From Eledone cirrhosa (taxonomy: Eukaryota), in NCBI GenBank assembly GCA_964016885.1, contig OZ024740.1:106826001-106890000 (forward strand): a DNA stretch of 64,000 nucleotides. The letters are read 5' to 3'. Shown piece after piece: positions 1 to 64,000 of this stretch. Under the pieces are notes generated by a model. That model made no database searches and had not been told where the DNA came from. It saw nothing but the letters and a program-made list of their open reading frames with translations. The position numbers and the translations under genes were made by a program. Within the stretch, counting starts at the first letter, position 1. Each line of letters starts with the position of its first letter.

Positions 1-68
1 GCAAGGGAGACTATATTGAAAAATAAACCTCATTTGGTCACATTCCATGAGAGTATCTTTGTCAACCC
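1..68 (+). mobile_element. Mariner transposase C-terminal remnant and part of 3' end
   Basis: Bases 3-26 read KGDYIEK*, the typical mariner terminal G(D/E)Y.E motif; cut off by the window start. Confidence 0.55.
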
Positions 69-1354
69 TGGTTGTTGGTGAAGCTGTGTTGTTGTTGATG
101 TTGTTGTCTCGCGAAGTGAGCGTATTCGGTGTTTAAATTCACAGTTAAAAAAAAAATTTTTTTCAGAAAAAATGAGTTGCGCAAAGTGCTAGAAATAGCA
201 GCCGAAGTTGATGGTCGATGTTGAGAATGCGTTGACCTGGAAGGGTCAAGAAGCCAGCGACCAAAGAAATAAGCATTCTGAATAAATGCGCAGTTTTCGA
301 CGGCAAATTTACGTGGTAAATTTTTAAACCGGCAAATAGGAGAATATAGCTTAAGGCTGAAGAATCCTTGGCGAGAAACGTTATCTCTGTGAGTCGAGAT
401 ATCTCTGTGAGTCGATAATTTGTGCTGCCTACACGTGCCAATACAAGGTTAAGTTAGGTTTAAAAAATAATATTTCTAACGCGCAAGAAAATGATAGTGC
501 AAGTGTGAAAGTGACAATGATGAAAAAGAAAGGCTTCACTTAGCATAATTATTGGTGTGAACTTTGGAGAAAAAAAAAAAAAAAAAAAACTTGAACGATG
601 AAGAAAACGATGAAAAAAAAAGGCAATGGTTCATCGAAAATAAATGTTCCTGTTGAAATGTTTCTAAAAAAAAAATATCAAATTTCTTTTTTTTTTTTTG
701 AAAGTGTTCGTTGTAAGAAACGAGAAATATATATATATCGTGAAATGCGACAGTTAGTTGATGCGTGAGAGAAAAAGTCTGTCTGCACGAAAGTTTCACA
801 TGTGCGTGGTGTGTTCGTTTCTTTGACTGAGTATTTTCATAGTTTGTCAATAAATTTGCTGTGTATTCGTAATGTTACTCACACAACACCAGATTCTGCT
901 ATTTTTTCTTTTTTCGGGGTAACCACTTATAACAATGAACGGCTGCGTGTTCGTATCATGTCAGGGTTACCAATGTAGCGGAAAACTGGGTTGTATGAAT
1001 TTAACAATGGTGACATGGTTTGTGTGTATAATATTTAATCAACAATTTAACAGTATAGTTGACATGTCAATGAATAAATGAAAGAATGAAACAAAGTTAG
1101 TAGTTACCGTTTTGATTGCCAGGCAAACGCGGGACGCCTGGCGAAGGCCAGGCGCCGGAAGGGCAAATGAGGGAGTGAGAACTTAAAGTTGTTAGTTTTA
1201 TACGGTTCTGACCGGAAGTTACAGAAAGGGTTCTACTTCCCGTCTAGATGTTGTTAATCTATTGGGGTTGTGAGTCACAACAAGGGAGGCAACTGCTATA
1301 GGTCTTTTGCCGTCACTTCTGGACAACCCAGATGGTTCTAAGATTGATACTATC

Positions 1355-1705
1355 GGTATATTTATTAGTTATATATTAAATAACGTTGCAAATGGGAGTG
1401 AAAATATAAACACATGATATATACAAAGCATATAAATAAATTTACAGTAGAATAACATAACAAATATGTTTTAAATATATACATAAATAACATTACAAAT
1501 TGCTCGCGATTCTTTCAGAAGGATATATTCCTTTAATGTTGCAATATTAAAGAAACTATAAAAGAAGGGGTCGACAACCGAGCACCACCAGAGCAAAAGA
1601 CAGCAACGTCCCGAGGAGTACTGGGCAACCTCTCTAATGATTTTTTAGACAAGCCAGCACACTCGCAGCGTTGCCTCGGGCGATGGCCAGGCTGATATTA
1701 TGATT
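1355..1705 (-). mobile_element. 3' end of CRE-clade non-LTR retrotransposon
   Basis: ORF 1634..1876 ends ISLAIARGNAASVLAC, matching the CRE C-terminal ISxAIQRGNAxxV motif; AT-rich putative 3' UTR follows. Confidence 0.6.
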
Positions 1706-2130
1706 AAATGGGGGCCCAGGTGCTGGCCGCCCGCGGACCTTTCTGACAGAATAGAGGTGTTTCCTCGGAGGATGGAGGAACCATTCCAGCTTGCGATGTG
1801 GTGAAATTATTTCACTAACCCCATTCGTCCTTGATATAATATTACGTAAAATTTTGTATTTTCCATCTTTCACCACACTGTTTGGTTTGATTTTGCGAAT
1901 CTATGAGTACATTATCAGATGTTTCACTCCCATTAAACTGCTCGGGTGTGATCTGAGGAAGATTTGGCTGTTATTTCTAAAAGATCGAATGATGGTGGTG
2001 AAAGGTATATGATGATTTCCTTCGAATGAAACAGTTCTAGTCCTGTAGAAGCCATTTCTATATTAAATATTTATATTCTGCTATGTATTGAATACCTTAC
2101 TTACTGTGGTTACCCCCAATTGAACCCGGG

Positions 2131-2133
<3 letters not shown>

Positions 2134-2225
<92 letters not shown>

Positions 2226-2230
2226 GTGTT

Positions 2231-2261
<31 letters not shown>

Positions 2262-2262
2262 A
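2134..2262. repeat. (CA)n/(TA)n/(TG)n microsatellite
   Basis: Direct reading. Confidence 0.95.
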
Positions 2263-2424
2263 CTGAAAATAATTGAAGTCAGATTTGCAGCTTGTGTAGA
2301 AACTTTACTTCCATATTGTAATTGTTTGAATGTCGATCAGCTCGGATGTGATCAAAGCAATCGAAGCACGACTCTTCATCGACAATTCCTCAGATATATG
2401 AGTTTACATGCGTGTATATATATA

Positions 2425-2686
2425 TAAAGTCAGCTCAAAAGTGACACAGAGGAGACTGAGGTTAGCTGGACATGCTCACCGACATCCACAGTTGACATTG
2501 CACTCAGTGCTCCTGTGGGAGCCCCTACATGGACACACTAGAAGAGGAAGACCAAGGTTAACGTATGTTGATGCCCTAAGGACAGACACTGGTCTGTTGG
2601 AGACGCAGGACATGGCAGCGATAATGAGGGACAGAGACCGCTGGAGAGAACTTGTCCATGGATTTCGTGAATTTTACCCGCCTTAG
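2425..2686 (+). mobile_element. RTE/RTE-X LINE 3' fragment
   Basis: RRLRLAGHAHRH...LLWEPLHGHTRRGRPRLTYVD...DRDRWRELV, typical RTE-X C-terminus; flanked by (TA)n. Confidence 0.75.
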
Positions 2687-2821
2687 AGATATATATATAT
2701 ATAAGTACGTGTGGGTGTTAGCGAAGCAGTTGAATCCGATACTATAACAACTCTGCCAATTTGCCGCTTTGCCAGCTATATACTTATTATACAGATCATT
2801 ATATAGATACATATATTGAAA

Positions 2822-3172
2822 ATTGAAGATGTTTGGCCTATTGTGGCCCCTTGGGACAACATCAATAACCTCATATCCATGAAAGATGCGACCCCTCCTC
2901 ATTTTACACGCACTCTCCGTGAGTGGCTTGCTGTCCAATTTCCAGCATATTGGTGAGGTCATCGAGATCCACATGAATCTCCAGCAAGAAGCCCTAATTT
3001 AACGCCATGCAATTTTTTCCAGTGGGGGTGGGTGATGGAAGAAGTTTATAGCTCAAAACCAAAATCTCTGACTCAATTGAAGGAACGCATTAGTTATTTA
3101 CTGACCAATATACTGCCGGAGTTCCTAATGAAGTCAGTCGAGAATATAACCAGACGATTACAAACACTTTAA
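2822..3172 (+). pseudogene. Tc1/mariner rosa-type (DD41D) transposase fragment
   Basis: Manual translation MKDATPPHF..REWL..QFP.YW*G.RDP.E.PARSPNLTPCNFFQWGWV.EEVY..KPK.L..LKERI; 41 residues between the second and third catalytic positions; one in-frame stop. Confidence 0.75.
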
Positions 3173-3179
3173 ATAGAGA

Positions 3180-3800
3180 GTTTCTTTCCAAGAAGTCTGT
3201 GTGAACGATGTCCCTCACATCGAAGAACACGATCAACGTAAGTTTGAAATTGGACTCTGACTGCCTTGCTTTCTTCAGCCTCAGCGACTCCGGATTTATC
3301 CACTGAAGGCTCCGGCGCTTGGTCGCCGAGTCATTTTTGAAGACCCATGACTCCGCACTGGTGATGACTCCCTCCAGTAAGTCTTGACCCACCTGAATGA
3401 GCTGCTCCTTCTGGTCATATTTGAGCAGGTTCGCCACTATCTTTGCGCAAATATTCCGCTTGCCCAAATCTTTGGTGATAATCTCCCAAACGCTGTTGCG
3501 GTTCATTCCCACCTCACTTGCGATCGGTCGAACAGATAGCCGACGATCTACACACACCACATGCCTCATGCACTTAACGTTCTCCTCGGTCATACTCGTT
3601 GACGGTATCTCGCTCCTGGGGTCATTTTCCACGTCTTCGCATCCTTGTTTGAACCGTTTGTGCCACTCGAAAACCTGTGAGCGCGACATCGTCTCATTTC
3701 TGTACATTTGATGTAGTATTCCAAGTGCTTCTGACGGAGTTTTCCCCATTTGGACCAGATACTTCAGGTTGGTACGTTGATCGGTGCCATCAACTACCTA
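3180..3800 (-). pseudogene. Mariner transposase N-terminal half (HTH plus first catalytic region), 3'-truncated
   Basis: QRTNLKYLVQMGKTPSEA...MSRSQVFEWHKRFK.G.EDVENDPRS; ITSAESWVF..D.ATKRRS.QW (degenerate ITGDESW). Confidence 0.88.
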
Positions 3801-3884
3801 ACATTGAGGAACTGTTAACAAAAGCACGTGAAAAAACAATGTCTACAGAGCCGAGTAGTAGTAGTAATAGTAGTAGTGGTAGTA

Positions 3885-3922
<38 letters not shown>

Positions 3923-4059
3923 GTTATATAGTAAGGTGCATTATTGGTTGTGTAAAATGGTCCAATAACTTTATATTAGCAATATTAAGTTCTCCACGCT
4001 TTTGTATATCTCCAATTCCATTCAAGGGAACAGCTAGATGATGTAAAACGGAGTATAAG

Positions 4060-4550
<491 letters not shown>

Positions 4551-4799
4551 GAAACGTTAAGACCCTCTTCCTGCTAATTCAAGCGTTAACCTAATATATT
4601 CCTTCCATACACTCTACCGATTGTATGTGAGTGTGTCTGTGTGTGAATCTGTGCCAGTGTATCTAACTGTGTATCTCTCTCTATGTGTATACATTTTTGT
4701 GTTTGCTGACAAGTGTGAGATTAGTTAATATCTGAAACCTCTTAATAATCGTACTTAAGACTATTCAACAGAATTCGTAATATAATCGGCTTGTCTCCC

Positions 4800-6310
4800 C
4801 ACAGAATGGAGAGTAGGGAGGTAGCCCTAGGGCCGAGGACACCAGAAGTCTCCACTGCCAAGGGTACAACCGCAAAGCTGTCGGAGAGCAACCGGTATTT
4901 AAGGAGTTTGGCCTCCCCAGCTCGACGTGCAGCAGAACCTTGGTTAGTCGCAGACTGCACCAGGTTGCGGCTGCAGAAAGTGTCGGTTCACGTGGCATCC
5001 CAGACGAGGGGTTTGCCACCGCGGAACGGGAAGATGGTCATGCCATCTGGCCTTTTGCCGTCCCCTCGGTCCAGCCCCACCGACTCGAAATGGGAAGGGA
5101 AGCCTGCAGCGTCCAAGCGCTGTTTTATGACCTCGTTTAGGGCAGCATAGCGTGGAAGGCGCCAACACTGTGGTGACAGGAAAGCGGGTGGAGGCCGAAA
5201 GAGTCCACGGGGGATCCACAGCGACATTGGTGTGACTCGCAGATCCGGAGGCCGAGACTCAAGGAAATGCCGATGCGCAGGCTATTGTTGTCTAGCTGCA
5301 TACCAGTGGAGAAGGAGCAGGGCATGGAGCCAGACACCACTATGGGGTTTGGAGGCCGCACGAAAACAGGCAAGGCGGTGCTGGTCGAGCTGGCGCGTGA
5401 ACCTGTCTGAAGCCAGGTTGCACTGGATGACATCCCAAGTGCTTTGGGGGGACTTGACGTCAGCAAGGGGAGAAGGAGGAGGGACGTCTACTGGGCTAGT
5501 CCCAGCCGGTCCCACGTCTCACAGGCGGTCTCACGTTCTCCGAACACAGAGGGTTCTATTGTGTTTTGAAAAACCCTGCTGACGAGGACGCAGCATGAGG
5601 TTACCGACGAAAGAAACGCCGGCAAAGCCAGTGAGATCGGGGACCGGAGGCCAAGGCCGCCATACCTGACAGGTAAAGCGGCCTGTTGCCATCCAATGTG
5701 GCCAAACTTGACGTTGCATATCTTCTCGGCTGCTACTGGGATAAAAGTATCGAGGTTAGTGAGGAGAGATGCGTGGGTGTAGCACGGAGTGCTGCGAAGG
5801 GTATAGAAAAGCTTCGGCATGGCGAAGTAGTTCCTCAACAGAAAGAGAGCTGGGTGGCCGTCGATCAAGCCCAGTCGGCCCGTGAGAGTCTGCAGTTGTT
5901 GAAGCCTGGACCTGATGGTGGAGCGGGTGGCCGGCGGGTGGATCGGTGATTCGAGGATGAGGACATCCTCTTTGGGGGTCACCTGTACCTGGTGGAGAAT
6001 GGACCGCACGTCCGAGACGGAGGCTGCAAAGCTCTCAGTATCGTGGCTGATATTCACCACCTCCGACTTGGCCGAGTTGACTTGGAGGCCGATTCCCGCC
6101 AGGGCAGGAACAACCGATTGTAGGTCATAGCAGACAGTCTGTACGGGCCTACCCAACGTAGCATCATCCAGATACCAAACGTTGAGAGGGGCCATGATAC
6201 TCCAGGCGATGTGGTCTATACCAAGGGCAAACAGGCGGTGTCCCAAAGGGTCGCCCTGTTGGACTCCAGTGGCAGAAGGTATGACCGTATCAGCAGCAAG
6301 GAGCCGATTG
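4800..6310 (-). mobile_element. CRE-clade non-LTR retrotransposon fragment (RT plus RLE), frameshifted
   Basis: GVQQGDPLG, WYLDD, LPVRYGGLG, CRCG..VD..GLH.LSC, RPDGMTIFPFRGGKPLVWDAT, K..KY, PLAVETSGVLG. Confidence 0.9.
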
Positions 6311-6360
6311 TGTTGTTATTTCTGTTTACCTTTTACACACACTAACACACACAGACACAG

Positions 6361-6432
<72 letters not shown>

Positions 6433-7499
6433 AGTTATACTATTTATGGTTATGTAAATACAAAACCTTATGCAGTTATAAGTATTTTTTATATACACCC
6501 TAAATAGTGGTAGGCAGTAATGTATTACTACCTTATTACCAGTAAGTTAAGTAGCTCAATGTAAAAACATCAGATGATTTACAGAGCAGTTATATGAAAT
6601 ATAAGAATCAAAGAACTGTTCAAAGCATTATTGTGCTTACAGCTGTTTCCTCCAAACCGAGGTTTGGATTCTTCGGAGCAATTTATTAATGCATGGACAG
6701 TTATATGACCTCCTTTTCAGCCAAGAGACAAACCGATACATATGCAAATATTGTGGGTCAACATTCATTACAGAATTTAGAGTGGCAGTACACACTTCGA
6801 GATTACATTCATATTAAGAAGTACAATCAAAAATCAAAAATACAGGTTAAAATACAACATGAAGATAAGCGGTTATATAGTGCAAATGTTATATGTGTGG
6901 CAAGCATGTGCGTCTTGTTTATATAGTGTGGCAGAGAGATATTTGTGGTAGAAGCACTTAGGTAGGTAAACAAGAGTGTTAGGTTGGTAGATCTGGTGGC
7001 AAATTCTTTATATGATTGATATAGCCTGTGTGTGGAGAAATGTTATAAGCATTAAAAATAGCGCAGTGAGTGAATGCATTGCAACTGGCGTGCGGGTTGT
7101 ACATATATGGATGATCTGGCGGTCAGAGAGAGTTCGTGAGGACTGCGGATTGACCTCTGGCCGGCCTGGAGATGATTATCTTTCGACATCCAATGTAGCA
7201 AGCGATGACCCAGAACTTACCAGAGATCATTGGGTCCTGAAGCAATCCTGCAATCACCGCGCCTGGTCCTATGAGTAGACTACAACCACAGAGATCATTA
7301 ATTTAGAATCCTCGCTCATCATCTATAATATCCATTTGTGGCACCTTACGATGGGGGTTAATCCACCATAATAATATGAACACCTTCAGCATAACTTAAT
7401 TAAACTACTCTATAGTTAATACACTTTATGCTTTAAAAATTTTTTGGAGGATGCGCATCACCATAGAAATTAGGGTCTACATTGTGACACATTTTAATA

Positions 7500-7780
7500 G
7501 CTAGGTATAGAAACCCCGGAGTTACCTCCCCGCATGCATTAACTCCCCTTAGCCACACACACACTTCCGGCTGGTATTCAATGTCGTTTCTCGAAACGTA
7601 ACAGCCTCCTGTATTGAACTAAAGAACACCAGACTACGATTCTCTAACTGGATTGTCAAACGCTCAATATCGAATTGTCGTGGATTATGTGAGGGGCATA
7701 TAATCGAAAAATACACTCCCCTGACCATGAAAATGTCGAAGTACATGAAATACTTGGCATCCCTTCGCTGTGCATCTCCA
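7500..7780 (-). pseudogene. Possible Helitron Rep-helicase remnant
   Basis: DAKY...IERLTIQLENRSLVFF...RETTL loosely resembles the Helitron V.RL.IHLEN.Q.V.F...R.TTL segment. Confidence 0.25.
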
Positions 7781-8188
7781 ATACTTTTAACACTTTTAAT
7801 GCTTGCACTATTTTTAATGCTTATAACATTTCTCCACACACAGACTATATCAATCATATAAAGAATTTGCCACCAGATCTACCAACCTAACACTCTTGTT
7901 TACCTACCTAAGTGCCTCTACCACAAATATCTCTCTGCCACACTATATAAACAAGACGCACATGCTTGCCACACATATAACATTTGCACTATATAACCGC
8001 TTATCTTCATGTTGTATTTTAACCTGTATTTTTGATTTTTGATTGTACTTCTTAATATGAATGTAATCTCGAAGTGTGTACTGCCACTCTAAATTCTGTA
8101 ATGAATGTTGACCCACAATATTTGCATATGTATCGGTATGTCTCTTGGCTGAAAAGGAGGTCATATAACTGTCCATGCATTAATAAAT

Positions 8189-8235
8189 TGCTCCGAAGAA
8201 TCCAAACCTCGGTTTGGAGGAAACAGCTGTAAGCA
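8189..8235 (+). ncRNA. Type I hammerhead ribozyme motif (mirror 6634-6680 minus)
   Basis: tgct-CCGAAGA-a-tccaaacc tc ggtttgga-g-GAAAC-agct-GTA-agca. Confidence 0.7.
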
Positions 8236-8266
8236 CAATAATGCTTTGAACAGTTCTTTGATTCTT

Positions 8267-9138
<872 letters not shown>

Positions 9139-9147
9139 CACGTATAT

Positions 9148-9178
<31 letters not shown>

Positions 9179-9242
9179 TGAATTAAAAACTCACATTAGT
9201 CCCTTGTAATCAACGTGGCTCAAGGAAAAAAATGTCGAGCCT

Positions 9243-9490
9243 TATAATTCAATAAAGAGAGACAAACACAGATATATACATATATACGTTCAAATCACAA
9301 GGGACAAAAACTGCCAGGCTGGAGCAAATATACTGACTAAAGATAGTACGGTTCACAAGACTCAATTAAAAGGATAAATGACCGTGTCATCCGTATTATC
9401 TTTAGTCAGTATTTGCTTCAACATGGCGGTTTCTGTACCTTGTGATTTGAACGCATTTATGTATATATCTGTGTTTGTCTCTCTTTATTG

Positions 9491-9497
<7 letters not shown>
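9243..9497. repeat. Imperfect inverted repeat, ~108-bp arms (MITE or fold-back)
   Basis: tataattcaataaagagagacaaacacag... mirrored by ...ctgtgtttgtctctctttattgaattata. Confidence 0.65.
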
Positions 9498-9589
<92 letters not shown>

Positions 9590-9618
9590 CATACATATAC
9601 ATACATATATATATATAC

Positions 9619-9668
<50 letters not shown>

Positions 9669-9672
<4 letters not shown>

Positions 9673-9792
9673 CGAAGGTACTGTGGTAAGGAACCAGGTG
9701 GACCATAACGCACTAGAGTACTCAATACTTAGTGTAGTAGAGTGGGTAATAGGAAAATTTTAACCCCGACGGCAGAGCTCACGCCGTTTCGA
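9669..9792 (-). mobile_element. Fragment of the pLTR family seen at 30678-31620
   Basis: Shares ggtaaggaaccaggtggaccataacgca...ccccgacggcagagctca.gccgtttcga; abuts (TA)n. Confidence 0.7.
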
Positions 9793-10040
9793 TATTTTTG
9801 CATACACAATAACAAAATATAAACAAACGTATTTATTTCACGAGGCTCGATAAGGATAAATATATATCAAATATATAAGAACCCTAGAGCAGGGGGTTTT
9901 ACATAAAAATCATTAATAAAATCATTATATAAAAATCATTAATAAATAACAATAAACTATATATAATAAAATAACAATTAAAATCCCCAATAGGGGGGAA
10001 CGTTACTGCAGGGTTGTTTTACACCCCGTGCATAGAACAA

Positions 10041-10068
10041 CCCGTGCAACGCCGGGCCATTCTGCTAG
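10041..10068 (+). mobile_element. Helitron-like 3' terminus
   Basis: GC-rich hairpin cccg-tgcaacgc-cggg followed ~8 nt later by CTAG|T. Confidence 0.55.
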
Positions 10069-10410
10069 TAAATACATAAATATTTTATCTATCTATCTGG
10101 ATGTTTACACTCCTAGCACTCCTAAACAATTTAAGAAGAGTTTATGGCGCTATTCCGTATATATTGGCTTTATTTCGTGTCTGCTTAGCTTCCATTCGTA
10201 TTAGTGAAGGTTAGGGATGGATTGGAGACAGTATGGACTGGATACTTACAGGAGACACTCAATTACCTACTTCAAACATTTAACACAAATAACACTATAA
10301 CCTAATCTAAAGAAGATAAGCATGGACACATTTTAAAATGTAGAGTAGAATGTGATGCCTCTTCAAGGGAGGTGACTATGTAGTGTATTCTGGGATAGCA
10401 TCTGTCGTAG

Positions 10411-11548
10411 GATAGATATCTTTCTTTATTTGCCACAGGGGCGTACAAAAATGGGACATTACAAGACGTGACGGCGGGGGTTTTACATAAAAATCATTGA
10501 TAAAATCATTATATAAAAATCATTAATAAATAACAATAAACTATATATAATAAAATAACAATTAAAATCCCCAATAGGGGGGAACGTTACTGCAGGGTTG
10601 TTTTACACCCCGTGCATAGAACAACCATCAACACCAGGAACACGTTTTGTAGGTGTTCCCGTCTTCCCTCTGTTTATCTTCCTCAACCTACAGGTTTATA
10701 TACAGAGAAGGCCCATTCACTCGGGCCATTTTCGCCACATTCACCCACCTTTCAGCTAATTTACTGGGGTGTAGCACCTCTCTCCACTCTCACCTTCCTT
10801 CTGAAGTGGTACTTAAAGAAGGGGATAAGTTGTTGTCCGGAGAGAAAGGTGTTTGCTCTCAGTCCTTTTAACCTCGTCCACCATATTACCTCTTTCGCCA
10901 TAGCCACCAGACAGAGGAAAACCGCCTCTCCTTCATTCTTAACTGAAGACGGCGGGTTGATCCTCACGATGGACTCGGCTGATAACTGGATGCGTCCCAC
11001 ACGTGACAGCAACTGTTCGACATAATTCCACAGGTCGGTCACCCCTGGGCACTGAACAATTGCGTGCAGAACGGTTTCGCTGTCCTCCTCGCATCTTGGA
11101 AAGGTCCCTTTCGTAGGATCTCTGCCAGAGTGTCCATGCCTGTAGATTTTGTCTCGAACTGGTAGAGATGCTCGGTAGCACTGCCAGGCCAGAGACCTCT
11201 GGAAGTTATCCATAGGCCCTGGACGGAAAGTCCTCCCGAACAGACTGGTCAGTTCGTCCTCCTCGATGCCTAGCGTTTCCCCGAGAACATCGTCGCACTT
11301 ATCCTCCACTAATCCCCTATAGAATGTCGAAGTGGAGTCTCCGCTGATTGCCGTTTCCGCTTGGTAGAGGGCTGTGAACGCCTGAAGGCACTCGAGATGC
11401 CAAGCACCCATTTTCGGTCTTCGCTTGACCCAGGACTGCAGCTCTGTTAGTGAGACGAGTTGTGGAAGAACTTGTCTCACAAACGACAGCCACACCGGTT
11501 CACCGGTCAGGAATACCTGGAGATGGCGTAGCCTCAGCGCGTGTTTGA
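10411..11548 (-). mobile_element. Tx1/L1-clade LINE, 5'-truncated 3' fragment
   Basis: FQRSLAWQCYR.SLPVRDK, degenerate CCHC (PRC...ETVLHAIVQC), AKEVIWWTR; homologous to 35395-36440. Confidence 0.85.
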
Positions 11549-11559
11549 GAGATAACGAT

Positions 11560-11690
11560 GTGAGTGAACTGGTGGAACAACATAAAATAAAGTGTCTTGC
11601 TCAATGACACAACGCATCCCCCGATCTGGGATTCGAACTCACAACTTCACGATTGTGAATCCAGCTTTCTAGCCACTAATCCACCTATCT
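11560..11690 (-). mobile_element. tRNA-derived SINE
   Basis: Minus strand A-box-like tagtggctagaaagc and B box gagttcgaatccc, followed by ttgagcaagacacttta. Confidence 0.7.
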
Positions 11691-11709
11691 TCACTGATAT
11701 AATGTAGAA

Positions 11710-12040
11710 AGTAATAATTGTTTCTACTTTTGGCACAAGGCCAGCAATTATCTCAGTATGTTACTGATACTTTATTTTATCGACCCCGTAAGGCAAAGAA
11801 GTTATATATCAAATATATAGGCAAAGTTAACCTCAGCGGGATTTGAACTCAGACCATAAAGGGCCGTAACTCTTTGCTGCAAAGCATGGCGTCCGACCCT
11901 CTACCGATACTGCCAATCCACCGTCCTTTTAGAAAGTAATAATTGTTTCTAATTTTTGGCACAAGGCCAGCAAATACCCAGTACATTACTGGTACTTTAT
12001 TTTATCGACCCCGTAAGGATGAAAGGCAAAGTTAACCTCT
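11710..12040 (-). mobile_element. Nin/Deu-domain tRNA SINE, one full and one partial copy
   Basis: B box gagttcaaatcccg; core ctttcatccttacggggtcgataaaataaagtaccag; tail ggccttgtgccaaaa.tagaaacaattatt. Confidence 0.75.
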
Positions 12041-12749
12041 GTAGAAAGTAATAATGCCTGTTGAAGGGAGGTAACAATGTAGTGTAGTATAGACAGGGAT
12101 AATGTCTATTTAAGGAAGGCAACTTATGGATTGTAGATAAGTATAATGATTGTCCAAGGGAGATAACAATCTATAATGCTTGCCTAAGGGAAATAACTAA
12201 CAGGTGTGTTTTAGGTTTGTATCCTAAGACGAAATAGGCTGCAACCTAAGACGTTATAGGTTTATGTTATATACCGTATATACTCGAATATGTCGACCCT
12301 CCTATTTTATATCTGAGAAATGGGCAAAAATCTAAACCCAGTTTATAAGCCGAGACAGTTAATCAACATATGTTTAGATGGCGTGGTTTTGAAATGTTCA
12401 TGAGTATATTTATGAAGTTTAGATGTTTAAAATGTTTAAGTAACATTTCGAGTATAGCTTTTGTTTCACAACTCCATTACGTAATGAGTTCCCTATGTTC
12501 ATTTTATTACTTTCGGCCACTCACAAGCTAGAAGTAGTTGAAGGCAAAAAGATCAAAAAAGAGAACTTTATGTAGGGATTGAATAGTAGAAGAGGGGAGG
12601 AGAGGCAGCAAATGAGAGAGAGGGGAAACAGAGTGAGAAAAAGAGAGAGTGAGAACGAGAAGGGAGAGAGAGAGAGAGAGCGAGTGAGAGCAATACAATC
12701 AAATCAGTAATAAGATTGAAAGAAAAAAATATTGTCAGAGAAATACATA

Positions 12750-13030
12750 AAAATAATAATATAATAATGAAATTATTGTGTACAGTGCTCAGGTGCACTA
12801 CAACTCATCAAAGGTGCATGTATAGTACATAGAATAATGTACAAATGTCAGGAAAGTGAACAGTGTATGAGTCATGATATACATGTGTGCGTGTGTATGG
12901 AGTGGGGATATCAGGTGTAGTGTTGGCGAATTTCAGGAAGCATGGAGGTTTTAAAGGAGGCAGTGTCTCGACAGCTAACATTTGATGCAGGTAGTTTGTT
13001 CCATACTTCAGCAACTCTGAGCGTGAAATG
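12750..13030 (-). mobile_element. CR1/L2-group LINE 3' end
   Basis: FTLRVAEVWNKLPASNVSC....SFK, typical CR1 terminal motif; (ATT)n-like tail. Confidence 0.75.
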
Positions 13031-13320
13031 CGTATGTACATGCGTGTATATGTATATGTGTGTGTGCATGTGTGCACGCCTGTATGTGTATATGTGCGTG
13101 TGCATGTGTAAATGCGTGTATGTGTGTTTGTGTGTGTGCATGTGTGCATGCGTGTATGTGTGTATGTGTGTGTGTGTGCATGTGTGCATGCGTGTATGTG
13201 TGTGTGCATGTGTGCATGCGTGTATGTGTGTATGGGTGTGTGCATGTGTGCATGCGTGTATATGTGTATGCGCGTGTGTATGTGTGTGTGTGCGAGTGTG
13301 TATGTGTATGTGTATGGAAT
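13030..13320. repeat. Degenerate (TG/TGCA/TATG)n low-complexity tract
   Basis: Direct reading. Confidence 0.9.
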
Positions 13321-13704
13321 ATTTATGTATTAAAAAGTTCAAATTATAAAAATTTGTTGGAAATATTTTCAAAGGAACACATAAATAATACCAACGGAGG
13401 TGTAGTAAATGTAGTAAAACTGTGTTTCATTGTAAAATAATCACTCCAGATATTTTAGCGCCTTATTTACGAAGAATTTGAAGTTGTTGGAAATCATCAA
13501 AATATTGACCCCAAATATAATCTCATCCCTCCCCACGGTTTTACAATCGATTTTTTAATCACATATTCCTCGGCATATATTCTGTTAAATATGTATATTA
13601 TATTAATAATACATATATGCATTAATGTGTGTGTGTGTATGTATGTATGTATGTATGTATGTATGTATGTATGTATGTATGTATGTATGTATGTATGAAT
13701 GTAT

Positions 13705-16318
13705 GTTCTTCTGGTTTTATAATTTCACAAAGTTTTACCAATATAGAGAGAGTCGGTTTCTAACATAGACACAAAACTCTCTCATTGGAATTTACACAAC
13801 ATCAACTAGGTAGATATGTATGTATGTCTGCATGCATGCATGTGTAGATATGGATGTTATTGTATGTGTGGATGTGTATGTTTTGAGTTGTATGTGTGCA
13901 TGTGTATATGCTTTGTATCTGTACATGTGTATATGCAGTTATTAGATGCAAAATTTTTGGAATGTTTTACATATTTTTACTGTTCCATTAATGGATTGTA
14001 CTTGTAATTTCCTAACTAGTTGTGTTCTTTCTGTTCCTGTGAAGCCTAGCTTCTCAAGATTTGTATTGAGGCAGTTACTAACATATCCCAGTGCCCCACT
14101 AATCACAGGCATAAATCTGAAGGTGTAATCAGGGTGGAGTATCTGCAGATTTCTCATTAGTTCTGCATAAATATTCTCCTTTTCACTAAACTTTGATATT
14201 ATATTAGCATCTGCTGGGCAGCTAATTTCCACTACTGTGCATGTTTTCTTCTCCCTGTCCCATATCATAATATCTGGTCTGTTATGCCTGCATTCTATTG
14301 GGGTTTTTATTTGAACATTCCACCAGTACTCTTTCATATTATGTACATGGATGTCTTCCACATTGTTGTAGCTTTTAATGTGTTTATTATCGGGGCTATC
14401 TTTTTTACGAACTGCATTGTACAGTGTTTTGGCCACTACATCATGCCTCATAGGTAGATAGTACCGTGATGACATCTTTGGGCAGCTGCTGATGACATGG
14501 GTGATATCCTCGATGTTAGTTCTGCAGAGTCTGCACTTGTTATCACATCTAGGTGTTTTGCCTGCATCCCTATCTCTTTTGTGAATCAGGTATTTCGTGC
14601 TAATCTCCTGTTCTTGGATTGCAAAAGCGTATTCTTTAAAGTGGGAGGCAATATAGCGGTTGTTGGCCCAAGATAGACTATTTTCCTTATCTATATTACT
14701 CTCACTCTGGAGCTTCCTGGCAACATATCCATGCATTATTTTTTGCTGATAGGCATGCAGTTTTTCATCCATGGATTCACTGCGATACTGCTGAGCGACA
14801 TCCCTGGGTGTGAGTTTTTGATTATCACACAGGGAATATTTTTCAAGGAGTTCCTTCCCAACTCTCATGATCTTATCTGTTTCATGCAGATAGACTTGCT
14901 CGAGAAGTGGGCTCCTACGCTTCGAGGTTCGTAGATGTCGGAGAGATATGATGCGACATTCAAATGTTGTCTGGACTGATGTTAGGTCTCTGCCTCCCCG
15001 CTTACGTTTCAAGAAAAGGCGGTCTATGTCACTGTTGATGTGGAAGTTTCTGGTGTTGTTCAGTATTTTTCGAGTTCCAACATCAACTGCTCGGATTTCG
15101 TCTATCGTCCAATTGAGTATTCCAAACGTTGGTGCTAGGACAGGCTCAGCAAACACATTGTGAGCCACTGTTTTGTTTTGCGCAGAGAGTTCCGATGACT
15201 AGATCTTTCTTAATCGGGTGTAGTATTCCCTGGTTACGCGTTCTTTATTACAGATACCATTATAGGATATATTCTCATCTATCCCCAGGTATCTGTAGCA
15301 GTCCTCATCAGATATCGGTGAAAGAGTTAGACCATTGATGACAATGTTGCTAGATTGGGTTGTTGTTTTTCCTCGCTTTACAGTCATGTATGAGCATTTA
15401 TCTTGGCCAAACTCCATTCCTATATCCTTTGAGAACGTTGTAACCAGGTCAAGATTTTTCTTCATCCCATCCATGTTCTTGGCATAGAGTTTCAGATCGT
15501 CCACAAAGAAGTTATGGGTTAGGTTCGTATTTCTGTCCTCCTGTGAGCCAATGATGTATCCCTCACATTTCTTGAGCAGAAAGGACAAGGGGTTTAATGA
15601 CAAGATGAACAATATCACAGAGAGACTGTCCCCCTGAAATATACCCCTGCAATATTTTATTTTATCAGTGAAAATAGAGTCCTCCCTCTCTGTCTTTAAC
15701 CTTAGGATAGTAGCCCAAGAAGAAGACAGCCTCTCTATCTCTATGGCTCTGACAATAATGTCTGGGACTTTAGCAAGTTGGAGGGCCTCTATCATCCAAG
15801 AGTGGAGAACAGAAGCGAAAGCTTTCTTGTAGTCCAGCCAGACTGTAGTCATATTCCTCCTAAGTTGTCGCACCTCCGACATCGCAGTTTTGTTGATTAG
15901 GAGTTGTTCAGCACATCCCCAAACCCTTTTCTTTCCAGCTGCTTGTTCATATGTGATGATGTTATTATTTTCACAGTGATCTTGGAGAAATAGGTTGAGG
16001 CAGGCTGTATACATCTTATACATCAGGTTCTGGCATGCAATGGGTCGGTAGTTTTTTGCCAAGTGGGTGTCTTTGTTCTTGGGGACCAGTAACGTTTGTG
16101 CTAATGTCAACCATTCTGGTATAAGTGTATCTCCCTTAAGAACTTGTTGGTAGAGGTCAGTATGATACCTCCGATAGAATATTAGTTTTTTGTACCAGTA
16201 GCCGACAATCATGTCTCTTCCTGGTGTTTTCTTATCTTGGAGTTTTCCCATCACAGTGTCAAGGGTACCCTCACTATTTCGTATGTTTTTGTTGTAGTGT
16301 AGGAGCAATAGTTCTTTC
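13705..16318 (-). mobile_element. R4/Dong-clade RLE retrotransposon, 5'-truncated, copy A1
   Basis: NYRPIAC, WLDYKKAF, GIFQGDSLS, FFVDDLKLY, YRYLG, CRLC...EDITHVISSC, RH(D), RPDI...VVEISCP, KENIY; (TATG)n on both sides. Confidence 0.92.
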
Positions 16319-16368
16319 TATGTATGTATGTATGTATGTATGTATGTATGTATGTATGTATGTATGTA

Positions 16369-16672
16369 TGTTCTTTTTGGTAATTATCATCTTGGTTAAG
16401 AGAGTGGGACTGGCTTTGTGCAGTGCCTTTGCTCACTATAAAAGCTTCATGGTACAGGCATTGCTTTATATCTGGAGATATCTCTGCACTTGTCACATGG
16501 TACCATGAGCCCAACACTATGTGTCAATAACTGTCACAAGTGTAGTGTTTGTTCCAGAGTTTTCAAGTCGCTGGCTGGACTAAAAAGTCACACTCGTTCA
16601 GCGCATCGGTAGGGGTTCTCCTACATGGATATAAAGTAGTGGCCGTACTCGAAAACGAGTTGGCAACCACCA
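16369..16672 (+). mobile_element. Non-autonomous RTE-related element, 5'-truncated
   Basis: Nearly identical to 18659-18967; 3' stem-loop actcg-aaaa-cgagt then ggcaaccacca(TGTA)n. Confidence 0.7.
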
Positions 16673-16749
16673 TGTATGTATGTATGTATGTATGTATGTA
16701 TGTATGTATGTATGTATGTATGTATGTATTATCTATGTATGTATAGACT

Positions 16750-18272
16750 AACCCATGAATGGTATTGTCTCCTCCAAAGTTAATAAGCTCAACAGGTATT
16801 CCATCCAAACCTGGAGCTTTCCCTATGTTTATCTCTTTGATAATAGACCTTATCTCATGAATGATTGGATCATTCATCATCTCTATTACAGTTTCCCTTT
16901 GCGGCAGTCCATTAATAATCTTAGTAGAAAACGATGTCAAGCAAGGTGTCATACCTACACCCACTTTGTTCTCCATCTACTTTGCCGTGCTGCTGATATA
17001 TGTCTTCCAAGACTTCGGAATCGATGTATATTTGCGAATTAGAACCTCTTTAATCTTAGACCGTTTAACACCAAGTCCAAAACACTATGCTGATGATGCA
17101 GATTTTGTAGCTCACACAGTAGAGGACATGCAGTTGATAATGGACACGTTCTCTAATGCATACACCGTGTTTGGGCTAAATATTAGTATAAAAAAGGCAA
17201 AGGTCTTGTACATTCCACCAATTGGGAAAGTGTATGTGGGGCCAGACATTTTCGTGAGAGGAAAAAGACTTGGTGTGGTGGACAGCTTTGTCTATCTCTG
17301 AAGTACACTTAATTAAAATGGTACACTCGTTGCTGAAATAGATCATAGAATTGCGAAAGCGAGTGTTGCTTTCGGGAAACTTGAGAAGCGAGTTTGGTCA
17401 AATCGGGGTATCTCAAGAAACACAAATCTCTGTGTACGAGGCCTGTATTCTTACAGTCCTGCTATATGGATGCGAAACGTGGACAACTTACAGGCATCAC
17501 ATCAAGAAACTGGAAGGTTTTATCAGTATTGTATCCGACGCATCCTGAACATCCTCTTACACCCCTGAGTGTGCTGAACTTGAGAAAGTGGGTAGCACCA
17601 GTATTGAGAGGAGGATTATTAGGAACCAGATGCGTTGGGTTGGTCGTGTGGTCAGGATGGAAGATGGAAAGCTTCCTAAACAATTAATTTATGGGGTGTT
17701 GACCAGAGGAAAAAGGCCACAGCATAAACCAAAGAAGCAGTTTAAGGATGTCATAAAAGACAATCTTAAAGCTCTGAAGATTGATATGTATAACTGAGAG
17801 AGACTGGCTGAAGGCCATACATCATGGAGAAAGATCATCAAATATGGATGTGATGTCTTTGAGAAAAAGCGAGTAGAGCATGTTGTTTCGAAGCGTTCAC
17901 TCCGTAAATGGGACCCAAGTGCAGTGCCTGCAAACATTCAGCAAGATTTGAGGTGCAATGTATGTGGCCAATTTCTTCTAACAAGAGCTGGATTTGTCAA
18001 CCATCTGGAATTACACGAGCCAGCTAGATGGTTTTACCGCCACTCCACGATACATTTGCAGTGAGTGTGGTTTAATGTACATGTCAGCAGGTGAACTGAC
18101 CAGACATGGTAGAATGCATGAAGATACATTCCAGCTTGTATTGCCAGGAGACAGACAGTTCAAGTGTCACATCTGTGAAACGAAAGTGGGTCTGAAAAGT
18201 CACCTGCGTGCAAAAGGTCATGCAATGTTCAATGAAAAAATGGCACTCTTCTGTCAAGAGTTAGCAATCAGC
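16750..18272 (+). mobile_element. RTE-clade LINE, 5'-truncated and inverted, with C-terminal C2H2 fingers
   Basis: VKQG..PTLFSIYF, YADD, F.YL, LLYGCETWT, RWVGRVVRMEDGKLPKQL.YG; CxxC..HxxxH fingers at ~17953-18210; (TATG)n tail. Confidence 0.88.
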
Positions 18273-18359
18273 ACGTATGTATGTATGTATGTATGTATGT
18301 ATGTATGTATGTATGTATGTATGTATGTATGTATGTATGTATGTATGTATGTATGTATG

Positions 18360-18967
18360 TCAGGTCACCAGTTGGTGCTACTGGTAACATGTATCCCATT
18401 ACAACCTGTCTCATGGTCGGGTCGTTGGCGACTAAACTGGCAACCCCACCAAGGTTTCTTGGGGAGGAGGGTGACTTTGGACATCCTGCAGGACTAAAAA
18501 CAAAACCTGTCAAAAGGCAAAGGGGCTCTTAAGAGTCAATAGCCATCCAAAATCACCGGGAGAGATGATCCCTTAGCCTTTGTCAAGGCAGAATTCTAGG
18601 AGAAGGAAAACTCTGATATAACACCTGCAACCCTGATGGTATCCAATGATGTTGAATTGTTCTTCTTTTTGGTAAATATCATCTTGGTTAAGAGAGTGGG
18701 ACTGGCTTTGTGCAGTGCCTTTGCTCACTATAAAAGCTTCATGGTACAGGCATTGCTTTATATCTGGAGATATCTCTGCACTTGTCGTCACATGGTACCA
18801 TGGGCCCAGCACTATGTGTCAATAATTGTCACAAGTGTAATGTTTGTACCAGAGTTTTCAAGTCGCTGGCTGGACTAAAAAGTCACATTCGTTCAGCGCA
18901 TTTGTAGGGGTTCTCCTACATGGATATAAAGTAGTGGCCGTACTCGAAAACGAGTTGGCAGCCACCA
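18360..18967 (+). mobile_element. Non-autonomous bipartite RTE-derived element
   Basis: RTE-like 5' UTR motif aggagaaggaaaactctga; RTE-like 3' stem-loop; no ORF; (TATG)n on both sides. Confidence 0.7.
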
Positions 18968-19009
18968 TGTATGTATGTATGTATGTATGTATGTATGTGT
19001 GCGTGTATG

Positions 19010-19536
19010 TCAGGTTGCTCTCGAGTGCTACTGGTAACATGTAAACCAGTACAACCTGTCTCATGGTCTGGTCGTCAGCGACTAAACCGGCAACCCTACC
19101 AAGCTTGCTTGGTGAGGAGGGTGATAGTTGGACACTCTGTGGGATGAAATACAAGACCCAGCAACGGCAAGGGAACTCAGCAGAGTCAACGGCCATCCAA
19201 ATAGTACTTTTTTTTCTTTTTTTCTTTTCACCTGGGAGTGAAAGGCCCCCAGTTGTTATCACACCTTTCTAGGAAAGGGAAACTCTGAAAAGAAACGGCT
19301 TTGGAAGCATCCGATGATGTTGACCAGTTCTCCTTTTCGGGTAGTGTTTTCGATGCTCAGAGAGTGGGATTGGTCGAGTGCAAGACCTTTTCTCACTTAA
19401 AAAAACCTTCAAAGCACAGGCATTGCTTGTTCAGGATATGTTACAGGTTCGTGTGGCTGGCCGTATCCTAAAAGTACATCAAACTCTATAATCTGACAAG
19501 CGATTGCAATACTCTTAGCAGAGTTTGCAGCCATCA
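19010..19536 (+). mobile_element. Second subfamily of non-autonomous RTE-derived element
   Basis: Shares gtgctactggtaacatg, cctgtctcatggtc, gcgactaaac and agagtggga blocks and the 3' actc..gagt..gcagccatcatg end with 18360-18967. Confidence 0.65.
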
Positions 19537-19560
19537 TGTATACATGTATGTATGTATGTG

Positions 19561-22500
19561 TTATGTTATCTCTTTCTCTTAATTTCGAGTATATTTTTGA
19601 CCGGCCACCTTCCTGGTACCAAAGTTGTAAAAGAAAAGAAATTGTCATCCCTTGAATCGCAAGAATGTTTTGCAAATTTTGAAGGTGCCAGCTATCGCAG
19701 CCATTTGTAGACTATGAATTAGGGAGCTGCGCTCTTTGTCCGCAAATCCAAGTTTAGTTATACATTGGTCCAAGCGGGTTGGTATATAACCCGTAGCTCC
19801 AATAATGATGTGTATGAAGCTAAAGGTGTATCTTCGATACTGGATTTGTAAACTCCTCATCAATGGTCCGTAGATGTCCTCCTTCTCCTGTATTTTTCTG
19901 ACAACGTTTATATAAAGTGGGCAGCTGATCTCCACAACAGAACACGTTTTCAATGTGTGGTCCCAAACAACAATATTAGGACGGTTGTGCTTTAATTTGA
20001 TGGCAGTTTTTATTTTCAGGTTCCACCAGTATTCCTTAGTGCCATCTGTCTCAATATATTCTTCCTCGTTTGTTTTTAATTTTGTTTTCCGAAGTGCTTT
20101 CCAGATGGTCCTAGCTATCCCATCGTGTCTGATGGGGAGGTAGTAGCGAGATGATATTCTTTCGCAGCTGGCAACAATGTGGCGTACATCTTCGATCTTT
20201 GTTTTACATAGCCTGCATTTATTGTCAGCTGATGGCTCTCCTCTTTTGTGCAGCAGATATTTGGTAGGGAGTTCTTGTTCCTGTATTGCATAGAGATATC
20301 CCTCAAGATGTGATGTCATAAACTTGTCGGAACTCCATGCCAGGCTTTTTGAGTGATTTATCCCCTCTATGGTCTGTGTTTTACGTCTCAAGTATCCGTG
20401 AACAACTTTTTCTGTAAATTGGTCAATTTTTTCATCTTGTTTGAACATTGACTAGGATCTTCCGATTTCTCTGGGTGAGAGATTTATATCGGGCTTTATT
20501 CCATATCTCTCCTCCAGATCAGTGGCTATCCTAATGATATTTTTTTCTTCATGCTCATAAACCTGGGCAAGATGGTTGCCAACCTTTTTCCTCTGTTGAA
20601 GATGTTGCTTCAGTGTTACTATCCGGGTCTCATATGATGTTAATATGGATTTTAGACCCCGGCCACCTTCCTTGCGTGAGAAGTATAGCCTATCCACATC
20701 ACCATTGATGTTGAAGTTCCCAGTAACACTGAGAAGTTTGCGAGTTCTAACATCCATCTCACTTAGTTCTTGCAATGACCAGTTCAGCAGGCCAAATGTT
20801 GGCGTTAGAATTGGCACAGCATAAGTATTGTGGGCAATGTACTTGTTGTACGCTGACAGTTCTGATGACCATATTTTCTTTACTCTTGAGGTATCCAGTT
20901 CTGGTTCTCTCCTTATTTATGGGTCCATCATATCTGACATTCTCATCCTGTCCAAGATATCTGTAGTTGTCACCTGACTGTAAAGGTTGTATTGTCAGGC
21001 CGTTCATCTCTAGATTTCTAGAGAAGGGCACAACTCTTCCACGTTTTACTGCCAAATATGCACACTTGGACTCACCAAATTTCATTTTGATGTCTGTTGA
21101 AAATTGTGTAATGAGGTACAATTGTTTCTTGATGTCATTGATATTTGGCCCATACAACTTCAGGTCATCAACAAAGAAAAGATGGGAGATACTTCTGGAC
21201 CCACTTCTTTGTCCACCTTGTTTCCTGAGTAGGTAAGATAGTGGATTTAGTGAGAGAACGAAGAGTAGTACTGACAAGCTATCACCCTGAAAGATGCCCT
21301 TCTGGTAATGTATCTTATCAGTCTTAACTTGCTCCTTCTCACCTCTAAGGATCAAATTGGTGTACCAGTTCTTGGTCAGACGTTCAACAGCAGCTACCAG
21401 TGGTTGTGGGACTTTCGCTAACTCTAAAGCCTTAACAATCCACCCATGAGGTACACTATCAAATGCTTTTTGATAGTCCAGCCACACCACAGTCATGTTT
21501 CTGCGATTCTTTGTTGTTTTTTCTTGAATCCTTTTATTAGTTAGTAGGTGATCTATGCAACCCCACACCTCCCTCTTTCCACCAGCTTGCTCAGGTGTTA
21601 TAATGTTGTTGGTAGCACAGTGATCCTGTAAGAACAGGTTAAGGCACCCAGTATATAATTTATACATGATGTTTTGGCAGGCTATTGGGCGGTAATTTTT
21701 AGCAAGGGTGGTTTGGATATTTGGGGGAATGAGGAGAGTAGTGGCAGTTGATAACCATCTGGGCAGTTCTTGTGTGTCTTTAATGGTTTCTATAAATAGC
21801 CGTATGAGATCTTGCCGATAGAAAGTGAAATTCTTCAACCAGTATCCTGTTATGAGGTCTGGGCCTGGCGATTTCCTATTCGACATTTTCTGTAGAGCTG
21901 TTTCCAGTATTGACCCATCTATGTCATATTGTTTTGTCTGGACATGTTGGCAGTAGTCCTGTTCCAGTTCTTTTAGCCATTTAGTTTGTCTGTTGAATCC
22001 GTCATCCGTTTCCCATTCAGATCCCCAGTAGCTCTCAAACTGCTCTTTTGAAGGGGTGTCATTTACAGAGATTGAGCTTTTGCCACCGAAGCTGCGATAA
22101 ACTGATTTAGGATCTCTGGCAAACAATCTATTTAGCACTTGTCGTTTATGACTTATATTTTAGTCTTTCTGTTGTAGCTGTGAGTTGTTGTTTCAACTGG
22201 TGTAATTTGGAGTTTAAAGTTTTAAATTTTGTATCTCCAAATCGTCTCTCTAATTTTTGTTTTACGTCTTCCTGGTGTCGTGTGAAGTTGCTCTCTATAT
22301 TGCATTTCATAATGACTGCGATTTGTGAGATACTTCGTCTCAGGGACAAAATTTTGCTTTTTAAATTTCGCATCCACGTTGGTTCAGGCTTTTTGTTCGT
22401 ATCTTGATTGCGTGGCTTTAGATGTGTTTTATATGATAGCAATGTGACAGCTGAAACATATAACAAAATGTTAAGCATTTCAAATGTCGTTTCTACACCT

Positions 22501-23795
22501 TTAGATCGTATAGCCTTCAGATAATTGTCAGCTATTTCGTTCACCGCTTCCAATTCCAATTTAGTGGGTTCTTTACTGATTCTGGTGTGGTATGGTCTGT
22601 CACTCACATTAAGGCTGTGTATCTCTTGAAACATATCGTTCCATATCACTTGGAGGGTGCCCACAAGTTTTTGGTGCTCTGTTTGTTCAGTAGAGTCATG
22701 AATTTCAGCCTCGTTGTTGATGTGGTGACAAATACTACTAGAGTTAGCTGACCATTCTCGCTGTTCTTCAGTGGAAGTGGGATGGATTTCAGCAAAATTG
22801 TTGGTGAGCTGTTCACTGTTAGATTTAGCTGGCCATTCTCTTTGTCTGTCAGTGGAGGTGGGGTGGTTGTCTACAAGGGATGTATTTGTAGTATCACTCA
22901 ATTCCGTTAGATGTATCAATTTACATCTAATGATACGTTTTGCCTATTCATTTAAATGCTTTGGAGAAAAATCTAATTCTGGGTGTTTGGAGTTCTATAA
23001 AGTTTTTAGCCTTTGCATAAAACCGAACTTTTGGGGTTCAGATTGTTTGTATGCTTCATATAATTCTTTGTTAAGCTCGTAGCTCCACTATATACAACGG
23101 TTGTAGTTGCGATTTGCCATGATGAGTTTGTCTATTCACTAATATTTTGTATTTATTTTTCAAAATAGTCGATGATCTTCTTTAAAAGTTTCGACAAAGT
23201 TCTGTCAGAATCAAATTTAAAGTTATTCACAGCTTGGGTAATATTTCTTTTCAGTTAGTTTTTAATTCTACAACTGTGTTTAAACGTTGTTTTTGAATCG
23301 TTTGAATCGAGAACAAAAGAAAAACCGTTACTTAGTATATTTCTTTATGAATGTAATATAATATAACAACGCTGTATTTATGTTAAAGTTTATGTATCTT
23401 TCATATAAATAGGTATAAATAAATAAAGAAATCATTCATATAAATAGGTGTTCTACAACATATTCACAACATATTCACAGTTAAAACACTTGTTTTTGTT
23501 TCTGAATTGAAAACGTTACATGTATATTTCTTTACAAATGTAATATAACAACGTTGCATTTATATGTTAAAGTGTATGTATCGTTCATATATCATAAGTG
23601 TATGTATCGTTCATATAAATAGGTGTTTTACAACACACTTACAGTTTAAACACTTATATAGAATTATTGTATGTAATCTTACCGCGTAATGTAGCTCAAC
23701 TTTTTCCAATATATGGTATGTTGTCTTCATGTAAGCCGTAATTACACACGTCCGATTATCTGACACTGATCACAACGGTCGCCATTGTCAGGGCA
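19561..23795 (-). mobile_element. Near full-length R4/Dong-clade retrotransposon, family B, decayed
   Basis: ATG at 23120 with Myb-like N-terminus (W..ELNKELY.AY...GFM.RLK...HPE), RT (GIFQGDSLS, FFVDDLKLY), CCHC and RLE to 19645; stops and frameshifts; ~670-bp 5' UTR. Confidence 0.92.
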
Positions 23796-23802
23796 TATGT
23801 AT

Positions 23803-24968
23803 GTTCTGGTTTTATAATTTCACAAAGTTTTACCAATAGAGAGAGTCGGTTTCTAACATAGACACAAGACTCTCTCATTGGAATTTACACAACATCAACT
23901 AGGTAGATATGTATGTATGTCTGCATGCATGCATGTGTAGATATGGATGTTATTGTATGTGTGGATGTGTATGTTTTGAGTTGTATGTGTGCATGTGTAT
24001 ATGCTTTGTATCTGTACATGTGTATATGCAGTTATTAGATGCAAAATTTTTGGAATGTTTTACATATTTTTACTGTTCCATTAATGGATTGTACTTGTAA
24101 TTTCCTAACTAGTTGTGTTCTTTCTGTTCCTGTGAAGCCTAGCTTCTCAAGATTTGTATTGAGGCAGTTACTAACATATCCCAGTGCCCCAATAATCACA
24201 GGCATAAATCTGAAGGTGTAATCAGGGTGGAGTATCTGCAGATTTCTCATCAGTTCTGCATAAATATTCTCCTTTTCACTAATCTTTGATATTATATTGG
24301 CATCTGCTGGGCAGCTAATTTCCACTACTGTGAATGCTTTCTTCTCCCTGTCCCATATCATAATATCTGGTCTGTTGTTATGCCTGCATTTTATTGGGGT
24401 TTTTACTGGAACATTCCATCAGTACTCTTTCATATTATGTACATGGATGTCTTCCACATTGTTGTAGCTTTTAATGTGTTTATTATCGGGGCTATCTTTT
24501 TTACGAACTGCATTGTACAGTGTTTCGGCCACTACATCATGCCTCATAGGTAGATACTACCGCGATGACATCTTTGGGCAGCTGCTGATGACATGGGTGA
24601 TATCCTCGATGTTAGTTCTGCAGAGTCTGCACTTGTTATCACATCTAGGTGTTTTGCCTGCATCACTATCTCTTTTGTGAATCAGGTATTTCGTGCTAAT
24701 CTCCTGTTCTTGGATTGCAAAAGCGTATCCTTTAAAGTGGGAGCCAATATAGTGGTTGTTGGTCCAAGATAGACTACTTTCCTTATCTATATTACTCTCA
24801 CTCTGGAGCTTCCTGGCAACATATCCATGCATTATTTTTTGCTGATAGGCATGCAGTTTTTCACCCATGGATTCACTGCGATACTGCTGAGCGACATCCC
24901 TGGGTGTGAGTTTTTGATTATCACACAGGGAATATCTCTCGAGGAGTTCCATCCCAACTCTCATGATC
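23803..24968 (-). mobile_element. R4/Dong family A, copy A2 (3' 1.2 kb)
   Basis: Near-identical to 13705-14870; TATG repeats on both sides. Confidence 0.92.
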
Positions 24969-25042
24969 TATGTATGTATGTATGTATGTATGTATGTATG
25001 TATGTATGTATGTATGTATGTATGTATGTATGTATGTATGTA

Positions 25043-26742
25043 TGTTCTTCTGGTTTTCTAATTTCACAAAGTTTTACCAATAGAGAGAGAGTTGGTTTCT
25101 AACATAGACACAAGACTCTCTCATTGGAATTTACACAAAATCAACTAGGTAGATATGTATGTATGCATGCATGTGTAGATATAGATGTTATTGTATGTGT
25201 GGATGTGTATGTTTTGAGTTGTATGTGTGCATGTGTATATGCTTTGTATCTGTACATGTGTATATGCAGTTATTAGATGCAAAATTTTTGGAATGTTTTA
25301 CATATTTTTACTGTTCCATTAATGGATTGTACTTGTAGTTTCCTAACTAGTTGTGTTCTTTCTGTTCCTGTGAAGCCTAGCTTCTCAAGATTTGTATTGA
25401 GGCAGTTACTAACATATCCCAGTGCCCCAACAACCACAGGCATAAATCTGAAGGTGTAATCAGGGTGGAGTATCCGCAGATTTCTCATCAGTTCTGCATA
25501 AATATTCTCCTTTTCACTAATCTTTGATATTATATTGGCACCCGCTGTGCAGCCAATTTCCACTACTGTGCATGTTTTCTTCTCCCTGTCCCATATAATA
25601 TCTAGTCTGTTATGCCTGCATTCTATTGGGGTTTTTACTGGAACATTCCATCAGTACTCTTTCATATTATGTACATGGATATCTTCCACATTGTTGTAGC
25701 TTTTAATGTGTTTATTATCGGGGCTATCTTTTTTACGAACTGCATTGTACAGTGTTTTGGCCACTACATCATGCCTCATAGGTAGATAGTACCGCGATGA
25801 CATCTTTGGGCAGCTGCTGATGACATGGGTGATATCCTCGATGTTAGTTCTGCAGAGTCTGCACTTGTTATCACATCTAGGTGTTTTGCCTGCATCCCTA
25901 TCTCTTTTGTAAATCAGGTATTTCGTGCTAATCTCCTGTTCCTGGATTGCAAAAGCGTATCCCTCAAAATGGGAGCCAACACAGCGGTTGTTGGTCCAAG
26001 ATAGACCACCCTCCCTATCTACAGTACTCCCACTCTTGAGCAACATATCTATGGCAACATATCTATGCATCATTTTTTGCTGATAGGTATGCAGTTTTTC
26101 ATCCATGGATTCACTGCGATACTGCTGAGCGACACCCCTGGATGTGAGTTTTCGACTACCACACAGGGAATATCTCTCGAGGAGTTCCCTCCCAACTCTC
26201 ATGATCTTATCTGTTTCATGCAGATAGACTTGCTCGAGAAGCGGGCTCCTACGCTTCGAGGTTCGTAGATGTTGTCGGAGAGATATGATGCGACATTCAA
26301 ATGTTGTCTGGACTGATGTTAGGCCTCTGCCTCCCCGCTTACGTTTCAAGCAAAGGCGGTCCATGTCACTGCCGATGTGGAAGTTTCCAATGTTGTTCAG
26401 TATTTTTCGAGTTCCAACATCAACTGCTCGGATTTCGTCTATCGTCCAATTGAGTATTCCAAACGTTGGTGTTAGGACAGGCACAGCAAACACATTGTGA
26501 GCCACTGTTTTGTTTTGCGCAGAAAGTTCCGATGACCAGATCCTTCTTATTCGGGTATTCCCTGGTTACGCGTTCTTTATTACAGATACCATTATAGGAT
26601 ATGTTCTCATCTATCCCCAGGTATCACCCCATATTTTTCTCCAAAAGGAATCTATGTCTTTCTGGGATGGGGCCTCAGTGACACTTATTATTTTGCCCTT
26701 CATATCTCTATAGACTGATGTTTGTGTATGTATGTATGTATG
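25043..26742 (-). mobile_element. R4/Dong family A, copy A3 (internal RT deletion, A-to-G hypermutated)
   Basis: Aligns to 13705-15295, then jumps to the pre-RT segment YRDMKGKIISV..APS..DIDSFWRKIWG. Confidence 0.9.
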
Positions 26743-26789
26743 TATGTATGTATGTATGTATGTATGTATGTATGTATGTATGTATGTGT

Positions 26790-27186
26790 GCGGGTACATG
26801 GAAATACTCGGTTTGGTGCCCGAGCGTGCGGTTAGTCCACCGTTAAAACATCATTCTAGGAGAAGGAAGACTTTGGTATAAAACCTGCGACTCGAAGCAG
26901 CCTTTTATGTTGACCTGTTCTTATTTTTGGACACATTGTGCAGAAAGTGTGATCGGTTCAGTGCAAGGCCTTTCTTCACTTAAAGAAGCTTTAAGCACAA
27001 GAATCGCTTAATCTAAACGACTTTCACGTGTGTTGCAAGATCATGGCCTTTTCTTTTTTCTTTCGCTGCAACATATGCAGAAAGGAATCTAAGCCCTTGA
27101 CAGGACTAACAGTCCATGTTTGTTCCGCCTATGCATGAGAAAAATGTCAAGAGATGGCAGTTCTCGAAACAGATATGCAACCAATA
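26790..27186 (+). mobile_element. Diverged non-autonomous RTE-derived element
   Basis: ttctaggagaaggaagact and gtgcaaggcctttcttcacttaaagaagctt blocks; 3' end gcaaccaa(TATG)n. Confidence 0.55.
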
Positions 27187-27197
27187 TGTATGTATGG

Positions 27198-27357
27198 CTT
27201 GGGTATGACACTAAACTGTATATGGTGATGAGGTCCAGTTTGAGAGATCTGGGGTTCTGGGGAGTATGGAGTTACCCCTTAGTCACTATTACTCCCAGGT
27301 CCGCTCTGACCCGGATTGTAGTAACTGTCAAGGTCCCATATATGGATTAAATAATCT
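27198..27357 (+). repeat. Interspersed SINE-like repeat fragment
   Basis: gtatgacactaaactg...attactcccaggtcc.ctctgacccgga...gtcccat.tatgg; recalled as an abundant octopus repeat, not verified. Confidence 0.4.
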
Positions 27358-27359
27358 TA

Positions 27360-28762
27360 GTGGCAAGACCTCAACATGCCAAGACCCTACATCTATCAAC
27401 ATGTTTTGTAGCTTCTAACAGCCACGCCCCAGCTTGGGTAACTCCCCTGTCACCGAGGAAGATTTTTGAGCCAGATGTTAGGAATACAATCGATGTAAAA
27501 CCTACGACCTGGGGACCTCCGTCACCGTTACAGCTTGCTAGGCCATGACAGATGAACCCAGGGTGTAACGGATAAAGTCAGTTAAGCGCGCACTGCAATT
27601 CCCCTAAAAACTCCACTGTGCAGTCTGGAAGGACATGTCCACGACCACCAACCACTCCAAGCGATAGGAAAGAGGTGAAATGGCAGGTAGAATATGACAC
27701 CGGAAGCCGCAGTCCCAATCCAGATTGCAGGCGGTTCAGGAATTTGACCGTCTGGTGTTTACTCGGGGACAACAACATCGTTCGGCACACCCTGAATGAT
27801 CTAACAGTCTTCTCTAGGGGCAACACTCCTTGCTCCATATGGAGAGGGGCCTAGAAAATGTGGCCTAAACAAAGCACGTCTCCTACAAGCTTGAAAAGTC
27901 TGCCAACAGGTCATTCTAAATGAATCATCTCTATGCGCCTCCCATTAAGTAATCATCATTATGCTACGTTCTTCATGGTGTACTCCGCAACTCTTCAAGC
28001 AGATCCTACTGTAAAGAAGTTTTACTCTGACGACAAGGTCATAATCTTTGACGATTTCAACGCCAAAGTAGGCCGAGATTCTGTTGCTTGGAAGGGAGAG
28101 CTTGGGAGACACGGCGTTATTAACTGAAATGACAGTGGGTGCTTACTGTTTGGGTTCTCGTCATCGCGAGCAGAAGGACAGTTTGAAAACAACCTGGTTG
28201 CATCCTCGGTCCAAATGTTGGCACCTCCTTGATTATATTCTAGTGCACCGGTGTGACCTAAAACACCGACCATCGTCACACCGACCATCGTCTAGTTCAC
28301 TGAAAACTCAAGCTCTAATTTAAACTCAAATCAAAGAAAGGTGGGGCCCTCAGAAAAAAGTTCAAGGTACGCAGTTTCCAGTCATCTGATGTGAAAGCTG
28401 GCTTCCAGGCAGCTCTTTAGTCGAGACTTGAAGATGCACACATCCCTCTCCTGAAACACTTTGGGAATATTTCAAAATTGCCATTCTGCAGACATCTGAG
28501 GAAGTCCTTCGGTTCACCTTAATGAAAAAAAAAAAAATGGTTTGACGAAAACAACAAAGAAATTCAAGAATTGCTGGCGAAGAAAAGATCCACCCACCAA
28601 GCCAACTTAGCTCAGCTATTTTGCCCAGTGAAGAAAACTTCATTCTGCCTCCTATGCAGTAACTTTCAGCACAAAATTCGAGAGATCCAGAACAAGTGAT
28701 GGACCAGCCTCGCTGGGAGGACTCCGCTGTGCGCAGACACTGGAGATATTAAGAGCTTCTAC
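27360..28762 (+). mobile_element. Decayed RTE (BovB-like) 5' half: 5' UTR and APE endonuclease
   Basis: VY.ATLQAD...KKFY, II.DDFNAKVGRD..AWKG.LGRHG, KTTWLHPRSKCWHLLDYILV, IQNK.WTSLA...CADTGD.KSFY. Confidence 0.85.
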
Positions 28763-28794
28763 GCGCACACACACACATTATATATAAGTACATA

Positions 28795-28988
28795 GGGGCG
28801 GTGGATTGGCAGTATCGGTAGAGGGTCGGACGCCATGCTTTCCAGCACAGTTACGTCCCTTTACGATCTGAGTTCAAATCCCGCCGAGGTTGACTTTGCC
28901 TTTCATCCTTACGGGGTCGATAAAATAAAGTACCAGTAATGAACTGGGTAATTGCTGGCCTTGTGCCTAAAAAAGTAGAAACAATTAT
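28795..28988 (+). mobile_element. Nin/Deu-domain tRNA SINE, full copy
   Basis: tggcagtatcgg A box, gagttcaaatccc B box, ggggtcgataaaataaagtaccag core. Confidence 0.8.
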
Positions 28989-29041
28989 ATATAAGTACAT
29001 ATATATATATATATATATATATAATGTTTGTGTGTCATATA

Positions 29042-29138
29042 CAGGGTGTCGAAAAAATGTATACACACTGATTACCTGTACAGGCAATATTTATTAGAAT
29101 ACTGTTGAAGTGTGGAAACATTTTTGGGGGATACCCTG
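29042..29138. mobile_element. 97-bp Tc1/mariner MITE
   Basis: TA|CAGGGTGTCGAAAAAATGTATACACACT ... AGTGTGGAAACATTTTTGGGGGATACCCTG|TA. Confidence 0.7.
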
Positions 29139-29246
<108 letters not shown>

Positions 29247-29535
29247 TGTGTGTGCGTGTGTGAATAATACATTGCTAGTGAAACAATTCATCTGACTATC
29301 ATCACATTTGTAGTTCTAACAGGAAATTAAATAAAATTGTGGAATAACAAGAGTTTTATTATCTAAAACCATTTCTCAAGTGTTTGTTTTATTCCAAAAC
29401 CCGAAACCATGAAACATACAAGTTGGCCGTTCAAATGTTTGGCTCGAATTCTCTGTCACCAATGATAATCTACAACATATGCTTGGGAAAAAACCCTGCT
29501 GAATTACTCTAATTGTTTCGCAGAATTTCTTTCTC

Positions 29536-29820
29536 AGAATTGAGAAATCACAGCTCCATTACTATGGACATGTTGTTAGAATGTTTCAGGAATGAATTGC
29601 TAGACAGATTTTCCGGACAAAACCAACTGCTAGGAGACCCAGGTGTAGACGCCGTGCAAAATGGTTGGATAACATCCATGAGCTCGGCTGGTATCGCTTG
29701 GAGATCCAGCCGGATCAATTGGAGACAGTTACTTCTGACAGGACTCGCTGGAGTATTTGAGGAATCTACCCTAACAACCATTCCAGGAATAAGTCAGCTA
29801 AGAAAAAAAAAGAAGGTTAT
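29536..29820 (+). mobile_element. RTE (Rex3/Expander-like) 3' fragment with 15-bp target-site duplication
   Basis: YYGHVVRM.QE*IARQI...P..RRPR.R.R.KWLDNI..LGW..L.I; TSD cagaatttctttctc at 29521 and 29821. Confidence 0.75.
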
Positions 29821-29939
29821 CAGAATTTCTTTCTCCGATTTCTGTGTTTCAGTTTTCTAATTCTTCGACGTGTTCAGCGTAAACAGCAGCAATGGCATTC
29901 TCCTTCTCCATCATCACCTTCCACAACTCAATACCTCCG

Positions 29940-30230
29940 ACTACTACCACTACCACTACCACCACTATCACTACTACCACCACTACCACTACCACCACTA
30001 TTACTACCACTACCACCACTACCACGACCATTACCACCACTACCGCCACTACCACAACTAATACCACCACTACCACCACTATTACTACCACTACCACCAC
30101 CATTACCACCACTACCTCCACTACCACCACTACCACGACCATTACCACCACTACCGCCACTACCACAACTAATACCACCACTACCACCACCATCACTACC
30201 ATTACTACCACTACTACAACCACTCCATCA
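29940..30230. repeat. (ACC/ACT)n trinucleotide tract
   Basis: Direct reading. Confidence 0.95.
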
Positions 30231-30402
30231 ACCATGTTATATAATACTTGACATTTTCAAGCCGAAAAAAGCGCAAGAATGAAAACTAAAACGACTTAAA
30301 TACTATAACTATTTTGACATATATATGAGACAATTATACATACACATATACACACACATATACACATACACACATAGAGACATAAACACACACACGTACA
30401 CG

Positions 30403-30455
<53 letters not shown>

Positions 30456-30460
<5 letters not shown>

Positions 30461-30612
30461 TAATAAAAATAATGAATAAACAAAGAAACAGTTCCTTATA
30501 TTAAAAAATTCATCATTTTACGATCGTTTCTAGGATATATATGTTAGTGTTGGTATGCATATCCTATAGATCTATGTAAAATTTTTACAAACTATCAGAA
30601 GGAATATACATA
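30456..30612 (-). mobile_element. Fragment of the pLTR family at 39090-39700
   Basis: Reverse-complement similarity to 39545-39700, including GAAAC-gatc-GTA. Confidence 0.65.
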
Positions 30613-30630
30613 TATTTTGGTAGATTTATC

Positions 30631-32215
<1,585 letters not shown>

Positions 32216-33139
32216 CAATATATACAAACACTTGCATATGCAGATATTTGATACTTTTCTATTATTAGCAACAACTGTTCCACAATTCTCACCATTTATT
32301 GCCATATATGGGGAAATGGCTTCTTTTTAACATAGTTGTTATCAGGTCTAATGTATTGTTTTATGATGTAAGTTTATGATTTTCACGCACTAACTCATTA
32401 CGAGCATTAGAGGGTGTTGTTGATTAGCCACAAGCCAACCCTGATAGGGGTGGGAGAAGCTATGATCGAAGCCTTACCAGACAGTGTGCAAAACACATAT
32501 TATCTAACGTATCCTTGCTTTCTTCCTCCCTTCCTTCCTTCCTTCCTTCCTTCCCTTTTCCCCTTCAGAAAAGGTTAGGTAACAGGAAGTGTTTTGAGGG
32601 AGGGGCTGCTGTGTTCGTGGAATCAGTCGTTGGCTCCCTGAGTTAATGGTTATTATTGGTTGTTATGATGGCTGGTTAGCTCAGGTTGAGCAGACCTATG
32701 ATTTAAGGCACTTAAGCGACGTTAATCCCATCTTCCGGTATATCTAAAAATTACATAATCAAATGTATCATGAACATTTTAAAGATGGTGGGGTGTGATT
32801 TAAGGGAAATTTAGCTAATGTTTCTAACAAGAAGATTGATTACACAGAGGCATTCTCGTTAGATATGTGTGTGAGCTAGTGATGGTTGTTTTTTGTTTTT
32901 AAGCTCAAATTGTTTGGTCGTAATTATTGTTATTTGCAATGTTAATGCTGCTCTTAAAAGCATGACGAAGTTTCATTTAATCACGACTATGAAAATAGGA
33001 GGATAAGAATCCTGCAATTTAACAAGGGCGATTGGATTTCTCACTTCCACTTTCTCTCATTCCCTTCAGCCTAATCCCATATACTGCCTTTCTGGAATAC
33101 TCCTACACAATCATCATTTGCTTAAGCCTATTAGGCTGC

Positions 33140-33320
33140 AACTGGCTGTGTGGTTAGGAAGATCGCTCCACAACGAAATGATCTCAGGTTCTATTACACT
33201 ATGTGTCAACTTGAATAAGTATCTTCTACTATATCTTTGGGTCTCTCATATCTTCAGGTCAATCAATCAATATCTTGGGAATTAATTTGAGGAGACGGAA
33301 ATTGTGTGAAAGACAGACGG
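33140..33320 (+). mobile_element. Degenerate tRNA-derived SINE (related copy ~62075-62195)
   Basis: tggctgtgtggttaggaag..cgct...caggttc...cttctactata...gacggaaa.tg. Confidence 0.5.
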
Positions 33321-34239
33321 GGGTGCTGTTTTTTTTTTTTTGTTTTTTTTTTTTGTTCTTTTGCTTGTAGATTTAATGTCTCTCAATTTAACATCACCAA
33401 CTAACCCTTGAGTATCTTTAATAGAATGTACTTTTCTCAAGCATTCGGATCAGGTCTTTGGCTAAGGGTAACTTTCTCTCTTACTGAAACTAACCTCAGG
33501 TACCTTAAACATGTCACGGATGCGGCGTTTCGGCTTCTGGCTAATTTTATTAGTAGAAAAAACTACTCATGTATTATCGTGGTCCACTGTAGTGTCAGCA
33601 GATGGTGGTCGACAGTAGGATGGATGGGAGGAAGGTAACCTCAAATCCGAGACTTGGTCCAAATGATTGCAAAGAAATGGTTTCTGCTAAAGGAGCACCC
33701 AAGAACGATGTGGTCGTGTTAAATTGGACGACAGATTAAGTCTACCACCTGAGTAAGCCACACCGAGATTTGTACTCAAAACAGCACTAAAACAGTACCA
33801 AGAGTCAGCGATCATCCTTCCCAACTATAGATTGAATATCCCCACCAACCCTCAATTGGCCAAGTGTGGTGAGTACGGCTATATTCCTGAAGACACGGCC
33901 AGAACCAAACAGGAAGCCGTGAAGGTCAACCAGGTAGAGGTTCCTCTAATAGGAGTAAGAAGGCCATGGATTGGATTGGATTGGGCTTTAGTAAAATACT
34001 TATATCTGCCGAAGCCGGAAAATCAGTCGGACACATGTACAGAAATTTGCATTTAATATATAGTATAGAAAGGTCAGGTGTTGGATTGGAAGAATTGTTA
34101 GAGAGTCGAACAAAATTCTTAGCAGTATTTGTTCCGAGTCATTACGTTCTGAGTTCAAATCCCACAGAGGTCGACTTTGCCTTTAATCTTCACGGAGTCG
34201 ATAAAATATAGTACTAGTGAAGCATATGTGAGGAAAGAG

Positions 34240-34305
34240 TGGGTTATATTTGTGGGAAGATTGGGTTATATTTGTGGGAAGATTGGGTTATATTTGTGGG
34301 AAGAT
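34240..34305. repeat. 22-bp tandem repeat x3
   Basis: tgggttatatttgtgggaagat repeated. Confidence 0.9.
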
Positions 34306-34639
34306 AAACTGGACATAATAGGTTTCGTTTTAATTATATCTTAAAGTTTAGACCTTGTTTATCGAGATACTTCCTGTTAATATAATCACCGATCTTCTAT
34401 TTCATATCCATTTCCCGTGCTGGTTGTAGATTTAAATAAACAAATAATTGTTTCTACTTTAGGCACAAGGCCAGCAAATACCCAGTGCATTACTGGTACT
34501 TTAAATAAACAAATAATATAATATAGTCTCATGTTGTATGTATGGCAGCGAAGCCCTCCTACTGATTCGTTCGGGATCAAATGTTTCTCTATTTATTATG
34601 CTCTGAGTTCAAATCCCACCGATGTCAACTTTGCTTTTC

Positions 34640-34878
34640 TTCTTCTTCTTTGTACACTTATTCTTGGGAGGGTCGTGGGGCAGAGTCCTCACACACTCTT
34701 TCCAGCAGGTCCTGTTCAGATGCAACCGTTTCCAATTGATCCAGTTGGATCCCCAACCGAGTTCATTGATGTTATCCAACCATCTTGATCTGAATCCACC
34801 CCTGAGTCTCCAGGTTTTGCCCGTAAAATCTGTTCAGCAATTCTTTCTTGAGACATTCTAACCACATTTCCGTAATAT
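34640..34878 (-). mobile_element. RTE 3' fragment, same family as 29536-29820, inserted in a SINE
   Basis: Shares ggttggataacatc.atga.ctcgg.tgg...ggatcaattgga; (AAG)n tail; SINE halves on either side. Confidence 0.7.
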
Positions 34879-35324
34879 CGGGGTCGATAAATAAATTACC
34901 AGTTTAGGGGTGGTGAATTGGTGGAATTGTTAAAGAATAGGTCGCATAGTTTTGCGGTTTCTCTTTCAGTTCTGTACGTTCTGAGTTCAAATCCCATCTA
35001 CTGTCACCGGAAAAAGATGACGCTTGTGCCATAAGTTGCAAGCGGCAGATAATATCAGTTATGGAAAGACGATCGGCTCCTTTCCTTTTTTCCCTTTATG
35101 TCTTTCGTTTTCAGACTGTTCCAATTTATTTAATATATATTTTCATTTGGAATTCTTAATAAACGGAAACCGGCACTCGAATTAAAAATGCCTTAAACAC
35201 TCATTTTTAAAAAATAATATATTAATAGATATACATCAGAATATAAATTAGGGAAATTCATAAACACACACTTACTCGCTGTCTCTGTGTCTGTCTGTCT
35301 CTGTCACACACACACACACATAGA

Positions 35325-35366
<42 letters not shown>

Positions 35367-35394
35367 CAAAAGATAGAGAGGGGGAGAGACAAAT

Positions 35395-38300
35395 AGATTG
35401 ATAGATAGATATATTTCTTCATTAGCCACAAGGGCGCACAAGAAAAGGGGACAAAACAAAGACATGCCGGGGATTTTACATACAGTCGTGTAAAAATATG
35501 AAACAAACAAATATAACAATCGAAATCCCCAATAGGCGGGAGGCGCCACAAATGGGTTGTTTAATACCCCGTCGATAGAACAGCCCTCAACTTCAGGAGC
35601 GTGTTGTGCAAGTGATCCTTTCTTCCTTTTGCTCTCTTCTTCAACCTTCAGGTTTATATACAGAGAAGCCCCAATCACTCGGGTCATTTTTGCCACATTC
35701 ACCCACCTTTCAGTAAATTTACTGGGGTGCAGTGCCTCTCTCTCCACTCTGATTCTCCTTCTAAAGTGGTATCTTAAGAAGGGAATGAGTTGTCCGGAGA
35801 GAAAATCATCTGTCCTCAGTCCTCTCAATCTCGTCCACCATATAACTTCTTTCACTATAGCCACTGTACAGAGGAAAACCGACTCTCTTTCGTTTTTGAA
35901 AGAAGTTGGCGATTTGACCCTTACTATGGACTCGGCAGTCAACTGGATTTGTCCCATACGCGATAGCAGTTGTTCCGCGAAGTTCTCCAGGTCGGTTATG
36001 CCCGGGCAGTGTAAAATTGCGTGCAGGACGGTTTCAATGTCCTACCCGCATCTTGGACACGTCCTCTTGGAAGGATCCCTGCTGGGGCGTCCGTGCCTGT
36101 AGATCTTGTCACGAACTGGTAGAGCTCCTCGGTAGCACTGCCAAGCCAGAGACCTCTGGAAGATGTCCATAGGTCCCGGGCGGAAAGTCCTACTAAACAG
36201 ACTGGTGAGCTCGTCGTCTTACGCCCAGAGTCTCTCCGAGCACGTCGTCGCCCTTGTAACGTACTAACCCTCTATAGAATGTTGAAGTGGAGTCTCCACT
36301 GATTGCCGTGCTCGCTTGCCAGAGGACTGTGGGCGTCTGAGCGCATTCAATGTGCCAGGCGCCCATCTTTTTCGGTCTACGCTTGACGCAGGACTGCAGC
36401 TCCGTCAGCGAGACAAGTTGCGGGAAGGTATGTCTCCCAAACGGTGTGGGCAGAGTGCAAACTATCCTTGAAAGGTCGAGCGGAGGTGGCGAACACTTTC
36501 ATAGCGTCCGTCATCTACTACCGCTTGACCGTCGTGCCTTGTCCCCGTGAACACCTCACCATGATGGAACGCATGCTCTTCCAGTTGCTTTGCAAGAAGC
36601 AGGCTCCACTGGTGAGGAGATCCGTCCGCTGTCAGCACCCTTCCAACGGGGGGCTGGGAATGCCGCGGCTGATGATGCGCAAACATGCGCTGAGGCTACG
36701 GCATCTACAGGTATTCCTCACCGACCCCCAAACGGTGCCCACACCGTTTGGGGGTCGGTGAGGAATACCTGTAGATGCCGTAGCCTCAGCGCATGTTTGC
36801 GCATCATCAGCCACGGCATTCCCAGCCCCCCGTTGGAAGGGTGCTGACAGCGGACGGATCTCCTCACCAGTGGAGCCTGCTTCTTGCAAAGCAACTGGAA
36901 GAGCATGCGTTCCATCATGGTGAGGTGTTCACGGGGACAAGGCACGACGGTCAAGCGGTAGTAGATGACGGACGCTATGAAAGTGTTCGCCACCTCCGCT
37001 CGACCTTTCAAGGATAGTTTGCACTCTGCCCACTTCTGGGTGAGTGCAAATACCTTGGCCGTGACCTCGTTCCAGTTTTTCTCCACCTGGAGATCCGGAC
37101 CGAACCAGACCCCGAGCATTTTCACCGGTCCGTCCGTCCAGCGTCCGACGACGCTGTCGGACGGCATCGGTTTGCCTCTCCACGTTCCGAGTTGCAGCCG
37201 ACAGACTTGTCAGGTTTCAGTTTTGCTTCTGTGAGCCTTTCGTATTCCTGCAGTAAGTTGTTGAACGCCCCGATTTCCGATGTTTCCGAAACCATTACTG
37301 TCACGTCGTCGGCATAAGCCGACGCCGCTTTCCGCAGTCCCGGTTCCAACGAGATGCCCTGCAGCAGCTCCAACTTCTGCAGTAGTGGCTCCAGAGTCAG
37401 CACGTACATAATGAAGGAGAGAGGGCATCCCTGTCTGATGGAACGCGTGATTGCGAACGGCTCCTTTAGGTAGCCGTTCACCTTGACCGTCGAGCAGATG
37501 TTGGTGTGCATTGCGGTGATCCAGCCTCCGAAGACGGGTCCGAAACCGGCCGCCTTGAGAACCGCTTCCAAGTATCGATGGTCGACACTATCGAACGCCT
37601 TAGTCATATCTAAATTGATCAGAGCCCCACCGAAGCCGGGTTTACACCCCACCCTCTCTATGATGTATCGCATGAGGTGGAGGTTGTCGTGTATGGACCT
37701 GATCGGGATTGCAAACGTTTGCGCTTTCCCTACCATGTTCTCGACGACAAGCGCCAACACCGTGTTGAGCAGAGTTATGGGCCTAAAGTTGCTTAGTTCG
37801 TCCCCCTTGTTCTAGACTTTCCTGATCAGCGTTACTACGCCCCTGCCTGCAGAACTGGGAATTCTCCCGTTCTGCTGCCAGTTGCAGTAGACGGCTTCGA
37901 GGACGCCAGAGAACAAGTCGGGCATGCCTATGTAAAACTCATAGGGTAGACTATCTAGACCGGGTGATTTGCGTTTCCCGCAGCGGCCCAGAGCGTCCCG
38001 TATCTCAGTAGCTCTGATCGGTCTTTCGCAGAACTCGGCGTTCATGCTCGAGAGTCGCGGCAGGCCGTCGAGGTATGAACTGAAGTCCGTTGCCTTGTTC
38101 GACGCACCGCCACTCTGCTCGAACAGTTGCGCAAAGTGCCGCTGAAAGGCCGCGCATATGCGCTTGGGGTCAAGTAGTACGCGTCCGTTTTGGTCTTTCA
38201 AAGACCGAATCGTGGACTTGTTGCCACTTTTCGCCTCTTCCACTCGGGCCCAGCTAACAGCTTTCGCTCCCTCGTTTCCTAGAGCACGTGATTTACTTCT

Positions 38301-38955
38301 GACCACGCAGCATTCGTGTTTCGCTTCGAAGAACTGGTCTAGTGCCGTCCTCGTTGCTAACACTCTATCTGCGTTGCCACTCCTAAGCGCCGCCTCTACC
38401 TTGGCTATTAGTTCTGTTTCTGTTTTGTTTTTCTCTAAGGCTAATTCTCTGCTAAAGTCTATCGACTCTACTATAATTGCTCTCTTGAGAGAGTACCACC
38501 ATCTGTTGTTGACGATGGCTCCCCTCAACTATTGCTTAACTAATCTACTTATCCATTCACTGTAGGCTTTATGAGTCGGTAGCGACACGTTCAGCTTCCA
38601 GTATCCGGGTCCTTGTCTATGTATTCTATCACGGTTGACTATGCAGATGACTAGTTTGTAGTCTGAATAGGCAACCATGTGCATTTGTGGACAGCTTAAC
38701 ATCTTATTGTCTCTCTCTCTCTCTAATAAAGAACCTGTCTAAATACGATCTAAATGTCCCGCTACGGTTTGTCCACGTCCACTGTGGTGCAGTGGTGAAA
38801 TCTAGTCGATACCTATTGGCCAGTTGGAATTGGCCGATTAAATTTTTGAGGCTGTTGCACCCGCCTCTACTGGGACATGATCCTACATAATCCCATCGTG
38901 CGTCTAGGATACCATTCCAATCCCCAACTAAAAGCAAGGGGTGAGACGTTCCCCG
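35395..38955 (-). mobile_element. Tx1/L1-clade LINE ORF2 (APE, RT, CCHC), decayed, 5'-truncated, with internal fold-back duplication
   Basis: LLVGDWN, WTWTN..RSYLDRF, PGYWKLN, KSPGLD.LPYEFY, FRPITLLN, LDM.KAFDSVDH, IRQGCPLS, AYADD, CPRC..ETVLHAILHC. Confidence 0.92.
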
Positions 38956-39004
38956 AAAAGATTCGATAGGTTTCTGGTACCACAGAAATTCTTATTTATT
39001 ATTT

Positions 39005-39695
39005 AAATTAAATTAATTGATAGGTATACTTATAGGGATAAATTTATATTAATTCATATGGATGTGATAAATAAGAATTCTTATTAATCACATCCATATG
39101 AATTAATATAAATTTATCCCTATAAGTATACCTATCAATTAATTTAATTTCTTGTTATAGATCTAAATTCCCTGTCTTTTAAATAAGATTGGTATTCTCA
39201 CTAACACCTTTACCTTAAAATTTTATTCTCCTTCGGTTTTAACATTAACATTATTCTTTAATAACATCAAATTTTCGTGTACCTTTCACCGGCTTGACCT
39301 CTTTTCATCCCCAAAGTATTCTTTTCATTCAAAGTATTCTTTCCATTCAAAACTTAAGTTTGCATTCCTCTACCCCTAAATTAAATTTCTACTACTACTA
39401 TTCTATCAACTTGACCTCTTACTACTTTTCTATTGGTCAATTCAAAACCTGTTCCCAAACAGACCTATTATATTAAATCTTTGTTGGTTTTTTTTCAATA
39501 AACAAATATCATTATTTCTGAAGACAGCATATATATGTGAAGGTATGTATATTTCCTCTGATAGTTTGTAAAACTTTTACATAGATCTATATGATATACA
39601 TACCAACACACATATATATCCTAGAAAGGATCGTAAAATGATGAATTTTTTAATATAAGGAACTTGTTCTTTGTTTTTATTCATTGTTTTTATTA

Positions 39696-39700
<5 letters not shown>
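39005..39700 (+). mobile_element. PLE pLTR-like element with 64-bp perfect fold-back at its 5' end
   Basis: 39005-39068 is mirrored at ~39087-39150; candidate hammerhead at 39509-39644 (attt-CTGAAGA...GAAAg-gatc-GTA-aaat); ends in (TA)n. Confidence 0.6.
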
Positions 39701-39772
<72 letters not shown>

Positions 39773-39777
<5 letters not shown>

Positions 39778-40494
39778 AGATTTGAATGGATACAGTTTAG
39801 TTGAAAGGAATTTATTGACACGTGTTTCTATAACAGTTACATAACCTAAAACAGCTATCTACAAACTTTTAGTTATGCAGACATTCAATATTTCAATGTT
39901 ATTATTTACTGTCATTTCATCAGAATAATATTACTGAGGACCTATTTAGTTTTTATAGAGTATATTAGGAGGGAGGGGTGAAGTTGTTAGAAGAATAGTT
40001 GAAGGAGTGGTTTTTCGATAGCAGTGAGAATTCTTGGTGGCAGTGAGTAATTAGATTCCCATCTGTTGTTTTGACATTTTTTATAGAATATATTATTGGT
40101 TATTTTTCTAAATCTATAGAAGGATTAGAGATAGTAAAGATATGCGTGGTTGGTTTTGTGTTTGCACTTAATTAACATTCAGACTTAAATTTTTCTTTCA
40201 AGTGTACGTATCCTTTCACCCACGCATTCACACACAAATATATTTGCACACCTCTACAAAATACATATACTCACAATTCACATATTCATACTTACATATA
40301 TATACACATGCATACACATATATATTGAATGTGTCTAAAAACGTCCATAAGTATGTATATATATGTGAAAATGTATATAAATAAGTAAATATATATATAT
40401 GTTTGATGTGTATAGTTAGATGTAAGTGTATTCATGTATTAAAGTGCTTATATATATATGTATATGTATATATGTGTATATGTATATATATGTA

Positions 40495-40585
<91 letters not shown>

Positions 40586-41429
40586 GTATATATATGTATA
40601 TATGTATGTATATATGTGTATATGGATGTGTAAGTATGTGTATGTGTGTACACATGGACTAGAGTATGTATGTATATATGTGTGTGTCTATACGTGTGTA
40701 TATAAAGATAAGTTGAGTATGAAAATGTATACACATGAGCGCGTATGTATGTACATGAATACATGTGTGTATATATATGTGTATGCATGTGTATATATAT
40801 GTAAGTATGAATATGTGAATTGTGAGTATATGTATTTTGTAGAGGTGTGCAAATATATTTGTGTGTGAATGCGTGGGTGAAAGGATACGTACACTTGAAA
40901 GAAAAATTTAAGTCTGAATGTTAATTAAGTGCAAACACAAAACCAACCACGCATATCTTTACTATCTCTAATCCTTCTATAGATTTAGAAAAATAACCAA
41001 TAATATATTCTATAAAAAATGTCAAAACAACAGATGGGAATCTAATTACTCACTGCCACCAAGAATTCTCACTGCTATCGAAAAACCACTCCTTCAACTA
41101 TTCTTCTAACAACTTCACCCCTCCCTCCTAATATTCTCTATAAAAACTAAATAGGTCCTCAGTAATATTATTCTGATGAAATGACAGTAAATAATAACAT
41201 TGAAATATTGAATGTCTGCATAACTAAAAGTTTGTAGATAGCTGTTTTAGGTTATGTAACTGTTATAGAAACACGTGTCAATAAATTCCTTTCAACTAAA
41301 CTGTATCCATTCAAATCTTTCTATTTTTCTCCGGATTACTTTTGGAACTACAACTGGAACCGTCGAGCAAACTCTACGTGAGCTGATAATCTACTGTGTG
41401 TAATATTTATATTACAACACAACGGAAAA

Positions 41430-41432
<3 letters not shown>
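39773..41432. mobile_element. Inverted PLE pLTR-like repeat, ~550-bp near-identical arms
   Basis: 39773-40323 is mirrored at ~40772-41323; (TA)n on both sides. Confidence 0.85.
41169..41283 (+). ncRNA. Type I hammerhead ribozyme motif (mirror 39813-39927 minus)
   Basis: tatt-CTGATGA-aatgacag...ctgttata-GAAAC-acgt-GTC-aata. Confidence 0.75.
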
Positions 41433-41482
<50 letters not shown>

Positions 41483-41486
<4 letters not shown>

Positions 41487-44400
41487 AAGAATGAAGAGTA
41501 ACATGGTTGGCTGTACAATAAGGGGCTTTATTTCAAGTACTGACAATTGTTTCATTGATCAGATGAGTCTAGAGATCGCTAATCGCTTGAAGTTGCGTCA
41601 CTCGATCTCCAATACATTATTTACCTCTGATCAACACATCAGTGTACGTAGATATAAAAATAATTAACTCGAGGCAAGAAATATATAGAAGAATAGCGTA
41701 TAATCAAAACAATAACATCAATAATAAAATATATATGATAAATAGGTTGAGAAGTTACAGATGTAAAAAGTAAAAAGTAAAAGATAAGATAGGATACATT
41801 AAAAAGGTAAGACAATAAGAAAATGGAAAATATAACGAAATAAATAAGGATAAGTGAGAGCATGTAAGTACAGAGTATGTTTGTGGTGGTGGTGAGTAAG
41901 TATTCTTATAAGGATACATTGGTGGGTTTAGTGCTAACATGAAAAACTAAATTCGAAATATATATAAGATACGTGTAGAGAGTCTGATGTAGTGACAGAT
42001 AAAAGAAAAAAGAAAAAGCAACAAATTAGAGATAAATTGGGAGATACAAGTATGAGATTTAAGGGCTAGGGTGGATTGTGAAGGGAGGTTTGACAAATGT
42101 GTGTTGTAAATGTTTTGCTGATTGTTCTATCTTAATGGGGTTGATGCTGTTTCAGGGAAAGAAGGTGAAAGAGATGTTCAGAGATTTATGATCCAGTGAC
42201 CAGTTGGCCGTTTGACAGCTAATAGCAGTGTGATGGTGTGTATTCTATATGCTAAAATATAGGTGGTTCAATTCTGATTTTGGGATTGCTGGTTCAAATC
42301 AGGGTGGTTTGAAGTTTGTGAATCTGGTAGCTATTTTATGCCTACAGAAAATTGATCTTTCTATTTTGCAGTTAAGCAGCATCCCATCGTACCTTAAAAT
42401 ATGGAGTAGTTCTAAATTACAAAGACCGCAGTGGGACATTCCGTTGCTGTAAGCCCTTGCTACCGATAATTTTGACCCGCTAATCTTATATTCTAGGTTT
42501 TTGTTTTTAAGCTTCCAGATCTTATTGGCGAGCGTCGTAGAGTTCTCCAGTCTACGGTTCTTCATGGAGTGTCTGTGGACGTACCACCTTTTCTTGAACT
42601 CCCCAGCCGTGGAACCTATGTAGTGCCAAGTAGTGTTACCTGAATTTACAGTACACAGGTACACCATACTCGAATCCAGGCATCTATTTTGTAGTGGGCA
42701 CTTATCCGGTAGGTGGCAATTACAATTTGAGGTTTTTCTGTGTGCAGGTTCTCCGTTGCGGTTTTGTAAGTTGTTGTGGGTGGGTTGTGATTTATGCCTA
42801 TTAGTGTTTTGTAGTGATGCGCTCTGATGTGTTTGTGGTTCTGATGTTGTTATGTGTTTGCGTTTTATATCTGGTGCTCTGGTGTATGTTGGTAGGTTAA
42901 TTTCTTTAGAGATATTTTTGTGGTTGATAAAACGTATGTTGGCTGCAGTAGAGTAGGATAGCTTTATAGTTTTTCTATTAAAGATTCTATGGTATTTGTG
43001 TAGTGTAGGGAAGTGCTTGTCTATTAGTTTAAAGAATGTAGAATGTAGTTTAGTTTTTATAGAGGAGTTGAATATTGGATTGAACCATGGGTATTTTCTA
43101 TCTCTGGATCTTCTATAGTTTTGGGGGTCCTTATATTAGTGTTCGGTTCAGTTATTTTTTAGTGCTCGTTGTTTAATTCTATGCTTAGTTCTATGCTTGT
43201 TACTTCTATATGAGTGGGTAGTGTTGTTGTCGTTAGGTTTGTTGTTGCTGTCTCTATCTAGTATGTATTCCAGTTTCTCCTTATGTCCAGCCTTATGTAA
43301 AGCTATGTTATAATAGTTTGTGTGTTCGTTAAAAATTTCTAGATTTGAAGATAGGCGGGGTATTCTGAGGGATATACTATTTGCTATGGATTTAATTATG
43401 GGTCGGGGGTGGTTTAAGTTATAATTAATGTAGGCTAGATTCTCGTTATTCTTATGGAAGGGCTCTATTAATCCTGGATTTAGGTTGAGTTTTACATCTA
43501 AGAAATTTGCTTTTTTAGAGTTAAGTTCGAAGGTGATACCTAGGCCTAAATTGTTGAAGAATATTCTAATGTTTTTTCGTAATTTTTCCATGTTTTGAAT
43601 ATTTAAGTTTTTGGCTAAAAGGAGTGTGTCGTCTCTGTAAATTCCTCCCTGGGGGTTATTGAATTCCTTATGTAAGTTGTGCGCTATATATATTCCCACC
43701 AAGTCCGTTACCTGCGCTGAGTCGTTAGATCCCATTGTGATATCGAAGCTATTCTGTCTGTTTTTTTCGTTCCCAGTAGCTATTTTCGAATCTAATGATA
43801 GTCCTCCTAGCAGCTAGTATTATTTTAATTTCGTCCGAGGTAAGGTCCGAATTTTTCTGGGCAAAGGTTAGCGCTTTACCCAGGGTGACTGGGGATATGG
43901 ATGAGTAGTAGTCATTAATGTCGAACTGTACGAAGTTAGATGTTTCTCTACTGTTAGATGTTTCTCTACTGTTTATGTTGCTTCGTTAGTGTTACCCCAT
44001 AGCTTAATTACTAGTTTGTCCTTAATTTGTGTGATTACTCTATTTACTATATACTTGCTAATTCTACCTATATCCGACTTCGATGGGCATATTAATATAA
44101 TTGTGGGGTCTATTTCGAAATTATTTTTGTGATCCTTTAGGTTAAATGTGGGGTTACAAGGGGTTAGAGGCTCGGTTCTATCAGATATTTTCAGTTTTTT
44201 ACTATGCTAGTGAGTGCAGATTCTGTTGTTTTTTTTTTTTGGGGGGGGGGGGTTCACGGCGTATAAAATTATTGTATGTATTAAGGCTCATGGTGTATAC
44301 GTTTGATGTTTTGTCTGCTTTTACTATAATACCATTGGTGTTGCGTAGTTTTTTTTAGTAGTGCATTGGTGTCTTTTTGCAATTTGTTGTGATGTGTCTG

Positions 44401-44810
44401 TTTTATTAATTTAGATCCGCTTATCATGTTCATGAGGTCGAGTTCGAAGGCATCGAGCTGGGGTTATTTGGTGGATTTTTGCAGAATCTGAATCCGTATT
44501 TTTCCCTAGTAAATTCCTCCGTGTTATTAGCGTGTCGCCAGAGAAACTATTGTAATATGTCCAATAAATTCCATTCGTCGCAACATTGATTCTCTTTTTT
44601 TCTGTGATATATATCTGTGATCGAATCGATCATCACATCGATCGTGCCTCGAACTGGTCGCCAGAGAAACGATTGTAATATGTCCAATAAATTCCATTCG
44701 TCGCAACACTAATTCTTGTTTTTTCTGTCATATCATACTCTGCTCTATGAGAGCATCGAGTGCTCAAACGGCCTACCGCATACGGACGGTTTAAGCATCC
44801 AACACAAATT
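41483..44810 (-). mobile_element. Naiad-type Penelope-like element, near full length, frameshifted
   Basis: YGF..PP, KADKTSNVY, TLKDHK.NF, PSKSDIGRISK, QFDI.DYYSSI, FDITMGS.D.AQVTDLVG, GGIYRDD; CNC..CP...C-VY...YIGST GIY-YIG with CxxC and CRH; 3' pLTR with hammerhead. Confidence 0.9.
41537..41647 (-). ncRNA. Hammerhead motif in Naiad pLTR, CUGAUGU variant
   Basis: gtaca-CTGATGT-gttgatcaga...tctgatcaat-GAAAC-aatt-GTC-agtac. Confidence 0.65.
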
Positions 44811-44823
44811 ATATATATATATA

Positions 44824-45567
44824 AATGTTGAGTGAGTTGGAATTTGGCCGGAGTATCGCTATTAGCTTTCTCCGTTTATGTATTTATATATTTACTCTTG
44901 GTGCAACAGATATGAACTTTCCCGATATCAGGTATGACTCTCTTTGTTTATTTTTTATATGAATATTGACTGTTTGTTCTTGTATCTCATTCTGTTATTT
45001 TGCCCAAGAAAATATCTATATGTGTCATTAAGCGAAGCGCATATATGATTATTTTTTCATATCCAATTGAGTTCTAAGCACGTGGCTTGAATTCGTATCG
45101 GAATTCAACTGACCTGCGCATGTATTGTTTTGGGCGGTAGTCTCCTTCCTCCTATTTTCGAGACAGCGTGAGATTCTCATTAGAACTGTTGGACTAACAA
45201 TCTAGCAGCTGCATCAAGCACTGATGGTGATTATCGCTAAATATTGATGTTGATTTGGTTATCAATATTAATATTATTGGGCACCCATTGAAGAATTATA
45301 AGTGCCCACTTGTATAAATATCTGTTGATCTTATACAAGCTTCTACATAATTTGGTATAATTTCACCCAAATCTTATAATGAAACGAGTCATCTGGGAAG
45401 TGATATATTTTATATATCTCATATGAAATGATACAGCCAATTTTCCCCACAATACAATTAGTTAGCACCCCGAACGTTTAATTAGGAATATACTCAGATA
45501 TTTCCTAATGTTTGTTGAGTGAGTTGGAATTTGGCTGGAGTATCGCTATTAGCTTTCTCCGTTTATG

Positions 45568-45572
<5 letters not shown>
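44824..45572 (+). mobile_element. Non-coding ~690-bp unit with ~60-bp terminal redundancy and degenerate hammerhead (45284-45397)
   Basis: tgttgagtgagttggaatttggc.ggagtatcgc... at both ends; (TA)n flanks; homologous to 47960-48720. Confidence 0.7.
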
Positions 45573-45621
<49 letters not shown>

Positions 45622-45629
<8 letters not shown>

Positions 45630-47064
45630 GTACATACATATATGTATACAGACGTGCAGTAGTATGTATATATATACATACATGTATATATATATATACA
45701 TACATACACACATATATATATATGTACGTATGGATTCACCGAACATTTATTATAATGCTCGGTGTGTTTGTAAACAAACATCCCGTATTAAGCCGTAGTG
45801 TCCAGCAACCATCGTTGCTCGTTTGTTCAACACTGACAAAGGAACGTTGTACTAGTTTCAAGCTTATTAGCTATCGTCAGCAACGTATACCTTCCTGCCA
45901 GATTGTTGAACGTATATACTTACCTTATGCATATTAACGGCTGAGTAGCCCAATTTGCATATCGAGTGGGTTAATCGGCCGGGTGCACCGAAAACGATAA
46001 ACGGAAAAAATGAAACGAAATTTCATTTCCCACTCTTAGTACGGCTGCTACTTAAATATAAGTATGTACACGTACATACATATATGTATACAGACGTACA
46101 GTAGTATGTATATATATATACATACATGCACACATATATATATGTACGTATGGATTCACCGAACATTTATTATAATGCTCGGTGTGTTTGTAAACAAACA
46201 TCCCGTATTAAGCCGTAGTGTCTAGCACCGTTTTCGGTGCACCCGGCCGATTAACCCACTCGATATGCAAATTGGGCTACTCAGCCGTTAATATGCATAA
46301 GATAAGTATATGCGTTCAACAATCTGGCAGGGAGGTATACGTTGCTGACGATAGCTAATAAGCTTGAAACTAGTACAGCGTTCGTTTGTCAGTGTTGAAC
46401 AAACGAGCAACGATGGTTGCTGGACACTACGGCTTAATACGGGATGTTTGTTTACAAACACACCGAGCATTATAATAAATGTTCGGTGAATCCATACGTA
46501 CATATATATATGTGTGCATGTATGTATATATATATACATACTACTGTACGTCTGTATACATATATGTATGTACGTGTACATACTTATATTTAAGTAACAG
46601 CCGTACTAAGAGTGGGAAATGAAATATCGTTTCATTTTTTCCGTTTATCGTTTTCGGTGCACTCGGCCGATTAACCCACTCGATATGCAAATTGGGCTAC
46701 TCAGCCGTTAATATGCATAAGGTAAGTATATACGTTCAACAATCTGGCAGGGAGGTATACGTTGCTGACGATAGCTAACAAGCTTGAAACTAGTACAGCG
46801 TTCCTTTGTCAGTGTTGAACAAACGAGCAACGGTGGTTGCTAGACACTACGGCTTAATACGGGATGTTTGTTTACAAACACACCGAGCATTATAATAAAT
46901 GTTCGGTGAATCCATACGTGCATATATATATGTGTGCATGTATGTATATATATATATACATACTACTGTACGTCGGTATACATATGTGTATGTACGTGTT
47001 CATACTTATATTTAAGTAACAGCCGTACTAAGAGTGGGAAATGAAATATCGTTTCATTTTTTCC

Positions 47065-47068
<4 letters not shown>
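45622..47068. mobile_element. Retrozyme-like 420-bp tandem array with head-to-head inversion
   Basis: About 1.4 units in minus orientation (45622-46227) joined to 2 units in plus orientation (46229-47068); one minimal hammerhead per unit; (TA)n flanks. Confidence 0.85.
46339..46381 (+). ncRNA. Minimal type I hammerhead ribozyme (copies 46759-46801 plus, 45844-45886 minus)
   Basis: acgttg-CTGACGA-tagct aata agctt-GAAAC-ta-GTA-cagcgt; palindromic ACTAGT stem III. Confidence 0.85.
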
Positions 47069-47127
<59 letters not shown>

Positions 47128-47156
47128 TACACATATATATATGCATACATATATAT

Positions 47157-47221
<65 letters not shown>

Positions 47222-47224
47222 TAT

Positions 47225-47370
47225 ATAATTGTTTCTATTTTTGGCACAAAGCCAGCAATTATCCAGTACATTACTGGTATTTTATTTTATCGATCCCGTA
47301 AGGATGAAAGGCAAAGTTAACCTCGGCGGGATTTGAACTCAGATCATAAAGGGACGTAACTATGCTGCAA
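47225..47370 (-). mobile_element. Nin SINE
   Basis: Same core and B box as 28795-28988. Confidence 0.75.
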
Positions 47371-47552
47371 TATAATGTAATGTAATATATATCCTTTTGG
47401 ATGTAAACTTTGACAGCAAGAATTTATATAATAAATATTCTGAAGTTAATTTCCTGTGTGTGTTTTTGAATTACTAATAAGACTTTTTCCTTTGCACTAA
47501 CATAATTTTCAATGCAACGTGTCACATCAAACCGTTTGTCACACTTGTACAT

Positions 47553-47681
<129 letters not shown>

Positions 47682-47959
47682 TATGAATTCGAATTTTTGA
47701 AAGCCATGACAATGCGGATTTGGACACAAAATGATTAAATTGTAAGAAACAGGTTTTGTTTTTTTACCTTAATTTATTCATATATCCAGTTATTTCGAGA
47801 TTAATATATCTTCTTCCGAGTAAAAAACAACCCCTGTTTCTAACGATTTAATTATTTTCCGTCCAAACCAGCATTGTCGTGGCTTTAAAACTTAGAATTC
47901 TTTATACCATATACAATGTTTCAAGTAAATTACAAATTCCTTATATATATATATATATA

Positions 47960-48715
47960 TCTTTCCCGCGTGTATTAAATATTTTACTCTTAATTTGGCT
48001 AGAGATTTACATTCCCAATTGCCTTTAAAGCGTAACCTTCAGTATTTGCTGCGGTGATGTGATGTGTTTTATTATCTTGGTATCACTTCTGTTTTTAGCC
48101 TAAGAAAATATCTATATGAGTGTGTAATTATTAGACGCATACATTTATTTTTTTTAATTTCAATTGAGTTCTTAACACGTTGGATTAATAATGTTTTTGA
48201 AAAAACTAATTAACCCGAGTGTATATTATTTTTTCTTTTCTCGTGACGTGGTTGTCTCCCCTTCCCGCTTCGTGACGCTATGAAACTTCCTCAGTCAAAA
48301 GACTGCTAGAATTTCAAATTTGGCGGTCATTCGATGCGTGAAGGAGCAGCTTAGCGGACACGATTTTTAACTGCGGTAAGAATTTTTTTCTTATTTCAAA
48401 GTTTAATGGGCTTCCACTGAAGATTTATATGTGCCCACCTAAATATGTTCTTACATGAATATATGTTAGGCTTCTACATAAACTGGAAACATTCTCCCAA
48501 CTTGTAGAAAACTTATAATGAAACAATTGTTTGGAAAGAGAGATATATTTTAACTTTAATTATATCTCATAAAATAATACAACTGGTTTTCCACAAAATA
48601 CATATAGTTAGCACCCCAAACACTTAAATTGGGTTATACTAACATATCACCTAATGTTTGTTGAGCGAGATGGTTACCAGTCGGAGTTTAGCGTTAAGCT
48701 ATCTCTGTTATTGTA

Positions 48716-48720
<5 letters not shown>
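47960..48720 (+). mobile_element. Diverged second copy of the 44824 family
   Basis: Shared blocks caattgagttct, gtgcccac, cttataatgaaac, gttagcacccc, aatgtttgttgag; (TA)n flanks. Confidence 0.7.
48412..48536 (+). ncRNA. Type I hammerhead ribozyme motif
   Basis: ttcca-CTGAAGA-tttata...tataat-GAAAC-aatt-GTT-tggaa. Confidence 0.7.
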
Positions 48721-48761
<41 letters not shown>

Positions 48762-48895
48762 CTGAGGATCCGCTAAGGTGAAACAATTGTTCTCGGTATG
48801 GTGAACTAACTGTTGTGTAACCACTTCTACCTAACTCGTCCCACGGACTGAGTGCTCTACCACTACGGATATTACCTTCCAGTGTTCCACCATTA
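48762..48895 (+). mobile_element. Short pLTR fragment with partial hammerhead between (TA)n tracts
   Basis: CTGAGGA-tccgctaaggt-GAAAC-aatt-GTT; 5' strand of stem I missing. Confidence 0.45.
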
Positions 48896-48984
48896 TATAT
48901 ATATATATATATGTGTGTGAATGAAGTAATTCTGTCAGAAAAGTCCAGGAAAAAAGAGTGCTCTATGTAGGTAACAGAGCTTAA

Positions 48985-49194
48985 TAGTTATGTAATAAAC
49001 AACATAAGGCAGTTATTCCATTTACCACTGGTTTCTTAAAAGCAAAAGATTTTGCTTTCAATCCTCAGAATGAAAAATCCTGGTCAGTTTATTGAATTTG
49101 GATGTTAAAAAACAAAAATGCAATCTATATGAAAGTGAGGCTGGGGAAAGAAGGAGGAAAGGAAAAAAATAAAATAAAACCACACATGCAAACA
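48985..49194 (-). mobile_element. pLTR fragment with hammerhead (49019-49072), mirror of 55878-56088
   Basis: Reverse-complement near identity. Confidence 0.8.
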
Positions 49195-49199
49195 TATAT

Positions 49200-51901
<2,702 letters not shown>

Positions 51902-51902
51902 G

Positions 51903-51962
51903 TTTTTCATTTTGGAAAAAAAACCTCACTTTCTATTTTTCATTTTGTAAAAAAAACCTCAC

Positions 51963-52053
<91 letters not shown>

Positions 52054-52273
52054 GGTATGTATATGTATATGTAGATAGACCAGGTTTTTTTCATTCTGAG
52101 GATTGAAGGCAAAATTTTTTTGCTTTTAAGAAACCACTGGTGAATGGAATAATTGCCTTATGTTGCTTAGTACTTTATTACTTTACTACTATATATTTGT
52201 ATATGTAAGTTCATATGAATTATCTGAGACTGAGTTTTACACACACACACATGTATGTGTGTATGTATGTATG

Positions 52274-52357
<84 letters not shown>

Positions 52358-52584
52358 CATACATACACACATACATGTGTGTGTGTGTAAAACTCAGTCT
52401 CAGATAATTCATATAAACTTACATATACAAATATATAGTAGTAAAGTAATAAAGTAATAAGCAACATAAGGCAATTATTCCATTCACCAGTGGTTTCTTA
52501 AAAGCAAAAAAATGTTGCCTTCAATCCTCAGAATGAAAAAAACCTGGTCTATCTACATATACATATACATACACACACATACAT

Positions 52585-52662
<78 letters not shown>

Positions 52663-52718
52663 GTGAGGTTTTTTTTACAAAATGAAAAATAGAAAGTGAG
52701 GTTTTTTTTTACAAAATG

Positions 52719-52722
<4 letters not shown>
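51903..52722. repeat. ~820-bp palindrome centred on (TA)n, with hammerheads at 52092-52146 (+) and 52481-52535 (-)
   Basis: Mirror ORFs 52160/52237 and 52167/52215; aaacctcactttcta doublets at both ends. Confidence 0.85.
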
Positions 52723-52774
<52 letters not shown>

Positions 52775-53321
52775 TACACATAAATATACATACACATAGG
52801 TATGTGAAGGGCAAGACAAAAAGAATATATAGGGGGGGGGCAAGACATAGGGAAAGGTGAAATATAAGGGGAGATAAGGGAGAAAAAAATATATACAAGA
52901 GTACAGAACGTAGATTCAGCAAAATAAAAAAACCGTAGCAGAAGTAAAGATAAAATAGGAAGACATGATATGAAGGTTAAAAAACATTTGTGAATAGTGC
53001 AGTTTAAAATCAACATATGAAAAGTAGTTTTAGATTGATGTGTGATATTGGAAAAAAAGATTTTTTGAGGGGGGGGCTGGAAAGGATGGAAAAGAGGAGG
53101 AGATGAGAGTAAAAAGTGGAGGGGAAGGAGTATAATGAGGAAGGATGAGATAGGAGGAGAGAAGGGTGATAGATAGAGAGAGAGAGATAGCTTTTATAAC
53201 TGAGAAAAAATATATTGTTTTACATAGAGAGGTTGAAAAACCGTTGGAAGATAATATATAAATTAAAAGAATTTGAAAATTAACGAAGAGAAAAATAATC
53301 TTAAGTTAAGGTTTGTATATT

Positions 53322-53490
53322 GAAGGGTTTAATAATATGTGCGATTAAAAGAAATTGTTAATATGTATTAAGAATAATATTTAGGGGTTTAATAATATGT
53401 GCGATGGAAAGAAAATATTAATGTGTATTAAGAATAATATTTAAGGGTTTAATAATATGTGCGATGGAAAGAAAATGTTGATATCTATTA
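53322..53490. repeat. 60-bp tandem repeat x~3 in the PLE 3' UTR
   Basis: gggtttaataatatgtgcgat..aaagaaa repeated at 60-nt spacing. Confidence 0.9.
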
Positions 53491-53931
53491 TTAAAAAAAG
53501 CAATAGTAATGTAAGTAAGGATATATTGTGAAAGAAGTAGAAGATAGGATGAATAAGTTAGATGAAAGGGAGAAAAAATAATGAATTGAGGATGAATAAT
53601 CTAACGTCAAAAAAAGTTTATGTTTACGAAGGATTTTTTTCAAGGTGATATAAAGTAAGAATATATTGTACTGTGTAATAATTGTTTCTATGTTAGGCAC
53701 AATGACAAAAGGTACAGATTATGGTTTAGAAATTAAAAGAAAAAGGAAAAGAAAAGGAAAAAGAAAGAAAGGGAAGTGATAAATAGGAGTGATATAGAAT
53801 GAGTAACTAGTATTATATAATGTATAATAAATAACTTTGAAATAAGGTAGAAAGATGGGTATATTTTTAAAGAGGTATATATAAATATGTGCCTTTGAGA
53901 AAAGGATTTTAAATTGATAAAGTATTAGATA

Positions 53932-55347
53932 TTAGCTGTATACTTTATGGAATGTTCTGTGGAATGTATGCAAGCAGAGAGAAAACAAGTCAGTGCGTCT
54001 ATTTATTATAGAATCTAAATTACATATAATGGTAAACTTTTCATTTAAACAGAGATTGCAAGTCTTGGATAGAGAACTGTTCAAGTATAGAGAAGCAGAA
54101 GAAACCTTTTTCCAAGAGATGTTATATTTAATATTTTTGTCTTTCAAGGACCATATGAGTTCTGAGAGTGCCGTGTTGGTTCTTTTAAGTTGGTATTTAA
54201 AAGACGAATGATGATTATAAAGACGAGCTTTAAAGGAGGTGGAAGTGGAGCCAAAATAGGTGAAGGAATTGGTGTCAGTTATAACTTTACATTCGTAGAT
54301 TAAGTTTTTTTCAAGACAATGGTTGTTGAGAGGACATTTATTTTTAACAGGGCAATTGCAATTGCGATTAGAGAGATTAGCAGAGTTATTAACGAGTGAC
54401 CTAGTGTTATCTATAGAAGGAATTGGATTGGAGAAGTTATTTACGATAGGAATAATAGTTTCTTGATTTAGCGAAGTTGTGTTTGACGTTGTATTTGGGT
54501 TTGCAGAAATTAGCCTAGAGTTTACAATGACGTTGGGAGTACTATTACTATTATTATGATATTCAGTGTTGGAAGGAAGAGATTTAGTATTTAGTATTTT
54601 ATTGTTGTGTTTAGAGATAATGTTGGAAATGTTGGAGGAAGTCGAATAGGAAAATTTTATAGTGTGTTTGTTAAATATTTTACTATAGATATGTGAGGGA
54701 GGGAAGCATTTATTTAAGGCACTAAAGAATAATTTAGGAATATTGTTATTAATAGAGATGGAGAGAGGAGCATTATACCAGATTATGTTTTTGTATCTAG
54801 GTCTTTTATTAAAGTTATTGGAATGATCATGATTAATTATTCTACTGTAAGATCTTCTAGAATTTGTTTCTTTACTATATTTGATTTTATCAGGATAGCC
54901 GGCTTTAGAAAGCGCGTTATTATAGTAATTGGCGTTAGCATCAAAGATGTTTTTATTACAAGATAGGTTAGATATTCTTTTTCCAATATTACTAACTATA
55001 GCATTCTTAATATTAGTGGGGTGGTTAGATTTAAAATTAACATAATTTAGGTTCTCATTGTTTTTATGGTAAGGGTAATATAGGCCAGTGTCAAGATTAA
55101 GAGATACATCCAAGAAATTAGCTAGTTTGATGCTGTTATCAAATTCAATTTTTAAGTTATGTTGGTTAAAGAGATTACGTATATTGTTCTTAATAATATT
55201 AAGGTTAACTATGTTGCAATTTAAGATAGTAAAGAGTCCATCGTCACGATAAATTCCACCGCGAAGTTGAGGAAGTTTCCGACTCAAAGAATTCAAAATA
55301 AAGATACCAATTAAATCTGTCAATTGGGATGAATCGGATGCTCCCAT
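53932..55347 (-). CDS. Penelope-like (Naiad) RT C-terminal half plus GIY-YIG endonuclease, open for 471 aa but 5'-truncated
   Basis: (FDIT)MGASDSSQLTDLIG, GGIYRDD, NFLDV.LNL, SNHP, IIWYN.P, CNC..CPL..CL..NLIY...YFGST...FK.R..NH, CNLCLNEK, CLH. Confidence 0.88.
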   Translation of the reverse strand: MGASDSSQLTDLIGIFILNSLSRKLPQLRGGIYRDDGLFTILNCNIVNLNIIKNNIRNLFNQHNLKIEFDNSIKLANFLDVSLNLDTGLYYPYHKNNENLNYVNFKSNHPTNIKNAIVSNIGKRISNLSCNKNIFDANANYYNNALSKAGYPDKIKYSKETNSRRSYSRIINHDHSNNFNKRPRYKNIIWYNAPLSISINNNIPKLFFSALNKCFPPSHIYSKIFNKHTIKFSYSTSSNISNIISKHNNKILNTKSLPSNTEYHNNSNSTPNVIVNSRLISANPNTTSNTTSLNQETIIPIVNNFSNPIPSIDNTRSLVNNSANLSNRNCNCPVKNKCPLNNHCLEKNLIYECKVITDTNSFTYFGSTSTSFKARLYNHHSSFKYQLKRTNTALSELIWSLKDKNIKYNISWKKVSSASLYLNSSLSKTCNLCLNEKFTIICNLDSIINRRTDLFSLCLHTFHRTFHKVYS

Positions 55348-55529
55348 TGTGATGTCGAAGTTGTTACTCTCATCTCCTCCTCTTTTTCATCCTTTCCAAC
55401 CTCCCCCCCCCCCTCAAAAAATCTTTTTTCCCAATATCACGCATCAATCTAAAACTACTTTTCATATATTGATTTTAAACTGCACTATTCACAAGTGTTT
55501 TTTAACCTTCATATCATGTCTTCCTATTT

Positions 55530-55590
55530 TATCTGATGAAAACACAAATGTTATTGCATGATGATATTTGTTTTTGAAATGCGCATAATA
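55530..55590 (+). ncRNA. Candidate type I hammerhead ribozyme of a further family
   Basis: tat-CTGATGA-aaac.caaatgttatt...gatgatatttgttttt-GAAAT-gcgc-ATA-ata. Confidence 0.6.
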
Positions 55591-55711
55591 TGGAACTCTT
55601 TTAACCATCTTTTGATCTTATATATTATGTATACTCCAGTCCTACAAACTGTAGAGTGCTTCTTATCCGATATCTGCATTGCTTTATTGTACTACAATAA
55701 AACTCACCTCC

Positions 55712-55845
<134 letters not shown>

Positions 55846-56000
55846 CTTTTGTGTGTGTGTGTGCGTGTTTGTGTGCGTGTTTGCATGTGTGGTTTTATTT
55901 TATTTTTTTCCTTTCCTCCTTCTTTCTCCAGCCTCACTTTCATATAAATTGCATTTTTGTTTTTTAAAATCCAAATTCAATAAACAGACCAGGATTTTTT

Positions 56001-56054
56001 CATTCTGAGGATTGAAAGCAAAATCTTTTGCTTTTAAGAAACCACTGGTAAATG
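56001..56054 (+). ncRNA. Type I hammerhead ribozyme motif
   Basis: catt-CTGAGGA-ttgaaagcaaaa tc ttttgcttttaa-GAAAC-cactg-GTA-aatg. Confidence 0.8.
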
Positions 56055-56082
56055 GAATAATTGCCTTATGTTGTTTATTACA

Positions 56083-56181
<99 letters not shown>

Positions 56182-56182
56182 A

Positions 56183-56348
56183 TAAGAAGTTTAAAATGCA
56201 ATTGGAGTCGTTAAGAAGGTTTATTTACAATAATTTTTAATTTTACCAGTTTCACAAGTTTCATGATTTTCAAAAGTTAAGAGATGTGTGGCTATGCCAA
56301 CTTGTAACTCGCACCCGAGTTACATATCGGCATAGCCCCACATCTCTT
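56183..56348 (-). mobile_element. Short pLTR-like fragment: candidate U3-A8 hammerhead (56237-56280) and terminal hairpin (56280-56347)
   Basis: ttaactt-TTGAAAA-tcatgaaacttgt-GAAAC-tg-GTA-aaattaa; agagatgtg.ggctatgcc...ggcatagcc.cacatctct. Confidence 0.5.
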
Positions 56349-57089
56349 TCTGTGGTGGTGGTAATGATGATGATGTTGAAATACCGCAAGGCTTTTTGAC
56401 CGACGCTCTAGCGATCCTTCCATTCCACCGCCTTAACTTAGAAGCAATATTAAAATATGAAATATAAAAGCTGAATTATTCTTTTAATAGATCCGGAATT
56501 TATTTGTTATTCTCTTCCCGGTAATAATAAAGATTGAATTTAAAGTGAAGTGAGAATTTTCAATTTTAAATTCTAAAATGTGTTTTCCATTCGTTCCTCT
56601 TCAGCATCCTACAAATAGCTTTATGGAAAGACCATAGCTTCTTTATTGGAAATTTTACACTACAAATCTAAGAAAAAAAAAAATACAAAACACAATGGAT
56701 CCATGACCTACATATGGATTTTAACATAAGTGGTCAGTGAGTTTGGTTTTTTTTTTTATTCATAACCAAAACAAGCTGTAAAAAACTGTAAGTTCTATTC
56801 CGCACGAAACCGCATCATCTAATGTAAGAGGAAAAACTCTAAACCCTTCAGCTATCATTTTTTTTTGTTTGAGTCTTCGTAACCTCAAGATAAATTGACG
56901 TGATGTTTCTTCTTAAAATATCGCCATAAATGTAAGTATGGATCAGTAACTCTTTATGTAATAGTAGGGGTGCCGCAGTGACATACTTAAAGCATCTTGA
57001 GCATCTTAAACCTGTCGGAGCTTATCTCCCTCCCCAGAGAATAGACACAGAGGTGGGAGAAGAGAGAAAGCTATAAAGAGATATAGAGG

Positions 57090-57235
57090 AAGAATCGACG
57101 CCAGTACTCGACTGGTACATTTTTTTACTACTTCGAAAGAATGAAATACAAATTTGACCTCAGAACGGGAGAAAGCCGGAACGAACACCGCAAATCATTC
57201 TACCCGACATTCTAACGACAGTGCCAATTCGCCGT
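57090..57235 (-). mobile_element. Degenerate Nin SINE (another at ~62785-62925)
   Basis: atcgac.ccagtactcgactggtac...tttga.ctcagaacg...tgccaattcgccg. Confidence 0.55.
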
Positions 57236-57794
57236 CTATCGTCATGAATAAACACTTTTATGTAAGAGTTTTTTACACGGTTTTTAATAATGTAGGCATC
57301 TTGTGGAACAAATAGACCACATGAAATGCGGGCCCACTGTATATCTCAAATTTCATCGTTGGTTGGGAAAAATTACTTTATATTTCGGTCACTTAAAACG
57401 GAAAGTCCTAATCATCGAAAATACGAAAATAGTTATTTTTTGTGTATTATAGATGTAAGAAGAAGAAGAAGAAGAAGAAGAATTTAATGAGAAACGGCTG
57501 TAACTTTGCGTTTTTTTCCTGTAACAAATAACATAAATTATAATACTAAGTAACAAATAAAATCATATATAATCTTCAAGAAGCGATGAGCCAAAAATAC
57601 CGATCATCCTATATTCTTTCTGTCTTCATTTCTTGTGATTTATTATGGTTCTTTTACGATTAGACTCCCTTCTCTTCATCCACCGCCTCCTCCGCCTCCT
57701 CCTCCTCCACGGAACCACAGAACAGCAACTCTTTGCGAGCAAAACAATTTTACAGTTATTACACCACACCCTCGTAATCACTATTTAAAAAACA

Positions 57795-58100
57795 CACCAT
57801 CATCACCATCTCTAACATCGCCATCCTTGCCACCACTGTCACCACCGCCACCGCTTCTAACAATACCATCCCTACCATCACTATCACCACTGTCACCACC
57901 GCCATCCCTACCATCATTATCACCTCCATCACTACCACCGCCATCCCCACCACAACTATCACCGCCGTCACCACCTTAAACACCGCCATCCCCACCATCA
58001 CTGTCACTGTCGTAATCCATCTCTAGCACCACCATCTCTACTACCACCACCACCACCTCCACCACCAACATCATCATCATGATCACCCTTAACACCATTA
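57795..58100. repeat. Degenerate (ACC/ATC)n tract
   Basis: Direct reading. Confidence 0.9.
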
Positions 58101-58397
58101 CCGCCAAGCCGAGTAAGGAACATATTTATGGTCCAACCACCTGCTGGAAATGCTAAACGGTGTTCCGATCATGACTATTTTGATTATATATCTAGAACTA
58201 CATTGGCATTCCAACTTTAAGACACTAGAATATAAGTTGAGGGAGATTTAGATATTATTTCTAACATTTACAGCAGTGCTTGCCAACCCTTTATCACAAT
58301 TCGAACCCCAAATATAACAGAGATTTATAGAGAATCATTAAACATGAAATTTCACTATACAAACCACAGATATTTCTGAGAAATTTATAAAGAATCC

Positions 58398-58625
58398 TTC
58401 ACCCTTTAATATTAAAGTCGGCTGTATCCGGCCAGAATTCTCTCACCTCTTTCTGCTCAAACCGGCCATAACTGGCCAAGTCATACTGATGTTAAAGTAT
58501 TGTTCTAAAAATACATAATGTTAAAATCTCATAGATTCGATATTAAGTGAGTTAATTATAAGGTAAAGCATTTTTAGTGAAAATATAATAGTAAATATAG
58601 AGTAATGTAAGTGGTAAAGGGTTAA
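58398..58625. mobile_element. piggyBac-like MITE
   Basis: ttca-CCCTTTA ... TAAAGGG-ttaa termini. Confidence 0.5.
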
Positions 58626-58829
58626 ATATGATATTTCACTATACAAACTCCAGATATCACTGAAATACATATAAAAGACCCTAAAACTTGATGATAAAAT
58701 ATGTACACACTTTTAAAATGTTCCATTATATATATTTTAAAAAACCCTATGCCATTTCATAAAAGAATAACAAATTAAAGTAGATGTTTTGAAATATCAT
58801 GAAGAGCTCTCGAAGTTTACTGACATACC

Positions 58830-60030
58830 CTGTGACATTTACCAATTATCTTGTCAGCCCATAAATCAATCTCGTCTTTGCTGTTGTTTATTATTTCGGA
58901 CCACACAATTATATCTACATATCCCATATTAGCACCCATGATCTCTAACAGATGAACTTAATTCTAAGTACATTATCTTATTACTCTTACAGTCCTTTGA
59001 AACTCTTATTTTCCTCTTATTATTATTATTATCATCTCAATGTACCCTATCCCTAAATTTATTCATCATGTTCTCTATCTATTTACCATGCTTGTTTTAT
59101 TGTTGATGTTATTGTCTTAATTATACACTATTTTGTTATTGATGTTGCGAAAACTAAACTCCCATGATTCGAACTAGCAATCCCAAAATTTAGAATAACA
59201 TACTGAATCCACAATTTCACTTAATACCAGCTACCAATGAACCACAAATCTCTATACACTCCCTCCATCAATCTCACTAAGTTGATACAACAGGAGAAAA
59301 TGCCTAACACAAGCGCTTATCTGTCAAACCATAAATCAATCTCCGTTTTATTGTTGGTAGGGTGTCAGACCCACAGCTCACTTGTATCTAAATCTCTCAT
59401 AATTGCACTTAAAGTGTAGATTCCAAAATCTGATTCTAAGTACATTTTATTATTTATCCCTTCATCTAAGTTAATTCATCCATTGACTACTACCTCTAAT
59501 GTACCCTATGGTAGATTTCGCATGTCACTTAATACATCTGTTCATATCTGTTTGTTTACCATGCTTGTTTTATCATTATATTCTATTTCTTACTTGTATT
59601 GATGTTATTGTTTTAATTATTCACTATCTAGATATTTTGTTACTGATGTTATTGTTCTGGTCTAACACCACTCTTCTATAAAAGCCACGCCTTGCGTATT
59701 ATCCTCATATCCACGCGCTCTGATGTATTGATTGGTTGTAAACAAAGTATTGGAGATCGATTGACGCAACATCAAGCGATTAGCGAACTCTAGACCTACC
59801 AGATCAACGAAACAATTGTCAGCACTGTGAATAAAGCCCTTATTGTACAGCCAACCATGTTACCCTTCTTTCTTGAATTATTATTACTCCAAGTATAAAC
59901 TACATAGAAATCACCGCGAATTCGCTGCATCACTATGGAAGCGTCTTGTTGAGTCAAATTAAGCAATACATCAAAACCATCCACAACACGAAGTACTCTA
60001 TCTGGACTATCTCTAAGATAACTTGTTATC
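58830..60030 (+). mobile_element. Solo 3' UTR/pLTR of the Naiad family at 41483-44810, with hammerhead at 59715-59825
   Basis: 59745-59865 mirrors ~41495-41615 and 59160-59195 mirrors ~42270-42303; gcgct-CTGATGT...GAAAC-aatt-GTC-agcac; 58830-59140 duplicates ~59310-59640. Confidence 0.75.
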
Positions 60031-60033
60031 CCG

Positions 60034-60034
<1 letters not shown>

Positions 60035-60066
<32 letters not shown>

Positions 60067-60073
60067 GGGGGGG

Positions 60074-60160
<87 letters not shown>

Positions 60161-60170
60161 ATATATATAT
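60035..60170. repeat. (TA)n/(GA)n microsatellite
   Basis: Direct reading. Confidence 0.95.
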
Positions 60171-60717
60171 GAGTGTGTGTGTTCACTAATTGTTTATGTC
60201 CTGGAATTTAGTGTTTCAATATGATTGTTTAAATTCGTTTCAGTTGGTGTCCCAAGCATAGTTGTAATATGATCCGTTGAATAACGGAAATAAACGAAAC
60301 AAATATAAGAATAAACAAATAAAAGAATACTAGAGATCATCAAGTATCATATTTATGAATAATTAAACAGAAAATGAGATAATATCGCTTAATTATTTGT
60401 TTGTTGCTTGGAAATATAGTGGCCTAATTCCATGATTCATCCACTCCTTATAGATCCGGCGGAAACTGATATAAAAAAACACTATTCATTAAACAGAGTT
60501 GTTGTTGTTTTTTGTTGTTGCTGTTGTTTTTGTTGTTATTTTTGTTGTTGTTTTTTTTTTGTTGTTGTTTTCTTTTGTTGTTGTTAACTTTATATATAAT
60601 ATAATAGATGTATAACATCACACCCACACAATGAATTGTTATCACTTATCTCATTTGAACAAAATCATTTAGAGAGATATCGTTGTTTCCTGTCCCTTTC
60701 TCAATTATTCCGCCAAA

Positions 60718-61950
60718 GCCACCACCACCACCAGCACTACCACCACTACCATACCACCACCGTCACCACCACCACCACTACCATTACCATCACCATCACC
60801 ATCACTACCATCGCCACCACCATCATCATCACCATCACCACCACCACCACCACCACTACCACAACTACTATCATCATCACCATCACCACCATCACTACCA
60901 GCACTGCCAGCGCTACCACACCACTACCTTCACCATCACCACCAGCACCAGCATCGCCACTACCACCACCACCACCACTACCACCACTACCATCACCACC
61001 ATCATCACCACCCCATCATTACCATCATCACTACTACCATCACCACCACCACTACCTCCATCATTACACCCCCACAACCACCAGCGCTACTATCACCACC
61101 ACCACCACCCCCACAACCACCACCACCATCACCACCACCACAATAAACAATCAATACATACTTCTCATCTATCTCCTCATCATCATTAACATCATCACCA
61201 CCTTCATCATCACCATCACTACCACCACCACCACAACCACCACCACTACCACCACTACCACCACTACCACCACCACTACCACCACTACCATCACCACCTC
61301 CACCACTACCACCACCACTACCACCACTACCACCACCACTACCACCACTACCACCACCACTACCACCACTACCACCACCACTACCACCACTACCACCACC
61401 ACCACTACCACCACTACCACCACCACTACCACCACTACCACCACCATCCCTACCATCACCACTACCACCACTACCACCACTACCACCACTACCACCACCA
61501 CCACTACCACCACTACCATCACCATCACTACCATCACCACCTCCACCACTACCACCACCACTACCACCACCACCACTACCACCACTACCACCACCACTAC
61601 CACCACCACTACCACCACTACCACCACCACCACTACCACCACTACCACCACCACTACCACCACTACCACCACCATCCCTACCATCACCACTACCACCACT
61701 ACCACCACTACCACCACCACTACCACCACTACCACTACCACCACTACCACCACCACTACCACCACTACCACCACCATCACTACCATCACCACTACCACCA
61801 CTACCACCACTGCCACCACCACTACCACCACCATCACTACCATCACCGCCTCCACCACTACCACCAATACCACCACCACCATCACCACAACCACCACCAT
61901 CCCCACCACCATAGTTACCTCATCATCATCATCATCGTCATCTTCTTCTT
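60718..61950. repeat. 1.2-kb (ACC/ACT/ATC)n tract
   Basis: Direct reading; produces poly-T, poly-H and poly-V pseudo-ORFs. Confidence 0.95.
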
Positions 61951-64000
61951 CATCTAGTTAGTACTTATCGAAAAATAATATTATTTTTTTCATTGTTTCT
62001 GAAAGAATTGTTGTTCCACGAAAATCTTCATATAGATGAAATATTTCAAAGTTTACATTTCCGTATTCTAGACATAAGTGTGTTGTTAAGAGGTTCGCTG
62101 AGCAACTACATAGTTTCAGGTTCAACCCCCAGTATGTGATATTGGGGCAATAGACTTCTACTACAGCCTCGGATCAGACGAAACTTTCAGAGTGAAATGT
62201 CTGAGGTATATCTACAACATCAAATGGCTGGAGAAGATTAGAAATGGGGATCTGTGGGAGATCTGGTGTGGAGAGAGGGGAGACTAGTATTCATGAGTGA
62301 CTGCTGGTCCTCTACAAACAAACACACCTTGCCCAGGCTTGTATGTCAGAGGGGACCTTTCTATCTGCAAAACCCATGGTCAGGAAATACCAAAAGAGAA
62401 GGGGAGGGGCTTACAATAAAATAGAACATTCCACTCGCCTCCATCTTAGTCACCTGAGCATGAAACTGTTGTGAGTTAGCAGGTTTAATTCATCATCCGG
62501 TTTAACCTCACCACCTTTTTCTAACGTTTAGTAATGTGTGGAAGGCGGTATTTATGAACCCGTTATTTTTCAAAACTTCAGAGTCCAGTAACCACAGGGG
62601 AATTGTCCCAAAACCGGAGACCTGGTCCAAATGCTTACAACAAAGTGAAAACATCTAAAGGTACCGAAGACCCGTGTGGTTATGTTAAAACGGGTAGCAG
62701 ATTAATTTTACCACCAAAAACCTCAGAACACAAAGATCCAGAACAGATACCGGTTCCGTCTCAGTTCCGTCAGTCTACTGTCCCGGAGTGGTACTGCATG
62801 TTATCAATTCCGGAAGGATGAAAAGCAAAATTGACCTCAACGGATTTGAACTCAGAAAGCAAAGAACTGGAAATATGCAAAGCATTTTTATTCTAGGCTT
62901 TAATGCCTCTGCCAATTCGCGGCCTTCATCATCTGGCCTTAGTTACTTTTAACGGAGTCAACACTGTTGCAAATATTTGGAGCAGGTTTTCCGGTTTAAA
63001 GATAATTTCCTCCCACTCTTCCTCGTCTGATTAAGATATTAAAATATGGTGATATATTCTGTCTTCCACTACTATTGCATTATTTTATAATTAATTTTAC
63101 AGATTAATGACAAAACCCTTGACACTCCTTTCAGTCTAGTTATTACTGGCATCGATGAGGCGTATCTTCTCAAAATAAACATATATGACTATATTCTCAC
63201 ATGCATTAAGTTTTAGGTCAATTTTTCAAGAGGACTGTAGATGATTGATGTTACTCAGGTATTTGAAAAACAATAAGAAGGTCGGCTTTTGTTATCTTAC
63301 CATCGTCTCTGCGTTTTGTCCATAATCATAACGCTTGACTATGAAATAATCAAAATACCTTGAGTTCAAATAATATTACATCTAAAAACAATGTGCATGT
63401 ACATGAGCCAGCTAGTATTCTCTGAGCGATCATTCGACGAGTTAGAAATGCCAGATCCAATCGTCAGCACTCGTTCACGTATGTCTAGATGCCGATGTTT
63501 AAAAGATACATGTATCCATCAGCTTTACCTTGATGCTGAAGTAGCTGTGACTTGATCACAGCTTAAAATACTCCCAGTGAGATTAAATGCATGTTTATTA
63601 CACATAAACTCTACGCCGTGTCTGACGCTCTATCGATACTGTCAATTCACCGCCCTCAAACACCAACTAAATAATGAGTGAAAAGTCAGTTATATTACTA
63701 AATTCTTCCAAATTCTTGATAATTGTCAAAATTATTCGAAAACCAAAATCAGTGTTTTTCATTAGAACTATGGCAACAAAAACGTTAAATATATTGAATG
63801 CTTTAATAGTATTTTTTGAAATCGCACATACCTTCTCATTTCCTAGTCCCTAAAATAACCAACGAAATGGGGCGGGATCATGTTTATGTAAGAAGTCGAT
63901 TAGTTCCCTTTTGCTGCACTTTATTCTCTCCCACACCTTTTTTTTTGGTGTGGAAGGAGAGAGAGAAATTATAATTTTATGACCTAAAGATAAAGAATCT

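Follow-up and report, generated by a model that had tools for sequence, protein, structure and literature searches.

Can RNA editing leave a heritable mark in the DNA of a retrotransposon? The question is raised by a single repeat copy, A3, in a 64-kb stretch of the Eledone cirrhosa genome (contig OZ024740.1; this whole stretch is referred to as the window, and coordinates are window positions unless a contig is named). A reading made from the sequence alone had proposed that A3 carries clustered A-to-G changes on its sense strand, i.e. T>C on the plus strand, because a hyper-edited transcript had been retrotransposed. The window holds repeats only, within a genome of 3.0 Gb, and three of these repeats, A1, A2 and A3, are minus-strand copies of one shared non-LTR retrotransposon family with at least 2209 candidate places genome-wide. 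The features needed here are:

13706..16318, minus strand: copy A1, the alignment backbone for coordinates; 5 A>G among 36 substitutions, not hypermutated
23804..24969, minus strand: copy A2, adjoining A3 in the same orientation and serving as the local control; 2 A>G among 10 substitutions, not hypermutated
24966..25044, unstranded: (TGTA)n microsatellite at the A3 3' end, the insertion target of the family, lying between A3 and A2
25045..26720, minus strand: copy A3, a 5'-truncated, internally deleted, frameshifted non-LTR retrotransposon
25045..25272, minus strand: 3' UTR of A3, with 0 A>G once indel-adjacent columns are masked
25431..26543, minus strand: hypermutated tract of A3, with 27 sense A>G and 0 T>C
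26040..26067, plus strand: 14-nt tandem duplication private to A3, both units with the same C>T and 0 edited sites inside
26626..26720, minus strand: A3 5' piece, derived from sequence that lies upstream of the RT domain; at least 39 other copies are identical to it
26722..26787, unstranded: (TGTA)n microsatellite at the A3 5' junction

The family encodes a reverse transcriptase (Pfam RVT_1, E=1.7e-23 in A1), after which the motifs CRLC..HVISSC and RPD..VEISC can be read straight from the translation; we take these to be a CCHC knuckle and a PD-(D/E)xK-type nuclease motif. This combination of domains, as predicted from sequence, places the family among the RLE-encoding non-LTR retrotransposons. 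A run of at least three TACA units adjoins 250 of 322 family 3' ends, which marks a repeated target, and copies frequently lie head to tail with (TACA)n in between. Neither the 111 homologues nor a PDB search included a reference of a named clade (R4/Dong, HERO, NeSL, R2, CRE), and microsatellite targeting is described for HERO and Togen elements too (PMC4640811). A3 belongs to this microsatellite-targeting non-LTR family but is itself dead. Its 5' piece is joined to the rest over an internal deletion of ~1065 nt in the RT region, with a 2-nt GA microhomology at the joint. Splicing was considered as the source of this deletion and rejected, since an AG precedes the downstream side but no GT donor exists at the upstream break. 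The 14-nt duplication is likely a later repair event, given that both units share the same C>T. Elsewhere, at C2:311220764-311307035, three family copies within 90 kb carry the same two variants and are probably local segmental duplicates.

Compared with A1 and A2, 24 of the 44 private differences of A3 are plus-strand T>C, so that the dominance of this change was borne out; the stretches quoted for it (26004-26031, 26149-26160 and 26361-26375) and the protein changes DNQK to GSRK, YI to CV and NSDI to GSDM are all present in the sequence. In a comparison with 57 other copies, sense A>G accounts for 29 of the 53 substitutions of A3 and T>C for 2, where 3.7 A>G would be expected; the 57 copies have 129 A>G among 955 (Fisher p=1.3e-11). 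For the final set, HSPs shorter than 150 nt or below 82% identity were removed, four columns were masked beside each indel and end, and columns short of an 85% majority were discarded, which left 401 copies and 688,867 aligned sites. Measured against the 400 other copies of this set, A3 has 27 sense A>G among 46 substitutions (p=3.4e-13), together with 4 G>A, 1 A>C and 0 A>T. With 0 T>C beside them, the 27 A>G are fully asymmetric between strands, and the excess is one of pure transitions. The sites are also clustered: 12 gaps do not exceed 10 nt (permutation p=0.00025), and one 100-nt span takes in 10 sites (p=0.0005), the densest stretches being 25431-25475, 25541-25554, 25963-26030, 26135-26189 and 26336-26373. 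The changes of the same kind ascribed to A2 exist, at background level. Four apparent sites in A3 are not edits: at 25965 it has the family state, at 26071 the family base is G, at 25942 the variant is common to 7 of 57 copies, and the difference at 26049 is an alignment artefact of the 14-nt duplication.

These changes are derived and specific to A3. The family state is A at 27 of 27 sites, which rules out G as the ancestral base. No subfamily sharing the sites was found: among the 400 other copies, 291 share none of them, 93 share one, 15 two and a single copy five, and even these counts are inflated, since some of the searches picked copies for their shared sites. When a 39-nt motif that spans five edits is sought in the genome with 3 mismatches allowed, A3 is the sole match, and outside A3 the edited region finds its closest counterpart at 93% identity. 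The remaining 19 substitutions of A3 (1.3%) are ordinary for the family, whose median total divergence is 2.0% in the enriched set. In coding sequence, 23 of 26 edits are non-synonymous, close to the 74% expected from all possible changes (323/438), and no selection on the edits is seen. Two other mutational signatures were considered. For sense G>A of the APOBEC type, 0 of 401 copies pass correction, A3 with its 4 G>A included; a two-stranded hypermutation confined to TpA (A>G plus T>C) was rejected, as A3 has no T>C and only 8 of its 27 edits have a 5' T.

The same excess was found in two further copies that are unrelated to A3, so that 3 of 401 copies are Bonferroni-significant for sense A>G:

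C2:98680379-98682215: copy L093 (L356), 21 sense A>G and 1 T>C among 52 substitutions, with a ~680-nt internal deletion
C1:413815040-413819262: copy L085 (L357), 27 A>G and 4 T>C among 75 substitutions, in a tandem array of three

For the other 11 substitution types, 0 of 401 copies pass the same correction, the best T>C case having p=0.002. L085 was recovered by a query without any edited site, and its 3' half, fetched after the copy had been flagged, contributes 15 A>G and 1 T>C among 36 substitutions. Its 5' 1.6 kb is far less diverged than the remainder (13/1579 vs 75/2517), and L085 is possibly a mosaic. Its upstream neighbour shows a mild excess (16 A>G and 5 T>C of 86) outside the top-ranked copies. 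L093 and A3 share five A>G sites within 60 nt and no other variant (p=0.001 before allowing for selection, L093 having been retrieved by an A3-like query), which suggests a hotspot rather than descent. Substitutions other than A>G are also higher in L085 (48/2517 sites) and L093 (31/1732 sites).

The A>G polarity is a matter of these three copies, of which A3 was chosen by the sequence-only reading and L093 by an A3-like query, and seven genome searches used A>G-rich queries against one with a T>C-rich query, which biases the test of polarity; the latter search returned 1194 candidates with barely any enrichment. Low-level editing across the family was considered and discarded, as an asymmetry in the enriched set (p=0.002) is gone in the 111 copies from unbiased searches, with 4.33 vs 4.02 changes per 1000 on the two strands (p=0.45), and the hypermutated sites are not G more frequently in other copies (p=0.44). 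No further hypermutated copy was found in the family 5' part (151 segments), and a T>C run in another copy, L063, sits in its TACA flank and was set aside. Large internal deletions occur in 2 of the 3 hypermutated copies vs 40 of 307 long family copies overall, a tie between hypermutation and deletion that is only suggestive. A related second family of RT/RLE type, at 19645-22943 on the minus strand, is represented by 43 segments in the fetched loci, 0 of them hypermutated.

Does the host possess an enzyme of the required kind? A profile search of the genome contigs returned PF02137 matches on C6, C1 and C25, giving four adenosine-deaminase-domain loci, of which C6 alone was identified:

C6:13644405-13646174: adenosine-deaminase-domain locus, ADAR2
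C25:17350492-17356918: adenosine-deaminase-domain locus
C1:146445324-146462757: adenosine-deaminase-domain locus
C1:320727439-320727711: adenosine-deaminase-domain locus

The deaminase region at C6 is 95% identical to Octopus vulgaris ADAR2, and at most 72% identical to that of other named animals, which marks the host as an octopod, and the protein carries the HAE and PCGDAR motifs. Judged by these residues, the host encodes a catalytically plausible ADAR.

ADARs are described as favouring a 5' U or A, avoiding a 5' G and mostly favouring a 3' G (PMC9989829), and 5' G is given for only 7.85% (human) and 5.8% (Xenopus) of edited-trace sites in PMC2873906. The depletion of 5' G anticipated by the sequence-only reading failed to appear in A3 alone, where 5 of 27 edits have a 5' G (relative rate 0.89, p=1). 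No other result weighs as heavily against an ADAR origin. In L085 and L093 combined, 5' G is depleted (4/48, p=0.02). Pooling all three copies gives a borderline depletion (relative rate 0.55, p=0.044), which weakens to 0.63 (p=0.13) when one L093 stretch and one recurrent site, both selected by the searches, are removed to keep 66 sites. Within these 66 sites 5' A/U is enriched (48/66, p=0.001), as is 3' G (24/66, p=0.001), and the latter also holds in A3 by itself (12/27, p=0.002). The top trinucleotides at all 75 sites are AAG and TAG. The pooled preference for 5' A/U and 3' G agrees with the metazoan ADAR motif as laid out in PMC9989829.

Predicted local RNA pairing is raised around the edits when assessed by circular shift with the 3' UTR excluded (A3 p=0.002, L085 0.03, L093 0.12, pooled 0.001). 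The edited base itself shows no significant rise in pairing (p=0.11), and the signal around it may be confounded by G+C content. A search of the 2.6-kb A1 copy found no long inverted repeat, so the source of double-stranded RNA is one that we infer. The 3' UTR is spared: in A3, L085 and L093 pooled, 0 edits occur at 242 A, with a circular-shift mean of 9.2 (p=0.007), as would be expected if the 3' UTR must stay intact for priming.

Taken together, the proposal that a hyper-edited transcript was retrotransposed holds up in its strand asymmetry, its clustering, its 3' G preference, the two further copies of the same polarity and the presence of a host ADAR2, and falls short in the neighbour preference of A3 alone, where 5' G is not depleted. 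We consider it probable that A3 derives from an ADAR-hyper-edited transcript that was reverse-transcribed and fixed by germline retrotransposition. The source transcript would have been partly double-stranded, through local folding or by forming duplexes with antisense RNA from the 2000+ copies, and ADAR would have converted ~5% of its adenosines to inosine, in patches. The element protein could still bind the unedited 3' UTR and prime reverse transcription in a (TACA)n target, whereupon the RT would place C opposite I and so fix G on the sense strand. A3 would afterwards have aged as its siblings did. This chain, which runs from an RNA duplex deaminated by ADAR to target-primed reverse transcription that reads I as G and inserts the copy in the germline, is likely to the same degree. 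A wider proposition, that octopus germline ADAR hyper-edits retrotransposon RNA at recurrent, structure-guided hotspots, and that RT writes the edits into DNA whenever the 3' UTR is unedited, is more tentative, and we place it slightly short of an even call.

Several known systems bear on this reading. ADAR-linked A-to-G hyperediting has been described for the avian retroviruses RAV-1 and avian leukosis virus (Felder 1994; Hajjar and Linial 1995, cited in PMC8586724); there, as in A3, a reverse-transcribing element shows sense A>G changes in clusters, and these are attributed to the action of ADAR on its RNA. Those cases, as summarised in that article, concern exogenous viruses, whereas A3 is a non-LTR element in an invertebrate assembly that has aged among ~2000 siblings. 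The 'DNA editing' by APOBEC3 detailed in PMC2873906 leaves G>A clusters in genomic retroelements of vertebrates and resembles the present pattern in that individual retroelement copies, when compared with related sequence, show a strand-specific cluster of one mismatch type. It differs in that the change here is A>G rather than G>A, the substrate would be RNA before reverse transcription rather than cDNA, and no stops are created. In coleoids, RNA editing is widespread on repeats, and a role of such editing in transposon defence has been put forward as unexplored (both according to PMC9068888). Coleoid and metazoan hyper-editing as presented in PMC9068888 and PMC9989829 would share with A3 the enzyme family, the repeat substrate and the pooled 5' U/A and 3' G preference; these accounts deal with RNA only, whereas the changes here are in DNA, with a 5' G depletion that is weak overall and absent in A3. 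Human ADAR1 and ADAR2 restrict L1 independently of editing, and Sanger sequencing revealed no edited L1 RNA in the experiments described in PMC5224506 and PMC8677026, which counts against the ADAR reading of A3. The likeness to that system is the association of ADAR with LINE RNA; unlike it, rare catalytic editing that survives retrotransposition would be needed here. In the literature searched, which lay mostly outside subscription journals, no paper was found to describe non-LTR copies that had been edited by ADAR and then fixed in a genome.

Among the alternatives to editing, the strongest is error-prone synthesis at the DNA level, with G placed opposite template T on one strand, either in a Pol-eta-like repair patch after insertion or by misincorporation during second-strand synthesis. 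The Pol eta motif is WA, and the 5' A/U enrichment is compatible with it; A3 lacks 5' G depletion, the 3' G excess could reflect next-nucleotide dislocation, and a second-strand error would be sense-polarised as well. Pol-eta spectra differ, however, from a near-absence of A>T and A>C, such as the 0 and 1 seen beside 27 A>G. Moreover, a repair patch should strike either strand, and a T>C excess is found in 0 of 401 copies. The edits also follow predicted RNA pairing, and five sites recur in the independent copy L093. We regard such an origin as unlikely.

The G states might instead be an assembly artefact, arising from platform error or from polishing with edited RNA reads, the latter of which would mimic both strand and motif. 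Sequencing runs were compared at 90% likeness (X1, X4, X22, X23) and at 98% (X1, X2, X3, X24). The A3-specific cluster is absent from every run compared, the RAD libraries among them having little coverage, and depth is zero at 25983-26035 in X1, X2, X3 and X24; this would speak for an artefact, as contigs from X1-X3 match the right flank with 0-1 differences. A search for RNA runs returned one, a fish-gut metatranscriptome that contains 0.13 of the sequence words. However, X1 contigs also lack the window alleles at 23483, 23520, 23535, 23658 and 23761, all outside A3, and match the flank at 26798-27600. X1 therefore appears to carry another haplotype, which suggests that haplotypes differ in the A2/A3 block as a polymorphism, and contigs of this kind are unable to show absence. 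The pattern also occurs at three separate loci and not in the adjacent A2, and an artefact is accordingly improbable, somewhat more so than error-prone synthesis.

Less plausible again is RNA-templated gene conversion, by which edited cDNA would have converted patches of a resident copy. The patchiness of the edits, with an unedited 3' UTR and 5' piece, and the less diverged 5' part of L085 fit such a process, but patchiness is expected from ADAR too, insertion from RNA is the normal route of the element, and no tract boundary or donor was found, leaving conversion very unlikely. An unsampled subfamily whose master carried the G states of A3 is barely credible: although the alignment took in 401 copies of 2200+ candidates, four targeted genome searches returned no sibling, neither the motif search nor the best other match pointed to one, and differences confined to A>G are not what a subfamily would show.

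If retrotransposition of an edited transcript is the correct reading of A3, what would it mean for the family? The sequence-only reading had seen in it mutational restriction or diversification of LINEs by ADAR. Restriction is not supported: only 3 of 401 copies (at most 0.75%, in an enriched sample) are hypermutated, A>G is unable to create stop codons, and the non-synonymous share is near its expectation. The low frequency equally speaks against a major route of diversification and points to leakage. The hyper-edited insertion would be a rare leak, in under ~1% of copies, and not a family-wide process. Even so, copies in the genome that bear an ADAR signature would be evidence of germline catalytic editing of LINE-type RNA that survives retrotransposition, and RNA editing would become a rare but heritable source of DNA mutation. 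The frequency of such editing, the families affected and the sites could then all be counted using nothing but assemblies, and sparing of the 3' UTR predicts the portion of the RNA that has to stay unedited for insertion. On the wider, more tentative proposition, the genomes of coleoids would preserve germline RNA editing as a datable fossil record, and whenever these elements mobilise an edited RNA, its edits could be fixed as DNA mutations.

The remainder of the window adds a few minor observations. A 386-nt self-complementary stretch at 4054-4439, with 94% identity to its own reverse complement, is MITE-like or a foldback, and a remnant of a Mariner/Mos1-type transposase (HTH_48, Transposase_1) lies at 3090-3797 on the minus strand. 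Two RT-like ORF remnants, also on the minus strand, occupy 42299-43813 and 53932-55386; the one scanned gave no Pfam hit, and both resemble Penelope elements.
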